A stretch of 64,000 nucleotides of DNA from Candidatus Omnitrophota bacterium (lineage in GTDB: Bacteria; Omnitrophota; Gorgyraeia; Gorgyraeales; Gorgyraeaceae): assembly GCA_043822665.1 (NCBI GenBank), contig JBDRBM010000024.1, positions 2,056 to 66,055 of the forward strand, written 5' to 3'. The position numbers and the translations under genes are program-made. A model generated the notes under the pieces. That model did no database searches. It had not been told where the DNA came from and was given only the letters and a program-made list of their open reading frames with translations. This document shows positions 1-64,000 of this stretch, one piece after another (position 1 is the first letter of the stretch; every line of letters starts with the position of its first letter).

Positions 1-1496
1 CAGGCTGTTTTGCTGCGTTTGATTCATATATGTACATCCTGTCCTTTGGGTTAGCAAGGAATGCGACGAATTGCCACATATCCTCTTTTTCCGGCTTAAC
101 GATATCGAATTTTGTGAATTTTGTATTCATATTCTTGGTAGGGGCCCAATCTACAGCCTCTGAGACAAAGGGTTTTATGTAAGGCATGGATACCTTGAGT
201 ATTTCTTCATGTTCGACATCATCCGGCATAAGGAATCCTTTTCTAGGGTTTTTGATCATCCATATCGCTGCCGAGACTACCGAGATAGCCACCTGCATGG
301 TTGTCGCATTCTGATGAGGAACCAATTTGCGCGCTTCATGTATGTCAAGTATACTGCCGCACCACCATGAGCTGAAATCATGACCCATGAGAAGCACTCC
401 GAGCTCATCTCTGCCGTCGATTATCTCATCACTCATTATCCTCTGTTTTTCCTGGAGCCTGAACTGCCTCATCTCTAATTCGTGCAGTGAGTTTATCGCA
501 GAGTCGCACGGGCAGTACGCGTAGTGGACAGTCGGCCTGTATACAGCCTTGCCGTTTTCCCATACCGTAAGCCTGTCAGAGATGCTGAATGCCTCTCCAT
601 GGCGGATCACCATTCCTGTAATCTCGCCGCACGGGACCCATGAACGCACCCATGTCTTCATTCCTATGGTGCTAAGGCAGATTTGGTTGCCCGGGCCAAT
701 CTTGTGGAAATAGGCATTCTTAGGGGTATAACGTTCGTGTGTGCCCCAACCGAGTTCGGCAGGCGCGACGCCTTCTTCAAAAAAACCTTCAATACTCCAT
801 GTATTTACAAATTCATTTACCTCTTTAGGTTTGTTCGTGATCTGCGTATCGCGTTCGCTTATGTGTATCACCTTAACCCCTTCAAGCTGGGCGAGTTTTG
901 GGAAGCTTGTATCCCTGAGGGCTTCTTCAAGCTGTTTTTTTCTCGGGTCCTTTGGTTTTTCTTTCAGGATTTTTTGCGCAATCCCGATAAGGGCGTGTTT
1001 TGTGAAGTGTGACACAAGGCCTGGATTTGCGCCATGATCCACGATAGCCGTAGAGGCCTTGTCATTATCGCCCCACTCGGCAAGTTTCCTGCGTATTTCC
1101 ATATGTCTCGCGTAAAGCGTATATCTTGTTGGGTCATTACGCTCAGCATCCTTGTAAGGATTCCACTCTTCAACAGAGGTATTGCAATATAAAACATTAT
1201 TATCTCTGCACCACTTGACAATAGCAATGCACTCTATGTTCCATGCAAGGTCAATGATCATATCGCCTGGGCCTGCATATTTAGCAAGGAGTTCTTTGTA
1301 ATTGTCAGGGGTCACTCTTTCCATGGTATAATTTACGCCTTTAGCAAGGGAATCCTTGATCTTATGGCGGTTATCTACAAAGTCCATTATGGTAATTTTT
1401 TTAGCCGGCATATCAATTAGCTTTAGGGCAAGCGGTATGGCGCACTGTGAGACAGATCCACACCCTATGATTAAAAGTTTCCCGTCAAATTTCATT
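1..1496 (-). CDS. hss: Homospermidine synthase (3' end runs off the window)
   Basis: Absent from the ORF track because it crosses the window edge. Manual minus-strand translation from ATG at 1496 (SD GGAGG, complement of 1503-1507) stays open to position 1: MKFDGKLLIIGCGSVSQCAIPL...NTWSIEGF...PAELGWGTHE...HYAYCPC...DELGVLLMGH...HQNATTMQV. These blocks match my memory of bacterial homospermidine synthase (Blastochloris/Legionella type). Confidence 0.85.
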
Positions 1497-1677
1497 ATAA
1501 GGCCTCCTTATGGATGTTATTGCAATGCGCGGAATCAATCTGATGAGATCCCTCGCTTCGTTCGGGATAAATTATTTTTCATTTAAATTAAGTATAACAT
1601 ATTTATTTATTTTTGGAAAGAAAAAGTGATAAAAAATAAAAAAATGATATAAATAAACACAATCTCTCGTAGACCTG

Positions 1678-1720
1678 CTTAACTTGACGAAACTTACAAT
1701 GCAAGCTTCGTCAAGTTAAG
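1678..1720. repeat. Family-A 43-nt TTAA-ended palindromic repeat, copy 1
   Basis: CTTAACTTGACGAAACTTACAATGCAAGCTTCGTCAAGTTAAG. Near-identical 43-nt copies lie at 4684, 34157 and 62370. Confidence 0.9.
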
Positions 1721-1732
1721 GTTCTGCAAGGA

Positions 1733-1770
1733 CACACTGTAGGTGACCCTTAAGGGTCACCTACAGTGTG
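1733..1770. repeat. Family-B GTAGG-headed perfect palindrome centred on CTTAAG, copy 1
   Basis: CACACTGTAGGTGACCCTTAAGGGTCACCTACAGTGTG, followed by GATAAGTTTTCATTTTTTT. Related copies lie at 20964, 55193 and 61496. Confidence 0.9.
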
Positions 1771-1801
1771 GATAAGTTTTCATTTTTTTAGTCACTATCT
1801 A

Positions 1802-1862
1802 TGTGGAAAGATTTTCCTGTGGAAAGATTTTCCTTGACAAAAACATATAAATGGGGTATATT
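1802..1862 (+). promoter_or_regulatory. Sigma70-type promoter of csp, preceded by a 16-nt tandem direct repeat
   Basis: TGTGGAAAGATTTTCC occurs twice (1802-1817, 1818-1833). It abuts TTGACA (1834-1839), a 17-nt spacer and TATATT (1857-1862). This leaves a leader of about 140 nt before the csp ATG. Confidence 0.6.
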
Positions 1863-2006
1863 TATTTAAGAATGTAGTAGAAAAAGTAAGTAGTAAATAA
1901 GGGAGTAGAAAGCTTGGACCGTAAGGTAGAAGAAGTACTCGCCTTGCGGTTTTTTTGTTTCTGTCATTATTTACTATGATATCTAGGGAAAGGAGGGTAG
2001 TGAGTA

Positions 2007-2207
2007 ATGGCAAAAGGCAAAGTAAAATGGTTCAGCAATCAAAAAGGTTATGGATTTATTGCTACTGAGTCAGGTGCTGATGTATTTGTGCATCACACAG
2101 CTATTCAGGGCGATGGCTATAAGACGCTTGAAGAAGGCCAAGAAGTAGAGTTTGAAGTAGAAAAAGGCCCAAAAGGCGATCAAGCCGTAAATGTAGTAAA
2201 GTTATAA
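2007..2207 (+). CDS. cspA: Cold-shock protein (CspA family)
   Basis: 66 aa. [16 protein letters not shown] (RNP1) and DVFVHHTAI (RNP2) motifs. SD GGAGGG lies upstream. Confidence 0.95.
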
Positions 2208-2220
2208 CCGCAGGAACAAT

Positions 2221-2254
2221 ATATAGGCCCGGGTTTACCCGGGCCTATATTTTT
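2221..2254 (+). terminator. Rho-independent terminator after csp
   Basis: ATATAGGCCCGGG-TTTA-CCCGGGCCTATAT followed by TTTT. Confidence 0.8.
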
Positions 2255-2319
2255 ATGTGCGCCCCAAATAAAATTTTACTTGGGGATTTTTATTTTAAAG
2301 GGTATAATTAGCAGTTAAT

Positions 2320-3414
2320 ATGAAACCCAAGGTCAAAACTTTTATAACAATGGGCATGGAGCTGGAGTCTTATTCTATCTTTGTCCCTGAAAATAGGATA
2401 TGCAGGGAACTGCATTTTCCGCGACGTTCCATAGTAGAAAAAGGCGAACGTTTTACAAGGGATTGGAGCATAGGCACAGAATACAATAGCAAGGTCTTTA
2501 CTTCTATACGGGAGGCATCTTTTCTTCTAAAAACAGGCCTGCGTAAATATGCGAAATTCAGGAAAAACGGTAACTCTTCTCATGAGTATGTCATTTTTCC
2601 TGTTGGCGGATGGATAGACAGGTTTGCGGGTAGTCATATACACCTTTCTCTCGCGAAAAAGGGTATTGATTATAATGAAGCAAAGCAAATATCAAATTAC
2701 CTGTATGACCATATACCTTTTCTTATTGCCCTGTCAGCCAATTCCCCTGTATGGCGCGCAAAGATTACGAAATATGCGTCTAACAGGTTATTGCATGGTT
2801 CCAATAAATACTGTAAAGTCGCGCGCCGGGGCATGCTTTATAAAAACCATTACCGCGAACTAACGTTCAACCCTAAAAGCAAGAAGAAATTAGCGACCCT
2901 GGAGCTACGGGTCTGCGACAGTTCCCTGCCTGAATACATGGTGGCGGTCTTGTGTGTGTGTCTGGCAGTAACCTTCAGGTGGATGAAAAAGAAAAAACCT
3001 TTTAACCAGTCTACTCACCAAAACTACCTGAAGGCCAGGGACCAGGCTGTCAGGTTTGGGACAAAGGCGCGTCTTGTATGGTCAAACCACTGGATAAGCG
3101 TTCCGCAGTACGTGGATCTATTTTTCAGAAAATACAAAGAAGAGCTGAGCCAGATGGATATCCCCGAAGATGTAATAAATATATTCAAATACCTGAAAAA
3201 AGGGTACAACCAGGCGGATATACTGAGAGAGGCATCCAGCAAATACCAGCGTAAGCATGCCCCTACGTGGCAGAGACGGTTTGCCAAACGCTACGCTGTT
3301 GCGATAGAAGAACTTCTGGACGGGAATTCATATAAACAGTTTGCGCTCCGCCTTGGTGTTAAACTGCCAACTATAGAACGTACATGGCTTGGCCGTAAAG
3401 AAGCTAACTGGTGA
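2320..3414 (+). CDS. GCS2 / glutamine-synthetase-like carboxylate-amine ligase (amidoligase) family protein
   Basis: 364 aa. GMELE near the N-terminus, GSHIHLSL, IALSANSPVW and LELRVCDS resemble YbdK/GCS2-type ligase motifs. Family-level call only. Confidence 0.5.
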   Translation: MKPKVKTFITMGMELESYSIFVPENRICRELHFPRRSIVEKGERFTRDWSIGTEYNSKVFTSIREASFLLKTGLRKYAKFRKNGNSSHEYVIFPVGGWIDRFAGSHIHLSLAKKGIDYNEAKQISNYLYDHIPFLIALSANSPVWRAKITKYASNRLLHGSNKYCKVARRGMLYKNHYRELTFNPKSKKKLATLELRVCDSSLPEYMVAVLCVCLAVTFRWMKKKKPFNQSTHQNYLKARDQAVRFGTKARLVWSNHWISVPQYVDLFFRKYKEELSQMDIPEDVINIFKYLKKGYNQADILREASSKYQRKHAPTWQRRFAKRYAVAIEELLDGNSYKQFALRLGVKLPTIERTWLGRKEANW

Positions 3415-3421
3415 AACAAAT

Positions 3422-4153
3422 ATGCGTAAAAAAATATTGCGTAACAAGCCTATAATAGGTATTACTTGCGAGGTGAACAAACTTAAACCGTATTTTTCAC
3501 AGTTTGAGCTTTCATGTGACTATCGTTATGTACGCGCTATTCTAAGGGCAGGCGGTATACCTGTACTCATACCAATAAATCCTTACCGTAAGGAAGTTAC
3601 GAAATTATTACAGCATTTGGATGGTCTTGTTATAATCGGAGGCGCTGATGTACACCCGAATTTCTACGGCGAAAAATCAACGGAAAAGGTCAGGTCTGTT
3701 TATAGAGGGCGTATCTATTTTGAGACATGGTTATACAAAATGGCACAGAAGAAGAAAATTCCTGTTCTTGCGATATGCTACGGCATGCAGCTTTTAAATG
3801 TTATTTATGGAGGCACGCTGTATCAGGATATACGTTCAAATATAAAAGATTCAGGAAATCACTGCTCCAAAAAGTACCCTCAGCATGTTGTTAGAATACA
3901 GCCGGGTTCGCTTTGTCATAAAATCTTTAAAAGAAGTTCGTTTTTTGTCCATAGCGACCACCATCAGGCTGTTAAAACCTTGGGTCGCTCCCTGAAGATA
4001 AGCGCATTTTCAGATGACGGTATAATAGAGGCTATTGAGGGCCCATCGCATACCATAGCTGTACAGTGGCACCCTGAAAGACAGGCCAAAGACCCTGTCC
4101 AGAAACAGCTCTTCCGCTATTTTATCCGTTTGGCTAGGGGACTAAAGCCCTAA
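3422..4153 (+). CDS. Class-I glutamine amidotransferase-like gamma-glutamyl hydrolase (peptidase C26, PuuD-like)
   Basis: IGGADVHPNFYGE, AICYGMQLLNVIYGGTLYQDI (nucleophile Cys), HHQAV, IEA...QWHPE. I prefer ATG 3422 (MRKKIL) to the track start at 3389, which overlaps the upstream gene. Confidence 0.75.
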   Translation: MRKKILRNKPIIGITCEVNKLKPYFSQFELSCDYRYVRAILRAGGIPVLIPINPYRKEVTKLLQHLDGLVIIGGADVHPNFYGEKSTEKVRSVYRGRIYFETWLYKMAQKKKIPVLAICYGMQLLNVIYGGTLYQDIRSNIKDSGNHCSKKYPQHVVRIQPGSLCHKIFKRSSFFVHSDHHQAVKTLGRSLKISAFSDDGIIEAIEGPSHTIAVQWHPERQAKDPVQKQLFRYFIRLARGLKP

Positions 4154-4303
4154 CATTGTAGTTTGTTATAAGGCGCAGCGAATAACAAGATTATAATAGC
4201 CTTATTCAGGGCATGGGTTAAATAATTTTATTGATTTGGCAATAAACCGGATATGTAGTATTATATTAAGTAGACAGAGCTTGATTGAGATATGGAGGGT
4301 GTT

Positions 4304-4669
4304 ATGTCAAAGAGAATACTTGTAGTTGATGATGAGCCTGAGTTGACCAAGATTGTTCAGGTAAGATTAGCGGCCAATGGTTATGAAGTCGTTTCCGCTA
4401 AAAATGGCATAGAAGCCCTGGAAAAGGCAAAAACAGAAAGACCAAATTTAATATTGCTGGACATGATGATGCCGCGTATGCACGGATTAGATACGCTTCG
4501 CAGATTAAAGGAGAAACCCGAGACAGAGCCTATCCCTGTAATCATGCTTACAGCAAAAGACGATAAAGAGTCTATTTTAGAAGCGAAATCTTTAGGCGCA
4601 AAAGATTATGTCACAAAACCGTTTAATTTAGAGGCGCTTTTAGACGCGGTCAGAAAACACCTGCCCTGA
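4304..4669 (+). CDS. Stand-alone response-regulator receiver protein (CheY-like)
   Basis: ILVVDDE, LILLDMMMPRMHG, MLTAKD, DYVTKPF. No output domain. The start at ATG 4304 follows GGAGGG. Confidence 0.9.
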   Translation: MSKRILVVDDEPELTKIVQVRLAANGYEVVSAKNGIEALEKAKTERPNLILLDMMMPRMHGLDTLRRLKEKPETEPIPVIMLTAKDDKESILEAKSLGAKDYVTKPFNLEALLDAVRKHLP

Positions 4670-4683
4670 CATAACTTTATCTC

Positions 4684-4726
4684 CTTAACTTGACGATTCT
4701 TACAATGTAAGTTTCGTCAAGTTAAG
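4684..4726. repeat. Family-A 43-nt palindromic repeat, copy 2
   Basis: CTTAACTTGACGATTCTTACAATGTAAGTTTCGTCAAGTTAAG, 15 nt after the receiver gene stop. Confidence 0.9.
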
Positions 4727-4814
4727 CAAGAAAATATAATTGCGTAACTGTTTATTTAGCAGTACAATATAAATCCAATACTTAATCGCGATAATCACAA
4801 AAGGGGAGGGCAAT

Positions 4815-5066
4815 ATGCCATATGACAGCAGTTTAGACGCAAACTTGTTTTCTAAGGCACATGAAACAGATTCAGGCCGCCTGACAGTGAGTGTATATTC
4901 GTACAATAACGGCCCGAAGAAATTACAGATTACAAGAGAAAACAGGAACATGGAAGGCGAGTTGAGGTTTACCAAGCTTGGAAGGCTGAACAAAGAAGAG
5001 GTCGAGGTTATTCTGCCTTTTATCCAGGAAGCTATAGGCAAGATGTCAAATGAGGACAAAAGTTAG
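4815..5066 (+). CDS. Small conserved hypothetical protein (possibly PC4/YdbC-like ssDNA-binding fold)
   Basis: 83 aa with a strong SD (GGGGAGGG) 5 nt upstream. The pattern LTVSVYSYNNGPKKLQITRE...RFTKLGRL recalls YdbC-like proteins. The functional call is weak. Confidence 0.35.
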   Translation: MPYDSSLDANLFSKAHETDSGRLTVSVYSYNNGPKKLQITRENRNMEGELRFTKLGRLNKEEVEVILPFIQEAIGKMSNEDKS

Positions 5067-5173
5067 AAAAATTCTAAAAAATTTACCTAACTTTTATGTT
5101 CACTCGCGGAGTTTACACTGAGCGAAGCGAATGCGCTTGTTCCATAAGTCACGCGCTTATTAAAGGGGGATAG

Positions 5174-6124
5174 ATGTATAGAGAAAAGATAAAGGTGTTG
5201 GACTGCACCATTCGTGACGGCGGCCTTATCAATAACCATGATTTTGATTTTCGCTTTGTACGAGAGGTGTATAAGGCTATATCAGAGTCCGGCGTGGATT
5301 ACATGGAAATTGGCTATAAGAATTCCAAAGAACTTTTTTCTCCGAAAGAATACGGGCAGTGGAAATTCTGTGACGATGATGAGATAAAAAAGATAATAGA
5401 GGGCATAGAATCCAGGACCAAGATTTCAGTCATGGTGGACGTGGGCCGTGTTAATATAGACGATGTTAAACCAAAGACGGAAAGCCCTGTGGACATGATA
5501 AGGACCGCTAGTTATGTCAAGGATATAGATAAAGCGATATTCATGGCAAACAATTTTGCAGACAAAGGCTACGAGACTACCATCAACATCATGGCGATTT
5601 CCAAAGACATGGGGCATGAACTGGATGAGGCCCTTCAGCAGATAGAAGAGGAAAGCAAAGTCAATGTTGTTTATATAGTGGATAGTTTTGGGGCATTGTA
5701 TCAGGAGCCTGTGGAATATCTTATAAAGCTCTGCAAAAGAATACTAAAGACAAAAGAAGTGGGTTTTCACGGACACAATAATCAACAGCTTGCTTTTAGC
5801 AACACAATCGAGGCTATTATACACGACGCCAATTATTTGGACGGGACCGTATATGGCATAGGCCGGGCAGCTGGAAATTGTCCGCTGGAATTATTGATAG
5901 GCTTCCTCAAAAATCCGAAATTTGATATCAGGCCCGTTCTAGACCTGATCTCAAAAGAATTTATTCCGCTTAGAGATAAGATAGAATGGGGTTATATAAT
6001 CCCTTACGCCATAGCAGGCATGATGAATGAACATCCTCGGGCAGCCATGGCCCTTCGCAAAGGCCATAAAAAAGAAGACTATAGAGATTTTTACGAGAGC
6101 ATCACAAACACAGGTTTGGATTAA
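5174..6124 (+). CDS. HMGL-like / DRE-TIM aldolase family protein
   Basis: N-terminal VLDCTIRDGG motif, then VDSFG and GFHGHNN, typical of the pyruvate-carboxyltransferase/HMGL-like TIM barrel. Confidence 0.65.
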   Translation: MYREKIKVLDCTIRDGGLINNHDFDFRFVREVYKAISESGVDYMEIGYKNSKELFSPKEYGQWKFCDDDEIKKIIEGIESRTKISVMVDVGRVNIDDVKPKTESPVDMIRTASYVKDIDKAIFMANNFADKGYETTINIMAISKDMGHELDEALQQIEEESKVNVVYIVDSFGALYQEPVEYLIKLCKRILKTKEVGFHGHNNQQLAFSNTIEAIIHDANYLDGTVYGIGRAAGNCPLELLIGFLKNPKFDIRPVLDLISKEFIPLRDKIEWGYIIPYAIAGMMNEHPRAAMALRKGHKKEDYRDFYESITNTGLD

Positions 6125-6132
6125 GCATCTAT

Positions 6133-6768
6133 ATGGATTTGCCCAGTTTTAATAAACTTCCCATAATGGGAATACTGAGGGGCGTAAATCCTAAAATAGT
6201 AGACCCCCTTATCGAGACGATCGTTTCGTCCGGACTCAAGACAATAGAATTCGCGTTAAATACGCCTGATGCAGTCCTGACTTTATCCCGCGCAGTAAAA
6301 ATATCTAAAAAACACCTTACAGTCGGAGCAGGTACTGTCCTTACAATGGATTCGCTTAAACTTGCGCTCGATAACGGGGCGAGGTTCATAGTTATGCCCA
6401 CTTTGGTCAAGGGCATTGTGGAACACTGTGTTAAAAAATCTATTCCTGTCTTTCCCGGGGCCTTGACACCGCAGGAGATACATAATGCATGGACCGCCGG
6501 GGCCGCAATGGTCAAGGTATTTCCTGCGAAATTTTTCGGGCCGGATTATTTTAAAGAGATAAAAGGCCCGTTCAGGGATATTAAACTCCTTGCCTGCGGA
6601 GGGGTTACTTCAGAAAATATTAAGTTATTTTTCAAATCAGGAGCGTCTGCAGTGGCATTTGGAGGGAGTATATTTAAAAAGGAATGGCTCGAGCGAAGAG
6701 AGTTTTCTCGCATAGAAGAGGCGATAAAAGAACTAATATCTAAAACCGGAGAGAAGAAAAATGGATAA
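6133..6768 (+). CDS. eda: KDPG / 4-hydroxy-2-oxoglutarate aldolase
   Basis: PIMGILRGV, VGAGTVL, PGALTPQEI, MVKVFPA (Schiff-base Lys region), LACGGV. Confidence 0.85.
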   Translation: MDLPSFNKLPIMGILRGVNPKIVDPLIETIVSSGLKTIEFALNTPDAVLTLSRAVKISKKHLTVGAGTVLTMDSLKLALDNGARFIVMPTLVKGIVEHCVKKSIPVFPGALTPQEIHNAWTAGAAMVKVFPAKFFGPDYFKEIKGPFRDIKLLACGGVTSENIKLFFKSGASAVAFGGSIFKKEWLERREFSRIEEAIKELISKTGEKKNG

Positions 6769-7571
6769 TCTTTTCCTTACCCCTTTTGAGATATCGAAAG
6801 ATATAAGCAGTATAGGCGAGAAAAAAGCCAATGAGACCATCTTTGAGTTATTCATCTTAAGGGGTCTTGGCCGGAATTTATATTGCCTTTGGAGCCAGTG
6901 TGGCCACTGCTGTTTTGAGCGGCGGCACGCTTGATGCTGGTTTTGCCAGATTTCTGGCAGGCAGTGTTTTTAGCGTAGGGCTGATGTTGGTCCTTATCCT
7001 GGGGTCGGAACTTTTTACCGGCAATATCCTTATGACCATAGGCCTTATTTACAAGAAATATTCTTTTACCAAGGTCCTGCGCAGCTGGCTGGTTGTATAT
7101 CTTGGAAATTTGTTGGGCGCCATTATTATAGCATGGCTTGTTTTTAAGTCAGGGTTGATGGGTAGCGCCAATAACCTTAGTCCAACAGGCGTTATAGCTG
7201 TAAATATCGCTGAATCAAAGATGCAGTTGACTTTTATAGAGGCTTTATGCCGTGGCATTCTCTGTAACATGCTGGTATGCCTGGCTGTTATCATGTCTAT
7301 CGCGGCAAGGACCGTAGAAGGCAAGATACTGGGGATATATTTTCCCATCATGGCCTTTGTGGCATCCGGCTATGAACATTCCGTAGCCAATATGTATTTT
7401 CTGCCAGCGGCCCTGATGGCTAAAGGCGGACTCACTACTGATTTTTTTAGTATTTTCAATAACCTGATACCCGTGACTATTGGCAATATAATAGGCGGGT
7501 TATTAATAGTCCTCCTTCATCCTAAAGTCGAAGAAAAGATCGCTCGCATCATTTTAAGGAAGAAAAAGTAG
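6761..7571 (+). pseudogene. Formate/nitrite transporter (FNT) family gene interrupted by a frameshift at a G4 run
   Basis: The body (TTG 6867..7571) has FNT motifs (LFTGN, GYEHSVANM). About 35 N-terminal codons (ATG 6761: MDNLFLTPFEISKDISSIGEKKANETIFELFILRG) sit in another frame. One extra G in GGGG 6861-6864 would join them as ...ILRGVLAGIYIAFG. Confidence 0.7.
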
Positions 7572-7611
7572 TGTTTTTGCAAATGTAATATTTTTAACAT
7601 TAGCTTATCTT

Positions 7612-7767
7612 TTTAACTTGATATAGTAGGAAATTCCTTTTTAACTCGTTGTAGGGGCGTCAGTTATGGCGCCCGTTGATGTGGGTCGGATGAATCCGAC
7701 CCCTACAAAGTTCGCCCGAAGGGCGTTAAATTTACGAAACTTACATTGTAATAATCGTCAAGTTAAG
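7612..7767. repeat. Composite family-A/C element (156 nt) with family-A-like termini and hairpin cargo
   Basis: Left end TTTAACTTGATATAGTAGGAAATTCCTTTTT. Internal GTAGGGG...CCCCTAC stem (7651-7706) encloses GGGTCGGAT-GAA-TCCGACCC. A CGCCC-GAA-GGGCG hairpin lies at 7713-7725. Right end ACGAAACTTACATTGTAATAATCGTCAAGTTAAG. Confidence 0.85.
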
Positions 7768-7777
7768 GTGTTTACTT

Positions 7778-9625
7778 ATGAATAAGGCCTTAAAAAAAGA
7801 ACTTTCGCTTTTGGATATATTTTGTGTTGCGACAGGCGCAATGATAAGTTCCGGGCTTTTTATCCTTCCCGGCCTTGCGTTTGCCAAGGCAGGACCTGCT
7901 GTTATTATTTCGTATATATTAGCCGGGGTATTCTGCATTCCAACGCTTTTGAGTATGTCAGAACTTATAACTGCCATGCCGAAGGCAGGCGGGGATTATT
8001 TCTATATAATGCGCGGATTTGGCCCTCTTCTCGGGACAATAGCAGGATTTAGCACATGGTTTTCTCTGAGTCTTAAAGGGGCATTTGCGCTAGTAGGCAT
8101 GGGCACATATCTGAGTCTTATAACAAACCTGCCTCTGAATATAATAGCTATTATCTGCTGTTTATTTTTTATAATACTGAATTTAGTGGGCATAAAAGAA
8201 GCTGTTAAGTTCCAGGTGCTTTTAGTGCTTGGGCTTTTGGGCATATTAATAGCTTACGTAGTTTTTGGTTTAAAGGCTATAAACCCTGTGCGTTTCCAGC
8301 CTTTTTTTTCTAATGGATTTGGGGCTGTATTTTCCACAGCGAGTTTTGTTTTTATATCTTACGGCGGCCTTACAAAAGTAGCTGCACTTGCAGAAGAGAC
8401 GAGAGATCCTGGCAAGAATTTGCCGCTTGGCATGATTCTTTCTCTCCTGACCACCTCTATTTTATACAGCTTGGTTATTATGGTAACTGTAGGCGTCTTG
8501 GAACCAGAATTCTTAAAAACTAGTCTTACGCCGATATCTGACGGCGCGTCTTCCTTTGGCGGGAATATCTTGACTATCGCGATAGGTATAGCGGCATTCC
8601 TGGCGTTTGTATCAACTGCAAATTCAGCCATAATGACTGCTTCCAGATATCCTCTTGGTATGAGCAGAGATAAATTGCTGCCCGGATATTTTCAGAGAAT
8701 AAGCGTTTATTCAAAGATGCCGTATGTAGCAATTCTGTGCACAGGTTCTTTTATGATAGTCGCCCTTTTATTTTTAAAGCTGGAGCTGCTTATAAAGGTT
8801 GCGTCAAGCATATTGATACTGCTCTTTTTATTCTCTAACCTTACAGTCATCCTGTTTAGAGAGAGCAGGATTTTGAGTTACAAGCCAAAGTTTCGTTCTC
8901 CTTTGTATCCATATATGCAGGTATTTGGCATAGTAGGAAGCATCTTTCTTCTTATAGAGATGGGCACATTTATCATATTCCTCACCATGCTTTTTCTTCT
9001 GTTGGGTTTTAGCTGGTATAAATTTTACGGGCAAAAACGTTCGAGTCACGACTCAGCGCTTATTTACGCTTTGGAGAAACTGATAGCAAAAGACAAAGAA
9101 CTTACTTCTGATAATCTTCTCATAGAGCTCAAAGACATAGTTATGCAGAGAGACATGATTACAGAAGACAGGTTCCATAAGATGGTTGAGGAAAGCCAGG
9201 TATTTGATATTGAGCAGCCTTTGAAATGGGAAGATTTCTTCAGGGATATGTCGAAGGGCCTGGCGGCTGAAACAAGGCAGGGCGCAGATAACCTTTTCGC
9301 AAAGTTTGTAGAAAGGGAAAAAGAATCAAGCACTGTCTTAAGAAAAGGACTTGCGATACCTCATATCGTGATCAGCGGGAAGAATATCTTTAAGATTGTG
9401 CTGGTAAGGGCCCGAGCGGGCGTAATCTTCCCCGATGATAAACTCGCCCATATCATATTTATGCTCGTAGGTTCTTCAGACGAGCGCAACCTTCACCTTA
9501 AGGTCCTCGCGGCCATTGCCCAGATTACAGAGGCGCCTGGTTTTGATGAGAAGTGGTTTGAAGCCAGAAACACGGATGAATTAAAAAATATAGTTCTCCT
9601 GGCAGAGAGAAGAAGAGTTGTTTAA
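7778..9625 (+). CDS. APC-family amino-acid permease fused to a C-terminal PTS EIIA(Ntr/Fru)-type domain
   Basis: About 430 aa of 12-TM permease (CVATGAMISSGLF, ELITAMPKAGGDY). The C-terminal roughly 150 aa carry LRKGLAIPHI (phosphorylatable His context) and HIIFMLVGS...HLKVLAAIAQ. Confidence 0.75.
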   Translation: MNKALKKELSLLDIFCVATGAMISSGLFILPGLAFAKAGPAVIISYILAGVFCIPTLLSMSELITAMPKAGGDYFYIMRGFGPLLGTIAGFSTWFSLSLKGAFALVGMGTYLSLITNLPLNIIAIICCLFFIILNLVGIKEAVKFQVLLVLGLLGILIAYVVFGLKAINPVRFQPFFSNGFGAVFSTASFVFISYGGLTKVAALAEETRDPGKNLPLGMILSLLTTSILYSLVIMVTVGVLEPEFLKTSLTPISDGASSFGGNILTIAIGIAAFLAFVSTANSAIMTASRYPLGMSRDKLLPGYFQRISVYSKMPYVAILCTGSFMIVALLFLKLELLIKVASSILILLFLFSNLTVILFRESRILSYKPKFRSPLYPYMQVFGIVGSIFLLIEMGTFIIFLTMLFLLLGFSWYKFYGQKRSSHDSALIYALEKLIAKDKELTSDNLLIELKDIVMQRDMITEDRFHKMVEESQVFDIEQPLKWEDFFRDMSKGLAAETRQGADNLFAKFVEREKESSTVLRKGLAIPHIVISGKNIFKIVLVRARAGVIFPDDKLAHIIFMLVGSSDERNLHLKVLAAIAQITEAPGFDEKWFEARNTDELKNIVLLAERRRVV

Positions 9626-9639
9626 GACCAGGTCTTGTT

Positions 9640-11535
9640 TTAGCCGCGCAGTTGTCTTTCCGCGTCAATTATATCCCGGTTTATAAGGTGGATGGTATTC
9701 CTAACCCTGTTTTTAAAATCTATCGACGCAGGCGTGTCAAGCATTTCACGCAGTATCTGGATAGCCATGCGAAAGGTCCTTATTATTTCTCCCTCATCAT
9801 CGTCTGTATATTGCAATAGCTTATCAAATTCTTCATTTCTTATCCAGGCCTCAATGCAAGTGGTAAGGTGGTAATAATAGACTTTGCTTAGGGCCTTTAC
9901 CCCGAACTTTTTTTCAATTTTATGTATACCGCTTAACATATTGTCAGTAATATCGTTTAATGACCTGGCAGGCCTGGAGAGTTTTGGCAATGTGCTGATC
10001 TTTCTGGGTTCAAAGACCAGCGCGGTTGAAAGTATTGCCAATTCTCTCTCAGAAAGTTTTTCAAGAAGGCCCTGTTCATAGAGCTCGGAGAGGGGAAGTT
10101 CATACCCATATATCTTTGCCGCGAAGCGCCCTTTTTCAGTAAGTTTATTTTTTCCGATGTAACCAAGTTCTTTCAGAAGTTTTACTTTATTATATAGAAG
10201 CTCAAGGGCCTTTTTTCTAAACTCTGCCCTTGCCTGAAAGTAGTGGAAGGAAAGAGGGTATATGTCATATAGTCTTTCATTGTATCTCTCGTAGAGGTTC
10301 AGTATGGTTGCGTAGGAGGCATTGAACCTGCTTTTTACCTTTTCAGGAGCGCCGTAAATGACCTTGTGGAGTTCAGGGAACGAAATCCAGCGAGGGTTGA
10401 CGCGGCTATACACGAAACCTTCTTTATCTATGCCGCGGCGGCCGGCCCTGCCAGCCATCTGAAAGAAGTCGCGTGTCTTGAGCGTGGCAAAGGATTTGCC
10501 GTAGAATTTCCTCAATTCGTCGAATATGACCGAACGCGCCGGCATATTTATGCCGAGGGCAAATGTCTCAGTGGTGAATATTATTTTTATGAGCCTGCTT
10601 GTGAATAGTCTCTCCACAACCTCTTTTAGAGTGGGGAGCATCCCCGCATGGTGATAGGCAACGCCTTTTTCGATTAAAGGCAGAATGAGCTGAGCGCTTT
10701 TATCGTTTACGAGTTCAAACCTCTCACAGAGTTCATTAAAGAGAGTTACTATCCTTGCCTTTTCCTGCTGGTTTAGAAAATCAAATCTCATCATTTCTCC
10801 TGCCAGATACTCAGATCTTTTTCTGCCAAAGACAAAATATATACAGGGAAGCTTGTCTGTTTCGGAAAGGTGCCTTATGAGCAAAGTGGGCTTGTTTGGT
10901 TTTCCGTAATAGCGGAAAGATTGTTTTTTATACGCTATTGAACAGACCTTCTGCAGGTTATCTATTATCTCACCATGGACTTGGTAAAAGAAATGTAGAG
11001 GCACAGGCCGCTTGTCCTCTTTTATAACTTTCAGGGGAAGCTTGTGTATTGACTGGAGCCATGAACATAGTTCGTCTATATTCGGTATCGTGGCGGAAAG
11101 GGCGAGCATTTTCATGTGGTGCGGCAGAAATATCAGAGACTCTTCCCATACACTGCCGCGCTCGTAGTCATCCAGGTAATGGATCTCGTCAAATATTATC
11201 CATGAATAGTTTTCAAGGTTTGACTTTTCTTCCAATACCTTATTGCGGAATATCTCCGTAGTCATTATTAAGACAGACGCGGAAGGATTTATGCTTACGT
11301 CACCGGTAAGTATGCCTATCCTGTCAGGGAATCCTTCCTGAAAATCGCGGAATTTCTGGTTTGAGAGCGCCTTTATGGGAGCGGTGTATATTACCTTTGT
11401 GCCTTTTTCCAGGCAGTCATTTATGACATATTCAGCTATCGCGGTCTTTCCCGCCCCGGTAGGCGCGGAAACCATTACAGAATATCCCGCGTTTATATAA
11501 TCGATAGCCTTTTTCTGAAATGCGTCATATATCAT
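9640..11535 (-). CDS. Superfamily-2 DEAD/DEAH-box helicase, Ski2/HelY-like
   Basis: SAPTGAGKT (motif I), FDEIHYLDD (motif II), LSATIPN (III), AYHHAGM, QMAGRAGRRG (VI). Confidence 0.85.
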   Translation of the reverse strand: MIYDAFQKKAIDYINAGYSVMVSAPTGAGKTAIAEYVINDCLEKGTKVIYTAPIKALSNQKFRDFQEGFPDRIGILTGDVSINPSASVLIMTTEIFRNKVLEEKSNLENYSWIIFDEIHYLDDYERGSVWEESLIFLPHHMKMLALSATIPNIDELCSWLQSIHKLPLKVIKEDKRPVPLHFFYQVHGEIIDNLQKVCSIAYKKQSFRYYGKPNKPTLLIRHLSETDKLPCIYFVFGRKRSEYLAGEMMRFDFLNQQEKARIVTLFNELCERFELVNDKSAQLILPLIEKGVAYHHAGMLPTLKEVVERLFTSRLIKIIFTTETFALGINMPARSVIFDELRKFYGKSFATLKTRDFFQMAGRAGRRGIDKEGFVYSRVNPRWISFPELHKVIYGAPEKVKSRFNASYATILNLYERYNERLYDIYPLSFHYFQARAEFRKKALELLYNKVKLLKELGYIGKNKLTEKGRFAAKIYGYELPLSELYEQGLLEKLSERELAILSTALVFEPRKISTLPKLSRPARSLNDITDNMLSGIHKIEKKFGVKALSKVYYYHLTTCIEAWIRNEEFDKLLQYTDDDEGEIIRTFRMAIQILREMLDTPASIDFKNRVRNTIHLINRDIIDAERQLRG

Positions 11536-11587
11536 ATATTTATTCTATAACAATTCCATTTTTTATGCTATAATTTTAATAAAAGAT

Positions 11588-12274
11588 ATGCCTAAAGAAA
11601 AAATTCTTATAATCGAAGATGATAAAAATATATCCAAGTTGATCAAGTACAACCTGGAAAAGGCTGGCTTTGGATGTGTTGTGGCCAGAACAGGTGAGGA
11701 CGCGCTGGATATTTTAGATAAAGAGGCCGTGGACTTGATGCTGCTCGACATAATGCTTCCAAAGATGGATGGCTTCCAGGTTTGCAGGCAGGTCAAGCAG
11801 GACAAAAAACTCTCCCTGATCCCGGTAATAATGCTGACTGCCAAAGGCGAAGAGGTTGACAGGGTTGTAGGCCTTGAATTAGGAGCGGACGACTATATCG
11901 TTAAACCCTTTAGTCCTAGGGAACTTATATTAAGGATCAAGGCTATTTTGAAACGTAACAAGCCTAAAGAGGATGATAGCAAGAATATCCTTGCCTTTGA
12001 GAAACTAAAGATTGATATCTCCAGGCACAAGGTAACGGTTGATAATAGGAAAGTGGATTTGACCCGCATGGAATTTGAACTGCTCGTTACGCTTATGCGA
12101 CGCAAAGGCCGCGTGCAATCCAGGGATATGCTGTTAAATAATGTCTGGGGCATAGACGCAGAGCTAAATACGCGTACGGTAGACGCCCATGTAAAAAGCC
12201 TTAGGAAAAAATTGGACAAGGCCGGCAGGTTGATTGAGACAGTACGAGGAATCGGGTATAGGTTCAAGGAATAG
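11588..12274 (+). CDS. phoB: OmpR/PhoB-family response regulator
   Basis: Receiver domain (ILIIEDD, LMLLDIMLPKMDG, MLTAKG) plus winged-helix domain (LTRMEFELLVTLM, RTVDAHVKSLRKKL, GIGYRF). It lies directly upstream of a PhoR-like kinase and the pst operon. Confidence 0.85.
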   Translation: MPKEKILIIEDDKNISKLIKYNLEKAGFGCVVARTGEDALDILDKEAVDLMLLDIMLPKMDGFQVCRQVKQDKKLSLIPVIMLTAKGEEVDRVVGLELGADDYIVKPFSPRELILRIKAILKRNKPKEDDSKNILAFEKLKIDISRHKVTVDNRKVDLTRMEFELLVTLMRRKGRVQSRDMLLNNVWGIDAELNTRTVDAHVKSLRKKLDKAGRLIETVRGIGYRFKE

Positions 12275-12283
12275 GAATAAATA

Positions 12284-14080
12284 TTGAAAATAAAGATTCA
12301 TTATAAGATTACTATAATCTTTGCGATAATCATAGCAGGCACTCTTCTAGGCATATATTTATATCTTAATAATACCCTTCGGGAATATACATACCAGAGA
12401 ATCAAGGCAAACCTTACCAGGGAAACGTCTTTTGCCAAATCTTTCATAGAAGAAAAATTCGTAGACACGGCCGATCTTAAATACTTGAATGGCATAGCAG
12501 ATAAGATCGGCAGGAGCCTGTCGTTGCGCGCTACTATTATAAGCCTTGACGGCAGGGTATTGGGAGATTCGGTGCTTAATGAGAAAGGAGTTGAAGAGGT
12601 TGAAAATCACTTGCATAGGCCTGAAATTCAAGAAGCCCTGGACTACGGGACAGGAGAGGCGAGAAGATTCTCTTCGACTGTGAAAAAAAACATGCTCTAT
12701 ATAGCGTCTACTTTCGGCAGTCCAGAGCCCCTGGGTATAATACGCTTATCTATGCCTCTTTCTGAGATAGAACTCCTGTCCGGCCATTTAAAGCGGATGC
12801 TTATAGCATTGCTTTTTCTCGCGTTTATCTTTGCCATGATAATCAGTTTTATAGCTTCGGCTATGATCTCAAGGCCGATAAAACAAATGTCCCTGATAGC
12901 GAATTCCGTAGCCAGCGGGGATTTCTCGAAGAGTATTTCTGTTTCAACCAATGACGAGATAGAGGACCTTGCGCATTCATTTAATTATATGTCACAAGAG
13001 ATATGCTCGAGAATTGAAGAGATTTCATCCAACAGGCTGAGATTGGAAACAGTTCTTTTGAGCATGTTTGAAGGCGTGATAGTGCTTGATGCTAAAGGAG
13101 CAATAGCCCTGATGAATCAGACCCTCAGGGATTTATTAGTTCTTGGAGGGGAACCAGTTGGGAAAAAGCCTATAGAGGTCATACGTAATGTTGAAGTCCA
13201 GGAGATCGCGGAAAAGACCTTGACGTTAGATAGGGGAGTAGAGACGAAAGAGGTCAAGGTCTTGTTTCCAAAGGAAAAGATTTTACTGGTGCATGGAACG
13301 CCTGTCAGGAGAGATGAAAGGGTGGACGGTGCTGTTTTGGTGTTCCATGATATTACTGAATTGAGGCGGTTCGAGATGATCCGCCAGGATTTTGTGGCAA
13401 ATGTTTCCCATGAACTGAGGACACCAGTTGCCAGTATCAAGGGTTACGCGGAGACCCTGTTGGAAGGGGCATTGGAAGATAAAAAGAATGCGCATGATTT
13501 TCTGGAGATAATCCATTCGGATTCTGAGCGCCTTGCCAAACTTATAGATGATATCCTGGAATTATCCAGGATAGAATCAGGCGCGCTTAAGATGATGCTA
13601 AAACCTTACCGCGTAGGACCTATTGTCAAAAGGGCGTTATCAAGCATTAAAAAACAGGTCAGCGCTAAATCTTTAAACATGGAAATGGATATCCCTGAGA
13701 CTTTGCCGGATATCCTGGCGGACGAGGAACAGCTTTTGCGAGTATTTTTAAATCTAATGGACAACGCGGTAAAATATAACAAAGATAAAGGAAAGATAGC
13801 TGTATCAGCATCGGAAAAAGGCGGTTTCATAGAGATACGTGTTTCTGATACAGGAATAGGTATCCCGGAAAAGGACCTGCCCAGGCTATTTGAGAGGTTC
13901 TACCGTGTTGATAAGGCGCGCTCACGGGAGTTAGGCGGCACAGGCCTTGGCCTTTCCATAGTCAAGCATATTGTCCTGTCTCACGGCGGCGAGGTCTCTG
14001 TCAAAAGCGCCCTTGACCAAGGCTCCACCTTCAGTTTTACCATCCCCAAGGCTCAGGAAAATTCCTCTACTGTAAAATAA
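12284..14080 (+). CDS. phoR: PhoR-like sensor histidine kinase (TM, HAMP, PAS, HisKA, HATPase)
   Basis: FVANVSHELRTP (H-box), NLMDNAVKY (N), DTGIGI (G1), GGTGLGLSIV (G2). TTG start. Confidence 0.85.
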   Translation: MKIKIHYKITIIFAIIIAGTLLGIYLYLNNTLREYTYQRIKANLTRETSFAKSFIEEKFVDTADLKYLNGIADKIGRSLSLRATIISLDGRVLGDSVLNEKGVEEVENHLHRPEIQEALDYGTGEARRFSSTVKKNMLYIASTFGSPEPLGIIRLSMPLSEIELLSGHLKRMLIALLFLAFIFAMIISFIASAMISRPIKQMSLIANSVASGDFSKSISVSTNDEIEDLAHSFNYMSQEICSRIEEISSNRLRLETVLLSMFEGVIVLDAKGAIALMNQTLRDLLVLGGEPVGKKPIEVIRNVEVQEIAEKTLTLDRGVETKEVKVLFPKEKILLVHGTPVRRDERVDGAVLVFHDITELRRFEMIRQDFVANVSHELRTPVASIKGYAETLLEGALEDKKNAHDFLEIIHSDSERLAKLIDDILELSRIESGALKMMLKPYRVGPIVKRALSSIKKQVSAKSLNMEMDIPETLPDILADEEQLLRVFLNLMDNAVKYNKDKGKIAVSASEKGGFIEIRVSDTGIGIPEKDLPRLFERFYRVDKARSRELGGTGLGLSIVKHIVLSHGGEVSVKSALDQGSTFSFTIPKAQENSSTVK

Positions 14081-14092
14081 CCCTCTTTAAAC

Positions 14093-14109
14093 TTTACAAA
14101 GATTTTACG
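14093..14109 (+). promoter_or_regulatory. Pho-box-like direct repeat upstream of the porin gene
   Basis: TTTACA-AAGAT-TTTACG, half-sites starting 11 bp apart (14093, 14104). The same TTTACAAAGATTTTAC string precedes pstS. Confidence 0.55.
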
Positions 14110-14177
14110 TTATCTTGAAAATCCCTTCACACGCATAGTCTATACTTTTAATTGAAAACAGAAAGGAGGCAAGAGAC

Positions 14178-15458
14178 ATGAACAGCAAGAGAAAGTTTTA
14201 TTTAGTGGTAAGTTTTTTGTTGGCAGTGTTCGTAGTGCCTGGTCTTTGTTTCGCAGGCGAGATCGATATATTGGTCGCTAAACTTGTAGAAAAAGGAATA
14301 TTGACTCAAGACGAGGCAGAAGAGATTGTTACGGAAACAAAAAAGGAACTCAAGGAGGAGACAGCAAAAGACGAGTCTGATATTATTCCTAAATGGGTCC
14401 AGAACATAAAAATGAAAGGGGACTTGAGGACGCGTTATCAGTGGGAGACACTGAAAGGCAGTGGTGAGAATGAAAGGGTCAGGGTCAGATTAAGGCTTGG
14501 TATGGATGCCAAGGTCAATGAAAAGGCCAATGCCCACGTTCAGCTGGCTACAGGCTCCAGGAACGATCTTCGCTCGACCAACCAGACTCTCGGAGGCAAT
14601 TCCAACGAAGCCTTTGGCCACTATGACATCTGGTTAGACCAGGCATACATGAATTACGCGGCAATGCCGTGGCTTACCATGATGGCCGGTAAGATGCCGT
14701 TAAAAGAAGTATTCTGGGAAACAGGGGACATGCTTTTTGATACTGACATAAATCCTGACGGCACAACGGTCAAATTTGACAAGCCATTGAATGACAATAT
14801 AGGCCTATTCGCCGACGCTGGATGGTGGGTCCTGCAGGATGGCGGTGCAGGCTCGGCAGATGTTACGATGGTCTATCTTCAACCGGGCATAGGCGTAAAC
14901 TTGAATGAAAAAACAAAGCTCAAGACAGCGGTAGGATACATGCAATACAACAACCTGAAGGGAAAAGACCTGGACGTAACAGTAAGTTCTAAATCCAGCG
15001 ACACAAATTCCACAGACGCAGGAGGAGGGTTGAAATACGACTTCAATTCATGGGTTGTTAACGCCGAGTTGGGTATAGATGAGCCGTTTTCTTTTCTCCC
15101 CGCTATTCCTTATATATCGCTATTCGGTGATTACGTGAATAATCCTGATCCGGACAGCGGTAATACCGGATATCTGGTCGGCTGTAAATTCGGCGCAAAA
15201 AAGGTTAAAGAAGGACAATGGCAGGGAAAATATATGTACAGGCATGTCGGAGAAGACGCGGTGCTTGATATATTTCCGGATTCTGACTGCCTTGGCGGTG
15301 CCACTGATGTAAAATCGCACGAACTTGTCTGGGAATATGGATTAGGCAAGAGTCTGATATTCGAGTTGGATTATTGCCTCAGTGAGCGCATAAAGGCCTC
15401 GGAAGATAATTACTCCAAGGAACATCTTTTGCAGGCGGATGTAGTGTATAGTTTTTGA
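14178..15458 (+). CDS. Outer-membrane beta-barrel porin (putatively phosphate/anion-selective, from Pho context)
   Basis: Signal peptide MNSKRKFYLVVSFLLAVFVVPGLCFA, alternating beta-strand-like pattern, C-terminal ...DVVYSF. It sits between phoBR and pstS behind a Pho-box-like repeat. Confidence 0.55.
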   Translation: MNSKRKFYLVVSFLLAVFVVPGLCFAGEIDILVAKLVEKGILTQDEAEEIVTETKKELKEETAKDESDIIPKWVQNIKMKGDLRTRYQWETLKGSGENERVRVRLRLGMDAKVNEKANAHVQLATGSRNDLRSTNQTLGGNSNEAFGHYDIWLDQAYMNYAAMPWLTMMAGKMPLKEVFWETGDMLFDTDINPDGTTVKFDKPLNDNIGLFADAGWWVLQDGGAGSADVTMVYLQPGIGVNLNEKTKLKTAVGYMQYNNLKGKDLDVTVSSKSSDTNSTDAGGGLKYDFNSWVVNAELGIDEPFSFLPAIPYISLFGDYVNNPDPDSGNTGYLVGCKFGAKKVKEGQWQGKYMYRHVGEDAVLDIFPDSDCLGGATDVKSHELVWEYGLGKSLIFELDYCLSERIKASEDNYSKEHLLQADVVYSF

Positions 15459-15484
15459 ATAAAAACTATACACTTTTTATTTTA
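15443..15484 (+). terminator. Rho-independent terminator after the porin gene
   Basis: AGTGTATAGTTTTT-GAAT-AAAAACTATACACT followed by TTTTTATTTT. The left arm overlaps the last codons. Confidence 0.8.
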
Positions 15485-15519
15485 CAAAGATTTTACATTG
15501 GCTTAACATAGGTATTACA
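15481..15519 (+). promoter_or_regulatory. Four phased Pho-box-like hexamers upstream of pstS
   Basis: TTTACA (15481), TTTACA (15492), TTAACA (15503) and ATTACA (15514). The start-to-start spacing is exactly 11 bp, the geometry of PhoB-type tandem boxes. Confidence 0.65.
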
Positions 15520-15555
15520 TTCATAGAATACAATATACTTAAAAAAGGAGGGAAT

Positions 15556-16410
15556 ATGCTTAAGAAATTGTTATTTGTTTTAGTTTTGTCAATGCTTGCT
15601 GTGCCTGTGTTTGCCGCCTCTGGGAAAAACATGATACAGGTCAAGGGGTCTGATACCATGGTCAACTTAGGCCAGGCATGGGCTGAGAGGTATATGGAAG
15701 AGAACCCCGGAGAATTTATTGCTGTAACAGGCGGTGGTTCCGGTACGGGATTTTCAAGCCTCATAAGCGGCACATGCGATATTGCCATGGCCTCAAGGAA
15801 TATCAAAGATAAAGAAATTGTCCTTGCGGAACAGAGAGGCATAAAACCTAATGAGATAAAGGCAGCCCTGGATGGCCTGGCAGTAGTGGTGAATCCTGCG
15901 AATCCAGTTTCCGAGCTTACCATAGACCAGCTTGCAGGTATCTTTACAGGAAGGATTTCAAATTGGAAAGACGTGGGCGGCAATGATGAGAAGATCGTGA
16001 TCCTTTCGCGCGAGGTGAATTCAGGGACGCACGTTTATTTTAAGGAACATGTGCTAAGGAAAGGCGATCCCAATTCCACAGAAGAATACGCGCCGCGCGC
16101 CCTTCTTCTCTCGTCCTCTCAGGCGATTGCCGATGAAGTGGCTGGGAATCCAGCCGCGATAGGTTACTATGGGATGGGGTATATCTATAAAAAACAAAAA
16201 TCCATAGCAGTCGCAAAAGATAAGGACTCAGAATACATAGAGCCCACAATAGAAAATGTAGTAAAGGGAAGATATTCCATATCAAGGCCGTTATTCTTGT
16301 ATACAAATGGTATGCCTCAGGACCTGGTAAAGAAATTCGTAGATTTTGTGCTGTCAAAAGAGGGGCAGGATATTGTTTTGGCTACTGATTTTGTCCCAAT
16401 TAAAAAATAA
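15556..16410 (+). CDS. pstS: Phosphate ABC transporter substrate-binding protein
   Basis: Signal peptide, then GSDTM, GGGSGTG, ASR, SREVNSGT motifs of PstS/PBP2. Confidence 0.9.
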   Translation: MLKKLLFVLVLSMLAVPVFAASGKNMIQVKGSDTMVNLGQAWAERYMEENPGEFIAVTGGGSGTGFSSLISGTCDIAMASRNIKDKEIVLAEQRGIKPNEIKAALDGLAVVVNPANPVSELTIDQLAGIFTGRISNWKDVGGNDEKIVILSREVNSGTHVYFKEHVLRKGDPNSTEEYAPRALLLSSSQAIADEVAGNPAAIGYYGMGYIYKKQKSIAVAKDKDSEYIEPTIENVVKGRYSISRPLFLYTNGMPQDLVKKFVDFVLSKEGQDIVLATDFVPIKK

Positions 16411-17276
16411 TGCGTAAGATCAAAGAATTTATCATTGAAAAGCTCATACTAATCTGCGGAGTTACTTCGATATTTTTTGTAGTATTGATATTCTTATTTC
16501 TCCTAAAAGAAGGCCTGGCGATATTCAAGACTGTAAGCCCTTTTAAATTTCTCTTCGGTGAAAAGTGGTATCCTATTTCAGAGCCAGGCCAATTCGGGAT
16601 ACTTCCTCTTATATTAGGCTCGCTCATGGTTACAATAGGCGCGGCAGTCATCTCTGTTCCTATAGGAGTAGCCTGTGCGGTTTATATCGCGGAGATAGCC
16701 CCTACTCAAATAAAGGAAATCCTCAAAGGCGGCATAGAGCTATTAGCTGCCATACCAAGCGTTGTCCTGGGTTTTATAGGTATGGTGACACTCGTGCCAT
16801 TGGTAAAAAATATTTTTCATTTGCCTACTGGTCTTACTGCTTTGTCAGGTTCAATAATGCTGGCGTTTATGGCCATGCCGACCATAGTCTCAATAGCCGA
16901 GGACGCGCTTTATTCAGTTCCAAAAAATTATAAAGAAGGTGCCTTTGCGCTGGGGGCAACGCACTGGCAGATGATATACAGGGTAATGCTACCTGCGGCC
17001 TCGAGCGGCATCTTCGCTGCTGTGATGCTTGGTATAGGGAGGGTAATCGGAGAGACAATGGCAGTAATGATGATCACAGGGAATGCCGCTGTTATACCTC
17101 ACAGCATCTTAGTGCCGGTCAGGACCCTTACTGCCACTATTGCGGCTGAAATGGGAGAGGCAGTGGTCGGGAGCGAGCATTACTTTGCCTTATTTGCTAT
17201 CGGCATAGTCCTGTTTCTAATCAGTTTCGCGGTAAATGTGACAGCAGACTTATTTTTACATAAGAGGCAGAGATGA
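16410..17276 (+). CDS. pstC: Phosphate ABC transporter permease PstC
   Basis: 6-TM permease with the EAA-type loop (EDALYSVPKNYKEGAFALGATHWQ). Operon position after pstS. Confidence 0.9.
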   Translation: MRKIKEFIIEKLILICGVTSIFFVVLIFLFLLKEGLAIFKTVSPFKFLFGEKWYPISEPGQFGILPLILGSLMVTIGAAVISVPIGVACAVYIAEIAPTQIKEILKGGIELLAAIPSVVLGFIGMVTLVPLVKNIFHLPTGLTALSGSIMLAFMAMPTIVSIAEDALYSVPKNYKEGAFALGATHWQMIYRVMLPAASSGIFAAVMLGIGRVIGETMAVMMITGNAAVIPHSILVPVRTLTATIAAEMGEAVVGSEHYFALFAIGIVLFLISFAVNVTADLFLHKRQR

Positions 17277-17350
17277 TGGTTCGACGCGCCCTTGATATCA
17301 AAAATGTCAAGGGCTTGCTCACCATTAAGAAGAGTTGAAAGAGTTGAAAA

Positions 17351-18199
17351 ATGAGAAACCCTTATAGGACACAGAGGATAGCGTTTTTCTTTTTATTTTT
17401 AGCGACCCTATTGATAGTGGTGCCGGTGGGTTTGATTATCGTAATTATTATTCAGAAGGGCCTGCCCGGCATAAGTTGGGAATTCCTTTCAGATATGCCG
17501 AGACAGGGCATGCGCGCGGGAGGGATATTCCCGGCAATAGTAGGGTCTATATATTTAGTGACAGGCGCTGTTGTATTTGCCCTACCCATAGGGCTCCTGG
17601 CAGCAATATATCTGAGTGAATACGCGAAAGAGAATTTTCTTACAAGGCTTATAAAGTTAGCTATCATTAATCTTTCAGGTGTGCCGTCGGTGGTCTACGG
17701 GCTTTTTGGTTTGGCTATTTTTGTGGTATTTTTCAAATTTGGCGCGTCAATACTTTCAGGTTCGCTTACGTTAAGCATTATGATACTCCCTATAATTATT
17801 ACTACTTCACGCGAAGCCCTGGAAAGTGTACCTTATTCATTCCGCGAGGTGAGCCTGTCTCTGGGCGCGAGTAAATGGCAGACAATAAGACATATTGTCC
17901 TACCCAATGCCATACCAGGCATATTGACAGGGACTATACTGGGCCTGGGTAGGGCTGCCGGCGAGACAGCGCCTATTTTGTTTACAGTGGCTGCTTTTTA
18001 CCTGCCGAAACTGCCGCATTCTATCTTTGATCAGGCAATGGCGCTCCCCTATCACCTATATGTTATTTCAACCCAGGTGCCGAATGTCGATGAAAAAATA
18101 AGGTACGGGACTGCTTTTGTGCTCCTGGCAATGGTTTTATTTATGAATCTCGTGGCAATCGTCATCCGTTATAAATTCAGAAAGAAGAAAAAATGGTGA
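17351..18199 (+). CDS. pstA: Phosphate ABC transporter permease PstA
   Basis: REALESVPYSFREVSLSLGASKWQTI, GRAAGETAP. Operon position. Confidence 0.9.
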   Translation: MRNPYRTQRIAFFFLFLATLLIVVPVGLIIVIIIQKGLPGISWEFLSDMPRQGMRAGGIFPAIVGSIYLVTGAVVFALPIGLLAAIYLSEYAKENFLTRLIKLAIINLSGVPSVVYGLFGLAIFVVFFKFGASILSGSLTLSIMILPIIITTSREALESVPYSFREVSLSLGASKWQTIRHIVLPNAIPGILTGTILGLGRAAGETAPILFTVAAFYLPKLPHSIFDQAMALPYHLYVISTQVPNVDEKIRYGTAFVLLAMVLFMNLVAIVIRYKFRKKKKW

Positions 18200-18939
18200 A
18201 ATTTGAGATAAAAAACCTGAATATCTGGTTTGGGCCTTTGCATGTATTGAAGGACGTAAATATAGATGTCCAGGCCAATGAGATACTAAGCGTGATCGGA
18301 CCCGCTAATAGCGGCAAGACAACTTTTTTAAGGATGTTGAACCGGATGAACGAGCTTGAACCGGATTTCAGAATGTCAGGAGAGGTAAATTTCGAAAAAG
18401 ATGATATCGGTAGGATGGATGTAGAATTATTGCGTCGGAAAGTGGGCATGGTATTTGCTTTGCCCCTGCCTCTCCCCCTGTCTATATTTGATAACGTGGC
18501 TTACGGGATGAGGATGCATGGCATAAAGAGCAAGAGTAAAGTAAAGGCTAAAGCAGAGGAAGCCTTGAGACAGGGATATTTATGGGATGAGGTAAAAGAT
18601 AGATTAAACGAATCAGCTTTTAAATTATCCGGCGGCCAACAGCAGCGTCTTTGTATCGCAAGGACGCTCGCGGTCGAACCGGACGTCATTTTATTTGACG
18701 AGCCATGTTCAGGGCTGGATCCTATTTCTACGGCAAAAGTAGAAGACGCAATGATAAAATTAAAACAGCAATATACCATTGTTTTGGTAACCAATAATGT
18801 AAAACAGGCAGCGAGGGTAGGGGACAGGACAGCCTTCTTTTTGAACGGAGAACTAATTGAGATGGATAAAACAGACAGGATATTTACCGCGCCGCGCGAT
18901 AAGCGGACAGACGGTTACATAAGAGGGAAATTTGGTTAA
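18193..18939 (+). CDS. pstB: Phosphate ABC transporter ATP-binding protein, divergent copy 1 (Q-loop and H-loop substituted)
   Basis: Walker A GPANSGKT, signature LSGGQQQRL and Walker B ILFDEP are intact. The Q-loop reads VGMVFALP (Q to A, codon 18457-18459). The H-loop reads LVTNN (H to N, codon 18793-18795). Confidence 0.85.
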
Positions 18940-19694
18940 TGGCAAAGATAGTCACTAAAAACTTAAATCTATGGTATGGAGATTTTCACGCCCTGAAGGA
19001 CATAAACTCTAATTTTGAAGCAAAGAGGATTACTGCTATAATAGGGCCTTCAGGGTGTGGTAAGTCGACATTGCTCAGGGTCTTTAACCGGATGAATGAT
19101 CTCATAGATGGCGTGCGTACCAGAGGTGAGGTTTCGCTCGAGGGAGCCAATATCTTAAATCCTCACACGGATCTCGTTAAGTTGCGCAGAAAAGTTGGCA
19201 TGGTTTTTCAAAGACCCAATCCATTCCCTTTATCCATTTATGAAAATATTGTATTCGGAGAAAAGATTCACGGGGATAATACAAAACGGGACAGATTGAA
19301 TGAGATTGCTGAAAAGAGCTTAAAGGGCGTTCTTTTGTGGGAGGAGTTAAAGGATAAGCTGAATCGCTCGGCTCTGTCATTATCGTTAGAGCAAAGACAG
19401 AGGCTCTGCATCGCAAGGCTTCTCGCTGTAACGCCTGATGTGTTATTGATGGATGAGCCTTGCTCTGCCTTAGATCCTCAGGCGACTGCCAGGATAGAAG
19501 AATTAATGCGTGAATTAAAAAATAATTATACTATAATAATAGTGACGCATAACATGCAGCAGGCTGCCCGTGTTTCAGATGATACGGGTTTTATGCTTCT
19601 GGGTGAATTGATAGAGTTCGGAAAGACGCAGGATATATTTACTGCGCCGACAGATAATCGTACGGAAGATTATATTACAGGAAGATATGGATAA
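18939..19694 (+). CDS. pstB: Phosphate ABC transporter ATP-binding protein, copy 2 (ABC signature degenerate)
   Basis: Walker [11 protein letters not shown]-loop VGMVFQRP, Walker B LLMDEP and H-loop IVTHNMQQA are canonical. The signature is LSLEQRQRL instead of LSGGQQQRL (19380-19394). Confidence 0.9.
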
Positions 19695-19704
19695 GGGGGC
19701 TTAT

Positions 19705-20370
19705 ATGGAACGGCATTTTGATGAGGAGCTGAAAGATCTTAAAACGGATATTTTAAAGATGGGGGCATATGCGGAGGAGGCTATTTACAAATCCATTGAA
19801 GCGCTGAAGGATCGCGATAGAAAGCTCGCCAAAAGTGTTATTGAGAATGACACCGTTGTCGATAAGCTGGAACTTGCTATAGATGAAAAATGTATAGATC
19901 TCATGGCGCGGTACCAGCCTATGGCCAAAGACCTGCGCTTTATCACAACCGGCATGAAGATAAACGCTGAGTTGGAAAGGATAACTGACATAGCCGTGGA
20001 TATAGCACAGCGTACATTGGAAATCGTGGATAAACCACATCTTAAACCTCTGGTTGATACGCCAAAACTGACAGCCATTGCCCAGGACATGGTAAAAATG
20101 GCAATTGACTCATTTGTAAAAGGCGATATTGAACTGGCAAAAAAAGTCCTGTTATCTGACGCTGAAGCTGATGAGCTGCGTAATTTGATACAAAAGGAAC
20201 TCATAGAAGATTATATGATGAAAGATGGCTCTACTGCTCCGAGGGCAGTCCAGCTTTTATTAATAGCGCGCTTCCTTGAACGGATATGCGATCACGCGAC
20301 CAATATTGCCGAGGATGTGATATACATGGTCCGGGCCGAGGTCGTAAAACATCACCCTGAGAAGCTCTAA
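19705..20370 (+). CDS. phoU: Phosphate signalling regulator PhoU
   Basis: Two PhoU repeats (A.DLERI.D.A.NIAE-type: ELERITDIAVDIAQ and FLERICDHATNIAEDV). I prefer ATG 19705 (SD AAGGGGG) to the track start at 19687. Confidence 0.9.
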   Translation: MERHFDEELKDLKTDILKMGAYAEEAIYKSIEALKDRDRKLAKSVIENDTVVDKLELAIDEKCIDLMARYQPMAKDLRFITTGMKINAELERITDIAVDIAQRTLEIVDKPHLKPLVDTPKLTAIAQDMVKMAIDSFVKGDIELAKKVLLSDAEADELRNLIQKELIEDYMMKDGSTAPRAVQLLLIARFLERICDHATNIAEDVIYMVRAEVVKHHPEKL

Positions 20371-20382
20371 AGCTAATAGATC

Positions 20383-20823
20383 ATGCCAGAAAAGAAAAAG
20401 GTTTTGTTTTTGTGCACTCATAATTCCTGCAGGTCGCAGATAGCAGAGGGCCTCCTGCGTTCGCTGTACGGTGATAGATATGAATCCCACAGCGCCGGTA
20501 CCAAGCCTGCTAAGATCAACCCCTACAGCATTAAAGTAATGTCTGAGATAGGCATAGATATCTCGGCTTACAAATCAAAATCTCTTGAAGAATTCAAAGG
20601 TGTTAAATTAGATTATGTTATTACTGTATGTGACAACGCAAAAAAGGCGTGTCCTGTGTTCCCCGGAGCTGCTAAAAACATTCACTGGGATTTAACGGAC
20701 CCTTCTGAAAGGCGGGGCAGTGAAGAAAAGATGTTGAATGAATTCAGAAACATAAGAGACAAGATAAAGAATAATATTGTAAGGGTATTTGGTAATAAAA
20801 AAGGGGGTGTAATATGGCAGTAG
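20383..20823 (+). CDS. arsC: Arsenate reductase, thioredoxin-coupled LMW-PTP type
   Basis: [17 protein letters not shown] (CX5R P-loop) and the [17 protein letters not shown] Cys pair, as in the S. aureus / B. subtilis ArsC class. Confidence 0.85.
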
Positions 20824-20936
20824 AGAAGATAGGCGAGAAATACAGATGCAATGTCTGTGGCAATGAGGTTACAGTGACAAAGGTCGGAGGGGGAGAACTG
20901 GTCTGCTGCGGTCAGCCAATGGAAAAACTCTCTTAA
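20814..20936 (+). CDS. Desulforedoxin-like small metal-binding protein (40 aa, below the ORF-track cutoff)
   Basis: [40 protein letters not shown]. The C-x2-C ... CC pattern and GGG-LVCCG closely follow D. gigas desulforedoxin as I recall it. It overlaps the arsC stop by 10 nt. Its TAA lies inside the repeat at 20932. Confidence 0.7.
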
Positions 20937-21020
20937 CTTGATATAGTAGGAAATTCCTTTTTGTAGGCACACATTAGTAGGGGACCCTTAAGGGTCCCCT
21001 ACTAATGTGTGCCTATTAAG
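20932..21020. repeat. Composite family-C/B element between convergent genes (includes the 51-nt palindrome 20964-21014)
   Basis: CTTAACTTGATATAGTAGGAAATTCCTTTTTG, then TAGGCACACATTAGTAGGGGACCCTTAAGGGTCCCCTACTAATGTGTGCCTA, then TTAAG. Likely a bidirectional terminator. Confidence 0.9.
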
Positions 21021-23448
21021 GGGCTAATAGGATATTTATGATATTGGCTGATGGTTTTGACGCGAGGTCCAAGAATAGCCTTCTTCTTATCGGCATTTCA
21101 ACAACAGGTTTTCCATTGATTGAGATTTCTCTGACAGTGTATTTTCCGTAATCGAGTTTATGGGGATTAATAAAGTTAAGTTTTATTTTCCTTCCGGCAA
21201 ACTGTGTCTCCAGAGATATAGTATCTGATTTAGTAAATTGTTCCTTTACGAGTCTCGGATCTATTACAAGATCTCCCATGTCGCCTCGTATGCCAAAGAC
21301 CTGTGTCAATATTGTCAACACAAGCCAGCTTGCTGAACCTGTGAGGTAATGATACATACCCCTGCCGTCAGAGTTAAAATATTCAGGCAGGCCGGGATAG
21401 ATCTTGCTTATTTTTGTATTCATGCACATATTATAGATAGAATCCAGGACTTCGTAGCCTTCCCTGACCAGGCCCCTTTTATAAAGGGCATTTGCGAACA
21501 TTACATTCATGTGGCTGAAGAATCCGCCATTCTCTTTTTCCCCGTACGCAAAACTGAATGCCCTTCCAAGTTCAGGATATAGCTCTTTAAAATCAGTGTT
21601 TAGTCTAAAACCGCGCAGATTTTTATCCCAAAGGTATTTTCTGGCGCTCCTATATGCTTCCCTGGCCTGTTCTTCAGTAGCTACGCCGCTCATGATAGGA
21701 AAGACCTGGCCTGTCAAGGTCATGCGCACGCCGTTTTTATGGTCACCCTCGACGCGTCCGCCGTTATTATCGTAATAGCCGTTAAAAAAACTGTAACCGG
21801 ATTTTACTTTGATCCACTCTTTTTCTCGTATACGCCGTGTTATGCTATGAGCTTTATTGAGAAGCTCTTTTACTACATCTTTTTTGTAGTTTATTTTTTC
21901 AAGCAATTCAGCCAGTTCTGTTAAATTGCCGGCATATGCCGCGGTAAAGGCTACGCTCTCGCCTTTTTCCTTTGCCATATCCAGGCCGTCATTCCAGTCA
22001 CCTTCTTCCAAAAGGAAATTACCATGCGTACCTCTTTTAATGAAAGGTCTTTTATGTTCAAGTAATATATGATCGAGGACTGTGCCTGTTTTTCCTGATT
22101 CAAAATACGGGGCCTTTTCGAAAAGTATATCAGAATCCCCAGTTTGATTTATATATAAGTTAACAGTCTTAAATGGCCATACGCCGTGGTCCATCCATAC
22201 ACGGGATATGTTATTTCTGTCAGGTATAAATTCCCCGGGATTTTTGCCTATTATCGTGGCGTTGGACCCGTCAGACCTTACGCCTCCAAAATTATTTACG
22301 AGGACTCCTTTTGCCTCCTGGGGATTTATCATTAAAAGCGTCAATAAATCCTGCCAGAGATCCCGCCATCCTCGTCCGCCGCGGCCGTAATCAAAATCGG
22401 GAAGAAAAGAACACCCGAATATTTTTCGCAATGTCGGTTGAAGAGTCACCCACCTCATCCACCTGTCAAAATCTTTGCCATAAGTAGAAAATGTTAGTGT
22501 ATTTATTTTTTCAGCCCAGAATTTTTTGTTAAGGGCAAGGGCTGTCTGTATCTTTTTCTGTGAATTAAAACGACTGAAAATTCTCAGGGGACTTTCTTTT
22601 TTTGTTATGCCCATTAACACTGAATATTTTACGGATTTACATGGCCGAAGCTTTACAGTTTTAAATCTCAGCGCGCCTATGGTTTCCTTGCCCTCTCTTG
22701 TGAATCCCGGAGTCTTTCCTGGCCGTATATCTTTCAATACAGATTCCGGTTTATCGAGGTTTCCGCCTTCGCCCGAATATTCCAGAAGCGTTGGAAAAGA
22801 GCCTAAAGGCGGCCTGCCCATGTTGTCATAGCCCAGCACAAAATAGGATGTCGAGTTTATCTTATGGCCTCGCTCGTCAAAGCTCATGGTAGGAATTACT
22901 ATGACCCCGTATTTATTGAGTTTTATCCGGTTAAGGAGAGAGCTTACATGCCTGTGGTCGCGTAAACGGTCAGCAGAACGGCCGTATATGGGTATTGCGG
23001 CAGTAGGCGTAATCGTTAACGCCTTACCAGAGATATTGGTTAACTCCACTGTCATTATTTCAACTGGTTCGTTTGTAACAGGAACAAAATTTGTGAACTC
23101 CGCTTTCAGCCCTATTTTTTTATTGACGCGTATTGATTTATGCCAGAGCATGCCTGCCTCTACGAGGGATTCATCTGCTTCGCCCGAGGCTGCTGACCAC
23201 GCGGTCTTACCGGTTATATATAACCAGAAGTTTCTGTTGTATCTTGAATCATGCAGGTCTTCGGTAGAGGCTGGTATGGTCAAAAACGTATGCTGGTCTA
23301 TCTTTATATCCCCGTGCAGCGTGGGGCTGATAGAGGAGAGGATGCCTTTTTCGTTTGCAAGCGGAAAACTTAACCGGCTCAGTTTATGCGGGTTTTTAGC
23401 GACAAATGTCCCGGTGTCGTCTAAAAATTTCCAGAGAGTATTAGTCAT
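21016..23448 (-). CDS. GH94-like glycoside phosphorylase (cellobiose/chitobiose-phosphorylase-like, COG3459)
   Basis: 810 aa. EEGDWNDGLDM (the catalytic-Asp DWND context of GH94) and an (alpha/alpha)6-like C-terminal half. Substrate unknown. Confidence 0.6.
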   Translation of the reverse strand: MTNTLWKFLDDTGTFVAKNPHKLSRLSFPLANEKGILSSISPTLHGDIKIDQHTFLTIPASTEDLHDSRYNRNFWLYITGKTAWSAASGEADESLVEAGMLWHKSIRVNKKIGLKAEFTNFVPVTNEPVEIMTVELTNISGKALTITPTAAIPIYGRSADRLRDHRHVSSLLNRIKLNKYGVIVIPTMSFDERGHKINSTSYFVLGYDNMGRPPLGSFPTLLEYSGEGGNLDKPESVLKDIRPGKTPGFTREGKETIGALRFKTVKLRPCKSVKYSVLMGITKKESPLRIFSRFNSQKKIQTALALNKKFWAEKINTLTFSTYGKDFDRWMRWVTLQPTLRKIFGCSFLPDFDYGRGGRGWRDLWQDLLTLLMINPQEAKGVLVNNFGGVRSDGSNATIIGKNPGEFIPDRNNISRVWMDHGVWPFKTVNLYINQTGDSDILFEKAPYFESGKTGTVLDHILLEHKRPFIKRGTHGNFLLEEGDWNDGLDMAKEKGESVAFTAAYAGNLTELAELLEKINYKKDVVKELLNKAHSITRRIREKEWIKVKSGYSFFNGYYDNNGGRVEGDHKNGVRMTLTGQVFPIMSGVATEEQAREAYRSARKYLWDKNLRGFRLNTDFKELYPELGRAFSFAYGEKENGGFFSHMNVMFANALYKRGLVREGYEVLDSIYNMCMNTKISKIYPGLPEYFNSDGRGMYHYLTGSASWLVLTILTQVFGIRGDMGDLVIDPRLVKEQFTKSDTISLETQFAGRKIKLNFINPHKLDYGKYTVREISINGKPVVEMPIRRRLFLDLASKPSANIINILLAP

Positions 23449-23452
23449 AGGT

Positions 23453-23947
23453 TCACCATTTCTCCCAATGAAGAACTTCTTTCAAGGGTCTTTTTGCCTT
23501 TGCCCCCTGCGGTTTTTTAGGATAACCCACAGCTATCATGCTCACTAATCTGTATCCTTGCGGGGCGTTGAAAATATTTCTGACAGTCTCGGCATAGTCT
23601 TTTTTATCGCCAGCCACCCAGCAACCTCCAAGGTCAAGCGCCTCAATGGCAAGAAGCATATTTTCAGTAGCCGCGGAGCAATCTTCCAGGTAATATTTCG
23701 TATCCCTGGAAAATACAGCCAATAGGTGCGAGGCGTCTTTGATAAAGGGCCCGTTCGGGCATATATCGCAGATTTTTTTCATAATGTCACTATCAGAGGT
23801 TGCTGTAAATTCCCAAGGCTGCTCATTTCTGGCAGTTGCTGCCACGCGGCCCGCGTCTATTATCTTCTCGATAATCGCATTATCGATTTTTTTATCAGAA
23901 TATTCCCTGACACTTTTTCTATGTTTTATTACGTCAAAAAATTCCAT
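23453..23947 (-). CDS. Nitroreductase-family flavoprotein
   Basis: EFFDVIKHRKSVREY, ARNEQPWEF. 164 aa. Confidence 0.8.
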   Translation of the reverse strand: MEFFDVIKHRKSVREYSDKKIDNAIIEKIIDAGRVAATARNEQPWEFTATSDSDIMKKICDICPNGPFIKDASHLLAVFSRDTKYYLEDCSAATENMLLAIEALDLGGCWVAGDKKDYAETVRNIFNAPQGYRLVSMIAVGYPKKPQGAKAKRPLKEVLHWEKW

Positions 23948-23959
23948 TGGCGCCCTCCG

Positions 23960-25231
23960 TTAATTGTGTTTATTCAAATTTGCTGTCATACGCCGTATCT
24001 TCTGTATATCCTCGTTGTATTCTGGTTTCAGGAGTTCCGGGAATATGGTCTTATTGTGCCATAAAGGGTCTATGTCTTTTTTCAGGATATTGTTTTTCAC
24101 CAGCATCTTATAATCTTTTGTGCCAGGTATGGGTGAATAGGAGGCGAGCATTGCCTTTGCGCCCAAGGAATTTACAAACAGGATATCCTTAAGGGTTTTC
24201 TCCGTATCGAGCCACATGGCGCCTATCAATATGTATACTCCAAGGTCCTGCTTGCTAAAGCCAGCTTCTTTAAGATTCCTCAGAGCCATTTTTAACTCAT
24301 TATTAGTTACTTTGCCTCCCGTGAATTCCTGCAGGTCCGCGTCTGATGTTTCGAGCGAAAGCCTGAGATCCCTGAAATTTGATTTTTTCAGCAGCTCCGC
24401 AAGCTCTTCGTCTATATATTTAGCATGCAGCCCGTTCGGCGTATGAAAGGTAAAATGCGCTCCAGAAGCGATCACCATTCTTAGAAATTTCTTTAACCCT
24501 TTTGCGCTGCAATAGGTTAGCGCGTCATCGTAGAATACAAAACTTCTCGTGCCGAAAACCTTTTCATAATACATGATTTCTTCGAACAGGCTGACAGGGT
24601 CTTTCATGGCAAAACCCGGGTTTAATATCCTGGATGCGCAATAACTGCACCTGAAAGGGCAGCCTCTTGTAAGCTGTATAGGGAGCATATCCTTATTTTT
24701 CAACAAATCATACGCAGGATAAAAACCATTTTCCAAAAAATAACTTTTCTTGGTATAGTTACCCTGCCACACGATATTGGCGCCGCTGGTGGCGCACGCG
24801 TGGGCATGGCAGAGTGTCGCGTATATTCCACCGAGTAATATAGGGGTGTCTTTGAAATGTTCCCTCAATAATTTTATTGCTGACCTGACCCCAGGATACC
24901 AATATGTCATACCAGAGGTCACAAGGATCTGGTGGACATCGCGTATTTCTTTTATCCTTGAAGTAAATTCCGTAACAGGGATGCCATATTTGAAATAAGG
25001 CCTGCCGATATTTTTTAATACGGCCGGTTTTTCTGTTTTTTCTTTTCTTATCTTTGAGAACCCGAATTCATCCCTGCTTCTTGAACAGCCGTCAATACAG
25101 TCCATAAGATAGACATTATGGCCATGCCTGCGCAGAAGTTCAGCAATGCGCAGGAGTCCGACAGGTTTTATGCCGAAGTCATGCGCCGCGAAATCATATA
25201 TCCACGGGTTGACCAGTAAGATATTTTTCAT
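23960..25231 (-). CDS. B12-binding-domain radical SAM protein
   Basis: N-terminal Rossmann-like B12-binding region. CxxxCxxC cluster in TRGCPFRCSYCAS. Confidence 0.75.
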   Translation of the reverse strand: MKNILLVNPWIYDFAAHDFGIKPVGLLRIAELLRRHGHNVYLMDCIDGCSRSRDEFGFSKIRKEKTEKPAVLKNIGRPYFKYGIPVTEFTSRIKEIRDVHQILVTSGMTYWYPGVRSAIKLLREHFKDTPILLGGIYATLCHAHACATSGANIVWQGNYTKKSYFLENGFYPAYDLLKNKDMLPIQLTRGCPFRCSYCASRILNPGFAMKDPVSLFEEIMYYEKVFGTRSFVFYDDALTYCSAKGLKKFLRMVIASGAHFTFHTPNGLHAKYIDEELAELLKKSNFRDLRLSLETSDADLQEFTGGKVTNNELKMALRNLKEAGFSKQDLGVYILIGAMWLDTEKTLKDILFVNSLGAKAMLASYSPIPGTKDYKMLVKNNILKKDIDPLWHNKTIFPELLKPEYNEDIQKIRRMTANLNKHN

Positions 25232-25797
25232 TAAAATTCCACTTTTGGCACTTCTTTTGCGCCTTCCGAAACTTCAAAATATATCCTGGGCTCGTTCAGG
25301 CCGCGAAGGTTGCAGAATAATCCACCAATGATAGTGCGGCGATATGAATTAAATATTTTTATGGCATCATTGTAGCGCATTCTTTCAACAGCGATTCTAT
25401 TTTCAGTGCCTTCCAATTGCGCTTGCAGGCTTAAGAAATTCTGATTTGCCTTTAAGTCCGGGTAATTCTCGGCAACAAGCAGGAGCCGCGACAAGGCGTT
25501 TGTCATCTGGTTGGCTGTTTCGATCTTTTGCTCTGTAGATGCCGCGCGTCCCCATTGGCTCCTGAGCTCTGTTATCTTTTCAAAGGTAGCTCTTTCATGC
25601 TCCATGTAACCCTTTACAGTGCTTACAAGGTTAGGTATCAGGTCATTTCTCCTCTGGAGCTGGTTTTCCACCTGGGCCCATGCGCTGTTCACCTGTTCAT
25701 CCAAAAGCACAGGCGTATTAAGACCCTTTATAAACCAGCCGCCGAATACAACCACTACACCTAGTATAACCAGTAAGACAATCCATATCCTTTTCAT
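25231..25797 (-). CDS. lemA: LemA family protein
   Basis: N-terminal TM segment, NQLQRRNDLIPNLV, AENYPDLKAN and NRIAVERMRYN motifs. Confidence 0.9.
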   Translation of the reverse strand: MKRIWIVLLVILGVVVVFGGWFIKGLNTPVLLDEQVNSAWAQVENQLQRRNDLIPNLVSTVKGYMEHERATFEKITELRSQWGRAASTEQKIETANQMTNALSRLLLVAENYPDLKANQNFLSLQAQLEGTENRIAVERMRYNDAIKIFNSYRRTIIGGLFCNLRGLNEPRIYFEVSEGAKEVPKVEF

Positions 25798-25815
25798 ATT
25801 TATTCCCCCTCATTT

Positions 25816-25915
25816 AATGACAAATGTCAAAGCACAAATCCAAATAGCAAAACTAAATGTTTTGAAATTTGAATTTTGGATTTATTTTGTGCTTTGAATT
25901 TTGTCATTTGTCATT
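25816..25915. repeat. AT-rich imperfect inverted repeat between the TPM and lemA genes
   Basis: The left arm AATGACAAATGTCAAAGCACAAATCCAAA (25816-25844) pairs with TTTGGATTTATTTTGTGCTTTGAATTTTGTCATTTGTCATT (25875-25915). It contains TGTCATT twice and the AAATCCA heptamer also arrayed in pyrK. Confidence 0.7.
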
Positions 25916-25922
25916 TTAAATT

Positions 25923-26714
25923 CTACCAGCTTCCCGATGCTCCGCCGCCTCCTGACATACCTCCGCCAAAACCGCCAAACCCTCCGCCAAAGCCTCCTGA
26001 ATTTCCCCTGTATCCTCCGCCATACCAGTAGCCCCCGCGCCTCCTGTAAGAACCCGGTATAAATAAGTACCACCAAAAAAATCCCATCCGCAGGCTGACA
26101 AAAAGTATTATAATAAAAAGCGTAAACAGGAAATTTAAAAGCAATTCTAATGGTGTCGGCTCTTTAGGCAGAGGCACGTTAATCGGCAATTTATCCAGTT
26201 CACTCAACTCTATATTATATTCCTTGGCAACTAATTTGGCAATGCCTACAGTACCTTTTATAACACCTGTATTAAAATCACCTTTTTTAAAAGAGGGGGT
26301 TATATAATCTTCTATTACTATCTTCGCGAGCGCGTCAGGTATCGCGCCTTCAAGGCCATAACCTACCTCTATGCGTATGGCCTTGTCTTTTATCGCGATA
26401 AGGAGAAGGACGCCGTTATCTTTTCCTTTCTGGCCGATGCCCCATTTTTCAAAAAGCTTCACGGCATACGTTTCTATATCAAGAGGCCTTGTTGTGTCGA
26501 TTGTTAGTATGGCTACTTGAGCAGTTGTCTTTTGCTCGAGTTCATTTATGAGAGTCGATAACCTTGCTTTAGTATCATAGGAGAGTATATTAGCATAGTC
26601 GTTTACGTAGCCGGTATAATCCGGAAAATTTTCCGCGCCAGAGACTTCCGGCCGGGAAAACAGGATAAGCAATGCGGTGATAAAGATGCTAAAACAAAGC
26701 GATTTATCCTTCAT
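25923..26714 (-). CDS. TPM-domain (YgcG-like) membrane protein with a Gly-rich tail
   Basis: Signal/TM segment, YVNDYANILS...QVAILTI (TPM domain), TM segment, C-terminal GGYWYGGGYRGNSGGFGGGFGGFGGG. A typical LemA partner. Confidence 0.8.
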   Translation of the reverse strand: MKDKSLCFSIFITALLILFSRPEVSGAENFPDYTGYVNDYANILSYDTKARLSTLINELEQKTTAQVAILTIDTTRPLDIETYAVKLFEKWGIGQKGKDNGVLLLIAIKDKAIRIEVGYGLEGAIPDALAKIVIEDYITPSFKKGDFNTGVIKGTVGIAKLVAKEYNIELSELDKLPINVPLPKEPTPLELLLNFLFTLFIIILFVSLRMGFFWWYLFIPGSYRRRGGYWYGGGYRGNSGGFGGGFGGFGGGMSGGGGASGSW

Positions 26715-27451
26715 AATTTATCAACTGTCATGGCAAGCTTTTTAATCTCGTCAAGGTATTTTTCAAAGAATAACTCAACTGCCTGGCCAGCTATTTTTTC
26801 ATCGTTCATCTTGTCTTTGAGGATAGCTGTAAAGATATGTTTATCCAGGCCGTACAGTTCGCTTACGGTATCGAGAATATTAAATTTATCTACGTCAGGC
26901 TGCCGGCCCTTGAGCCTTATAAGCGCCCTGAAAATCGGTATCAAAGAATTCAAGGATCCTTTTAAAAGGGCCTCTATGCCTTTTTTCCTGAGCCCAACCT
27001 CTAAGTATGCCTCGCGCAGCCTTATGAGTTTTCCCTTTATCTCGCGTTCACAGAATAACCGGATATATTTAAGATCTATATCTATGTCCTTGAAGAGGTC
27101 TTTGCCGTAGAGAAGCGCGTTATTTTCCTTTATCTCAAGGAACTCTATCGGGAAGACGTCCTTGGATGTTTCTATGTGGTATAGCGAAAGGAATAAAGGC
27201 GCGGTTATCTTTTTTCTGATGCCCTGGCTGACGAGTTTCAAAGATGAGCCCAGCTCTCCAAATCGTAGATCGTTGAACACTACCATAAGGTTTATATCGG
27301 ACTCTTTTGGCACGTAGAATCTGCCAGTGGCGCTCCCGTACAGCAATATTGATACTATATTGTCTTTATGGATTTTGAGCAGTTTCAATAAATAGGGTTC
27401 AAGGATTTTTTTAATGTCCTGTCTAACCGCATCTAATTTTAAATTTTCCAT
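26711..27451 (-). CDS. Nucleotidyltransferase-domain protein
   Basis: ILLYGSATGRF...SDINLMVV resembles the minimal NTase G-S...D-x-D motif, here with Asn at the last position. Helical C-terminal half. Confidence 0.5.
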   Translation of the reverse strand: MENLKLDAVRQDIKKILEPYLLKLLKIHKDNIVSILLYGSATGRFYVPKESDINLMVVFNDLRFGELGSSLKLVSQGIRKKITAPLFLSLYHIETSKDVFPIEFLEIKENNALLYGKDLFKDIDIDLKYIRLFCEREIKGKLIRLREAYLEVGLRKKGIEALLKGSLNSLIPIFRALIRLKGRQPDVDKFNILDTVSELYGLDKHIFTAILKDKMNDEKIAGQAVELFFEKYLDEIKKLAMTVDKL

Positions 27452-27712
27452 AACCAGCTCCTTTTTTTTGGCCTATCAACACTATGTTAACATGCGAAAA
27501 AACTAAACGCAAAGTAAAAAAACTTTGCAACCGGTGATTCAGCAGGGGGGATATGTCACCACTGCGTAATCAGGGCTATTCATCTGAGCTTTAGGCCTGC
27601 ACGGGTTTCTCATGCGCTAAGAGCACAACCTAACTATTTGAGTAATATGCCACGGCAAAACAAAAAACTCCCATTTTTCCAATCTTCGTGCTATCCTATT
27701 TATTGAGGTGTT

Positions 27713-27859
27713 ATGAAGACAGGGATCGCTACTCTACCATATCCTGTTGACAGGAAAGAATACGATTTGTCTATAAAGATATTGAGAGATTCGGTCAATA
27801 AGGCCAATATAGGAAGATCCGAGAAACTCAGCGCGCTGAAAAGACTCTATGACAAATAA
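27713..27859 (+). CDS. Hypothetical small protein (48 aa)
   Basis: MKTGIATLPYPVDRKEYDLSIKILRDSVNKANIGRSEKLSALKRLYDK. SD GAGGTG lies 3 nt upstream. It overlaps the next gene start by 11 nt. No recognisable motif. Confidence 0.3.
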   Translation: MKTGIATLPYPVDRKEYDLSIKILRDSVNKANIGRSEKLSALKRLYDK

Positions 27860-28589
27860 GATGTGTAATAAATATTATATATTAACTATATTGCTACTGA
27901 CTATTTTTGCCTCAGATGCAAGGTCGGATATTATTTACCTCAGGAATGGCCGCAGTATAGAGGGTATTATAGATAAGGAGAAGGAAGAAAATGTTTCTTT
28001 GGATGTCGGATTCGGCACTGTTAAATTTAGGCGCTCAGAAATAAAGGATATCTACAGGTCTACTCCGAAAGAGCTCGCCGCTATACGCAAAAAATGGGAG
28101 GAAGACAGGAAACTTGAACAGGAGAGATGGCAGAAAAAAGAAGAAGAGCACAAAGAGACAGAACGCAAGAAAGAACTTGCCCCGAAGAAAGCGGGTTTTA
28201 CCGAAGTAAACGACCACATAATGGTCAACGCGTTGTTGAACAAAAAGGTGCAGGCCACGCTTTTACTGGATACCGGCGCCACACTTGTCTTATTGTCAAA
28301 ATCTGTTGCTGACAAGATAAAGGATAAGACTAAGCTTATAGAAGGCGATATTATAGAGCTGCAGGTAGCTGACGGCAGAAAGGTAAAGGCAAGGCTTATA
28401 CTTCTGGACACGTTGAGCGTGGAGAATGCTGAGGCAGAAAGCGTCATAGGCGCGGTCCTGTTGGATTCAGAGGAGGAGATCGGGGACGGTGTCCTGGGCA
28501 TGTCCTTTTTGAGCAAGTTTAATTTTCAGATAGATAATTCTAAGAAAAAGATTATATTAGAGAAACTGGAAGACCAGCCTAAGCAGTAA
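27849..28589 (+). CDS. Secreted retropepsin-like (clan AA) aspartic protease
   Basis: Signal peptide, Lys/Glu-rich linker, and LLLDTGATLVLLS (D-T-G-A active site) as in the TIGR02281-type bacterial retropepsins. Confidence 0.7.
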   Translation: MTNKMCNKYYILTILLLTIFASDARSDIIYLRNGRSIEGIIDKEKEENVSLDVGFGTVKFRRSEIKDIYRSTPKELAAIRKKWEEDRKLEQERWQKKEEEHKETERKKELAPKKAGFTEVNDHIMVNALLNKKVQATLLLDTGATLVLLSKSVADKIKDKTKLIEGDIIELQVADGRKVKARLILLDTLSVENAEAESVIGAVLLDSEEEIGDGVLGMSFLSKFNFQIDNSKKKIILEKLEDQPKQ

Positions 28590-28598
28590 GGAGATATC

Positions 28599-29573
28599 GT
28601 GAGTGAAAGATCTATTTTCGAAAAACTATTCGCGAAAAAGATTTCCAGAAAGACATTTATAAAACTCTGTCTTGCGGGCGCTGGAAGTTTGGTTACCGGA
28701 GGCATATTTACTAAAAAGATATTCGGGGAAGAGTTTTCTATTGGCAGGGCAGCGAAAAATATCCCGGTAAAACATGACCTTGTGGCTGCGAATGGAGAGG
28801 ACCCGTATCTTATGACTGTGAAGGCGATAGAGGCTATTGGCGGGATGGACAGATTTGTAAAAAAGAATAGTATAGTTCTCATTAAACCTAATATGGCGTG
28901 GGATCGCAATCCTGAGCATGCCGGGAATACAAACTCGATGGTAGTGGCAGCCCTTGTAGAGCTTTCTTTTAATGCGGGCGCTAAGAGAGTAAATGTGTTT
29001 GACAGGAGCTGTAATGATGCCAGACGCTGTCATGAAAATAGCGGTATCTCGAAAGCGGCAAAGGAAAAAGGCGCCAATGTATATTTTGTAGACGAGTGGA
29101 ATTACATAAACGCGCATTTTTCTTATCCCAGCCCAATGGAAGGCTGGCCTATTTATAGAGACGCGCTTGAGTGTGACACATTTATAAATTGCCCCGTGCT
29201 TAAGCATCATGGACTTACAGGCCTTACCATATCAATGAAAAACCTCATGGGCGTGTGCGGCGGCGACAGAGGTTTGATACATGACAATATAGGCCTCAAA
29301 CTCGTCCATCTCACGGATTTTATAAAGCCTGACCTGACAGTGGTGGACGCATACAGGGTGCTGATGAGAAACGGGCCTAGCGGAGGCAATATAGAGGATG
29401 TGGAGGAGTATAAAACAGTAATGGTGGGCGTGGACTCTACGCTGTGTGACGCTTATGCAAGTGAATTAATAGGCAAAGACCCATTGTCAATAAGCAATAT
29501 ACGCGAGGCAAAAAATCACGGCTTTGGAAATTACGATACCGCAAAGGCAGATATTTTAAAAATTACAGTCTAA
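28599..29573 (+). CDS. DUF362-domain protein with a Tat-like signal peptide
   Basis: GTG start. SRKTFIKLCLAGAGSLV (an RK variant of the S-R-R-x-F-L-K twin-arginine motif). VLIKPNMAW and GAKRVNVFD are typical of DUF362. Confidence 0.65.
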   Translation: MSERSIFEKLFAKKISRKTFIKLCLAGAGSLVTGGIFTKKIFGEEFSIGRAAKNIPVKHDLVAANGEDPYLMTVKAIEAIGGMDRFVKKNSIVLIKPNMAWDRNPEHAGNTNSMVVAALVELSFNAGAKRVNVFDRSCNDARRCHENSGISKAAKEKGANVYFVDEWNYINAHFSYPSPMEGWPIYRDALECDTFINCPVLKHHGLTGLTISMKNLMGVCGGDRGLIHDNIGLKLVHLTDFIKPDLTVVDAYRVLMRNGPSGGNIEDVEEYKTVMVGVDSTLCDAYASELIGKDPLSISNIREAKNHGFGNYDTAKADILKITV

Positions 29574-31082
29574 ATGAAAAAATTAATATTTTTTCGAAGA
29601 TTGTCGCAGGTTTCTTTTCTTTCATTATTTATTTATATACTTTGGTCAACGACTTATCCCCTGAAGGGCCTCCTGCCGGCTGACACTTTTTTTAAGATAA
29701 ATCCACTTATAATATTTTTTACTTCTATAAGCGAGAGAATTATGCTTCCAGGAGCGCTATTTGCCGGCATGATGCTGATATTGACGCTAATTCTGGGAAG
29801 GTTTTTCTGCGGCTGGATCTGTCCGCTTGGTTCTATGATAGATGCATGCGGTTCTGTCGGACGAAAAAAAAGAAACATGGCGGATAAAACAAATAAAATT
29901 CCGAGCTCATTAAAATTTTATATACTCGGCATTACAGCTATTTTTTCCTTCTTGGGGATCCAGGTTGCATGGATATTTGACCCTATGGTGATTACAGCAA
30001 GGTTTGTTTCTTTAAACCTTATCCCGTCATTGACCTTTGGCATAGACAGTTTTTTTATTTTTATTATAAAAGGCCTGAATTTTTACAGCCCTATATATGA
30101 CTTTTACCGTGGGCTTAAGACATCATTTTTGGGTGTTGACGCGCGTTACTTTCCGAATTCAGGTATTATCCTTTTATTTTTCCTTGTCGTCTGTTTCTCG
30201 ACCCTTCTGACAAGAAGGTTATGGTGCCGATGGATCTGCCCCTTAGGAGCGCTGTATTCCCTTGTTGCCAGATTTTCTTTGTTAAGGCGCGTGGTCCATA
30301 AATGCGTGAATTGCATGAGATGTAAATCAGACTGCAGAATGGCCGCGATAAAAGACGACCTGAGTTATATAAAAGGCGAATGTATATTATGTATGGATTG
30401 CATATACGATTGTCAGACCAGAGATACGAGATTTACATGGCCTGTAGGTTTGACCCCCGATAAAAAAGGAGAGGGGATATCAAGGAGGCAATTTTTATTT
30501 TTATTAGTCACTTCTATTTTATCTCTGGGGTTTAAATCGAGGAGAAGACTTAGGATAGAAGAGACAGCAGGAAGCGTAATAAGACCGCCGGCGGCATTAA
30601 AGGAAAAAGAGTTTTTAAACAGGTGTGTGCGCTGTGGTAACTGCATGAAGGTTTGTATTACAAACGGACTCCAGCCTGTTATGTTCGAGTCGGGGATTCA
30701 GGGTATATGGACACCCAGGCTTGTGCCTGAGGTAGGATATTGCGAATATCAATGCACCCTGTGCGGTAATGTCTGTCCGACAGGGGCAATACCCAGGCTG
30801 TCCCTTAGTGAGAAGAAAAAGACAAGGCTTGGCCTGGCAGAGATAGATCGTTCTATATGTATTGCGTGGACTGAGGATAAGGAGTGCATTGTATGTGAAG
30901 AACATTGTCCTGTAGCCCAGAAGGCTATAAAATTGACAGAGTATAAAATGGGCGAAAGAACGGTTTTAAAGCCTTCTGTGGATAATAGGTTATGTATTGG
31001 CTGCGGCATCTGCCAGTATAAGTGTCCTGTAAGGCCTGTAAGGGCAATAAGGGTTTCACCCGGATATAGCGACAGGACGTAG
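29574..31082 (+). CDS. NapH/MauN-like membrane polyferredoxin (multi-TM plus several 4Fe-4S motifs)
   Basis: Two FCGWICPLG / WCRWICPLG membrane-proximal Cys motifs. C-terminal CxxCxxCxxxC(P) motifs: CVRCGNCMKVC, CTLCGNVCP, CIVCEEHCP, CIGCGICQYKCP. Confidence 0.75.
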   Translation: MKKLIFFRRLSQVSFLSLFIYILWSTTYPLKGLLPADTFFKINPLIIFFTSISERIMLPGALFAGMMLILTLILGRFFCGWICPLGSMIDACGSVGRKKRNMADKTNKIPSSLKFYILGITAIFSFLGIQVAWIFDPMVITARFVSLNLIPSLTFGIDSFFIFIIKGLNFYSPIYDFYRGLKTSFLGVDARYFPNSGIILLFFLVVCFSTLLTRRLWCRWICPLGALYSLVARFSLLRRVVHKCVNCMRCKSDCRMAAIKDDLSYIKGECILCMDCIYDCQTRDTRFTWPVGLTPDKKGEGISRRQFLFLLVTSILSLGFKSRRRLRIEETAGSVIRPPAALKEKEFLNRCVRCGNCMKVCITNGLQPVMFESGIQGIWTPRLVPEVGYCEYQCTLCGNVCPTGAIPRLSLSEKKKTRLGLAEIDRSICIAWTEDKECIVCEEHCPVAQKAIKLTEYKMGERTVLKPSVDNRLCIGCGICQYKCPVRPVRAIRVSPGYSDRT

Positions 31083-32420
31083 TTTTAATTCCCGCCACAT
31101 AAAAATATCTTCCATGCACAGGTAGACAGGAATTTTTTTGGAATACTTAGAGAGAAGAGAGAGCATGTGTTCGTAAATCTGACGTCTTATGCCGTAAGGA
31201 TATCTTAATTTATTATCAAAACCAGGGACGAGTTCTTCGTCCAGTATTTTATTAGCGGGAAATCGTGATTCTATGATTTGTTTTACTCTTGGGTTGAATC
31301 GCAGGGTGCCGATGCTTATCCAGGAAATATCTTTTGGTTTTATTGTTCCGAAAAGAAGTTCTGTGACTTTTTTGTATTCTTCCCGCCATCCGCAGAAATA
31401 CATGACAGGGTCAAAATGAAACGCGACTTTATAGCCGGCCTCAACGCATTGCCTTGCTGATCTTACGCGGTCATTTAAAGAGGCGGTAAAAAATTCATTT
31501 TCGTCTATTATCCTTTGCGGATTCAATGACCATGATATTACTATATTGCCGGAATGCCGTGCCTGCAGGAGGTTTTGTATATTTTTACTCTTTGTTTTAA
31601 ATTCGAAAGTAACATCCTTGTGTTTTTTGAAAAAATCCACTATTGGAAGGCAATATTCTGTGATATTGTCCAGCATAAGAGAGTCTGAAAATTCACCCGT
31701 GCCTATGCGCATCCCGGATCTTTTATACAAACCGAATTCATTAAAGAACCTGTCCAGGTTTGCGGGGAATATAAGGCCTGGACTGTTTGTGTATTCCTGC
31801 AGATAACAGTAAGTACAGTCAAAGATACAGCCAAAACTCAGATTAAAGATATTATACCCGCACCCGACAGCCTTTTTCGTGCAGGGGCACCTTTTAAAAA
31901 AATCGTAATTCTCATGGGCGATGAAGGCCGTATCACGCCTGTGGTTATAATCCTTTATTGTGAAATTCCTGTTAGTTTTTAAATAGTCTTTCAGCGTTTT
32001 TATCTCTAAATAATCTGCTCTGGGGAATGATCCCCTGAACTTATCAGCTAGGCGTGAACGCCATGCTGATTTTTCTATGAATATTTTTTTTGGGTAAAAC
32101 CCGTCTTTTTTAACATCCAGAATTAACTCTTCCTTGAGCGCCATTTTTGGTAGGTAAGGCCGTCCTATCTCGTTATGAAGGTAGGCATAGGGGTATCTTT
32201 TTTTCAAAAGGCGCTTTTTGAGGTTTTCGAAGCTGGATAAATCAATATCTTTTATAATGATCTCGGGAGAGACAGATTCTTTTTTTGATATTTCATAGAT
32301 AAGCCTTATTATCTCCTGTTTTTTATTTATGCCGAAACCCGGAAACTTAGAATTAACAAGGGATCTTGTTTTTTTTAAGAGGTCGGATTGTTTTTTATAA
32401 AGTCGCATATGGCGTGACAA
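31056..32420 (-). CDS. Spore-photoproduct-lyase-family radical SAM protein with a ~190-aa N-terminal extension
   Basis: SFGCIFDCTYCYLQ (CxxxCxxC followed by YLQ, as in SplB/COG1533). Confidence 0.65.
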   Translation of the reverse strand: MSRHMRLYKKQSDLLKKTRSLVNSKFPGFGINKKQEIIRLIYEISKKESVSPEIIIKDIDLSSFENLKKRLLKKRYPYAYLHNEIGRPYLPKMALKEELILDVKKDGFYPKKIFIEKSAWRSRLADKFRGSFPRADYLEIKTLKDYLKTNRNFTIKDYNHRRDTAFIAHENYDFFKRCPCTKKAVGCGYNIFNLSFGCIFDCTYCYLQEYTNSPGLIFPANLDRFFNEFGLYKRSGMRIGTGEFSDSLMLDNITEYCLPIVDFFKKHKDVTFEFKTKSKNIQNLLQARHSGNIVISWSLNPQRIIDENEFFTASLNDRVRSARQCVEAGYKVAFHFDPVMYFCGWREEYKKVTELLFGTIKPKDISWISIGTLRFNPRVKQIIESRFPANKILDEELVPGFDNKLRYPYGIRRQIYEHMLSLLSKYSKKIPVYLCMEDIFMWRELKLRPVAISG

Positions 32421-33085
32421 GAGGTTTTTATAGAAAGATAAAGCGCTGACTTGTCTCTGTCGCTTAGTTTAGAGTAGAAGGGTTTTTTATTTATTATATC
32501 AGTTACGTAAAAGAGCGCAGTCGCCTTTCTCTTTATGTATTTAGAGGCACTGAATACGCTGGAACACTCCATATCTACCGCATGTATGTCTTTTTTTCGT
32601 AATAGGCCTACAAGGTTTTCTTCCAATTTTAAAGACCCTAAGGTCGCGCAGTTTATACTTTGCGCCTCGATTGTATTTAAAAATTTTTCTCTGAGTTCTT
32701 CATCCGCGGAAAAGGCCTTCCAATCTTTTTCTTTATCCAGGAGTATGTCTGAAAAACTTTCAAGGGCATAACTTAGAAAAGGAGAGACAAGTGAGCCTAT
32801 CGCAAGGCCTTTTTTCCCCCATACAAGCCCGCAAGAGCCAAAGAGTATTATATTCTGGCACGCAGTGTCTTCCAGATACAATACAGCGTCACCCGCAAGT
32901 CCTGCCCCAATACCCGTGACTATTACAGTAAAACCTTGAGCCTGCCCAGAACTGTAAATCTTTCCTTTGAAAAGTCTTTTTATGCCAAGATGATTAAACA
33001 TATCCTTTGCCAGAAGCGGCAAGAGTACGCACGTGTTTTTAATCTCAGTTTCCTTTATCCCGAATAAGATTTCAAATTTTGTCAT
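32375..33085 (-). CDS. PNP_UDP_1 (nucleoside phosphorylase / nucleosidase) fold protein
   Basis: VIVTGIGAGLAG...IILFGSCGL and VDMECSSV resemble MTA/SAH-nucleosidase or futalosine-hydrolase-type proteins. Confidence 0.6.
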   Translation of the reverse strand: MTKFEILFGIKETEIKNTCVLLPLLAKDMFNHLGIKRLFKGKIYSSGQAQGFTVIVTGIGAGLAGDAVLYLEDTACQNIILFGSCGLVWGKKGLAIGSLVSPFLSYALESFSDILLDKEKDWKAFSADEELREKFLNTIEAQSINCATLGSLKLEENLVGLLRKKDIHAVDMECSSVFSASKYIKRKATALFYVTDIINKKPFYSKLSDRDKSALYLSIKTSCHAICDFIKNNPTS

Positions 33086-34143
33086 ATTAAGGAGATTAGG
33101 TTGTAGTTTATGCTGCCTAGGCCTTTTTTGCGCGCATAATCAAATAGTGTTTTATAGGAGTCCCGCACGCCTTCTTTGAACAGAACATCTTCGTCTTTAT
33201 TAATAAGGTCTACTGTCGCCTTATCAAGCGCTAGTATGTCTTTCGAGGCCAGTATGCCGATGTCATTACAGATTATTTTCTCATTTTTCGTTGATATGCA
33301 GTCGCACTCTCTCGTTATATCAAAGGCAAAATTTATAAAGAACTTGTTTTTAAATTTGGACAATATAAAACACGCGACTTCAGCCATTCTTTTTGAAAAG
33401 ACATGAGCGTCTTCACCCCAATTTATAAATATGGCATCAAACTTGCACGCGCAAAGGCATTCTCCGCAGCCAATGCATTTAGACTGGTCTATATTAGCTT
33501 TTTGAGAAACCGCGATCGCGTTAACCGGACATATTTTTATACAGCATCCGCAGGCAGTGCATTTCTCGGCTATTATATGAGGCCTTAATGAGGAATGCTG
33601 GACCTGTTTTGTGGGCTTAGAAGACATGCCCATGGCTACATTTTTGATAGAACCGGCATAACCGGACAATATATGACATGTGGCATGGGATAATACCAGC
33701 AGGTTATCCAGCATGCCGACAAAAGAAGGTACTTTTATCTTTTTGATATACTCCGAATCAATATCGTATTCTTTCCCATCTTGCCCTAGAACGCCGTCAG
33801 CTATTATAAAGGGCGCCCCTACCTTTGAATGGGAAAATCCCTTGGCCTGGGCAAGTGTCAGGTGATCTACCGCGTTAAGCCTGGAGCCTTTGTATATGAC
33901 ATTGGTATCAAAAAGAAAAGGTTTTGCTTTTTTATTTTTAATCTCATTAATGACAATCTTTACAAGTTCAGGAGAAAGGTTATAGACGCATTTGGTGTCG
34001 CCTATGGTTAACTTGACGGGGATGAATTCATCTTTTTTGGAACCCGGGAATAGTTCAATATTATTCAATAGCTTTAAGAGCGCGGCGCGCCTTGCCTCCA
34101 GGCCGCCGTCACCTATCTTTACAAAATAGACATCGCTTTTCAT
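33082..34143 (-). CDS. DUF362-domain protein fused to a 2x[4Fe-4S] ferredoxin domain
   Basis: The N-terminal VKLTIGD... and C-terminal halves are DUF362-like, with inserted CTACGCCIKICP and CIGCGECLCACK motifs. Confidence 0.65.
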   Translation of the reverse strand: MKSDVYFVKIGDGGLEARRAALLKLLNNIELFPGSKKDEFIPVKLTIGDTKCVYNLSPELVKIVINEIKNKKAKPFLFDTNVIYKGSRLNAVDHLTLAQAKGFSHSKVGAPFIIADGVLGQDGKEYDIDSEYIKKIKVPSFVGMLDNLLVLSHATCHILSGYAGSIKNVAMGMSSKPTKQVQHSSLRPHIIAEKCTACGCCIKICPVNAIAVSQKANIDQSKCIGCGECLCACKFDAIFINWGEDAHVFSKRMAEVACFILSKFKNKFFINFAFDITRECDCISTKNEKIICNDIGILASKDILALDKATVDLINKDEDVLFKEGVRDSYKTLFDYARKKGLGSINYNLISLI

Positions 34144-34156
34144 TTCTCCTCCTATG

Positions 34157-34199
34157 CTTAACTTGACGAAACTTACATTGTAAGTTTCGTCAAGTTAAG
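34157..34199. repeat. Family-A 43-nt palindromic repeat, copy 3 (perfect 21-1-21 palindrome)
   Basis: CTTAACTTGACGAAACTTACATTGTAAGTTTCGTCAAGTTAAG. It lies inside the minus-strand operon. Its right TTAA holds the stop codon of the 34195..35040 gene. Confidence 0.95.
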
Positions 34200-35040
34200 A
34201 AGAATAGGTGTTGGTAAAGTATGAGCCGAACGGATGTATATATATATTATAACCTTTTTTATCTTTATTTGCTTGCGCTGAAATATTTTTTTCAATTTCT
34301 TTCCAGAATCTATCGTAATAAAGCCTGTCTTTTGAAAGCCTTTCGTACATGTTCTTTAAGTCAGGATTTACAGATGCCACAGCTTTTATGATATCCTTGA
34401 CATTAATAACATTGAAATTGAGCCCCTCAAATTCCACAGAACCTGCTTTAGGAAATCTTGAGAATATGCCATCGGTTTTCGATATCCCGGGTAATACAGG
34501 CGAAAAATACGGGATAACGCTTATGCCCTGCTCCAGGAATTCGTTTATAACATTTATCCTTTTATCATAAGCGGGGCTTTTTGGCTCCAGCTTTTGCTTC
34601 AAGGCAGGTTCAATGTCATTTATCGTGAAATATATCTTTTTGCAGAACCCTTTTTTTAATAAGTCAGTGTATTCCCGGATATAGGTAGAGCGTGTCAGTA
34701 TGGTATAGTATATCCCGTAGCGGTTCAGGATATCCAGGATTTTTTTTGTAATCTTGTATTGTTCCTCAGCGCCCTGGAAACATTCAGTAGTAGATCCAAG
34801 GAGAACGCAACGCGGTTTTTTCAGGAGTATTTCTTTTTCCAGGAGCTTTGGCGCGTTTACCCTGATATCCACATAAGTCCCCCATGCCGCTTTCTTCTTG
34901 CTTATGACTTTATTAGACCTTACATAGCAATAAAGACAGGAGTATTCGCACCCCATGAAAGGATTTATTACGTATTCCCCTAGGTCGATAGAAGTAGGGT
35001 TGAGTATCCTGGATATCTTTACTGTGTTAAATTCTGTCAT
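34195..35040 (-). CDS. Radical SAM protein, COG1533 (DNA-photolyase/SplB-like) family
   Basis: NPFMGCEYSCLYCYVRSN (CxxxCxxC). 281 aa. Confidence 0.65.
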   Translation of the reverse strand: MTEFNTVKISRILNPTSIDLGEYVINPFMGCEYSCLYCYVRSNKVISKKKAAWGTYVDIRVNAPKLLEKEILLKKPRCVLLGSTTECFQGAEEQYKITKKILDILNRYGIYYTILTRSTYIREYTDLLKKGFCKKIYFTINDIEPALKQKLEPKSPAYDKRINVINEFLEQGISVIPYFSPVLPGISKTDGIFSRFPKAGSVEFEGLNFNVINVKDIIKAVASVNPDLKNMYERLSKDRLYYDRFWKEIEKNISAQANKDKKGYNIYIHPFGSYFTNTYSS

Positions 35041-36334
35041 TTTTTTCTATAAGGTTTCCCAGGAATGCCTTTGTATGCTTGATGCCGTGTCTTTTGATTT
35101 CATCTACGAAGACGCGGAGGCGCCTAAGCGAGTCACTATTCACATTATAGTCAAAATTTTTATCCGCGCCGGTGCCGTCATAATAAGTAAAAGGATTTAC
35201 CTGCTCTATCTTTGGTATGAGATCTTTATGCTCGATTATAAACTCAAGGGTTTTTCTAAAATCGTCTTCTGTCTCGTTGGGATATCCTATTATGATGCTT
35301 ACTCCGAAAGAAAGCCCGGCCAGGCGCAATTTTTCAAACAAGGAAACAGCGTCTTTACTCGTAAAACCCTTGTTCATGCTGTTCAATGTCCTGTCACAGC
35401 CTGATTCAAGGCCTATGAAAAGGTTATAACAGCCGCTCTTTTTCATTTTTTCAAAGAGCCCAACCCGCATGTCATCTCTTATATATAACTGAGCCTCCCA
35501 TTTTATAGAGCCGAAATTTTTAATTATGGCCTCGCACAATTCTTCTAATTTACCGAGATCGGCATTAATCAGTGAATCGTGGAAAATAAAATATTCTATC
35601 TTGTTTTGAGAGACATGATAGTCGATTTCCTCCAAGACATCTTTTACCGGCCTCGCCCTGAATTTTTTATAAAGCAGGCGTTCCGAGCAAAAATTACATT
35701 TTTTGACGCACCCTCTTGAAAATAAAAGGGGGATGGCGTTATTCCCGGGATAGAGTCTAAGGCCTAGATTTTTATATCTTGGAAAATCAAGCCTGTCCAG
35801 GTTTTCAAGCTCAGAGAAGCAGGATATCTTTTGGTCATTGGTCTTTGCTGAGATATAGTTAAACAAAGACAATTCACCTTCGCCCGCGACTATAAAATCA
35901 GCCATTTCTATATTAACTTTGCCAGCGTTCTTAAAAAATAGCCTTGTGATCTCGGGCCCGCCCATTATTATTTTAATATTATTTTTCCTGGCCTTTAGAA
36001 GCTTTGCTATCTTCATTGTGGCCTTAAGATTACTCTTAAAACAGGAAAACCCGACAATATCATAATCCAGCATTCTTTCCAGAACAGCGTTATATTTGAC
36101 AGGAAAATTTTCTTCTATGATAGAGAGTATGTTGTTTTCCAAAAAACAGTTGCAGCTTTTGAGCCATTCTTTTTGCAGTTCAGGAGAGGCTAGATTGTAG
36201 AACGCGTTGTTTATATCAAACACCCCGACATCGATATTTTTTGTTAATAGAAAGCTCTCCAGGTATGCCAGGCCTAACGGCGGCATCTTTGGCCAGAAAG
36301 GAGGAAGGATCGCAAGAAGGATTTTTTTATTCAT
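35027..36334 (-). CDS. B12-binding-domain radical SAM protein
   Basis: N-terminal B12-binding-like Rossmann region (IIMGGPEIT). SRGCVKKCNFCSE cluster motif. Confidence 0.75.
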   Translation of the reverse strand: MNKKILLAILPPFWPKMPPLGLAYLESFLLTKNIDVGVFDINNAFYNLASPELQKEWLKSCNCFLENNILSIIEENFPVKYNAVLERMLDYDIVGFSCFKSNLKATMKIAKLLKARKNNIKIIMGGPEITRLFFKNAGKVNIEMADFIVAGEGELSLFNYISAKTNDQKISCFSELENLDRLDFPRYKNLGLRLYPGNNAIPLLFSRGCVKKCNFCSERLLYKKFRARPVKDVLEEIDYHVSQNKIEYFIFHDSLINADLGKLEELCEAIIKNFGSIKWEAQLYIRDDMRVGLFEKMKKSGCYNLFIGLESGCDRTLNSMNKGFTSKDAVSLFEKLRLAGLSFGVSIIIGYPNETEDDFRKTLEFIIEHKDLIPKIEQVNPFTYYDGTGADKNFDYNVNSDSLRRLRVFVDEIKRHGIKHTKAFLGNLIEKNDRI

Positions 36335-37059
36335 CCTATTCCTTTTATGGGAAGGTAGCCTTTTCTGATGTTTGCCATGCTTTTAAATATATTTTCCTTA
36401 ACACGTGGATATTTTTTTCTTAAACCTTCTATTATACTTCTCATAGCGGCGCGGTTTGTCAATTTTCCGTAAGGGCATTCATAAGGCATTATCGGGATTT
36501 TCTTTAAAATAGCGTATTTTTCTATCTGGCGTTTCTCCAGATAACAAAACGGCCTTATAATGTGAAATCTTCCTTTAAACATCCTGAGCTTTGGCGGCAT
36601 GGTGCTTGTTTCTCCCTGGAAGAATATATTCATAAAAAGCGTTTCGAGTATGTCATCAAGGTGATGGGCCAAAACGATCTTATTGCATTTAACGCGGTTT
36701 GCCATCTTAAAGATAGCTTCACGCCGTTTCCATGAACACCAGAAACACTCTGTCTTGTGTATATCCTTTTTTTTGTTCTCATTTAGATTTATTTTAATAA
36801 TATGGTATTTTAAGCCGCTTTTTTTAAGATAATTTTCAATTGTCTTGGCGTTTTTTCTGTTTATGTCTATATGCACGGGGATGAGTTTGTATCTTACAGG
36901 CACATATCGTGACCGCTCGTTCAATATATTCAACAGAGAAAGGCTGTCCTGGCCCGACACGCCCACCAGGATCCTGTCCCCGTCGGAAATCATCTTATAA
37001 TCATGCAGGGCTTTTCCTGTGCGCCTGTTTAAAAAATATTCTATCCCGGAACGTTTCAT
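36331..37059 (-). CDS. PP-loop ATP pyrophosphatase, TtcA-like (tRNA thiolation family)
   Basis: VGVSGQDSLSLL (SGGxDS variant), CFWCSWKRR, LAHHLDDILET. Confidence 0.65.
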   Translation of the reverse strand: MKRSGIEYFLNRRTGKALHDYKMISDGDRILVGVSGQDSLSLLNILNERSRYVPVRYKLIPVHIDINRKNAKTIENYLKKSGLKYHIIKINLNENKKKDIHKTECFWCSWKRREAIFKMANRVKCNKIVLAHHLDDILETLFMNIFFQGETSTMPPKLRMFKGRFHIIRPFCYLEKRQIEKYAILKKIPIMPYECPYGKLTNRAAMRSIIEGLRKKYPRVKENIFKSMANIRKGYLPIKGIG

Positions 37060-37077
37060 TGTGATATATAAGGCAGG

Positions 37078-38514
37078 TTATAGCGCGGTCTCTTCTTCGT
37101 TATTTATCCAGAAGGCCTTGAAATTATTTTCGTTAATTATTTTTAAGATTACCCTTACCATATCCTGGTCATACTTTGGCCCGGCATTATCTTTCAATTC
37201 CTGCACAGCTTTTTTTATACCCAAGGCAGCCCTGTAAGGCCTGTGGAATGTCATGGCTTCGAGTACGTCGGCTATGGCGAGTATTCTTGCCTCGGGGATG
37301 ATTTTTTCACCTACGAGGCCGCGGGGATAACCTTTGCCGTCAAGTCTTTCGTGATGTTGGTATATAGTTTCTGGCAGGGGAAAAGGAAAAGAGTGATGTT
37401 TTAGCATGTCGTAGCATTTTTTGACATGCTCCTGTATAAGTTTGAACTCTAGCTCAGAAAGCGTTCCGGGTTTATTCAGTATCTCAAGGGGTATCAGTAT
37501 TTTTCCTATATCATGAAGCTCGGCCGACATCTTGAGCGCCAATATCTTATTTTCATCCCACCCTATTTCCTGAGCCATTTTTTCCGCTATTATAGATACG
37601 CGCCGTGTATGGCCAAAGGTGTAAGGGTCTCTTATCTCAAGAATCCTATCGAGCACCTTTAAGGAGTTCATAACCATATCAAGGCGATTTCTCTCCATCT
37701 GGTCATAGGCAGTTATGTCCCTTGTTATGCCCATCGTGCCTATTATCTCCCCGCGTTTATTCTTTATAGGTATCTTTGTGGTGGTGACGCAGTTATAGGT
37801 GCCGTTAGGAAGGAGCGTGCGCTCTATCTTTCCTATAATTGGATTTCCTGTTATCAGTATATACGTATCGTCATCGAACATCTTCTGGGCTTGTTCTCTC
37901 GGAAAGAAGTGGAAATCGGTCTTACCGGTTATTTCCTCAGGCTTCATCTTAAAACCATCCGCGTAGAACTTGTTTACCCTTACAAGCCTGTTTTCTTTAT
38001 CTTTGAAGTAAACCGCGTCAGGCAGATTATCCAGTAGATTCTGAAAGAGCTCTTGTTCAAGCGCGAATTTTTCTTCCAGTTCTTTATGTCTTGTAATATC
38101 TTCAAGCATGCCTTCTATATACAGACGCTTGCGGGGATTAAAAGGTTCTACCAAAGATGCTGTAATTGCCACACAGGCCTCTTTGTCATCCTTTGTCTTG
38201 AAGAGTGTTTCATAAAACCTGACTGTTTTTTCCTTTTTGAGAAGCTTGAAAAATTCTACCCCTTTCGCAGGGTCTTTGAAGAGGGATTTGAATTTTAGCT
38301 TATGTATTTCTTTTTCAGATGTATAACCCAGTATATTGGCAATGGCGGGATTGACAGCCAGAAATTTTTCATTAGGAGACAATTGGTACCTGAAAAGGCA
38401 TATACCAAGCCTGTTAGCCGCGGAGAACTCCAAATAAAACTTATCTTTTGTTTTGGCTTTTTTAGTTTTCATATTATAATATATATTAACATACAAGAAA
38501 CGGAAAAGAAACAA
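37078..38514 (-). CDS. PAS-domain HD-GYP phosphodiesterase (cyclic-di-GMP signalling)
   Basis: Two PAS-like regions, then HDIGK and HHERLDGKGYPRGL (HD-GYP signature). Confidence 0.85.
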   Translation of the reverse strand: MFLFRFLYVNIYYNMKTKKAKTKDKFYLEFSAANRLGICLFRYQLSPNEKFLAVNPAIANILGYTSEKEIHKLKFKSLFKDPAKGVEFFKLLKKEKTVRFYETLFKTKDDKEACVAITASLVEPFNPRKRLYIEGMLEDITRHKELEEKFALEQELFQNLLDNLPDAVYFKDKENRLVRVNKFYADGFKMKPEEITGKTDFHFFPREQAQKMFDDDTYILITGNPIIGKIERTLLPNGTYNCVTTTKIPIKNKRGEIIGTMGITRDITAYDQMERNRLDMVMNSLKVLDRILEIRDPYTFGHTRRVSIIAEKMAQEIGWDENKILALKMSAELHDIGKILIPLEILNKPGTLSELEFKLIQEHVKKCYDMLKHHSFPFPLPETIYQHHERLDGKGYPRGLVGEKIIPEARILAIADVLEAMTFHRPYRAALGIKKAVQELKDNAGPKYDQDMVRVILKIINENNFKAFWINNEEETAL

Positions 38515-39192
38515 AAAAATTGAAATACCATAATAAATGAAAAGATAGATAACACTTTTTGGTCAGGACCAGTGCCTTGAGAGATTTTGCCACAACGAAC
38601 CCCATATAGTGTCCTTTTGCCCTGGTAAGGCCTACAAAAAGACGCTCGGCCTAATAGATGCAAATGACTATAAAGCATTACGTAGAGTTAGGCCTCGCTC
38701 CATTTTCTTTTGACAGGCAATGTCTGTAATGATGCGGTAATCCTGGATTACGCAAAAGAAAAAGGCTTTTCTTAAGGCCTCACCAGGGCAAAAGGACCAG
38801 CGATAAAGTGCTCAGGGCTTACTCAAGCGCTGATGTGCTGAGAGTGTAACCCGACATCGAAAATATTACAAAAAAATGTAAATACTTTATAGAAGAACGC
38901 ATTGTCTGTTTAAGCGCATGACCAACCCTGTGAGCGAATTGAAAATTTAGCCTTTTATACTGTATTTTGGCGGTTTTTAAAAGGGCGAGAACTGTCCGAG
39001 CCCCACACCTTCTGCCGAAGGCAGTTGGTGTGGGGTGAGTTTTCTCGCCCCCGACAAAATGCTGTCTAAAAGACGGCCCCATGTAAACCTGACATAGATG
39101 AGGCAAATCTTCATTTGAGCGAGCAGGGCTGGCTATGCGCTTAAGAGTGTAGCATAACCATTCAAATATTACAGGCTCGATTAACAATATAC
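38515..39192. other. ORF-free, hairpin-rich region; candidate structured ncRNA(s), unclassified
   Basis: No credible ORF on either strand. A 22-nt stem (38611-38632 with 38776-38797, one mismatch) encloses nested hairpins. A three-tier hairpin spans 38983-39050. A 10-bp long-range pairing joins 38910-38919 with 39135-39144. Confidence 0.35.
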
Positions 39193-39231
39193 TTGATTAT
39201 TGGGCGTAAACTCACTATACTGAAAACTATT

Positions 39232-39855
39232 ATGGGGGAAAAATATGATGCTATACTCTGCGACCTCGGTAATGTCCTTATTAATTTTGACCACAGGATA
39301 GCTGTCAGGAAGATCCTCGAATATACGCCTAAAAATGAAGAGGATATCTATAATCTATTTTTTGATTCGTCTTTTACAGAACTATACGAAGAAGGGAAGA
39401 TAGAGCCTGCGGGATTTTTCAGGCGGGTAAAAGACACCCTTGAGCTTGACCTGGATTACAATGAATTTTTTCTCATCTGGAACAACATATTCTTTGATAC
39501 CCCCCTTAATATAAAGATGCGCGATTTCCTAAAGAAGGCAAAATCGGTTTATAAACTTGTCATGATCTCCAATCTCAATGTCACTCATTTTGAGTTTCTT
39601 AAAAAGAAAATGCCTATATTTAAAGAATTTGACAGGCTGATTCTTTCGTATGAGATAGGCTATAGGAAGCCCGCGCCCGAGATTTACAAAGCAGCGCTCG
39701 AGTCTATTAAGACATCAAATGATAAAGTCTTTTATGTTGATGACAGGCAAGATTTAATAGATGCGGCTTCCAGGCTTGGCATAAGAGGCATAGTTTTCGA
39801 CGGAGAAAAGGCGCTTGGAGATATCCAAAAGGAACTGAGAAATGATTTTAGTTAG
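39232..39855 (+). CDS. HAD-superfamily hydrolase (subfamily IA-like)
   Basis: AILCDLGNVL (motif I variant), MISNLN (motif II), FYVDDRQDLI (motif IV). I prefer ATG 39232 to the upstream non-ATG start in the track. Confidence 0.75.
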   Translation: MGEKYDAILCDLGNVLINFDHRIAVRKILEYTPKNEEDIYNLFFDSSFTELYEEGKIEPAGFFRRVKDTLELDLDYNEFFLIWNNIFFDTPLNIKMRDFLKKAKSVYKLVMISNLNVTHFEFLKKKMPIFKEFDRLILSYEIGYRKPAPEIYKAALESIKTSNDKVFYVDDRQDLIDAASRLGIRGIVFDGEKALGDIQKELRNDFS

Positions 39856-40276
39856 CGCGTGCCTGGCAGGCGTAAATTGTTCCTGGGACGGGAAAAACAG
39901 GCTCAATGAGAAGATAAGAAAGCTTGTAGCTCGAAAGCTTGCTTTGCCTGTGTGCCCCGAAGTGCTTGGCGGCAGGCCTGTACCAAGGACAAGGACAGAG
40001 ATAAAGGGCGGAAGCGGAAAAGACGTGTTGGAAGGCAGGGCCATGGTGTGTGACGAGAATAGTTCAGATGTTACAGGAGAGTTTCTGAAAGGCGCTCAGT
40101 CCGTGTTAGAGATTGTAAAGCGTTTTGAGATAAAAGAAGCCGTATTGAAAGCTAAAAGCCCTTCATGCGGCGTAGGCAGGATTTATGACGGCAGCTTTAA
40201 GGCCAGGCTTGTTTCGGGCGACGGGGTAACAACAGCTTTATTGAAGAAAGAAGGAATCAGGTGTCGCGCAATCTGA
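39842..40276 (+). CDS. DUF523 protein (TudS-type thiouracil desulfurase family)
   Basis: ILVSACLAGVNCSWDGK, CPEVLGGRPVPR, SPSCG. These are the Cys ligands typical of DUF523. Confidence 0.7.
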   Translation: MILVSACLAGVNCSWDGKNRLNEKIRKLVARKLALPVCPEVLGGRPVPRTRTEIKGGSGKDVLEGRAMVCDENSSDVTGEFLKGAQSVLEIVKRFEIKEAVLKAKSPSCGVGRIYDGSFKARLVSGDGVTTALLKKEGIRCRAI

Positions 40277-40758
40277 TTATAGACGGTTATAATGCCATGC
40301 ACAGGATAGGCCAGCTTGAGGCGAAGAAAGATATAAGCCTTGAAGCGGCCAGGCTGTATTTTCTTAAATTGCTGAACGATTTTATGCGCAGGAAAAAGAT
40401 CTTTGATAAGATATTCGTCGTATTTGACAGCAAAGAAGATACCTTGGGAGTAAGACGGCATTCCTGCGGCAGGATAGAGGTTCTATTTACCACTAAAGAC
40501 AAAGACGCTGATATGGTGATAGTTGATTTACTGAGAAAGGCCTCTTCCCGTGATGAAATAAGCGTATCCTCGGATGATAATTTTGTCAGAAACCATGCCA
40601 AAGTTTTTAGCAGAGACATCATCTCAATAAGCGAACTGAAAAATATAATTATATTGAAGAAAGAAGGCTTTAAGAGTAAAATAAAGGGAAAAGAACTTGA
40701 GAGTAGTGACGTAAATAATATTAATGAGGAATTAAAGAAGCACTGGGGGATAGAATAA
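40261..40758 (+). CDS. NYN-domain protein, YacP/Rae1-like ribonuclease
   Basis: LIIDGYNAMH, VVFDS, DADMVIVDL. 165 aa. Confidence 0.65.
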   Translation: MSRNLIIDGYNAMHRIGQLEAKKDISLEAARLYFLKLLNDFMRRKKIFDKIFVVFDSKEDTLGVRRHSCGRIEVLFTTKDKDADMVIVDLLRKASSRDEISVSSDDNFVRNHAKVFSRDIISISELKNIIILKKEGFKSKIKGKELESSDVNNINEELKKHWGIE

Positions 40759-41507
40759 TGGAGAAGAACGGGCTTAGGCCTGTTTATATTGAGGTATTTG
40801 ACCTGGATGACGCATGGTTTCAGTGCCTTTCTAAAATATTGGACCATGGCCATGTTTATACGATAACAAGAGGCAGCTACGAGGGGCAGAAGAGGCTCGA
40901 GTTTGATTTTGTAACTATAAGGATAAAAAATCCGGCCCATCAGATAATACCTATAATACCAGAGGGTTCAGGGATCCCTGCTCCGACCAGCATGGAATAT
41001 ATTCAGGGCTATTTAGCGTATTTATTGACAGGCCAGAAGACAGAGACAGAGGATTACACATACGGCGAACGACTGGTTGATGCCAAGATTAGGATCAAAG
41101 AAACAACCGGCGATAAGGAAATGATAAAAGAGATGCCTCTTAATGTAAATCAGGTTGAAGAGGTAATCAAGATCTATAAGACCCAGGGCTACGGCACTAA
41201 CCAGGCAGTTATGGAAATAGGCATGCCTTCAGACATAAAACTCAATGACCCACCGTGTTTACGCCTCATAGATACGCGAATCCGTTACGGTAAGCTGCAT
41301 TTTTTCCCGTATTTCAGGTCCTGGGATCTTTGGGGAGGCTTTCCGTCCAATCTCGGAGGCCTGGAGTTAGTAAAACAATACATGGCAGAAGAGATAGGCG
41401 TTGACAATGGAGAGATTATAGCCTCAAGCAAAGGACTCCATCTGTATGGCTATAGCTGGGACCTGGCCAAGCAAAGGACAGGTAAGTTAGATCTGGTTAT
41501 AAAGTAA
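40758..41507 (+). CDS. Thymidylate-synthase-family protein (short, archaeal-like ThyA type)
   Basis: LNDPPCLRLIDTRIRYGKLHFFPYFRSWDLWGGFPSNL parallels ThyA PPCH..FQFYV...YQRS.D..LG.PFNI, including the catalytic Cys context. The residue after the Cys is Leu, not His. Confidence 0.6.
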   Translation: MEKNGLRPVYIEVFDLDDAWFQCLSKILDHGHVYTITRGSYEGQKRLEFDFVTIRIKNPAHQIIPIIPEGSGIPAPTSMEYIQGYLAYLLTGQKTETEDYTYGERLVDAKIRIKETTGDKEMIKEMPLNVNQVEEVIKIYKTQGYGTNQAVMEIGMPSDIKLNDPPCLRLIDTRIRYGKLHFFPYFRSWDLWGGFPSNLGGLELVKQYMAEEIGVDNGEIIASSKGLHLYGYSWDLAKQRTGKLDLVIK

Positions 41508-41544
41508 TATGCCCGTGGCTTAATGCCGGGCATCCCATCTCGAT

Positions 41545-42309
41545 ATGCATCCTATAGTAGCTGAATTCGGCCCTTTTACAATATATAGCTATGGCATGAT
41601 GGTCGCCATTGCTTTTATTATCGGGATTTATTTTGCCAGATTAGAGGCGCTCAGAAGGAACATAAAATCCGAGCTTGTCTATGATCTGGTTTTTTTTCTT
41701 GCCATCGGTTCTTTGATAGGCGCCAGGCTTTATTACCTTGCTTTTTTTAATCCAGCAAGTTTTATAAAAGATCCTATATCTGTATTGAAGATATGGGAAG
41801 GGGGGTTGGCTATACACGGGGCTATCTTAGGCGGCATCCTATCAGGCATTTTATTTTCACGATTACGCAAGATGTCTTTTTGGAAGATTGCGGACATAAC
41901 GGCCCCATCATTAATATTGGGACAGGCAGTAGGAAGGATAGGCTGTTTTTTAAACGGATGTTGTTTTGGCACCCCTACTCAATCTATTTTTGGCATAAGG
42001 TTTCCAGGAGGCAGCCTTCCTGATATTGCCTATAGCGGATTGCCGGTACACCCGACCCAGCTTTATGAGTTTGCGCTGGACCTCGCGGGATTTTTTATGC
42101 TATGGTCTATAAGGCGGAGGTTAAAATTTGACGGCGGGCTTTTTCTTCTCTATCTGGTGATATATAGCGCAATAAGAATAATTGTTTCGGGCTTACGCGG
42201 GGACAGTCTTTATATATGGGGGTCTACTATAAAAATCGCACAGGCCGTAAGCGCTGTTATTTTTATAATAGCCGCGCTTATTTTTATAAAAAGACAGAAA
42301 AATGCATAA
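41545..42309 (+). CDS. lgt: Prolipoprotein diacylglyceryl transferase
   Basis: IYSYGMM, GARLYY, WEGGLAIHGA, GRIGCFLNGCCFG, HPTQLYE. Confidence 0.9.
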   Translation: MHPIVAEFGPFTIYSYGMMVAIAFIIGIYFARLEALRRNIKSELVYDLVFFLAIGSLIGARLYYLAFFNPASFIKDPISVLKIWEGGLAIHGAILGGILSGILFSRLRKMSFWKIADITAPSLILGQAVGRIGCFLNGCCFGTPTQSIFGIRFPGGSLPDIAYSGLPVHPTQLYEFALDLAGFFMLWSIRRRLKFDGGLFLLYLVIYSAIRIIVSGLRGDSLYIWGSTIKIAQAVSAVIFIIAALIFIKRQKNA

Positions 42310-42880
42310 AAGAAGTCTTTTCAAGTTAATCTTGTTAATTTTATTAATATGCGTCCCCGGCGTATATGGCGATGAAATCACTAAATCTATCATGCCAGAG
42401 GCAGAGTCCTTTAGGAAAGTTGAAACACCTTTTCAGTATTATGAGGCGTATGCCAAAGGTAAGTTAATAGGGTATTGTTTTAATACAAAAGACGCAGAGC
42501 CTGAAATGCGGGGATATTCAGGGCCTATGGAGATCTTAGTCAGCGTAGACAAGCAGTATAGAATAATCAATTTAAAAATCCTTCATCATAACGAAACTCC
42601 TGAATACGCCTCAGGTATTACAGAGCCTAAATTTTTAAATCAGTTTCAGGGAAAAGGAACGGACGCAGGCTTTAAAATCGGCGATGATATAGACGCGGTG
42701 ACGCATGCTACTATATCAAGCTCTGCGGTTTGTGATGTTCTCAAGGCCAGCCTTGGGAGGATAAAAGAGGTATTGGGAGCTGTGAAAACAGAGGGGCCTG
42801 AATCAAAAGGATTAGCCAGGTTGAAAACCCTGGGATTGGAACCCAGAGAAGCAAGGTATTATAAAACCATAGATGAGTAA
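42302..42880 (+). CDS. Exported FMN-binding-domain protein (NqrC/RnfG-like)
   Basis: Signal peptide MHKRSLFKLILLILLICVPGVYG. DAVTHATISSSAV resembles the flavinylation motif D-x-x-[ST]-G-A-T, with H in place of G. Confidence 0.6.
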   Translation: MHKRSLFKLILLILLICVPGVYGDEITKSIMPEAESFRKVETPFQYYEAYAKGKLIGYCFNTKDAEPEMRGYSGPMEILVSVDKQYRIINLKILHHNETPEYASGITEPKFLNQFQGKGTDAGFKIGDDIDAVTHATISSSAVCDVLKASLGRIKEVLGAVKTEGPESKGLARLKTLGLEPREARYYKTIDE

Positions 42881-43847
42881 AGTTAAATGTCTATTATGCC
42901 CGAGAGAATGTGAGTTGAAAGAGGGTCAGCGCGGAGATTGCAGGGCCAGGATGAATATAGGCGGTAAGCTACAAACCCTTGTCTACGGAAAGCCGTGTTC
43001 CGTGCATGTCGACCCAATAGAAAAGAAACCACTTTTTCATTACCTCCCAGGGACAGGTTCATTTTCTATAGCCACGGCAGGATGCAACCTGCACTGTATG
43101 TATTGCCAGAACTGGGAGATATCGCAGAGAGAGCCTGAGAATACCAGGAATATGGATCTTTCTCCAGAAGATGTGATAAAGGAGGCCCTGGCTGCGAAAT
43201 GCAGGACAATAGCCTGCACCTATTCTGATCCAGTTATATTTTTTGAGTATGCCGCTGATACAGGAAGGCTCGCTCATAAAAATGGCCTATTAAATATCTG
43301 GGTCACTGCAGGGTATATAAATCCAGAACCATTGAAAGAGGCAGTTACATTTATAGACGCCGCGAACATCGACTTAAAAGGCATAACAGAAGATTTTTAT
43401 AAGACCATGTCCAAGGCCAAGCTCCAGCCCGTGCAGGATTGCATAAAGACAATGAAAGACGCTGGTGTGTGGGTAGAGATCACAAATTTAGTGGTCCCGA
43501 CATATAATGACACGACAGAAGATTTTTCAAAATTGAGCGAGTGGATCGTAGATAATGTAGGAGTGGAAGTCCCATTGCACTTTTCTAAATTCTGGCCAAT
43601 GTATCAATTGAAAAACCTTCCTCCCACGCCTGAAGAGGTCCTTACGCGCGCCAGGGAGATTGCGATGTCAAAAGGTATTCACTATGTGTATGTGGGGAAT
43701 ATCCCAGGCCATGACGGCAATAATACCTATTGTCCAGCGTGTAAGAATATTGCGATCGCAAGGCGCGGTTATATGATTCTGGAGTATAATATTGTAAAGG
43801 GAAAGTGCGGATTTTGCAATCACGTGATACCCGGAAAGTGGGAATAA
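42873..43847 (+). CDS. AmmeMemoRadiSam system radical SAM enzyme
   Basis: KCLLCPRECEL, ATAGCNLHCMYCQNWEIS, and a C-terminal CPACK...CGFCN Cys cluster, typical of the TIGR04337-type family. Confidence 0.8.
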   Translation: MSKVKCLLCPRECELKEGQRGDCRARMNIGGKLQTLVYGKPCSVHVDPIEKKPLFHYLPGTGSFSIATAGCNLHCMYCQNWEISQREPENTRNMDLSPEDVIKEALAAKCRTIACTYSDPVIFFEYAADTGRLAHKNGLLNIWVTAGYINPEPLKEAVTFIDAANIDLKGITEDFYKTMSKAKLQPVQDCIKTMKDAGVWVEITNLVVPTYNDTTEDFSKLSEWIVDNVGVEVPLHFSKFWPMYQLKNLPPTPEEVLTRAREIAMSKGIHYVYVGNIPGHDGNNTYCPACKNIAIARRGYMILEYNIVKGKCGFCNHVIPGKWE

Positions 43848-43918
43848 TTCCTTGTTCCCTCTCCTTGAAGGGGAGAGGGTTAGGGTGAGGGGAGAAACCG
43901 CTTAAAAGAAAGGTTGCC

Positions 43919-44071
43919 ATGTTGGACAAAAAAATTACACGAAAAGAGTTTTTTAAGATTGGCCTTTTGGGTATATTTGCCGCATTGGCCGCGCCTTTTC
44001 TGAGATTGTTGAATTCAAGGCCCAACATCTCTTACAAAGATGCCAAGTACTACAAGAATCTAGCGGGCTAA
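43919..44071 (+). CDS. Small hypothetical protein with a Tat-signal-like N-terminus (50 aa)
   Basis: MLDKKITRKEFFKIGLLGIFAALAAPFLRLLNSRPNISYKDAKYYKNLAG. It sits between the radical SAM gene and the Memo/AMMECR1 gene, after the hairpin at 43857-43879. Below the ORF-track cutoff. Confidence 0.35.
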   Translation: MLDKKITRKEFFKIGLLGIFAALAAPFLRLLNSRPNISYKDAKYYKNLAG

Positions 44072-44074
44072 GCC

Positions 44075-45556
44075 ATGAAAAAGATATTTATAGCCGCAAT
44101 TTTAATATCTTTATTTTTCTGCGGGCCTTCGTTTTCCGAAGAGGTGCGCAAAAGTGCCGTGGCAGGCGCGTTCTACCCGGCGGATAAGAATGAGTTAGCC
44201 CAAACCGTGGACTCTTTTCTCGGGGCTGTAAAAAGGCCTGATATAAAAGGCAGGCTCCTGGCAATCATTGTTCCGCACGCGGGCTACGTGTATTCCGGGC
44301 AGGTGGCAGCTTATGGATTTAAACAGCTTGAGGATACTGGTTTTAAAAAAATAATAATAATCTCGCCGAGCCATTATGCGGCATTTGACGGTATGTCTGT
44401 GTATAATAGGGGTTTTTTTGAGACGCCGCTTGGCCTAGTCAGAGTGGACGAGGAACTCGCGGGCAGGATAATCAATAAAAGCGGCAGGTTTTTATTTTAT
44501 CCAGAGGCTCACGAAAAAGAGCATGCTATTGAAGTAGAACTTCCTTTTTTACAGAGGGTGTACAAGGGCAGGGATTTCAGTATTGTCCCTGTTGCCATGG
44601 GCTCACCTGTCATGGAAGATGCGCGCATATTGAGCGACGCGCTCTATGATGTTATTGACAAAGACACACTTTTAATAATAAGCGTGGACCTTTCTCATTA
44701 CCATTCCTATGATGAGGCGGTCAAGCTTGACACAGGCGGCATCTCAGCTGTAGAAAAATTAGACGCAGGCTGGCTCCTTGAACAGTTAAGGTCCGGCAAT
44801 ACAGAAATCGATGCGCCCATAGCTGTAATGGCTGCTATAATGTTTGTAAATAGGCACAACGCTAAGGCCAAGGTTTTAAAATACGCTAATTCCGGGGATG
44901 TAACAGGGGACAAGTCAAGAGTGGTCGGTTATTCAAGTATCGTTATATACATTCCCTCTCCTAAACCGGAAGAGGACAAGGGGGCGATGATCATGAAAGA
45001 CGAATACCTCAATAGAGAAGAAAAAGATAAACTTCTCCAGATTGCAAAGGCCTCTGTGATAGAGGCAGTTACCGGCAAAAAACAGGCTAAGATAGAAGTC
45101 ACAGAAGAACGCCTCAAGGAGAATTGCGGAGCGTTTGTAACATTGAAAAAACAAGGCCAACTGCGTGGCTGCATAGGTTATATAATTGCCGTAAAGCCGC
45201 TTTATGAGACTGTTAGGGATGTTGCTAAGTCAGCCGCTATAAATGACTACCGCTTTAACCCTGTCACAGAGGAAGAGCTGGATAAAATAGATATAGAGAT
45301 ATCAGCCCTTACGCCCTTAAAACGTATAAGCGATATAAACGAGATAGAAGTTGGTAAACACGGGCTTTACATGAAGCGAAGTTTTTCCTCAGGCCTTCTC
45401 CTGCCGCAGGTTGCTACAGAATACGGCTGGGATAAAGAAACCTTTTTGGAACATACGTGCCGTAAAGCAGGCCTGTCAACTGACGCCTGGAAAGATCCTG
45501 CCACAGAAATATATACCTTCTCAGCAGAAGTATTTGGCGAAAAGGAAGGGGAATAA
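44075..45556 (+). CDS. Fused Memo-like (AmmeMemoRadiSam protein B) and AMMECR1 (protein A), with an N-terminal signal/anchor
   Basis: MKKIFIAAILISLFFCGPSFS. AVAGAFYPADKNEL, IVPHAGYVYSG and DLSHYH (Memo). GAFVTLKKQGQLRGCIGY and GLLLPQV (AMMECR1). Confidence 0.8.
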   Translation: MKKIFIAAILISLFFCGPSFSEEVRKSAVAGAFYPADKNELAQTVDSFLGAVKRPDIKGRLLAIIVPHAGYVYSGQVAAYGFKQLEDTGFKKIIIISPSHYAAFDGMSVYNRGFFETPLGLVRVDEELAGRIINKSGRFLFYPEAHEKEHAIEVELPFLQRVYKGRDFSIVPVAMGSPVMEDARILSDALYDVIDKDTLLIISVDLSHYHSYDEAVKLDTGGISAVEKLDAGWLLEQLRSGNTEIDAPIAVMAAIMFVNRHNAKAKVLKYANSGDVTGDKSRVVGYSSIVIYIPSPKPEEDKGAMIMKDEYLNREEKDKLLQIAKASVIEAVTGKKQAKIEVTEERLKENCGAFVTLKKQGQLRGCIGYIIAVKPLYETVRDVAKSAAINDYRFNPVTEEELDKIDIEISALTPLKRISDINEIEVGKHGLYMKRSFSSGLLLPQVATEYGWDKETFLEHTCRKAGLSTDAWKDPATEIYTFSAEVFGEKEGE

Positions 45557-45585
45557 AAAAGCCCCTTTAAAAAGGGGCTTTTTTA
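45556..45585. terminator. Bidirectional rho-independent terminator between convergent genes
   Basis: AAAAAA-GCCCC-TTTAAAAA-GGGGC-TTTTTT. Confidence 0.8.
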
Positions 45586-45642
45586 TAGGCAATAAGCCTA
45601 GTTGCTCGCGCTATTTTTGTACCTCCTTGTTGTCTATAATAA

Positions 45643-47880
45643 CTATACCATATTTTTTTGGAAAAACAAGAGTGCTAGCGCGAGAAAATTGGTAAAAGCA
45701 ATAAAAAAGCATACCTGCGTAACACCTATTATAGGCACTAACAGAGTCCCTATAATAAGTGCCCCTAAGCAGGAGCCTAGAAGATCGATTCCATAGAGAA
45801 GGCCCGTTGTTTTACTTATATTCGCATCGTAGGCAAGGCATATTTTATTGGCAAGAGGGAACTGAAAACCGCCTATAAACCCCGCTATGACAGGAAGCAT
45901 GAGGAAACCTGACTCCAGGACGCGCGCCAGGGCCTCTCTCTCAGGCCCGGCCTTTGATATGTAGTGAAATATTAACGGCAGTATTAAAGGATATATGCAT
46001 ATGGCTGTCTGCGTCTTGAGATATAACGTTTTTTCATTCGTGATTTTTTTAAGAGCCCTATTTATACAAAAGCTTCCCAGCACAACTCCTATCATGAAAG
46101 AAGTCAAAATAAGCCCTATCTTGTAGTACACATAGCCGTACAAAAACTGGAAGGCCAGGATTACTATTATCTGAAAAGATATCTCGCTCATGCCAGTCGT
46201 GCCAATAGATATTATAACAGGCAGGCGCGGGCCTTTCAGTCCGAACCATTGTATTAAAAGGGCCGCGAAGAATAACGCGCAGGTTATCAGCGTAATGAAT
46301 TTTAGATTTATTTTTTCAAGATATCCCAGAAGGCCTTTCCCGGGATGGAACTGGGTCAGCCATAATGACATGTGGTAGAAATACCCTATAGGCCTGAAAT
46401 CTTTATTGATTTTCGCGCCGCCTGACTCAAAGATGGCTTTTTCCAGGTATTTTATCCTCATGGGATTTAATTTAAAAGGCAGGTAATATTCCCTGACAAA
46501 TTTGGTGTTGACCCCGCGCTCTTTTAGTCTTTTTATGAGTATACTAGGATCGTAGGTTAAAAGTTCCTTTGTTTCTGATGCCAGAAAGATAGCGGTATCT
46601 CCGGGCAGGACCTTTATATCACTAAATTCTTTTTTGAGGGTGTTATAGATGCTGGCAAGGTAATATGCCTGCTCATGGTTTATATAGTTTTCAGAAGATG
46701 TAAGCGAAAAAGAAAATACACCTCCCGGCGCCAGAACCCTTTTTATTTCTCTAAAGAACTCCATGGAATAAAACCTGTTCAGCATTGCTGTATGCGGGTC
46801 AGGGAGGTTCAAGATTATGACATCGTAGAGAGAATCGGTTTTTTTCACGAATAACCTGCCATCGCCATTGATTATACTTACTCTGTTGTCTTTCACTGGA
46901 GGCAGGTATTTTTGCGCCATTTTGACAATCAAAGGATCCAGCTCAACATAGTCCACCTTCTCAACAGGGTGCTTGAGGATTTGATCCAGAGAGCCGGCAT
47001 ATCCGCCGCCTATGAGGAGTATATTGCGGGGCCGCGGGTGTTCCAGCATGGCGTATTGCACTGATTCCTCGCTTGTCAAGAGGTCGCCGCTGGTGAATAC
47101 TAGAAGGCCGTTTTCATAAAAACTAAAATTAGGCCCTCTTTTTGTGACAGAGACATTACCGTATATGGAATCAGCGCTTTCGACCAGCTTAAACGGCTTG
47201 AACTGAGCTTGTCTTGTTTGTCTTTCCAGAGATAAGGGCCACTTAAGGGTGAAACCCAGGCATAGTGCTAATATATAGATTAAAGAGAGGGTATTTCTGT
47301 AAACCAGGATAGAGCCCAGTATGTTGATGCCTGAAAGCATAAACATATTCTCAAACGGGGAAAGTGATTTTATAAGAAAGAAACTATAGATAACCCCGCC
47401 TATAGATGCTCCTAATCCCTCCAAGAGATAGATCTTGCCTATCCCTAAAGAAGGGTCCAGGGCTTTTTTTGCGGAAAGCCTTGATATCACCACAAAGGTA
47501 AACCCCAGTATCGCGCAGATAAATGACAGCGAGACAAAGGAAGCGCCCAGCATTGGGACAAAGTCAATTATCTGGCCCGCCGGTATTTTTAATATGGATT
47601 TTATATTACGGATAAGGATCAGGTTTAATGGCAGGGCCAGGGCAGTGATGAGCTGTAGGTTAGCTATAAGGTTCTGCCTGGGTTTTAACTTGTCGGCCAG
47701 CCTGCCCACCGCGAAACTGCCAAACGCGACCCAGAAAAGCCAGCTTGCGAGGATCACGCCAAGCGATAGCTCATTACCGTAAAATACGATAATGAGTTCT
47801 CTTATAATAATTATCTGGCCCACCATTGAGGTAAGGCCTAAAATAAAGGCGCTGAGGTTTAGTTTTATCCTATTGTTCAT
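45643..47880 (-). CDS. Multi-TM membrane protein fused to a spermidine-synthase-like (aminopropyltransferase) domain
   Basis: About 200 aa of N-terminal TM segments. Central ILLIGGGYAGSLDQIL...VDYVELDP...DVIILNLPDP (SAM/dcSAM-fold spermidine synthase motifs). About 230 aa of C-terminal TM segments. Confidence 0.7.
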   Translation of the reverse strand: MNNRIKLNLSAFILGLTSMVGQIIIIRELIIVFYGNELSLGVILASWLFWVAFGSFAVGRLADKLKPRQNLIANLQLITALALPLNLILIRNIKSILKIPAGQIIDFVPMLGASFVSLSFICAILGFTFVVISRLSAKKALDPSLGIGKIYLLEGLGASIGGVIYSFFLIKSLSPFENMFMLSGINILGSILVYRNTLSLIYILALCLGFTLKWPLSLERQTRQAQFKPFKLVESADSIYGNVSVTKRGPNFSFYENGLLVFTSGDLLTSEESVQYAMLEHPRPRNILLIGGGYAGSLDQILKHPVEKVDYVELDPLIVKMAQKYLPPVKDNRVSIINGDGRLFVKKTDSLYDVIILNLPDPHTAMLNRFYSMEFFREIKRVLAPGGVFSFSLTSSENYINHEQAYYLASIYNTLKKEFSDIKVLPGDTAIFLASETKELLTYDPSILIKRLKERGVNTKFVREYYLPFKLNPMRIKYLEKAIFESGGAKINKDFRPIGYFYHMSLWLTQFHPGKGLLGYLEKINLKFITLITCALFFAALLIQWFGLKGPRLPVIISIGTTGMSEISFQIIVILAFQFLYGYVYYKIGLILTSFMIGVVLGSFCINRALKKITNEKTLYLKTQTAICIYPLILPLIFHYISKAGPEREALARVLESGFLMLPVIAGFIGGFQFPLANKICLAYDANISKTTGLLYGIDLLGSCLGALIIGTLLVPIIGVTQVCFFIAFTNFLALALLFFQKNMV

Positions 47881-47930
47881 TGCCTATAAGTGTAGCATAC
47901 AACTTCCAAAGGTTCAACCTAACCCGCGTG

Positions 47931-48114
47931 CTTAACTTGATAGTATAGGAATTTCCTTTTATTGTACAAACGCTTGTCATTGCGAGGCCGAAGGCCGAAG
48001 CAATCTCAAAAGATCCTTCAGCAGCTCCTGTTAGTAGCTGCTTCAGGATTAAATTCGCACTTATCTCTTACGCCCCTTTCAGGAGCGTAAGAGATGTGCT
48101 TAATTTAAGTTAAG
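47931..48114. repeat. Composite family-C element (184 nt) with multiple cargo hairpins
   Basis: The left end CTTAACTTGATAGTATAGGAATTTCCTTTTATTGTAC matches the left ends at 7612, 20932 and 55157. Cargo includes CATTGCGAGGCCGAAGGCCGAAGCAATC (GGCCGAA twice) and the ATCTCTTACGC...GCGTAAGAGAT stem. The right end AATTTAAGTTAAG is degenerate. Confidence 0.8.
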
Positions 48115-48157
48115 GAGATTGAACCTTGGGCATATAGGTGTTATAATATATAACACT

Positions 48158-48796
48158 ATGCAGGCAGTCAGTGCGCAGGAGATGCATGAGTTGGATCGCA
48201 GGACAATAGAGGATTTTGGCGTGCCGTCCATTGTCCTTATGGAAAATGCAGGTAGATGCGTAAGCGAGACAGGCATAGAGATGCTCAAGGCTTCTGCCAG
48301 TAATAATGCAGCAGTATTTTGCGGTACAGGTAATAATGGGGGCGATGGTTTTGTAGCTGCGAGATATCTTGCAAGACAAGGTATAGATGTGACAATATTT
48401 ATAGTCGGCGAGAACCATGGCCTGAAAAATGACCCGCTTACAAATTTACATATCCTGCGCAGAATGGGGGTTAGAGTAAAAGAAATCGCTACGCCGGTAA
48501 ACATAAATACAGGTTTAATAATAGACGCCATATTCGGGATAGGATTAGAAGGAGAGGTAAAAGACCCTGCCCGTAAAATCATTATTGACTTGAACCAAAA
48601 GAATGTACCTGTATTGGCAGTTGATGTTCCGTCGGGGCTAGACGCAGACACAGGAGAAATATTAGGCCAGGCCATAAAAGCAACAAAGACAGTGACCATG
48701 CAGTTTCCTAAAAAAGGTTTTTATATCAATAGAGGCCCTGAACATGCAGGCGAGATTGTGGTAGCGGATATAGGGATAATCGGAAAAGTTAGATAA
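48158..48796 (+). CDS. nnrE: NAD(P)H-hydrate epimerase (YjeF N-terminal domain)
   Basis: LMENAG, FCGTGNNGGDG, AVDVPSGLDADTG. I prefer ATG 48158 to the non-ATG track start at 48119. Confidence 0.85.
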   Translation: MQAVSAQEMHELDRRTIEDFGVPSIVLMENAGRCVSETGIEMLKASASNNAAVFCGTGNNGGDGFVAARYLARQGIDVTIFIVGENHGLKNDPLTNLHILRRMGVRVKEIATPVNINTGLIIDAIFGIGLEGEVKDPARKIIIDLNQKNVPVLAVDVPSGLDADTGEILGQAIKATKTVTMQFPKKGFYINRGPEHAGEIVVADIGIIGKVR

Positions 48797-48865
48797 GGCT
48801 GTGCGAAGTTGCTCCTCGGTTTCACTCGGGGCAAGCATGAAGTTAGAGGAGGTTACGAGAAATCT

Positions 48866-50698
48866 ATGTGCGGGATCGTGGGATATATAGGGAAAAGGGA
48901 CGTGTTGCCGATATTGCTCGAAGGCCTCAGACAGCTCGAGTATCGCGGTTATGATTCAGCAGGCGTATGTGTGCTTAAAGATGATAAGATACGCGTTGCC
49001 AAGCGTTCTGGAAAGATTGATGATCTTGAGTATTTGATAAAAAACAGGAAGGATTTAAGAGGTTCTGTTATTGGCATAGGCCACTCGCGCTGGGCAACTC
49101 ACGGCGCGCCTACAAATATAAACGCTCATCCGCATGTAGATTGTTCTGGTAATTTTGCAATCGTACACAATGGTATAATAGAGAATTTTAACGAGATAAA
49201 AAAGACTTTAATAAAAGAAGGGCACTGTTTCAGGTCAGAGACTGACACCGAGGTAGTCGCTCACCTTGTAGAAAAATATTACAGGGGAGATTTTGAAAAG
49301 GCTGTCTTGACAGCGATAAGAAGCCTTAAAGGCTCTTTTGCTCTCGGTATTTTATGCAGGAACCAGACGGATAAACTTATAGCTGTCAGAAAAGAAAGCC
49401 CTCTTATAGTCGGCATAGGAAAGTCCGAAAATTTCATTGCCTCTGATATCCCGGCCATACTCAATCATACTAAAAAGGTCTTGTATATAGAAGACGGCGA
49501 AATAGCAGTTCTTACCAAGGAAGGGGTGCGGGTCCTTGATTCAAATGGCAAAGAACAAAAGAAAAAAATAGATACAATAAAGTGGACCGTGGCCAGCGCT
49601 CAAAAAGGCGGATTCCCTCATTTTATGCTCAAGGAGATAAATGAACAGCCAAAGGTCTTGAAACAAATTCTCTCGTCGCGCATAAAAAACAGTTCTGGAA
49701 TTTCCATGGACGGTATAAGGCTTACCGATTACGAAATAAAGAATATCTCTAGCATTATTATACTCGCTTGTGGCACTGCCTATCACGCTGGCCTTGTAGG
49801 CAAATATCTCCTCGAAAGATTCTGCAATATTCCTGTAACAGTGGATGTCTCGAGTGAGTTTAGATATAGGGAGTCAATTGTCAATAGCCGCACCCTTACA
49901 ATAGCAATAAGCCAGTCAGGTGAAACAGCGGATACATTGGCCGCTGTCAGAGAGGCTAAGAGAAAAGGCGCTAAGATCGTCTCTATATGCAATGTTGTAG
50001 GTTCAAGCCTTACAAGGATTTCAGACGGCATCCTCTACACATACGCTGGTCCGGAGATAAGCGTTGCCTCTACAAAAGCATACACCGCGCAACTCGCCAT
50101 ACTTTATCTTTTATCTTTGTACATAGCTGACAGGAAAAAGTTTTTAAAGAAGGAATTCAAGCGGTATCTTTTAAAGGAATTCAAGCGAATACCAGGATTC
50201 CTGGACAAGGTATTAGAAAACAGGCATTCTATACAAAAACTCGCGGCAAGGCATCATAACTTTGGCTCATTTCTATATCTTGGCAGGAACCTTAATTTCC
50301 CAACAGCCCTTGAAGGCGCGTTAAAACTAAAAGAGATCTCTTATATACCGGCAGAGGGGTATGCCGCGGGCGAGATGAAACATGGCCCTATTGCATTGAT
50401 AGATGAGTACAGGGCTGTGGTATGTATAGCGCCGAGGTCCAGTATCTATGACAAAATAGTTTCCAATATCCAGGAGATATGCGCGAGAAGCGGCAGGGTT
50501 ATTATAGTCGCCACTGAGGGCGACTCAAGCGTTAAGAGATTTACAAAAGAGATCATATACATTCCAAAGACAGATGAGATCTTTTCACCCATCGTAGCTG
50601 TTGTACCATTACAGCTTTTGGCTTATTATATAGCTGTAATAAGAGGGTGCGATGTAGACCAGCCTAGGAATCTTGCCAAGAGCGTGACTGTAGAATAA
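48866..50698 (+). CDS. glmS: Glutamine--fructose-6-phosphate aminotransferase
   Basis: The true start is MCGIVGYIG (Cys2 nucleophile) at ATG 48866, after GAGGAGG. Two SIS domains. C-terminal ...NLAKSVTVE. It contains an in-frame near-duplicate KEFKRYLL/KEFKRIPG (50149-50190). Confidence 0.95.
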   Translation: MCGIVGYIGKRDVLPILLEGLRQLEYRGYDSAGVCVLKDDKIRVAKRSGKIDDLEYLIKNRKDLRGSVIGIGHSRWATHGAPTNINAHPHVDCSGNFAIVHNGIIENFNEIKKTLIKEGHCFRSETDTEVVAHLVEKYYRGDFEKAVLTAIRSLKGSFALGILCRNQTDKLIAVRKESPLIVGIGKSENFIASDIPAILNHTKKVLYIEDGEIAVLTKEGVRVLDSNGKEQKKKIDTIKWTVASAQKGGFPHFMLKEINEQPKVLKQILSSRIKNSSGISMDGIRLTDYEIKNISSIIILACGTAYHAGLVGKYLLERFCNIPVTVDVSSEFRYRESIVNSRTLTIAISQSGETADTLAAVREAKRKGAKIVSICNVVGSSLTRISDGILYTYAGPEISVASTKAYTAQLAILYLLSLYIADRKKFLKKEFKRYLLKEFKRIPGFLDKVLENRHSIQKLAARHHNFGSFLYLGRNLNFPTALEGALKLKEISYIPAEGYAAGEMKHGPIALIDEYRAVVCIAPRSSIYDKIVSNIQEICARSGRVIIVATEGDSSVKRFTKEIIYIPKTDEIFSPIVAVVPLQLLAYYIAVIRGCDVDQPRNLAKSVTVE

Positions 50699-50752
50699 CG
50701 TTTAGCGCCTGCCTACCGGCAGGCAGGGATAGCGTAGAGTGTATAGAAAAAT

Positions 50753-51424
50753 ATGTCAGGAAAACTTTTTATAGTATCCACCCCGATTGGGAATCTCAAA
50801 GACATAACATTAAGGGCTATTGAGACGCTTAAATCCGTAGACCTTGTTGCGTGCGAGGATACGCGCCATACAAAAAAGCTTCTTTCTCATTATGGTATAG
50901 TTACGCCGAGTACCAGCTATTTTGAACACAATAAGATTAAAAAAGGTGAATATCTGGCCCAACTCTTAAGAGAAGGCAGGCAAATCGCGCTTGTCTCTGA
51001 CAGCGGCACCCCTGGGATAAGCGACCCGGGGTATAATATTATAAACCTTGCAATAAAAAACAATATCCCTGTGACTGTGGTGCCAGGGCCTGCGGCATTT
51101 GTATCAGGTCTTGTAATATCCGGCATGCCTACAGATAGTTTTTTGTTTAAAGGATTTTTGTCTAACAAAAAGGCAAAGCGCCGCAGGCAATTAGGCCAGT
51201 TAAAAGAGGAGCACTGCACGATTATACTTTATGAATCGCCGCACAGGGTCTTAAAGACCTTGGCGGATATACTGGATATATTAGGTGACAGAGACATAGT
51301 AGTCGCGCGAGAAATGACCAAGATATTTGAGGAAACTATACGCTCAAATGTTTCAGGGGCCATTGAGCACTTTTTAAAACACCCCCCCAGAGGCGAGTTT
51401 ATTCTCCTGATAAGGGGCAAATGA
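50753..51424 (+). CDS. rsmI: 16S rRNA (cytidine1402-2'-O)-methyltransferase
   Basis: LFIVSTPIGNLKDIT, ACEDTRHT, SDSGTPGISDPG, YESPHR. Confidence 0.9.
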   Translation: MSGKLFIVSTPIGNLKDITLRAIETLKSVDLVACEDTRHTKKLLSHYGIVTPSTSYFEHNKIKKGEYLAQLLREGRQIALVSDSGTPGISDPGYNIINLAIKNNIPVTVVPGPAAFVSGLVISGMPTDSFLFKGFLSNKKAKRRRQLGQLKEEHCTIILYESPHRVLKTLADILDILGDRDIVVAREMTKIFEETIRSNVSGAIEHFLKHPPRGEFILLIRGK

Positions 51425-51475
51425 CTTAAAAGAGCCCTTGACAAAGAGCGGCAACTCGTTTAAACTAAGGATATT

Positions 51476-52534
51476 ATGAAAGATATCACGCTTTTTAACG
51501 TGACAATACCAGCTTTTATATATGCCCCAATTGTATATTTTATATGGGTCAGCATCTTGCTGGTTATTAAGAAGCTTGTTTTTGTCAGGGTGGAGCGTTT
51601 TGCTAATAGGACAAGCTCCAAACTAGATGACATACTGCTGTCCGCGCTTAATTTTCCGTTGGTTTTGCTGATATTTGTGAGCGGGGTAGCTATAGTGGAG
51701 CAAATATCTCCAATAGCAGCTGATTCAGGCATATTGCGATATTTAGTGATAGGGCTAAGGGCAACAACAGTAATTGCCATGATCTTGTTTCTGGATAAGC
51801 TCTTTATAAACCTTATACAGGTATATTCTTACAAGGTGGATATCTTAAAGGCATCGGGGGGTGTCATAAGAACCTTTGTAAGGATAATAGTAATAAGCCT
51901 GGGTCTTTTAATATTGCTGGATAATTTCGGGGTGTCAATAACCCCTATACTTGCTTCTTTGGGCATAGGTTCACTTGCGGTAGCCTTGGCGCTTCAGCCA
52001 ACACTTGAAAATTTTTTTTCAGGCATACAGATAATGATGGATAAACCAATACAACTTGGCCAGTTTATAAAGCTTGATTCAGGAGAAGAGGGGTATGTAG
52101 AAAAACTTGGGTGGCGCTCGACTTGGGTCAGGATGCTGCCCAATAACGTCGTAGTTATACCCAATAAAGTGCTGGCAGGCTCGAAGATCTTGAATTATTA
52201 CTATCCGCAGAAAGAGATGGCTGTCCTGGTGCAGGTGGGTGTGCATTATGATTCTGATTTGAAGCATGTTGAAAAGGTTACATGTGAGGTTGCAAAAGAG
52301 GTTATGAAAGATGTAACAGGAGGTATTCCGGAATTTGATCCTTTTATCAGATATCATACATTTAATAATTTCAGCATAGATTTTACAGTCATCCTTAGGG
52401 CCAAAGAGTTCGTAGATAATTATTTAATCAAGCACGAGTTTATAAAGAGGCTTCACGAGCGTTACGCCAAAGAGGGCATCGTGATACCTTACCCCATAAG
52501 AGCCATAAATTACGACCAGGAGAAGGCAAGATAA
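51476..52534 (+). CDS. MscS-family mechanosensitive channel
   Basis: N-terminal TM helices, pore helix GIGSLAVALALQ, and a beta-domain GEEGYVEKLGWRSTWVR. Confidence 0.85.
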   Translation: MKDITLFNVTIPAFIYAPIVYFIWVSILLVIKKLVFVRVERFANRTSSKLDDILLSALNFPLVLLIFVSGVAIVEQISPIAADSGILRYLVIGLRATTVIAMILFLDKLFINLIQVYSYKVDILKASGGVIRTFVRIIVISLGLLILLDNFGVSITPILASLGIGSLAVALALQPTLENFFSGIQIMMDKPIQLGQFIKLDSGEEGYVEKLGWRSTWVRMLPNNVVVIPNKVLAGSKILNYYYPQKEMAVLVQVGVHYDSDLKHVEKVTCEVAKEVMKDVTGGIPEFDPFIRYHTFNNFSIDFTVILRAKEFVDNYLIKHEFIKRLHERYAKEGIVIPYPIRAINYDQEKAR

Positions 52535-52836
52535 TGTTTATATTTTCAAATCTATTAGCGGCTATAGCGAGTTTATCAAACGTGATCCTTACAATATTGT
52601 ACTGGCTTATATTGATAAGGGCCTTAATAAGCTGGGTAAACCCTGATCCATATAATCCTATAGTGCAGTTTTTATACAAGGCCACAGAACCGATTTTATA
52701 TCCCATCAGAAGGATGCTGCCTCTCAACGCAGGCATTGGTATAGATATTTCACCGATCATAGCCTTTCTAATGCTCATTTTTTTAAAAAGTTTTTTAGTG
52801 AAAACCCTCCTGGATATAAGTTTCAGGTTGAGATAA
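52534..52836 (+). CDS. yggT: YggT family membrane protein
   Basis: 100 aa. LILIRALISWVNPDPYNP, TEPILYPIRRMLP, GIDISPI. Confidence 0.85.
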   Translation: MFIFSNLLAAIASLSNVILTILYWLILIRALISWVNPDPYNPIVQFLYKATEPILYPIRRMLPLNAGIGIDISPIIAFLMLIFLKSFLVKTLLDISFRLR

Positions 52837-52860
52837 GCAAAATTTAAAAAGAAGGACGAT

Positions 52861-54339
52861 ATGTGGACCAAAGAGAGCCTTAAAAAGGTTATTGAAGAGA
52901 GCCTTGGCGATTATTTATTAATAATCGCTTCCAATAGAGAGCCTTATATACACATGCACAAGAAATCAAATATTATATGCCAGCGTTCAGCCGGAGGAGT
53001 GGTCACGGCCCTTGATCCTGTAATGAAGGCTTGTAGTGGTTTGTGGGTTGCGCATGGCTCTGGAGACGCTGACAGAGAGACAGTGGATAAAAACGACAAA
53101 TTGCAAGTCCCGCCCGATGACCCTGAGTACACCCTGCGTCGAGTCTGGCTTACAAAGGAAGAGGAAGACGGATATTATTACGGTTTTGCGAATGAGGCCC
53201 TATGGCCGTTGTCGCATATAACCTACACCAGGCCACAGTTCGAGGAATTAGACTGGCGCATGTATGAAAAGGTCAACAGGAAATTCGCAGACGCTATTTT
53301 AAAAGAGGTCGGCCACAAAAAGGCGTTTGTATGGATACAGGATTACCATATGGCACTTCTCCCGAAGTTTTTAAAGGAAGATGCCGGCAGCAATATAATC
53401 ACAGCGCATTTCTGGCATATACCGTGGCCAAACCCAGAGGTATTCAGGATCTGCCCTAAGAGAAAAGAGATACTGGAGGGCCTCTTGGCAAATGACCTTC
53501 TGGGTTTTCATATAAGATATCACTGCGAAAATTTTATTGCTACAGTGGAAAAAGAGATTGAAACAAGGATTGATCGCGAGAGGTTTTCAGTTGTGAAAGG
53601 CGGGCATGAAACTCTTATCAGGCCTTTTCCTATAGGTGTGGATTATGAATATATAGAGCGCCTATCAAATTCGAAGGAGATAAAAGAATACATGCAAAGC
53701 CTGAAAGAGGAATTTCTCCTCAATTATGATTTCATAATGCTTGGCCTCGATAGGATTGATTATACAAAAGGCATCCCTGAAAGGCTGCGTGCCATAGACA
53801 GGTTCCTGGAAAAATATCCGGAGTATAAAGGGAGGTTTGTCTTTATTCAGATGGGCAGGCTATCAAGGCTTCATATACCTGCATACAAGAATTTGAATGA
53901 TGAGATAAACGCGCTTGTCGAAGAGATAAACTGGAAACATTCACATGAAGGCTGGCAGCCTATACTCTTTGTCAGGCGGCATCTAAATTATCCAGAGGTA
54001 ATGGCTTTCTGCAGGCTTGCTGATATATGCATAGTGAGTCCATTGCACGACGGAATGAATCTTGTGGCAAAGGAATATGTATCCACTCGCGCTGACGCGT
54101 CAGGGGTGCTGGTTCTGAGCCAGTTCACAGGTTCTGCCAGGGAACTGGACGGCGCGGTCATGATAAATCCGTATGATATAGAGGAATTCGCGGATAAGAT
54201 AAAAGAAGCAGTGTCAATGGATAGAGATGAAGCAAAGAGCCGCATGATCAAAATGAGAGAGCAAGTGTCAAGGAACAATATATACCGCTGGGCCGGCAAA
54301 GTCCTATCAGAACTTCTTAGGTTCGAATTCAAAGAATAA
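52861..54339 (+). CDS. otsA: Trehalose-6-phosphate synthase (GT20)
   Basis: SNREPY, GGVVTAL, GFANEALWPLSH, WIQDYH, GLDRIDYTKGI, SPLHDGMNLVAKEY, LSQFTG. Confidence 0.9.
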   Translation: MWTKESLKKVIEESLGDYLLIIASNREPYIHMHKKSNIICQRSAGGVVTALDPVMKACSGLWVAHGSGDADRETVDKNDKLQVPPDDPEYTLRRVWLTKEEEDGYYYGFANEALWPLSHITYTRPQFEELDWRMYEKVNRKFADAILKEVGHKKAFVWIQDYHMALLPKFLKEDAGSNIITAHFWHIPWPNPEVFRICPKRKEILEGLLANDLLGFHIRYHCENFIATVEKEIETRIDRERFSVVKGGHETLIRPFPIGVDYEYIERLSNSKEIKEYMQSLKEEFLLNYDFIMLGLDRIDYTKGIPERLRAIDRFLEKYPEYKGRFVFIQMGRLSRLHIPAYKNLNDEINALVEEINWKHSHEGWQPILFVRRHLNYPEVMAFCRLADICIVSPLHDGMNLVAKEYVSTRADASGVLVLSQFTGSARELDGAVMINPYDIEEFADKIKEAVSMDRDEAKSRMIKMREQVSRNNIYRWAGKVLSELLRFEFKE

Positions 54340-54340
54340 T

Positions 54341-55138
54341 ATGAAATATCTTTTCAGCCATGCGGAAGAGCTTTTCTCAAAAATAAAAAATTCCCGCCAA
54401 GTATTTTTATTCTTAGATTATGACGGCACGCTTACACCTATTGTCTCAAGGCCGCAGCTGGCAAGGCTTTCACCCTCTCTAAAAAAAATAATCAAAAACC
54501 TGAACACTCATCCAAGGCTCAACATCGCTATTATCAGCGGACGGTCTTTACAAGACGTGAAAAAGATGGTTGGAATAAGGGGTCTTGTGTATGCTGGAAA
54601 TCATGGGCTGGAGATAGAGCAAGGGAGTCGAAGGATTAAAAAATCAACAGGACCTTCCTCAAGATCTTTGATTAAAAATATAACATTATATCTTAAGGCT
54701 GTGCTCGGAGGCATAAAAGGCGTAATAGTAGAAGACAAAGGCCCTACACTTAGTGTTCATTTCAGGATGGCAAAGCCTGAACACAGAGCCAAGATAAAGG
54801 CCATCTTCAATAAAATATTAAAACCGTATATAACGTCGCAAAGAATCAGGGTGACATCAGGCAAGATGGTCCTTGAAGCGAGGCCAGCTGTTGAATGGCA
54901 CAAGGGCAGGGCGGTCATGGCTATCCTGGGCAGGAATAAGGCCCTGCCTATTTATATAGGTGATGATTTAACAGACATTGACGCATTCCGCGCCATTAAA
55001 GGAAAAGGCGTATCAATATTTGTAGGAATGCCAAAGAAGAACATAAAGGCGGATTATTATCTGAAAGACACAAAAGAAGTAAAACTATTCCTAAAACAGC
55101 TCCTTTTTACAAGCAGCGCAAGGCGCTGCAAGATGTAG
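54341..55138 (+). CDS. otsB: Trehalose-6-phosphate phosphatase (HAD)
   Basis: LFLDYDGTLTPI, IISGRS, and IYIGDDLTDIDAF near the C-terminus. Confidence 0.85.
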   Translation: MKYLFSHAEELFSKIKNSRQVFLFLDYDGTLTPIVSRPQLARLSPSLKKIIKNLNTHPRLNIAIISGRSLQDVKKMVGIRGLVYAGNHGLEIEQGSRRIKKSTGPSSRSLIKNITLYLKAVLGGIKGVIVEDKGPTLSVHFRMAKPEHRAKIKAIFNKILKPYITSQRIRVTSGKMVLEARPAVEWHKGRAVMAILGRNKALPIYIGDDLTDIDAFRAIKGKGVSIFVGMPKKNIKADYYLKDTKEVKLFLKQLLFTSSARRCKM

Positions 55139-55156
55139 TCGCAGCATCTTATGCTG

Positions 55157-55244
55157 CTTAACTTGCAGTATAGGATTTTCCTTTTTGTAGGCCCACATTA
55201 GTAGGGGACCCTTAAGAGTCCCCTACTAATGTGGATAACTTGAC
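55157..55244. repeat. Composite family-C/B element after otsB (includes the palindrome 55193-55233)
   Basis: CTTAACTTGCAGTATAGGATTTTCCTTTTTGTAGG, then CCACATTAGTAGGGGACCCTTAAGAGTCCCCTACTAATGTGG, then ATAACTTGAC. It is preceded by the small hairpin GCAGCAT-CTT-ATGCTGC. Confidence 0.9.
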
Positions 55245-55277
55245 TTATTTCCGGATACATAATATTATATAGAAGTC

Positions 55278-55949
55278 ATGGAAGATACTGCTATAAGAAA
55301 TAATGAAAAGACATTCAGGTTTTGCACAAGGCTGCATCTCAGGGTGCTTACAGGCCTGAAGGCCTCTAATATAAGAGAACTCCTGAGGCTGATAAAAAAG
55401 GTGCCTGGCTCATCTATCTATTATCATACCCACAGATCTCTTCAGCAACACAGGTATCTATCTCCTGAGCCGCCAAATGATTTTGCTCACTGGATAAAAA
55501 ATGCCCTGAACGAAGAGGTGCTTGCGGAAAAGATCGCCTCAATAGATACGATACGGCACTCTTCTATCCGTTCTCTTAGAAATGAAATAGCAAGTACAAT
55601 AAGAAACTATATAAAGAAAAACCCGAAGGTAAAGCTCAGGTTTACAACAGGCAATAAGGTTTTTCATTTTATTAAAAGCGTAAGCCTAATAATGCCCCTG
55701 CCTTACGTGGCAGGGAATCTGAAGGAATTTGTAGACATATTGAAAAAGATTACCCCAGATTCAATATATTTTCACATGTTTGAGGCAAGGCTGAGGCTGG
55801 ACAGGGAGACTAATGACTTTTCTCATTGGCTTGAGACATCTTTATTAGAGGGTGAACTTGCCAAAAAGATAAAATCCTTGGATCCCTACACCTATACTAT
55901 GGAAGACTTGAAGAAAAAGGTTATTAAGATAGCGGAAGAAAGACTCTAG
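55278..55949 (+). CDS. Uncharacterised protein built from two ~100-aa tandem repeats (possibly DUF5752-type)
   Basis: The internal duplication is visible by eye: ...SSIYYHTH...PPNDFAHWIKNALNEEVLAEKIASID... versus ...DSIYFHMF...ETNDFSHWLETSLLEGELAKKIKSLD.... The family name is from memory and unverified. Confidence 0.45.
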   Translation: MEDTAIRNNEKTFRFCTRLHLRVLTGLKASNIRELLRLIKKVPGSSIYYHTHRSLQQHRYLSPEPPNDFAHWIKNALNEEVLAEKIASIDTIRHSSIRSLRNEIASTIRNYIKKNPKVKLRFTTGNKVFHFIKSVSLIMPLPYVAGNLKEFVDILKKITPDSIYFHMFEARLRLDRETNDFSHWLETSLLEGELAKKIKSLDPYTYTMEDLKKKVIKIAEERL

Positions 55950-55951
55950 AT

Positions 55952-57199
55952 ATGTCAACAATTAATAGATACGAAGAGATAGTAGGCAAGAATACCATTG
56001 ATGAATTGCGCATGCTCTCAGGATACCTGGAAGGCAAGGTGATTCAGCATATAAATTCCACTGCCATGGGGGGAGGCGTAGCTGAGATACTCCAGAGGAT
56101 CGTTCCCTTGATGCAGGAATTGGGCGTGAACGCGCAGTGGGATGTCATAAAAGGAAATAAGGAATTTTTTGAAGTCACAAAGGCTATGCATAATGCTCTT
56201 CACGGGAAAAAGGTAAGGATAACAGGTCGGATGTGGGAGATCTTTAGTGAGGTAAGCCAGGAGAATATAAAGAACATGAATCTCTACGGCGACATAATGT
56301 TTATCCATGACCCGCAGCCTATAGCGTTAATAAGGCTTAAAAATAGGATAAAAGGCTGCAAGTGGATATGGCGCTGTCATGTGGACGTGTCTAATCCGGA
56401 TAAAAATGTCTGGAATTTTCTTAAAGGTTTTGCAGATAGGTATGATGCCGCTATATTTTCAAGTCCACATTTTGCGCACAAGATGAAAACACGTCAAATC
56501 TTGATCGCACCATCCATAGACCCTTTCAGTGATAAAAATAGGGAACTGTCGCAAAAAGAGATAGATGCTGTATTGAATAAGTATAAGATAGACCCACAAG
56601 CTAAGCCAATAGTATGCCAGATATCAAGATATGACGCGTTAAAAGACCCTGTGGGCGTAATAAAGGCATATAAGCTTGTAAAGAAATACGTGGACTGCCA
56701 GCTTCTTCTTGTAGGAAACAGGGCCTCAGACGATCCTGAAACAGACAAGGTTTATAAAGAGGTCCTGGACACTGCAGGAGGGGACCCTGATATACACGCA
56801 TTACTCGTGGAGAACATCCCATGTGAGATCAATGCGTTTCAGCGGGTTTCAAGCGTAATAGTCCAGAAGTCGATAAGAGAAGGTTTTGCCCTTACTGTAT
56901 CAGAGGCGTTATGGAAAGGAAAGCCAGTTGTGGCATCTAGTGTAGGAGGGATACCTTTACAGATTACGCATAAACATAGCGGGCTTTTATGCCATAGCAT
57001 AGAGGGAGCGGCGTTTTATATAAAACAACTCCTGAACGCGCCCGAATACGCCCGTAAACTCGGCGAAAATGGCCGCGAACACATAAAACAGAATTTTCTC
57101 CTAACCCGCCATTTAAAAGAATACATGCTTTTATTTCTTTCGCTCTATCATAAAGGCAACGTGATTACGTTCGGCCCGCTTGACCCCGCACCTTTATGA
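55952..57199 (+). CDS. treT: GT4 glycosyltransferase, TreT-like trehalose synthase
   Basis: HINSTAMGGGVAEILQRIVPLMQELGVNAQWDVIKGNKEFFEVTKAMHNALHG closely follows the N-terminus of archaeal TreT as I recall it. C-terminal REGFALTVSEALWKGKPV (E-x7-E GT4 motif). Confidence 0.65.
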   Translation: MSTINRYEEIVGKNTIDELRMLSGYLEGKVIQHINSTAMGGGVAEILQRIVPLMQELGVNAQWDVIKGNKEFFEVTKAMHNALHGKKVRITGRMWEIFSEVSQENIKNMNLYGDIMFIHDPQPIALIRLKNRIKGCKWIWRCHVDVSNPDKNVWNFLKGFADRYDAAIFSSPHFAHKMKTRQILIAPSIDPFSDKNRELSQKEIDAVLNKYKIDPQAKPIVCQISRYDALKDPVGVIKAYKLVKKYVDCQLLLVGNRASDDPETDKVYKEVLDTAGGDPDIHALLVENIPCEINAFQRVSSVIVQKSIREGFALTVSEALWKGKPVVASSVGGIPLQITHKHSGLLCHSIEGAAFYIKQLLNAPEYARKLGENGREHIKQNFLLTRHLKEYMLLFLSLYHKGNVITFGPLDPAPL

Positions 57200-57250
57200 T
57201 TCTAAGGACTTCTTCGCGATAAAAAGGTGCGGGGTTGAATTAGATAGACC

Positions 57251-57279
57251 TTGACAGGGTGAATAAAAAGTCGTATAAT
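57251..57279 (+). promoter_or_regulatory. Consensus sigma70 promoter of the pyr operon
   Basis: TTGACA (57251-57256), a 17-nt spacer, TATAAT (57274-57279). Confidence 0.75.
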
Positions 57280-57302
57280 ATATACAGAAAATAGAACCTT
57301 TA

Positions 57303-57447
57303 AACCAGCCCTGAGAGGCTGGTAAGGGAGCATAAAGTGGAAACTATAAAGCTAAAAGTTGTCCCGAACCTTTTGTTCAATTCGATTGGTAAGAAATCAT
57401 CATTTCTTAAACATATTGAATATCAAAAAGGTGCGGGATTTTTTTTA
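57303..57447 (+). promoter_or_regulatory. PyrR-binding hairpin plus attenuator terminator (pyr leader)
   Basis: ACCAGCCCUGAGAGGCUGGUAAGGGAG (57303-57329) matches the PyrR binding-loop core ..GAGAGGCUG.(A/U)AAGG. Downstream, the stem TCCCGAACCTTTTG (57362-57375) pairs with CAAAAAGGTGCGGGA (57424-57438), followed by T8. Confidence 0.7.
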
Positions 57448-57467
57448 TCTAGCGCCAGGAGGTTAAG

Positions 57468-58013
57468 GTGTCAGTCAGAAGAGCTACTATATTAACAAAA
57501 GAAGAGATAAGCCGGGCGGTCACGAGGATAAGCCATGAAATACTCGAAAATAACAAAGGCGCCGGAGGCCTCGCTATAATTGGCATAAGGAGCCGGGGTT
57601 ATTTTCTTGCCGAGAGGATCGCGGCATTGATTAATCAAATAGACGGCGTAGAATTACCGGTAGGCGCGCTTGATATAACTTTATACAGGGATGATTTAAG
57701 CGTTATCTCCAAACAGCCAGTAGTACACAAAACAGACATAGATTTTGATATAGAGGATAAAAATGTAATCCTTGTGGATGATGTCTTGTGCACCGGAAGG
57801 ACTATACGCTGTGCCTTGGACGCGCTTATAGATTTTGGAAGGCCCAGGACAATACAGCTCGCTGTGCTTATAGACAGGGGCCACCGCGAACTTCCCATAA
57901 GGGCTGATTATGTGGGTAAAAACCTGCCTACATCTAAAATAGAGGCAGTGCAGGTTAGACTTGAAGAGATAGATGGTGAGGACAGCGTTTTTATAGAGAC
58001 AGAAAATGGTTAA
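57468..58013 (+). CDS. pyrR: Bifunctional pyr operon regulator / uracil phosphoribosyltransferase
   Basis: GTG start after [27 protein letters not shown] (PRPP motif), [20 protein letters not shown]. Confidence 0.9.
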
Positions 58014-58959
58014 ACCCGCCAAGAAAAAACCAAGATGGTTTCATAAGGATTTATTAGGCTTAGAGTATCTCTCCAAAGAAGATATAGAGCTGTTGCTTGA
58101 TACAGCAGATTCATTCATAGAGATATTAGAGAGGACCATCAAAAAAGTCCCTGCCCTGCGCGGTAAAACAGTAGTGAATCTATTCTACGAACCTTCCACA
58201 AGGACAAGGGTATCTTTTGAGATAGCCGCCAAGAGGCTGTCCGCGGATGTAATCAATATCGCGACCGAGACATCGAGCGTTAGGAAAGGCGAGACGCTCA
58301 ATGATACTGGCAAAAACATAGAGGCGCTGAAGGCAGATATTATAATAGTCAGGCACAATTGTTCTGGCGCCGCAACAATGCTTGCCAGGAATGTAAATAT
58401 CAGCGTTGTTAACGCGGGCGACGGGTGGCACGAACATCCTACGCAAGGCCTGCTGGACATCTTCACCTTAAAAAAGAAATTTGGACACATAGAAGGCCTT
58501 AATGTCACTATAGTAGGCGACATTGCGCATTCGAGGGTGGCGCGTTCCAATATATGGGGCCTGACTAAACTTGGAGCAAATATTACACTGTGCGCGCCTG
58601 GTATATTAATACCGCCAGGCATAGAAAAAACAGGCGTAAGCGTGACAAGTGATATAGATTCCGCGCTCTATGACGCTGACGCGGTAAATGTATTAAGGAT
58701 GCAGTTTGAACGCGACGAAAAAACAGCCTTCCCCAAACAGTTAGAATACTTTAAGAAATTCGGCATAACCGAAGAGCGGCTCAAAAAAGCCAGGAAGAAT
58801 ATTATAGTAATGCACCCTGGGCCTATAAATAGAGGCATTGAGATATCAAGCGCGGTAGCGGATGGCGCAAATTCTGTAATTTTGGAACAAGTTACAAATG
58901 GCATTGCGGTCAGGATGGCGGTTCTTTTCTGGCTGTCTCAAGTAAGGACGCGGTTATGA
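58006..58959 (+). CDS. pyrB: Aspartate carbamoyltransferase catalytic subunit
   Basis: [33 protein letters not shown]. Confidence 0.95.
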
Positions 58960-60248
58960 AGATATTAATTAAAAACGGAATTGTAGTGGACCCTTCTAAT
59001 AATATAAATGGCGTAAGAGATATTCTTGTAGCCGGCGGAAAGATTTCCAAGGTGGAGAAAGAGATTAAAGTAGACGCGGATACAGTAATAGACGCCAAAG
59101 ACAAAATAATAATGCCTGGTATTGTGGACATGCATGTGCATTTAAGAGAACCAGGAAGAGAGGATAAGGAAACAGTTGCGAGCGGCACAATAGCCGCGGC
59201 AAAAGGCGGGGTTACCACAGTCCTTGCCATGCCCAACACCATACCCGCGATCGATTGCGCTAAAAACGCGCGCATCCTCAGGGATATTATAAAAAGGACG
59301 GCAAATATAGATGTTTTGATTAACGGTACGATTACCATAGACAGGCTCGGCAAAGAATTATGTGACATAGAATCATTAAAGGAACAAGGTATAATTGCCA
59401 TTACTGATGACGGGTCTTCTGTAGAAGATAAAGGATTAATGCTCAAAGCGCTCGGAAACGCAAAGAAACATAAGGTCCTTGTAATATGCCACTGCGAAGA
59501 TAAGAACCTTTCTAATAATGGAGTAGTAAATCTTGGTTTTACCTCTACGAGGCTCGGCTTAAGAGGGGTTTCTAATGAATCAGAATATAAAAGGGTTGAG
59601 CGTGATATACAATTGGCGGAACGTTCAGGCGCGGCTATCCATATTGCCCATGTAAGTTGTAAAGAATCAGTAGAGATAATCAGAAAGGCAAAAAAAATCG
59701 GCATAAAAGTAACGGCAGAGACAGCCCCCCATTATTTTATTTTGGACGAAGAAGCAGTGCTTGATTATAACACCAACATGAAGATAAACCCGCCTTTAAG
59801 GCACAGAGAAGATGTTGAGGCCATAAAACAAGGGCTCAAGGATGGCACCATAGACGCGATAGCCTCTGACCACGCGCCTCATACAGAAAATGAAAAAGAG
59901 ATAGAGTTTGAATATGCGGAATCAGGTACTATTGGTTTGGAGACAGGGCTTTCAGCAGGCATTACAGAGTTGATAGATACAGGGTTATTGACATGGAGCG
60001 AGTTGGCAGAGAAGATGTGTCTTAACCCTGCTAAGATTCTCGGCGTAGATAAAGGCGCTTTAGGGGAAGGCCGGGAAGCGGATATTATTATTATCTCGCC
60101 GGAAAAGGAATGGGTAGTAAAAAAGAAAGATTTTGTGTCCAGATCAAAGAATTCCGTATTTCTGGGCAGGAAGCTTAAGGGCGCGGTAGAGCATACCATT
60201 TACAAGGGCCGTGTAATCTATAGCGCGCAAAAAGGAGTCACTGAGTGA
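58956..60248 (+). CDS. pyrC: Dihydroorotase
   Basis: PGIVDMHVHLREPG, GGVTT, IAHVS, SDHAPH. Confidence 0.95.
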   Translation: MKILIKNGIVVDPSNNINGVRDILVAGGKISKVEKEIKVDADTVIDAKDKIIMPGIVDMHVHLREPGREDKETVASGTIAAAKGGVTTVLAMPNTIPAIDCAKNARILRDIIKRTANIDVLINGTITIDRLGKELCDIESLKEQGIIAITDDGSSVEDKGLMLKALGNAKKHKVLVICHCEDKNLSNNGVVNLGFTSTRLGLRGVSNESEYKRVERDIQLAERSGAAIHIAHVSCKESVEIIRKAKKIGIKVTAETAPHYFILDEEAVLDYNTNMKINPPLRHREDVEAIKQGLKDGTIDAIASDHAPHTENEKEIEFEYAESGTIGLETGLSAGITELIDTGLLTWSELAEKMCLNPAKILGVDKGALGEGREADIIIISPEKEWVVKKKDFVSRSKNSVFLGRKLKGAVEHTIYKGRVIYSAQKGVTE

Positions 60249-61477
60249 GGTTCGTCGCTGATTTTCACATTCATTCTAAATACAGCCGCGCCACAAGTCC
60301 GCAAATGGAAGTCAAAACCTTATCCGAGTTCGCGAAATTAAAAGGGATATCGCTTCTTGGCACAGGAGATTTTACCCACCACCTCTGGCTTGAGGAATTA
60401 AAAGACGCGCTGAAAGACTCGGGCAGCGGCTTCTTCGAGTATAATAATGTAAATTTTATACTTACCGGAGAAATATCGAGTATTTATTCCAAGGCAGGCA
60501 AGGTCAGGAAGATTCACAATATAGTATTTGCCCCGAGCTTTGACATTGTCGATAAAATAAATTCCGCGCTTTCAGGGTATGGAAACCTCGCGTCTGACGG
60601 AAGGCCTATTATCGGCATAGACGCGAAAGACCTGGCAGAGGTCTTATTCGGAATCAGTAAGGAGATATTTCTGGTGCCTGGCCATATCTGGACACCGTGG
60701 TTTTCTCTCTTTGGTTCCAAATCAGGTTTTGATTCAATAGAGGAGTGTTTTGAAGAATACGCCAAAGACATCTATGCCCTGGAAACAGGGCTTTCATCAG
60801 ACCCTGGCATGAACTGGCGCTGGAGCAAGCTTGACAGGTTCAGCCTGATATCTAATTCAGATTCACACAGTCCGCAGAAAATAGGCAGAGAAGCGAATAT
60901 ATTTGATACAGAAATGAGTTATAAAGCCGTAATAGACGCCCTTAAGTCAAAAGACAATAAGCAATTTCTCTCTACAATTGAATTTTTTCCGGAAGAGGGT
61001 AAGTATCATTTTGACGGACACAGGAACTGTAAACTACGTTTAAGTCCGGTTGAGACAAAAAAGAATAAAAATATCTGTCCTGTCTGCGGAAAACCCATTA
61101 CAGTAGGCGTAATGAACAGGGTCAATGAACTTGCTGACAGGCCTGAGGGGTTTGAGCCTGAGAACAGGATCCCGTACCAGAGGATGATACCTCTGGCAGA
61201 GATAATCGCGGGTGTCCTGGGCGTGGGATATAGCTCCAAGGCAGTAGGGAGTGAGTATCGCGCTATAATACCTCGGTTCGGGACAGAACTTGAGGTCCTG
61301 ACAAAGATAAAAGACGAAGAACTTCTCAGTAAGGTACCGCGGAAGATAGCAAAGGCTATAATAAACGTGAGAAAAGGAAATGTAAATATATTACCCGGGT
61401 ATGATGGCGAATATGGTAAGATAGAGATATTAAAAAAAGAAGAAGCTGTTGGCGAAAAACAGATGGATCTATTTTGA
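60245..61477 (+). CDS. Endonuclease Q-like PHP-domain nuclease with a zinc ribbon
   Basis: ADFHIHSKYSRA, LLGTGDFTH, SNSDSHSP, GKYHFDGH, CPVCGKPITVGVMNRV, PLAEIIAGVLG, PGYDGEYGKI. These parallel Pyrococcus/Bacillus EndoQ blocks as I recall them. Confidence 0.75.
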   Translation: MRFVADFHIHSKYSRATSPQMEVKTLSEFAKLKGISLLGTGDFTHHLWLEELKDALKDSGSGFFEYNNVNFILTGEISSIYSKAGKVRKIHNIVFAPSFDIVDKINSALSGYGNLASDGRPIIGIDAKDLAEVLFGISKEIFLVPGHIWTPWFSLFGSKSGFDSIEECFEEYAKDIYALETGLSSDPGMNWRWSKLDRFSLISNSDSHSPQKIGREANIFDTEMSYKAVIDALKSKDNKQFLSTIEFFPEEGKYHFDGHRNCKLRLSPVETKKNKNICPVCGKPITVGVMNRVNELADRPEGFEPENRIPYQRMIPLAEIIAGVLGVGYSSKAVGSEYRAIIPRFGTELEVLTKIKDEELLSKVPRKIAKAIINVRKGNVNILPGYDGEYGKIEILKKEEAVGEKQMDLF

Positions 61478-61495
61478 GCCTTCAGCCGTCACAAT

Positions 61496-61535
61496 CCACA
61501 ATGTAGGTGACCCTTAAGGGTCACCTACATTGTGG
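61496..61535. repeat. Family-B palindrome, copy 4 (inside the pyr operon)
   Basis: CCACAATGTAGGTGACCCTTAAGGGTCACCTACATTGTGG, followed by ATAACTTTTGG and preceded by CACAATC-CACAATG. Confidence 0.9.
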
Positions 61536-61552
61536 ATAACTTTTGGACAAAA

Positions 61553-62374
61553 ATGAAAGATATTAAAGCAAATATATTATCCAATAAAGAAATTGCCCCG
61601 GGATATTTTAAGATGGCCCTGGACGCGCCCTATATAGCCAAAAACGCAAAGCCCGGGCAGTTTGTCCAGGTGAGATGCAGTGATGGATTTGACCCGCTTT
61701 TAAGGCGGCCGCTTAGTATACATCGGGTATCGGGTATCGGGGATCGGGTATCGGGTATCGATATTCTATACGAGGTGATTGGCAAGGGGACAGAAGTCTT
61801 GTCTAGAAAAAAAGCCGGCGAGACCATAGATATTTTAGGTCCATTAGGCAATGGATTTACTTTATCACCATCCACCATCCACCATCCACCATCCACCATA
61901 ATAATTGCCGGCGGCATTGGAGTCGCGCCGCTAATTTTTCTTGCAGAAAAATTAGCGGAAATCCAAAATCCAAAATCCAAAATCCAAAATATAGTTCTAT
62001 TAGGCGCCAGGACAAAGAGCCTGATTTTATGCGAAAAAGATTTCAAGAAAACAGGAGCCAAAGTTTATATTGCCACTGATGATGGAAGTAAAGGATATAA
62101 GGGCTTAGTAACGAAGTTATTTGAAAAAGTTTTACGATCCACGATCCACGATCCACGATCCACGGTATGCGCATGCGGGCCGCGGCCAATGCTCGAATCT
62201 ATTGCCAGGATGTGCAATGAAAAAGGTGTAGAATGTGAGATTTTGCTCGAAGAAAAAATGGCGTGTGGTGTCGGCGCATGTCTTGGATGCGCTGTAAAGG
62301 TCAGGGATAATGGGTATAAATTAGCCTGTAAAGACGGCCCAGTATTCAAGGCAAACACCATAATATGGCCTTAA
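61553..62374 (+). CDS. pyrK: Dihydroorotate dehydrogenase (class 1B) electron-transfer subunit
   Basis: GQFVQV, RRPLSI (FAD motif), GPLGNGF, AGGIGVAPL, ACGPRPM, C-terminal CGVGACLGCAV [2Fe-2S] motif. I prefer ATG 61553. The track GTG at 61532 lies inside the palindrome. Confidence 0.9.
   Translation: MKDIKANILSNKEIAPGYFKMALDAPYIAKNAKPGQFVQVRCSDGFDPLLRRPLSIHRVSGIGDRVSGIDILYEVIGKGTEVLSRKKAGETIDILGPLGNGFTLSPSTIHHPPSTIIIAGGIGVAPLIFLAEKLAEIQNPKSKIQNIVLLGARTKSLILCEKDFKKTGAKVYIATDDGSKGYKGLVTKLFEKVLRSTIHDPRSTVCACGPRPMLESIARMCNEKGVECEILLEEKMACGVGACLGCAVKVRDNGYKLACKDGPVFKANTIIWP
61722..61760 (+). repeat. Heptanucleotide tandem array ATCGGGT x5.5 inside pyrK
   Basis: atcgggt atcgggt atcgggg atcgggt atcgggt atcg. 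It encodes ...HRVSGIGDRVSGID..., directly after RRPLSI. Confidence 0.95.
61866..61900 (+). repeat. Heptanucleotide tandem array CACCATC x5 inside pyrK
   Basis: caccatc x4 plus caccata. It encodes SPSTIHHPPSTI, between GPLGNGF and AGGIGVAPL. Confidence 0.95.
61959..61990 (+). repeat. Heptanucleotide tandem array AAATCCA x4.5 inside pyrK
   Basis: aaatcca x4 plus aaat. It encodes EIQNPKSKIQNI. Confidence 0.95.
62134..62165 (+). repeat. Heptanucleotide tandem array ACGATCC x4.5 inside pyrK
   Basis: acgatcc x4 plus acgg. It encodes LRSTIHDPRSTV, directly before CACGPRPM. Confidence 0.95.
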
Positions 62375-62412
62375 CTTGACAATTCTTACATGCCACATTT
62401 AGTCAAGTTAAG
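62370..62412. repeat. Family-A 43-nt palindromic repeat, copy 4
   Basis: CTTAACTTGACAATTCTTACATGCCACATTTAGTCAAGTTAAG. The pyrK stop TAA (62372-62374) lies in its left TTAA. Confidence 0.9.
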
Positions 62413-62432
62413 GTGAAAGGAGCGCGAACAGA

Positions 62433-63314
62433 TTGGCAGTTCTTATAGGTAAGATTAAATTAAAAAACCCAGTGATGGTTGCTTCAGGTACCTTTGGATA
62501 CGCAAAAGAATTTGAAGGCCTGGTTGACCTGAAGAAACTCGGGGCGATTATTACAAAGACCATTACTTTAAACCCAAGAGAAGGCAATCCAATGCCCAGG
62601 ATATGCGAGACAGCATCCGGTATGCTCAATGCAATAGGCCTGCAAAACGAGGGCATAGATAATTTTATTAAAGAAAAGATGCCCTATCTTTCAAAGATAG
62701 GAGTACCTCTTATAGTAAGTATATCAGGAGATAGTATTAAGGAGTTTTGCGAACTATCAAAACGGCTTGATAAAGAAAAAGATGTGGCAGGGATAGAGCT
62801 GAATATATCGTGCCCTAATATCAGAAGACAGAAGACAGAGGACAGAAGACAGAGGTTGATTTCTCAAGATAAAGATGCAACGTATGAAGTGACAAAGAGT
62901 GTTAGAAAAGCAACGGATAAGATGCTCATTACAAAACTCTCGCCAAATGTAACTGATATTGTGGAGATTGCAAAATCCGCATGCAATGGAGGCGCAGACG
63001 CAGTGAGTTTGGTAAACACCTTTTTGGGTATGGCAATAGATATTGAGACTGGAAGGCCAAAGCTCGGCAATATTACGGGTGGTTTGAGCGGCCCTTGCAT
63101 TAAGCCGATAGCATTGCGCATGGTCTGGGAGGTTGCAAGAAATATTAAAAGGCCTATAATAGGAATAGGCGGTATAATGACAGCAGAAGATGCCATTGAA
63201 TTTTTGCTTGCAGGCGCACAGGCAGTGCAGGTAGGCACAGCGAATTTTATCGAACCCGGAACCTGCGAGAAAATAATAAAAGGGATAGAGCTATGGAAAA
63301 AGAAAAGATCATAG
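62433..63314 (+). CDS. pyrD: Dihydroorotate dehydrogenase (class 1B) catalytic subunit
   Basis: TTG start. NPVMVASGTFG, ITKTIT, NAIGLQN, GIELNISCPN (catalytic Cys), KLSPNVTDI, NTF, GGLSGP, GIGGI. Confidence 0.9.
   Translation: MAVLIGKIKLKNPVMVASGTFGYAKEFEGLVDLKKLGAIITKTITLNPREGNPMPRICETASGMLNAIGLQNEGIDNFIKEKMPYLSKIGVPLIVSISGDSIKEFCELSKRLDKEKDVAGIELNISCPNIRRQKTEDRRQRLISQDKDATYEVTKSVRKATDKMLITKLSPNVTDIVEIAKSACNGGADAVSLVNTFLGMAIDIETGRPKLGNITGGLSGPCIKPIALRMVWEVARNIKRPIIGIGGIMTAEDAIEFLLAGAQAVQVGTANFIEPGTCEKIIKGIELWKKKRS
62822..62856 (+). repeat. Heptanucleotide tandem array CAGAAGA x5 inside pyrD
   Basis: cagaaga cagaaga cagagga cagaaga cagaggt. It encodes RRQKTEDRRQR, immediately after NISCPNI. 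Confidence 0.95.
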
Positions 63315-63988
63315 TAGCCCTGGATGTTCACACTATCAAAGAGGAAGAACGCCTTCTTGATATCTTGAGCCCTCATGTAAGGATTTTTAAGGTCGGGATG
63401 GAACTTTTTTATTCCTGTGGGCCAAAGGCAATAGATATTGTTAAAAAATACGACAGAGAGATCTTTCTTGATCTAAAGTTTCACGATATACCTAATACGG
63501 TTCGCGCATCTGGCAGGATAGCTGCGCGATTAGGCGTCTTGATGTTCAATGTCCATGCATCTGGTGGAAGCGATATGATGCGCTCTGCCCTGGAAGGCGC
63601 GGAAGAAGAAAGCAGGATATTGGGGATAGATAGGCCTAGGATCTTAGGCGTGACAGTGCTTACGAGCATAGATACTGACGGCCTGAAGCAAATCGGAATA
63701 GATAGATCTTCAGAGGCTCAAGTGCTGAACCTGGCTTTACTGGCTAAAAAATCAGGCCTGGATGGTGTTGTGTCCTCTCCGCAGGAAATAGAGATGCTTA
63801 GGAATAAAATGGGCAGGGATTTTTTGATAGTTACGCCAGGCATAAGGCCTGAAGCGGATGACAAAGGAGACCAGAAAAGGATAGCTACTCCAAAACAGGC
63901 TATTGAATCAGGCGCGGATTATATTGTGATAGGCCGGCCAATTATAAAGGCAAAGGATCCGGTCAAGGCTATAAAGAGTATAATATGA
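63293..63988 (+). CDS. pyrF: Orotidine-5'-phosphate decarboxylase
   Basis: IVALDV, FKVG, FLDLKFHDIPNT, VTVLTS, PGIR, VIGRPI. Confidence 0.95.
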   Translation: MEKEKIIVALDVHTIKEEERLLDILSPHVRIFKVGMELFYSCGPKAIDIVKKYDREIFLDLKFHDIPNTVRASGRIAARLGVLMFNVHASGGSDMMRSALEGAEEESRILGIDRPRILGVTVLTSIDTDGLKQIGIDRSSEAQVLNLALLAKKSGLDGVVSSPQEIEMLRNKMGRDFLIVTPGIRPEADDKGDQKRIATPKQAIESGADYIVIGRPIIKAKDPVKAIKSII

Positions 63989-64000
63989 ATAAAGAAGAGG

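Follow-up and report, generated by a model that had tools for sequence, protein, structure and literature searches.

How a core metabolic gene can keep tandem repeats whose unit is not a whole number of codons is the question raised by the pyrK gene of an Omnitrophota bacterium. Housekeeping genes would be expected to lose such coding repeats, and in bacteria non-triplet coding repeats are known chiefly from contingency genes for surface structures. The window, which is the whole stretch of 64,000 nucleotides analyzed, contains on its forward strand (61553..62374) an intact open reading frame of 273 amino acids that holds four heptanucleotide arrays. Its product, PyrK, the electron-transfer subunit of DHOD-B, carries the Pfam domains DHODB_Fe-S_bind (PF10418) and NAD_binding_1 (PF00175), aligns with the PDB entries 5KSW_B and 1EP3_B at E values of about 1e-34, matches the DHOD electron-transfer subunit in NCBIfam, and is identical to P0001, a protein of an NCBI Omnitrophota MAG. 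The NCBIfam equivalog score of 206 bits lies under the cutoffs of 314 and 219, and such sub-cutoff scores are consistent with insertions combined with divergence. The assignment to PyrK is supported by FNR-like FAD and NAD domains, a C-terminal [2Fe-2S] cysteine motif (CGxGxCxxC, conserved in the PyrK alignment) and a class-1B pyrD directly downstream. This pyrD gene (62433..63314, forward strand) encodes the catalytic subunit of DHOD-B and matches Pfam DHO_dh at 1e-75 and NCBIfam NF005574 at 392 bits, over the cutoff.

Upstream on the same strand lie a PyrR-site match (57293-57448; Rfam RF00515, 44.9 bits, below the gathering score), a pyrR-like gene (57468-58013), pyrB (58006-58959) and pyrC (58956-60248), these three genes recognized by Pfam, and an endoQ homologue (60245-61477; E = 3e-61 to EndoQ 5ZB8). 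The operon appears to be under PyrR regulation, and this upstream part of it (57293..61477) contains no arrays. An Rfam search of positions 55000-64000, with E values up to 1, returned only the upstream PyrR site and a chance-level miRNA match on the endoQ-pyrK hairpin, and no RNA family match over the arrays.

Tandem Repeats Finder resolved the four arrays of pyrK, all on the forward strand, as follows. S1 (61722..61760) consists of 5.6 copies of ATCGGGT with 93% matches, its single deviating unit being ATCGGGG, and encodes RVSGIGDRVSGI. The other three are perfect (100%): S2 (61866..61899) has 4.9 copies of CACCATC and encodes SPSTIHHPPSTI, S3 (61959..61990) has 4.6 copies of AAATCCA and encodes EIQNPKSKIQN, and S4 (62134..62164) has 4.4 copies of ACGATCC and encodes RSTIHDPRST. 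The initial annotation had described these four arrays; they are real features of one intact reading frame, and the array peptides and adjoining PyrK motifs that it quoted agree with the translation. A fifth array, absent from its list, lies in pyrD (62822..62853, forward strand), where 4.6 copies of CAGAAGA (92% matches) encode RRQKTEDRRQR. All five units differ from one another. The pyrK and pyrD arrays are the only exact tandems of at least three copies, at periods 2 to 15, in the whole 64-kb window, and a run of ~24 consecutive lag-7 matches is expected ~4e-10 times per window by a composition-based estimate; chance is therefore ruled out. An assembly or sequencing artefact is very unlikely. 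Two MAG scaffolds do have gaps where arrays lie, but at 31-39 nt the arrays are below read length and typical k-mer length, the reading frames are intact, and equivalent arrays recur in over 40 independent assemblies produced by different studies, contigs of 0.99 Mb and 5.6 Mb among them.

In an AF2 model, all four PyrK arrays fall in connectors between secondary-structure elements. S1 extends the beta-hairpin that follows RRPLSIH (strands 51-62 and 65-74), S2 is the linker joining the FAD and NAD domains ahead of AGGIGVAPL, and S3 and S4 occupy helix-to-strand loops ahead of VLLGA and ACGP, respectively. As the initial annotation had proposed, the arrays are in-frame, translated loop insertions: in the PyrK alignment each lengthens its connector by ~7 amino acids (21 nt, three units) relative to the shortest array-free orthologue. 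The S1 segment measures 13 residues versus 6 in the shortest orthologues, and the S2 and S4 segments 16 residues each versus 9 in array-free orthologues. Compared with the solved L. lactis PyrK, the window protein is longer by 3, 2, 5 and 5 amino acids at the four arrays. The loop positions are common to 34 Omnitrophota PyrKs of 57-73% identity. The pyrD array sits in the active-site loop, immediately 3' of the catalytic SCPNI motif, and this loop has 12 residues versus 5 in the shortest Omnitrophota orthologues. Omnitrophota PyrDs have lost the canonical SCPNVKKGGVAFGTDP active-site loop and carry loops of 5 to more than 30 residues, with arrays in the same loop also in loci L003, L005, L006 and L035.

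The arrays are not only translated but constrained as coding sequence. Consensus units free of stop codons number 44 of 51 in the sense direction and 30 of 51 in the antisense direction (61% expected), and the A+C content of the units is 64%, versus 50% expected. Coding arrays have 3.0-5.6 copies, whereas non-coding arrays reach 6.9. In locus L084, a unit deviates just where a perfect repeat would create an in-frame TGA.

Of the 56 strong arrays in the 1.16 Mb scanned, 50 have period 7. At the protein level, 120 homologues yielded 78 lag-7 peptide runs and 0-13 runs at other lags, except for 68 at lag 11, which may reflect a conserved motif. Outside pyrK and pyrD, exact 7-nt doublets occur at 1.5-1.9 times the shuffled expectation, and other periods that are not multiples of 3 show no clear doublet excess there. 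The 7-nt excess agrees with the published over-representation of heptamer simple sequence repeats (SSRs) in bacteria, where period 7 is favoured among the longer SSRs and a DNA-polymerase-footprint explanation has been proposed (PMC4692102, PMC4679880); these papers cite Mrazek et al. 2007 for heptamer over-representation in prokaryotes.

Within the Omnitrophota loci, the arrays are concentrated in the two DHOD-B genes. We counted 34 arrays in 33.6 kb of pyrK (1.0/kb), 5 in 34 kb of pyrD (0.15/kb), none in 145 kb of pyrR-like, pyrB, pyrC, endoQ, pyrF and pyrE, and 7 in the remaining 462 kb (0.015/kb), where those seen were either intergenic or at the 5' end of a gene. The empty pyr neighbours led us to reject a regional or operon-wide mutational hotspot for Omnitrophota, and tolerance of loops to insertion is not enough to account for an array density in pyrK more than 50 times that of its operon neighbours. 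The adjoining endoQ was rejected as a cis-acting cause, there being 22 arrays in 25 non-adjacent genes versus 6 in 12 adjacent ones. We also rejected carB as an extra target: no more than two arrays were found there, both weak at 3.1 and 3.6 copies, and they were judged near background with the length of carB unmeasured.

Arrays in the same four PyrK loops are found throughout Omnitrophota and its Margulisiibacteriota sister clade and, separately from that clade, in Methylomirabilota. Among 120 Methylomirabilota homologues, 56 contain a lag-7 peptide, nearly all at S3, and perfect S3 arrays are present in all four NC10 (Methylomirabilota) genomes with locus DNA examined. In one of them, L096 (1228-1259), the same 32 nt as in S3 of the window occupy the same site. 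The initial annotation would have taken identical peptides in unrelated phyla as evidence against its reading. IQNPKSKIQN does occur in Methylomirabilota; the DNA behind it, however, is the same heptamer array, which shows the feature to be conserved or recurrent rather than spurious. Recent horizontal transfer was rejected for L048, since its pyrK has the 66% GC of its flanks and branches away from Omnitrophota. Methylomirabilota also carry arrays, often as inverted pairs, between pyrB and pyrC, between pyrK and pyrD (where L048 and L097 share a conserved inverted pair) and inside carA, and ~22 kb of non-pyr flank in this phylum contained none. In several loci of the Omnitrophota clade and elsewhere, arrays lie just upstream and downstream of pyrK. 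Rather than being peculiar to one genome, the arrays are common to the DHOD-B of Omnitrophota, Margulisiibacteriota and Methylomirabilota. Hints of a function or of a targeted process come from the 32-nt AT-rich array that two phyla share letter for letter, from the occupancy of S3 in NC10 and from the spacer and carA arrays.

The unit sequences follow the site and not the genome. Units are more alike at one site across genomes (AAATCCG and AAATTCG, for example, are akin to the S3 unit of the window and occur at the same site in other loci), and similarity within genomes is no greater than between them (permutation p = 0.88; ~20 kb per genome). This result disposes of a genome-specific unit or an ATCCA core as a rule: the core that the initial annotation noted is indeed shared among arrays of the window but is peculiar to it. 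We likewise rejected binding of PyrR to the arrays, because only the ATCCA-type units of the window resemble part of the PyrR-binding motif and units elsewhere do not.

Closely related strains reveal how the arrays vary. Loci L087 and L088 differ by exactly 21 nt, or three units, beside a decayed older array. Arrays are present in one and absent from the other of L084 and L085, and likewise of two variants in L081. The array loci are in this sense variable-number tandem repeats (VNTRs), polymorphic in copy number between close strains. The near-identical proteins P0207 and P0214 differ by replacement of the array unit. In L005 and L053, 21-nt palindromic mini-elements (CCTGCCTG-loop-CAGGCAGG) lie in frame inside heptamer arrays. 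Point-mutated, imperfect arrays also persist. Within one well-sampled population (cluster 10), all 14 full-length variants have identical copy numbers.

We favour, with moderate confidence, the interpretation that these arrays, which are real, translated under constraint, placed in loops, polymorphic by three units, specific to pyrK and pyrD and recurrent across phyla, are slippage-made, frame-filtered "microsatellite loops" of DHOD-B. Heptamer arrays would arise by slipped-strand mispairing or local template switching and would then face three filters: only three-unit changes would preserve the reading frame, the unit would have to lack stop codons in all three phases, and the three-frame peptide would have to suit a solvent-exposed loop. 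Because the three filters would act together, copy number would stay narrow (3.0-5.6) and units A+C-rich. The array loci persist over long times although their sequences turn over: close strains can be three units apart, can have or lack an array, can carry another unit or can show nested mini-palindromes, with copy number stable within one population. New arrays would have to pass through frameshifted intermediates of +1 and +2 units, and DHOD-B would therefore have to be transiently dispensable. Among the observations that count against this interpretation, besides the gene specificity and the hints of a function given above, are that reaching 4.5 copies from 1.5 by simple slippage requires out-of-frame intermediates, of which none was observed, and that the same gene pair is affected separately in a phylum of 66% GC.

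A conserved, unit-independent heptamer device in DHOD-B of three phyla, either a frameshift switch or the outcome of a process that writes or replaces arrays and is aimed at the pyr operon, is a possible but doubtful alternative; it would explain why perfect arrays of ~4.5 copies are kept at orthologous codons while near-identical strains swap their sequence. Considered by itself, the contingency (phase-variation) switch raised in the initial annotation seems unlikely to us. Gain or loss of one unit would turn PyrK or PyrD off and on and would toggle de novo pyrimidine synthesis or the NAD-linked DHOD-B activity within a population, with ~4.5 copies as the shortest in-frame state still able to switch. 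A unit length that is no multiple of 3, the perfection of many arrays, and a gene specificity that calls for a gene-specific cause all fit a switch, as does the retention of an array while its unit changes, even in P0207 and P0214. There are also precedents in NeuO, whose coding heptanucleotide is ON only at multiples of three (PMC3046976), and in pflu0185, where a heptanucleotide frameshift switch arose de novo under alternating selection (10.1101/2024.05.01.592015). However, none of 81 pyrK genes was out of frame, in a sampling that favours intact genes, and the short cluster members P0130, P0122 and P0160, considered as frameshifted alleles, proved to be N-gap scaffolds or contig ends. Exact look-up of the predicted cluster-10 products of six variants, from -3 to +3 units, found none in a collection of 15 billion proteins, including the n+1, n-1, n+2 and n-2 products. 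A metagenome scan for cluster-10 S2, using exact flanks and a gap of 15-45 nt, had no power, as it returned two contigs only, both of reference length. Low power or skewed sampling limits all these searches for out-of-frame alleles. The constancy of copy number in the 14 cluster-10 variants, copy numbers at the low end among known switches (NeuO, 2-93), the atypical four tracts per gene and the persistence of imperfect arrays speak against switching. No second DHOD, which might render DHOD-B redundant, was found in the sampled loci (~20 kb per genome).

The arrays might instead stem from a process specific to the pyr operon, as cis-acting DNA or RNA regulatory elements or as by-products of pyrimidine-starvation mutagenesis, in which a derepressed pyr operon is transcribed and replicated with scarce C and U(T) nucleotides and stalling and template switching are favoured. 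The Methylomirabilota spacer and carA arrays, with none in the non-pyr flank, the arrays flanking pyrK, the apparent PyrR regulation and the Geobacter 4x-heptanucleotide elements, which annotators deemed regulatory even when intragenic (PMC2700814), all lean this way. We nevertheless think such a process quite unlikely: the other Omnitrophota pyr genes share the operon yet lack arrays, a pyrD located 2 kb away from pyrK keeps its loop array, the units are too diverse for a single binding factor, the only Rfam match at pyrK-pyrD is the chance-level miRNA, and the arrays are constrained as coding sequence. Diversifying selection on surface or active-site loops of DHOD-B, for example for inhibitor escape, with heptamer slippage as the quickest maker of loops, would suit the repeated turnover of the same loops, up to whole-unit replacement between near-identical proteins, and the varied PyrD loops; it is very improbable, as it lacks a candidate antagonist, populations keep their copy number and sequence, and the spacer arrays are left unaccounted for. 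The least credible of these biological alternatives is insertion into DHOD-B genes of a heptamer element that is mobile or dispersed, whether similar to STRR or a small cassette moved by transposition. Some units do recur: CTATCCG is found at S2 and S3 of L031, S2 of L007 and S4 of L009, the S3 unit of L097 (NC10) equals an arm of its nearby spacer array, and back-translation of S3 peptides from further NC10 genomes gives units that match those in the L048 spacer; the nested palindromic mini-elements point in the same direction. Yet the units are related by site and not by genome, neither shared flanking sequence nor target duplication was found, and L087 versus L088 is a clean three-unit expansion of a resident unit. 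The STRR-like heptamer spreading raised in the initial annotation accordingly found no support as a genome-wide process, since units differ per array, the permutation test gave no within-genome signal and arrays are confined to DHOD-B genes, while its description of the arrays and of their in-frame loop placement was borne out.

The arrays form a stable part of the architecture of a core metabolic enzyme, placed in orthologous loops in three or more phyla whose bacteria are mostly uncultivated. If neutral, they offer a clean natural system for microsatellite birth, three-unit stepping, homogenization and replacement under a reading-frame filter, and they would imply that enzyme loops can be built out of slippage products. 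Should the arrays be switches or targeted products, they would represent a new means to control or diversify pyrimidine metabolism. In practical terms, the arrays break MAG scaffolds, depress PyrK family-model scores and could pass for errors.

Heptamer arrays in pyrK are undescribed in the literature searched, as the initial annotation had supposed; the close analogues are NeuO, pflu0185 and the Geobacter 4x-heptamer elements. Previously reported intragenic repeats favour multiples of three, in contrast to the 7-nt units of DHOD-B. STRR, Xanthomonas GGGAATC and Beggiatoa TAACTGA repeats are mostly intergenic, with one or few units genome-wide, whereas the DHOD-B units are diverse, coding and tied to one enzyme; the pattern of few units at many, mostly intergenic loci was not found in the ~20 kb per genome. 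Small dispersed repeats (SDR, 21-27 nt) nested in Nostoc heptamer repeats were reportedly described by Elhai et al. in 2008, and the likeness is to the nested mini-elements of L005 and L053, not to the arrays themselves. The study of the pflu0185 heptamer switch is said to be by Barnett, Meister and Rainey. In this Pseudomonas fluorescens gene, the heptamer GGTGCCC was duplicated in the coding sequence, seeded by GGTG...GGTG microhomology, which frameshifted the gene; frame was regained by contraction or further expansion, and copies rose under stringent alternating selection (10.1101/2024.05.01.592015). pflu0185 is a direct model for the birth of local, non-mobile heptamer arrays in coding DNA, although this laboratory system has one site, close to the N-terminus, and its alternating selection is known; no such regime is known for DHOD-B. 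In Geobacter metallireducens, four tandem heptanucleotides (GGGACCG) of one consensus unit occur at 49 dispersed loci (PMC2700814). Those elements are read as regulatory RNA and, unlike the DHOD-B arrays, are restricted neither to one enzyme nor to orthologous loops; the resemblance is limited to ~4 copies and a possible intragenic position, as the DHOD-B units are diverse and share no consensus at dispersed sites.

The poly-psi VNTR of NeuO in E. coli K1, a heptanucleotide (AAGACTC) in the 5' coding region, arises by slipped-strand mispairing and encodes a disordered segment (PMC3046976). The DHOD-B arrays resemble it as tracts within a coding sequence in which three units make 7 amino acids, and as tracts whose copy number differs between close strains. 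In both, a tandem heptamer is read in all three phases, three NeuO units giving the heptad RLKTQDS, and full-length protein is made only at frame-keeping copy numbers. NeuO differs in having a single N-terminal tract of 2-93 copies, against up to four internal-loop tracts of 3-5.6 copies, and in being a prophage gene with a surface phenotype and proven high-frequency ON/OFF switching, against a core metabolic enzyme with no OFF allele seen. The DHOD-B arrays, unlike that of NeuO, hold conserved positions across phyla. It is a curiosity that back-translation of the site-1 RLKAQGS peptides gives the unit GCTCAAG, one rotation of which agrees with the NeuO unit at 6 of its 7 positions.

Tandem Repeats Finder located four heptanucleotide arrays in pyrK, one at each of the loop sites S1–S4 numbered along the gene: ATCGGGT x5.6 (S1, 61722–61760, 93% matches), and perfect arrays of CACCATC x4.9 (S2, 61866–61899), AAATCCA x4.6 (S3, 61959–61990) and ACGATCC x4.4 (S4, 62134–62164). 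Together with the sequence of 61300–62700, these calls agree with the four arrays reported in the initial annotation. A fifth array, CAGAAGA x4.6 (62822–62853), lies in pyrD, immediately 3' of the catalytic SCPNI motif. No other exact tandem run of at least three copies with a period of 2–15 was found in the whole 64 kb, and chance cannot account for the five arrays. A single unbroken ORF (61553..62374) contains S1–S4 and was identified by Pfam, NCBIfam and a sequence match to solved L. lactis-type structures as PyrK, the electron-transfer subunit of dihydroorotate dehydrogenase B (DHOD-B); the 100% identical protein P0001 originates from a Candidatus Omnitrophota MAG.

Alignment of 34 Omnitrophota PyrKs (57–73% identical) revealed 7-residue-periodic peptides at the same four sites: after RRPxSIH (S1), between GPLGNGF and AGGIG (S2), between FLAExL and vLIGA (S3), and before IYACGP (S4). 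The heptamer units vary among these proteins, and at individual sites some of them lack the insert. The window loops contain 13 residues at S1 and 16 at each of S2, S3 and S4, compared to 6, 9, 8–9 and 9, respectively, in the shortest array-free loops, and the PyrD array loop contains 12 residues compared to 5 in the shortest loops. The net gain over orthologues is ~+7 aa, i.e., 21 nt or three units, at each of the five loops; relative to solved L. lactis PyrK, the S1–S4 loops are longer by +3, +2, +5 and +5 residues. In an AlphaFold model (pLDDT 75), all four sites fall in connectors, namely a beta-hairpin tip, an interdomain linker and two helix-to-strand loops, in keeping with the proposal that the arrays are loop insertions. 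Among the 120 closest PyrK homologues, identical-residue runs numbered 78 at lag 7 versus 0–13 at other lags, except for 68 at lag 11, which we take to reflect a conserved motif; 59 of the 120 carry at least one lag-7 run.

The DNA set comprised 80 genome loci around pyrK and the window (1.16 Mb), ~50 of the loci being from Omnitrophota and the remainder from other phyla. Of the 56 arrays in this set that reach 3.5 copies and 85% matches, 50 have a period of 7. When arrays were allotted to gene families by tblastn, the Omnitrophota loci yielded 34 arrays in 33.6 kb of pyrK (1.01/kb), 5 in 34 kb of pyrD (0.147/kb), none in the 145 kb of pyrR-like, pyrB, pyrC, endoQ-like, pyrF and pyrE genes together, and 7 in the 462 kb of everything else (0.015/kb). 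Because arrays are dense in pyrK and pyrD and absent from the other pyr genes, the hotspot is the two DHOD-B subunits, neither the operon nor the region. Every pyrD array occupies the single loop 3' of SCPNI, and this array is retained where pyrD stands 2 kb from pyrK. Among the arrays listed outside pyrK, those not in pyr genes are intergenic or at gene 5' ends, and additional ones flank pyrK, either immediately upstream or where it meets pyrD. In an NJ tree, array-bearing PyrKs are spread throughout the Omnitrophota clade and its Margulisiibacteriota sister, and none was found among ~30 Desulfobacterota and other sequences except that of L048, a Methylomirabilota (NC10) contig that branches elsewhere and whose pyrK GC (66%) equals that of its flanks.

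A search with the L048 PyrK detected a lag-7 peptide in 56 of 120 Methylomirabilota homologues, nearly always at S3, with 60 runs at lag 7 versus 0–23 at other lags. Perfect S3 arrays are present in NC10 loci: AAATTCG x4.7 in L048, TGCGGAA x4.9 in L097 and GAAATTC x4.4 in L098. The initial annotation would have counted the same peptides in unrelated phyla against its reading of the arrays. The window's own S3 peptide, IQNPKSKIQN, does occur in two of the lag-7 Methylomirabilota homologues, but it is encoded by an identical heptamer array: in L096 (67% GC), AAATCCA x4.6 at S3 matches window 61959–61990 at 32/32 nt, with unrelated flanks. The back-translated S3 units of two near-identical proteins, P0207 and P0214, differ at three positions, and therefore the array was replaced rather than drifted. 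The pyrK-pyrD spacers of L048 (4373–4451) and L097 (10814–10892) both carry an inverted array pair, (AATGCGG)n...(ATTCCGC)n; L097 also has an in-frame inverted pair in carA (5853–5941) and a heptamer array in the pyrB-pyrC spacer (3823–3872). In the ~22 kb of non-pyr sequence from L097 and L098, period-7 arrays of at least three copies are absent. Heptamer arrays are therefore tied to DHOD-B and the pyr operon once more, in a lineage that is unrelated and rich in GC. The inverted pairs would fold into hairpins; a similar pair is found at pyrK S3 of L007.

All 81 pyrK genes have an intact ORF. Consensus units are stop-free in all three phases in 44 of 51 coding arrays on the sense strand and in 30 of 51 on the antisense strand, with 61% expected. 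In the L084 unit AGGGTNA, the variable position is where a perfect repeat would create an in-frame TGA. A+C makes up 64% of units on the sense strand versus 50% expected for stop-free heptamers, possibly because the peptide read in each of the three phases has to be hydrophilic. Copy numbers are 3.0–5.6 (median 4.4) in coding arrays and up to 6.9 in non-coding arrays.

Clusters at 90% protein identity vary in different ways: members of one show a length difference of +7 aa at S2, those of a second either have or lack the S1 array, and a third, with 14 full-length variants, is constant in length. L087 and L088 differ in length by exactly 21 nt, corresponding to three ACGA(G/A)CG units adjoining an older decayed array, and the difference between L084 and L085/L086 looks like a recombination tract carrying the array. 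Two apparent pyrK fragments proved to be N-gap scaffolds, with N runs exactly inside pyrK (L081, ~2720; L082, ~590–620). In L081, a strain variant that has the S1 array is scaffolded to one that lacks it, so array polymorphism exists in situ. MAG assemblies appear to break at pyrK because of this heterogeneity, which could keep variant alleles out of sight in public MAGs. Assembly artefact is disfavoured as the cause of the arrays.

Units sharing a genome resemble one another no more than units from different genomes do (p = 0.88); units that occupy one site are closer to each other, especially at S3 (mean circular distance 2.1 versus 3.3). This resemblance by site, not by genome, favors a local origin over a mobile heptamer. 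Together with the concentration of arrays in DHOD-B genes, it also speaks against the dispersed STRR-like element, or heptamer-spreading process, that the initial annotation had entertained. Two exceptions, CTATCCG at two sites of L031 and at other sites of L007 and L009, and an L097 S3 unit equal to an arm of the adjoining spacer array, suggest that ectopic conversion or template switching takes place at times. Outside pyrK and pyrD, exact 7-nt doublets occur at 1.5–1.9x the shuffled expectation, and other non-multiple-of-3 periods have no clear excess. This fits the general over-representation of heptamer SSRs, for which a polymerase-footprint explanation was proposed (PMC4692102; PMC4679880).

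The best-supported explanation is that slippage would produce heptanucleotide microsatellites, that only those which keep the reading frame, avoid stop codons and suit a tolerant loop would pass, and that DHOD-B would retain the survivors as "microsatellite loops". For a ~4.5-copy array to arise de novo from a single copy, +1 and +2 unit frameshifts would have to be passed, which implies that DHOD-B can be dispensed with transiently. Exactly this route was followed by pflu0185 in an evolution experiment, where a heptamer was duplicated, causing a frameshift, and the frame was regained by contraction or more expansion (10.1101/2024.05.01.592015). This neutral account does not explain the >50-fold specificity for DHOD-B, the recurrence in a second phylum, the consistent S3 array in NC10, or the identical 32-nt array in two phyla. 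Because of these four facts, two other readings are kept live. A contingency switch is unlikely; coding heptanucleotide tracts can act as switches, as in NeuO (PMC3046976), and our searches for out-of-frame pyrK alleles, which were weak, found none. A pyr-specific function or mutational process we regard as less likely still.

In line with the initial annotation, which knew of none, full-text searches on repeats in Omnitrophota or pyrK turned up no account of heptamer arrays in pyrK. Already known as ingredients are the bias toward heptamer SSRs, heptanucleotide VNTRs in coding sequence, and 4x-heptamer elements within Geobacter genes (PMC2700814). What is new is that the arrays keep to a single housekeeping enzyme, that they occupy orthologous loops in different phyla and that "array-ness" is conserved whatever the sequence, and there is a real chance of something beyond the known ingredients. 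The S1 peptide RLKAQGS (P0002, P0004, P0009, P0041, P0065; back-translated unit GCTCAAG) comes close to RLKTQDS, the heptad of NeuO (unit AAGACTC), the units matching at 6/7 positions in one rotation; the likeness is probably coincidental, or units that are hydrophilic and free of stops have converged.

Larger in-frame inserts, often within an array, occur at the same loops in P0008, P0015, P0018, P0026, P0032, P0060, P0083 and P0104 (alignment A1). Their peptides (for example PRLRSGQA, LDFARDRQGS / PFDFTQGRQG and PSEVEG) look like translated GC-rich palindromic repeat elements. In all loci, Omnitrophota PyrD, the catalytic subunit, lacks the canonical class-1B active-site loop SCPNVKKGGVAFGTDP, retained in other phyla, and has SCPNI-x(5 to >30)-LI(A/S)QD in its place (window 62800–62870); this enzyme subfamily has diverged at a loop that matters for catalysis.

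Directly upstream of pyrK, between pyrC and pyrK in the pyr operon, an unannotated gene (60245–61477, + strand) encodes a clear Endonuclease Q homologue (PfuEndoQ 5ZB8, E = 3e-61; TIGR00375 match below its cutoff). Most Omnitrophota loci have an EndoQ/MJ0043_C-like gene, with 34 copies counted over 43 loci. A predicted uracil/hypoxanthine-DNA nuclease in an operon with pyrimidine synthesis genes is of interest in itself; as the cause of the arrays it is disfavoured, endoQ being uncorrelated with array presence. A hairpin at 61492–61539, in the gap that separates the endoQ stop codon from pyrK, has a perfect stem of 22 bp closed by a 4-nt loop, and its stem arm includes the heptamer doublet CACAATC CACAATG; the predicted RNA fold of 61470–61556 has -39.6 kcal/mol (z = -8.1), and the hairpin may serve as an intra-operon processing, stability or attenuation element. 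A PyrR binding site match (RF00515, 57293–57448, + strand; 44.9 bits, under the gathering score of 54; E = 9e-4) is located just upstream of the pyrR-like phosphoribosyltransferase gene (57468–58013), the first in the operon.

An imperfect intergenic palindrome between two minus-strand genes (25826–25918) consists of inverted heptamer doublets (AATGACA AATGTCA ... TTTGTCA TTTGTCA), also contains AAATCCA and its complement, and shares its theme with the inverted arrays of the NC10 pyr spacers. Several Omnitrophota genomes share a short palindromic element, CCTGCC(TG)-loop-(CA)GGCAGG, that resembles the small dispersed repeats reportedly described in Nostoc heptamer repeats. It is intergenic at window 50708–50727, lies inside ORF 55278..55949 at 55697–55714, and is inserted in the pyrK S2 region of L053 as an 18-nt copy (6593–6610); two 21-nt copies in L005 (10401–10421, 10602–10622) sit in frame midway in two different pyrK heptamer arrays.

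Follow-up and report, generated by a model that had tools for sequence, protein, structure and literature searches.

Class 1 dihydroorotate dehydrogenases (DHODs) gate their active site with a catalytic loop that is mobile or disordered in crystals (PMC12481576). Among the described enzymes, L. lactis DHOD B (PyrDb/PyrK; PDB 1EP1-3, 5KSW, 5UE9) resembles the locus analysed here in family, fold and catalytic NISCPN motif, and also in its adjoining PyrK with an Fe-S cysteine cluster and in operon context. The locus lies in a 64-kb stretch of a Candidatus Omnitrophota contig (hereafter, the window), in which a heptanucleotide simple-sequence repeat (SSR) has expanded in frame within pyrD.

Tandem 7-nt units inside a coding sequence have a precedent in the neuO VNTR (5'-AAGACTC-3') of the E. 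coli K1 prophage CUS-3, which arises by strand slippage and gives a full-length product only when units are added in threes (PMC13001214), so that the repeat is read in all three frames and the peptide has a period of 7 residues. neuO is an accessory surface-modification gene, whereas the array here has 4.7 units, is internal, occupies the catalytic loop of a housekeeping enzyme and belongs to a set of arrays in pyrK and pyrD that, across independent assemblies, are all in frame (67 of 67 testable). The dispersed heptamers of bacteria, including cyanobacterial STRR, the GGGNATC repeats of Xanthomonas and Nostoc and the TAACTGA repeats of Beggiatoaceae, are similar in their period of 7 and perhaps in the sharing of units within genomes. 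These repeats are described as mainly intergenic and under-represented in coding regions, with one or few units per genome, re-use of one unit at many loci and, in Xanthomonas, a modal size of about four units; their origin is tentatively ascribed to polymerase slippage (PMC4692102, PMC4679880). The arrays analysed here share with STRR-like repeats the head-to-tail 7-nt units, copy numbers of about four or more and an over-representation of period 7. They differ in lying inside conserved enzymes, at fixed loops and with many units, and in the clade of the window they are not predominantly intergenic but almost confined to pyrK and pyrD, which together contain 35 of 38 arrays. A literature search found no report of heptamer arrays of this kind in Omnitrophota.

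The pyrD array and the catalytic loop

The features of pyrD to which the analysis refers are as follows.
62433..63314, + strand: pyrD, class 1B dihydroorotate dehydrogenase catalytic subunit, 293 aa from TTG at 62433
62802..62819, + strand: NISCPN catalytic motif (Cys127 codon, 62811-62813), which aligns with NISCPN of L. lactis DHOD B
62822..62855, + strand: heptamer array of 4.7-4.9 units, register AGAAGAC from 62823, encoding RRQKTEDRRQR (residues 131-141)

An earlier, sequence-only reading had assigned the protein to class 1B, and the assignment stands: PyrD scored 392 bits against NCBIfam NF005574 (cut-off 269) and 339.4 bits against TIGR01037 (cut-off 270), matched PDB 1ep1_A with E=6.3e-77, and its AF2 model matched 1ep3_A with a TM of 0.85 (Foldseek). 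The catalytic Cys in S-C-P-N, in place of the Ser of class 2, marks it as class 1, and a class 1B partner, PyrK, is encoded next to it. The NCBI call of this protein (P0001) begins at Met15.

The array reads CAGAAGA CAGAAGA CAGAGGA CAGAAGA CAGAGG, then ttg, that is, four full units and a 6-nt partial unit (TRF: period 7, 4.6 copies, 92% matches). In the pyrD frame it is translated as R131-R-Q-K-T-E-D-R-R-Q-R141 (62823-62855), straight after N124-I-S-C127-P-N129-I130 (62802-62822). The 34-nt consensus, with up to 3 mismatches allowed, had a single match in the window, and none of 100 dinucleotide-preserving shuffles contained one; the array is real and non-random. Its recognition as a CAGAAGA heptamer array in the sequence-only reading was thus borne out by TRF and the shuffles, except that the A>G variant, which had been counted in one CAGAGGA unit, is present in two (the third and the partial fifth).

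The placing of the array in a flexible loop right after the catalytic Cys also agrees with the model, in which residues 128-139, between strand 118-124 and helix 147-160, have a pLDDT of <50, and with the reported mobility of this loop (PMC12481576). The length of the loop hardly varies: 103 of 106 distant PyrDs have 31-33 residues there. The sequence-only reading went on to propose that the array had replaced a conserved GG-containing segment. GG occurs within 8 residues after SCPN in 86 of 107 distant PyrDs, but in none of the 31 window-clade PyrDs listed, array-free ones included; because GG is missing with or without an array, it is not a defining trait of all class 1B enzymes, and the array does not account for its absence. 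The corresponding loop is NVKHGGQAFGTDPE in L. lactis DHOD B and NIKRQGLIAQDKD in the Omnitrophota baseline, which has no GG and is one residue shorter. Replacement is ruled out by this baseline and by a length gain of 21 nt on a 12-nt tip. The proposed exchange of about 5 residues for about 11 likewise dissolves at the base level: the clade baseline is NISCPN-I-K-R-Q-G-LIAQD, and on top of the ancestral tip, 12 nt or 1.7 units long, the window has exactly 21 nt more, equal to 3 units or 7 aa, taking the 4-residue K-R-Q-G to 11. These 7 residues are counted from the clade baseline; against L. lactis DHOD B the gain is +6, since that baseline is itself shorter by one. The window PyrK has four further 7-aa inserts.

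Relatives show both states of the loop. The array-free L161 has ATA AAGAGAC AAGGG tta, or 1.7 units, whereas L162, L164 and the window all have 4.7 units in the same register (+21 nt, +7 aa); elsewhere, L086 has GGCTCAAGGC where L081 has GCTCAAG x4.7. The unit pattern of L162, A A G G G', cannot come from a single step at the level of units, which implies either out-of-frame intermediates or a multi-unit event. A single 21-nt duplication with no heptamer period was rejected for the clear cases, namely the window, L081, L085 and L002, where the identity at period 7 reaches 0.79-0.90. Some +7-aa inserts (KGEGLRV, KGGGFSV) are too decayed to tell a duplication from a heptamer period.

Heptamer arrays in pyrK and across relatives

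The sequence-only reading had alluded to four further period-7 arrays; TRF placed all four in pyrK, and detected no other period-7 array of at least 3.5 copies in the 64 kb beyond these and that of pyrD.
61553..62374, + strand: pyrK, FAD/[2Fe-2S] electron-transfer subunit; ATG 61553 by homology, ORF opens at 61532
61722..61760, + strand: pyrK site A, after RRPLSIH; ATCGGGT x5.6 (TRF), peptide VSGIGDRVSGI
61866..61899, + strand: pyrK site B, after GPLGNGFTL; CACCATC x4.9, 100% matches (TRF), peptide STIHHPPSTI
61959..61990, + strand: pyrK site C, after LAEKLA; AAATCCA x4.6, 100% matches (TRF), peptide EIQNPKSKIQN
62134..62164, + strand: pyrK site D, before VCACGP; ACGATCC x4.4, 100% matches (TRF), peptide RSTIHDPRST

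PyrK matched PDB 5ksw_B (E=5.9e-35) with the Cys cluster MACGVGACLGC...C aligned. The five arrays of the window have five different units, three of which have ATCCA in common. The pyrK sites recur in relatives: site A is used with other units in six loci (L091, L094, L098, L100, L127 and L131) and holds a decayed orthologous TATCGGG array in L161; site B is common to L081, L084, L088, L091, L094, L097, L099 and L156; site C to L003, L005, L013, L122, L127, L131 and L138; and site D is the most often hit, with 19 arrays among the loci listed. Across relatives, PyrK arrays cluster at five fixed loops, all between conserved elements.

At the PyrD loop site, 50 of the 119 homologues listed (about 40% of related lineages) have an insertion. 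The loop is 5 aa long in 64 of these 119 homologues, 12 aa (exactly +7) in 32, 13 aa in three and 40 aa in one; we read the 13-aa loops as +7 on a 6-aa tip and the 40-aa loop as +35. At least 15 different 7-periodic peptides occur at this one site among the homologues listed, and parsimony gives about 22 gain or loss steps (an NJ/Fitch estimate). Judged by these alignments, the PyrD loop site is a lineage-wide hotspot, and the comparison as a whole indicates that this loop and the five fixed PyrK loops have repeatedly gained, lost and exchanged heptamer arrays.

In three cases (L088/P0057, P0040 and L104/P0059), the PyrD-loop array contains a nested, partly palindromic element of 40-45 nt, which was not seen in the array of the window itself. 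Small dispersed repeats are reportedly nested in tandem heptamers of Nostoc as well. The elements here resemble them in this nesting and differ in being translated in frame inside an enzyme.

In the close clade, array density is 1.27/kb in pyrK and 0.22/kb in pyrD but 0.009/kb elsewhere, confirming the local hotspot that the sequence-only reading had suspected from the window; relative to about 316 kb of flanks, including intergenic DNA on which no reading frame imposes a constraint, this is about 140 times higher for pyrK and about 25 times higher for pyrD. Period 7 accounts for 26 of 27 tandem arrays in close loci and for 129 of 204 in the distant loci listed. Coding arrays most often have 4.x copies (72%), are poor in sense-strand T (15% versus 24% background) and encode peptides rich in S, R, T, P, G, K and Q. 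Within a genome, units at different sites matched in at least 6 of 7 bases in 11 of 102 pairs, compared with 2.2% between genomes (0 of 5000 permutations), in a test that sampled only about 20 kb per genome. Coding arrays were also more perfect than non-coding arrays (88% versus 82% matches; 27 of 109 versus 3 of 40 perfect; p=0.0009), an indication that turnover is recent or still under way, although part of this gap may reflect a bias in detecting short arrays.

Several accounts of the distribution were set aside. The units do not form one sequence family, as the majority of canonical units turn up no more than twice in 157 arrays. Nor are the arrays specific to pyrimidine genes: in distant lineages they also occur in Ddl, RecJ, CobA-HemD, PurB, UbiA, KorA/C, a radical-SAM protein and a helicase. 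A link to EndoQ failed on 14 array-bearing loci without endoQ upstream of pyrK. Finally, if coding arrays were trapped because loss of a single unit is lethal, they would be the older ones, but they are instead the more perfect, a difference to which detection bias may add.

Origin of the arrays

The best reading, and in our view the probable one, is that heptamers expanded by slipped-strand mispairing and that selection filtered the outcome through reading frame and the tolerance of loops. The ancestral loop tip was four codons, approximately AGA AGA CAG AGG, equivalent to K-R-Q-G of the relatives; these 12 nt already made up 1.7 units of a 7-nt period. Slipped-strand mispairing on such a short proto-repeat is the likely mechanism by which three units (21 nt) were gained, bringing the array to 4.7 units and lengthening the tip of the mobile loop by seven hydrophilic, charged residues. 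Heptamers may be the class of long SSR most readily made by bacterial replication; an excess of heptamers among bacterial long SSRs and a polymerase-footprint hypothesis for it are attributed to Mrazek et al. 2007 (as cited in PMC4692102, PMC4679880). Only three-unit changes preserve the frame, and coding arrays are therefore expected at 1.7, 4.7 or 7.7 units; because the unit is read in all three frames, only stop-free, T-poor units with hydrophilic residues survive. Survival would further be limited to solvent-exposed loops that tolerate extra length. Plain slippage with tolerance leaves several observations unexplained, namely the gene-specific enrichment, the sharing of units within genomes, the youth of coding arrays and the unit pattern of L162. 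Purely local seeds do not predict within-genome unit sharing.

A second account, which we regard as possible but rather unlikely, is that hypervariability is selected or targeted: arrays are favoured in PyrK and PyrD, or are made or copied there by a site- or gene-directed process. Its variants include selection on gating or surface loops (for kinetics, partner contacts or inhibitor escape) and ectopic conversion or a micro-mobile repeat. The extreme enrichment over flanks that include intergenic DNA speaks for it, as do the same six loops being hit in lineages at only 52-58% PyrD identity, unit sharing within genomes above chance, coding arrays that are younger and more perfect than non-coding ones, and the longer hairpin-like elements nested in the PyrD-site array of L088 and L104. 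Against it, peptides at a single site are extremely diverse (basic, acidic, Gly-rich or rich in His, Pro and Ser), so no specific function is apparent, and the arrays in non-DHOD genes of array-rich distant lineages (CarA, CarB, PyrF, Ddl, RecJ, PurB, UbiA and KorA) mean that nothing is strictly DHOD-specific. The flanks of the five window sites show no common target motif, no enzyme emerged as a candidate, and an adjacent endoQ is not required.

A bolder form, to which we give slightly less credence still, is that PyrK and PyrD of Omnitrophota and of some Nitrospirota-labelled metagenome-assembled genomes have six 'programmed' hypervariable loops, the catalytic gating loop of PyrD among them, whose arrays are generated or copied by a directed process. 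Array-to-array conversion or a micro-mobile repeat, able to carry nested hairpins, could serve such a process, and array perfection might be kept by selection for evolvability. If true, these loops would represent a bacterial mechanism for diversifying the loops of a core metabolic enzyme.

Phase switching is a more doubtful proposition. Here the arrays would form a contingency locus in which, as in neuO, each gained or lost unit could switch de novo pyrimidine synthesis off or on. The units lie inside coding sequence and their length is not divisible by three; there are several near-perfect arrays per operon, coding arrays are unusually perfect, and the AAGACTC repeat of neuO, translated only if its copy number is divisible by three, provides a precedent (PMC13001214). 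Yet the complete in-frame set in pyrK and pyrD contrasts with neuO, which is OFF in 65.6% of genomes (PMC13001214), and across independent assemblies no single-unit or OFF alleles were found, length classes differing by +7 aa only. The tracts are also short, at 4-5 units compared with 3-53 for neuO: the pyrD array of the window has 4.7 units and 92% matches, three of the window's pyrK arrays are perfect, and all are below 6 units. Many arrays have decayed to ordinary 7-aa inserts (for example, RLKAKGSRLEG and PRAMNGEPRA), and strong purifying selection acts on the housekeeping enzymes that are hit.

Integrity of the enzyme

The sequence-only reading had questioned whether the enzyme is still active, and some Omnitrophota have been proposed to be host-dependent. 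Loss of function, in which the array disables the catalytic loop and pyrD (with pyrK) decays while salvage or another DHOD serves as backup, would fit an insertion four residues from the catalytic Cys of a loop so uniform in length among distant PyrDs, and PyrK scores below the equivalog cut-offs (206.7 versus 314 and 199.4 versus 219), plausibly because of its four inserts. We nevertheless hold this reading to be highly improbable. There are zero frameshifts or stops; S126, C127, P128 and N129 are invariant in an alignment of 46 Omnitrophota PyrDs, and the window PyrD retains every invariant and catalytic residue of the clade alignment. The dN/dS of pyrD is about 0.05-0.13; in unsaturated pairs it is 0.06-0.13 for pyrD and 0.12-0.24 for pyrK. 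The pN of pyrD is no higher than that of pyrC and pyrF, and pyrD ranks with the most conserved of the neighbouring genes. The pyr operon (pyrR-pyrB-pyrC-(endoQ)-pyrK-pyrD-pyrF) is intact, with a candidate PyrR site, and the 64-kb window contains no second pyrD. An Rfam miRNA match on a hairpin upstream of pyrK (E=0.66) was taken as chance.

Low dN/dS together with the complete operon suggests that the array-bearing PyrD is probably active, and the frequency of insertions among related lineages further argues against the earlier doubt. From these patterns we infer that the PyrD array is a tolerated, fast-evolving appendage of the gating loop, with PyrD and PyrK remaining functional, and that it neither replaces a catalytic element nor works as an on/off switch. 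An assembly or sequencing artefact is scarcely credible even though the exact window PyrD protein is on a single contig only, given that the 34-nt array is shorter than a read and in frame, that comparable arrays occupy this site in numerous independent assemblies from JGI, ENA, NCBI and Logan, and that one array-bearing protein is found on 10 contigs while another represents 22 member sequences.

For DHOD enzymology, a loop that holds the proton-abstracting Cys and is nearly fixed in length from phylum to phylum appears to tolerate naturally +7 to about +52 residues in many lineages under purifying selection, and its length variants offer a ready natural mutagenesis series for loop gating. 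Heptamer SSRs, usually seen as intergenic curiosities or phase switches, act here as a recurrent source of 7-residue insertions at fixed loops of conserved enzymes. Their dynamic is quantised at +3 units, with all three frames read, and its 7-aa scars can still be recognised once an array has decayed. The enrichment in pyrK, of about 100-fold, and the sharing of units within genomes make the origin of heptamer repeats directly testable at a defined locus. As four inserts push PyrK below all NCBIfam equivalog cut-offs, such arrays can also degrade the automated annotation of uncultured lineages.

A heptamer array in the catalytic loop of PyrD

Read directly from the window, positions 62822-62855 comprise CAGAAGA CAGAAGA CAGAGGA CAGAAGA CAGAGG, a period-7 array of 4.6 copies with 92% matches (TRF). 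Its 34-nt consensus, with up to 3 mismatches allowed, matched once in the window and in 0 of 100 dinucleotide-preserving shuffles. The array lies in one gene:

62433-63314, + strand, 293-codon open reading frame for the class 1B dihydroorotate dehydrogenase (DHOD) catalytic subunit, PyrD

The product scored 392 bits against NCBIfam NF005574 (cut-off 269) and matched L. lactis DHOD B (1ep1_A; E=6.3e-77). Translated in the pyrD frame, the array gives R131-RQKTEDRRQ-R141, which follows N124-I-S-C127-P-N129-I130 without a gap. A sequence-only reading had reported five units, one of them CAGAGGA, encoding RRQKTEDRRQR after NISCPNI. In-frame translation bears out this peptide (residues 131-141) and the array is confirmed at that position, but the A>G variant occurs in two units. 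The pyrD array is an in-frame heptamer SSR expansion.

An AlphaFold2 model of PyrD built on the clade alignment (mean pLDDT 75.9; best structural match 1ep3_A, TM 0.85) places residues 128-139 in a low-confidence loop (pLDDT <50) that joins strand 118-124 to helix 147-160. The corresponding catalytic loop of class 1A DHODs, Ser130-Gln139, alternates between open and closed positions over the active site, and residues 135-138 are frequently not visible in crystal structures (PMC12481576). Together, the model and this parallel put the insert at the gating loop's mobile tip, in agreement with the proposal that the array occupies the flexible loop closing over the active site.

The array had further been proposed to replace the GG-containing loop, a part of the interpretation that did not stand, whereas the location and a pyrK-pyrD hotspot did. 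GG within 8 residues after SCPN occurs in 86 of 107 distant PyrDs versus 0 of 31 in the window's clade, array-free members included; the array therefore did not replace a GG loop, which was gone from the lineage beforehand. Alignment to L. lactis gives a net 6-residue insertion in the window's PyrD (NISCPNVKHG------GQAFGTDPE; HMMER), although the right comparison for loop length is within the lineage. Scored from SCPN to (L/V)(I/V)(A/S)Q in 119 Omnitrophota homologs, the loop has 5 residues in 64 (I-K-R-Q-G, I-K-C-E-G, I-R-A-Q-G and similar), exactly 12 (+7) in 32, 13 in three and 40 (+35) in one, and is longer or irregular in the rest. Loop length is otherwise strongly conserved: SCPN-to-KLSP spacing is 31-33 residues in 103 of 106 distant PyrDs from many phyla, and is increased by 4 to 52 in 10 of 27 close-clade PyrDs.

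Loop DNA of two related loci and the window, in one register:
L161 (array-free, 80% identical): ATA AAGAGAC AAGGG tta, 1.7 units
L162: ATA AAGAGAC AAGAGAC AAGGGAC AAGGGAC AAGGG tta, 4.7 units
Window: ATC AGAAGAC AGAAGAC AGAGGAC AGAAGAC AGAGG ttg, 4.7 units

The window and L162 exceed L161 by exactly 21 nt (7 aa), so that 4 residues became 11, rather than about 5 being replaced by about 11. A second pair, L086 (GGCTCAAGGC) and L081 (GCTCAAG x4.7), again differs by 21 nt. These differences are quantised, in fixed register and built on a pre-existing 7-periodic seed.

The array-bearing enzyme is probably active, on evidence that is consistent though indirect. All invariant columns of the clade alignment are kept (among them K42, N66, S126-C127-P128-N129, K168, N195, G216/G217 and G246/G247), and pN against five relatives is 0.11-0.16 for pyrD, compared with 0.17-0.20 for pyrC and 0.14-0.19 for pyrF. 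For pairs with unsaturated synonymous sites, dN/dS is 0.06-0.13 for pyrD and 0.12-0.24 for pyrK. Pseudogenisation of pyrD is contradicted by these intact residues, by the low pN and dN/dS, and by the persistence of insertions at the loop site in 50 of 119 homologs. No second pyrD was found within the 64-kb window.

Arrays in pyrK, pyrD and other genes

The four further period-7 arrays of the sequence-only reading were all recovered by TRF, all in upstream pyrK:

61722-61760, ATCGGGT x5.6
61866-61899, CACCATC x4.9
61959-61990, AAATCCA x4.6
62134-62164, ACGATCC x4.4

Beyond these five in pyrK and pyrD, TRF detected no period-7 array of at least 3.5 copies in the 64 kb. Short tandem repeats cluster within ~140 bp at 25860-25997 (TTTTGAA x3.4, TTTGTCA x2.4, a 14-mer x3.4 and CCGCCAAACCCT x2.2).

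We ran TRF on at least 164 retrieved loci around PyrD homologs, counting arrays of at least 3.5 copies; for distant loci, taxon names (Nitrospirota, 'Planctomycetia' and others) are given as the records state them. Among the loci listed, period 7 accounted for 26 of 27 tandem arrays in 27 close loci and 129 of 204 in 134 distant loci, in-frame periods 6 and 9 for 16 arrays each, and array length peaked at 31-32 nt. In the close clade, the arrays are concentrated in the pyrK-pyrD segment, as the hotspot proposal held (binomial P 2e-27, for events not all independent).

Array density by gene
Close clade: pyrK, 29 arrays, 1.27/kb; pyrD, 6 arrays, 0.22/kb; rest, 3 arrays in 316 kb, 0.009/kb
Distant loci: pyrK, 0.48/kb; pyrD, 0.035/kb; rest, 0.057/kb

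Within PyrK, arrays of close and distant lineages occupy only five positions among the loci listed:

after RRPFSIHRV, n=7
after GPLGNGFSLP, n=8
after LAEELK, n=7
before VIYACGP, n=19
Fe-S-domain loop CAVKTK|YK (site E), n=9

Units at these sites vary from lineage to lineage, and some 'baseline' sequences are visibly decayed arrays (RLKAKGSRLEG, PRAMNGEPRA). Site E of L156, a distant lineage (PyrD identity 56%), encodes QKTEDRRQK from unit CAGAAGA, identical to the window's PyrD array, reflecting either convergence on one A/G-rich unit or transfer.

The PyrD loop carries at least 15 different 7-periodic peptides among homologs, including TNHEPRT-TNHE, RAQGSRL-KAQG, KGQGTRD-KGQG, KRPKTKD-QRPK and IHHPSSS x5. 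Nearest neighbours of the window's PyrD have a different array (IRTQSAKRKAQS) or none (IRSEG), and Fitch parsimony on a loop-masked NJ tree gives roughly 22 gains and losses, a count inflated by tree error. In the searchable literature we found no description of this pattern, in which heptamer arrays recur at fixed sites and are concentrated in the genes of one core enzyme, its catalytic loop among the sites.

Some loop insertions contain longer elements, reaching +31 and +52 aa. Within an AAGGGAC array, L088 (~9900-10100; protein P0057) has the imperfect palindrome CCCCATGCGAGAATCAAAGATTTCGTACGGGGCAGGCAAGGGAC (~44 nt) twice in tandem; P0040 has it once, and L104 (P0059) has two copies of GCCTGTCCGCCGAAGCCTTGGCGAAGGCGGAAGGGACGATGGAC. 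Small dispersed repeats sit in a similar way within Nostoc heptamer arrays.

In distant array-rich lineages, in-frame arrays also lie inside CarA, CarB, PyrF, Ddl, RecJ, CobA-HemD, PurB, UbiA and KorA, and the phenomenon is therefore not restricted to DHOD. Such loci are L003, L154, L156, L159, L122, L127, L022, L076, L043 and L129, with CarB arrays at four loci, D-Ala-D-Ala ligase arrays at three, and arrays in KorA/KorC and a UbiA-type prenyltransferase; in L141, arrays lie in two large ORFs without a family match. In L138 (1453-1509) and L139 (93-149), GAGCCGC x8.1 falls exactly between pyrK and pyrD in one continuous 617-aa frame covering both genes; the array may have fused PyrK and PyrD, and would then act as the linker within one polypeptide. 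In L127, L131, L159, L125, L042 and L147, arrays likewise lie where pyrK meets pyrD or at the PyrD N terminus. Between pyrB and pyrC of L161 (3835-3923), reverse-complementary ATAAGCC x4.7 and GCTTATG x3.9 face each other, potentially folding into a long hairpin, and a further intergenic array occupies 13866-13892.

Proposed slippage and filtering, and what they leave unexplained

All 67 testable pyrK and pyrD arrays are in frame, and 72% of coding arrays have 4.x copies, compared with 50% of non-coding ones. Sense-strand units are T-poor (15% versus 24% background), and as a result T seldom takes the second position in the seven codons; S, R, T, P, G, K and Q abound in the encoded peptides. 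We propose that slipped-strand mispairing would generate the arrays and that selection would then pass only changes of three units, and only stop-free hydrophilic units in permissive loops. Among long SSRs of bacteria, no class is more over-represented than heptamers, an excess for which the polymerase footprint has tentatively been held responsible (Mrazek et al. 2007, as cited in PMC4692102 and PMC4679880).

Slippage with filtering does not explain the density, unit sharing, perfection of coding arrays or L162 pattern, which leave scope either for selection acting on the PyrK/PyrD loops or for a process directed at them. Per kilobase, pyrK and pyrD hold far more arrays than does the unconstrained intergenic DNA on the same contigs. 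At least 6 of 7 unit bases are shared in 11 of 102 same-genome, different-site pairs versus 2.2% between genomes, a level reached in 0 of 5,000 permutations (L088, for example, has AAGGGAC at three sites and L013 has GCCGTAC at two, while the window has both ATCCACC and ATCCACG). Coding arrays are also more perfect than non-coding ones (88% versus 82% matches, p=0.0009, with decaying short arrays dropping out of detection), contrary to a simple model of coding arrays as trapped and old. Finally, the L162 pattern needs more than one unit-level step, and the 40-45-nt hairpin-like elements nested in the array at the PyrD site of two relatives are translated in frame.

The closest known mechanism is neuO, whose translated AAGACTC repeat is ON only with a copy number divisible by three (PMC13001214). 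A similar contingency switch is very improbable here: neuO is OFF in 65.6% of genomes, with tracts up to 53 units (PMC13001214), whereas 67 of 67 pyrK/pyrD arrays are ON, with tracts of 4-5 units, many decayed. An assembly or sequencing artefact is contradicted by recurrence of the arrays in independent assemblies.

The pyrimidine operon

The window holds a complete de novo pyrimidine operon, in which pyrK, pyrD and pyrF come after an Endonuclease Q homolog; its gene order recurs in relatives, with pyrE next.

57293-57448, + strand, candidate PyrR binding site (RF00515), full model length, 44.9 bits, E=0.0012, below the gathering score of 54
57468-58013, pyrR-like phosphoribosyltransferase gene, just downstream of the candidate site
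58006-58959, pyrB
58956-60248, pyrC
60245-61477, + strand, Endonuclease Q homolog with PHP domain (PfuEndoQ 5zb8_A, E=3e-61; TIGR00375 below cut-off)
61553-62374, pyrK
62433-63314, pyrD

The candidate site, upstream of the pyrR-like gene and pyrB, suggests PyrR attenuation control in an Omnitrophota operon. The Endonuclease Q homolog is related to a nuclease that cuts at deoxyuridine and hypoxanthine; close relatives L161-L163 have it in the same place, between pyrC and pyrK, and its adjacency showed no correlation with array load. In the gap from the endoQ stop to the pyrK start, 61492-61541 forms a perfect 20-bp stem with a 4-nt loop (RNA MFE -39.4 kcal/mol, z=-7.5), after which comes only a short U-run. 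This hairpin could be a terminator, stabiliser or REP-like element; L161, whose gap measures 28 nt, lacks it. The window's PyrK reaches the curated cut-off of none of the four NCBIfam PyrK equivalogs (for example, 206.7 versus 314 and 199.4 versus 219). Its four 7-aa array inserts are a plausible cause, so arrays of this kind may impair automatic annotation.
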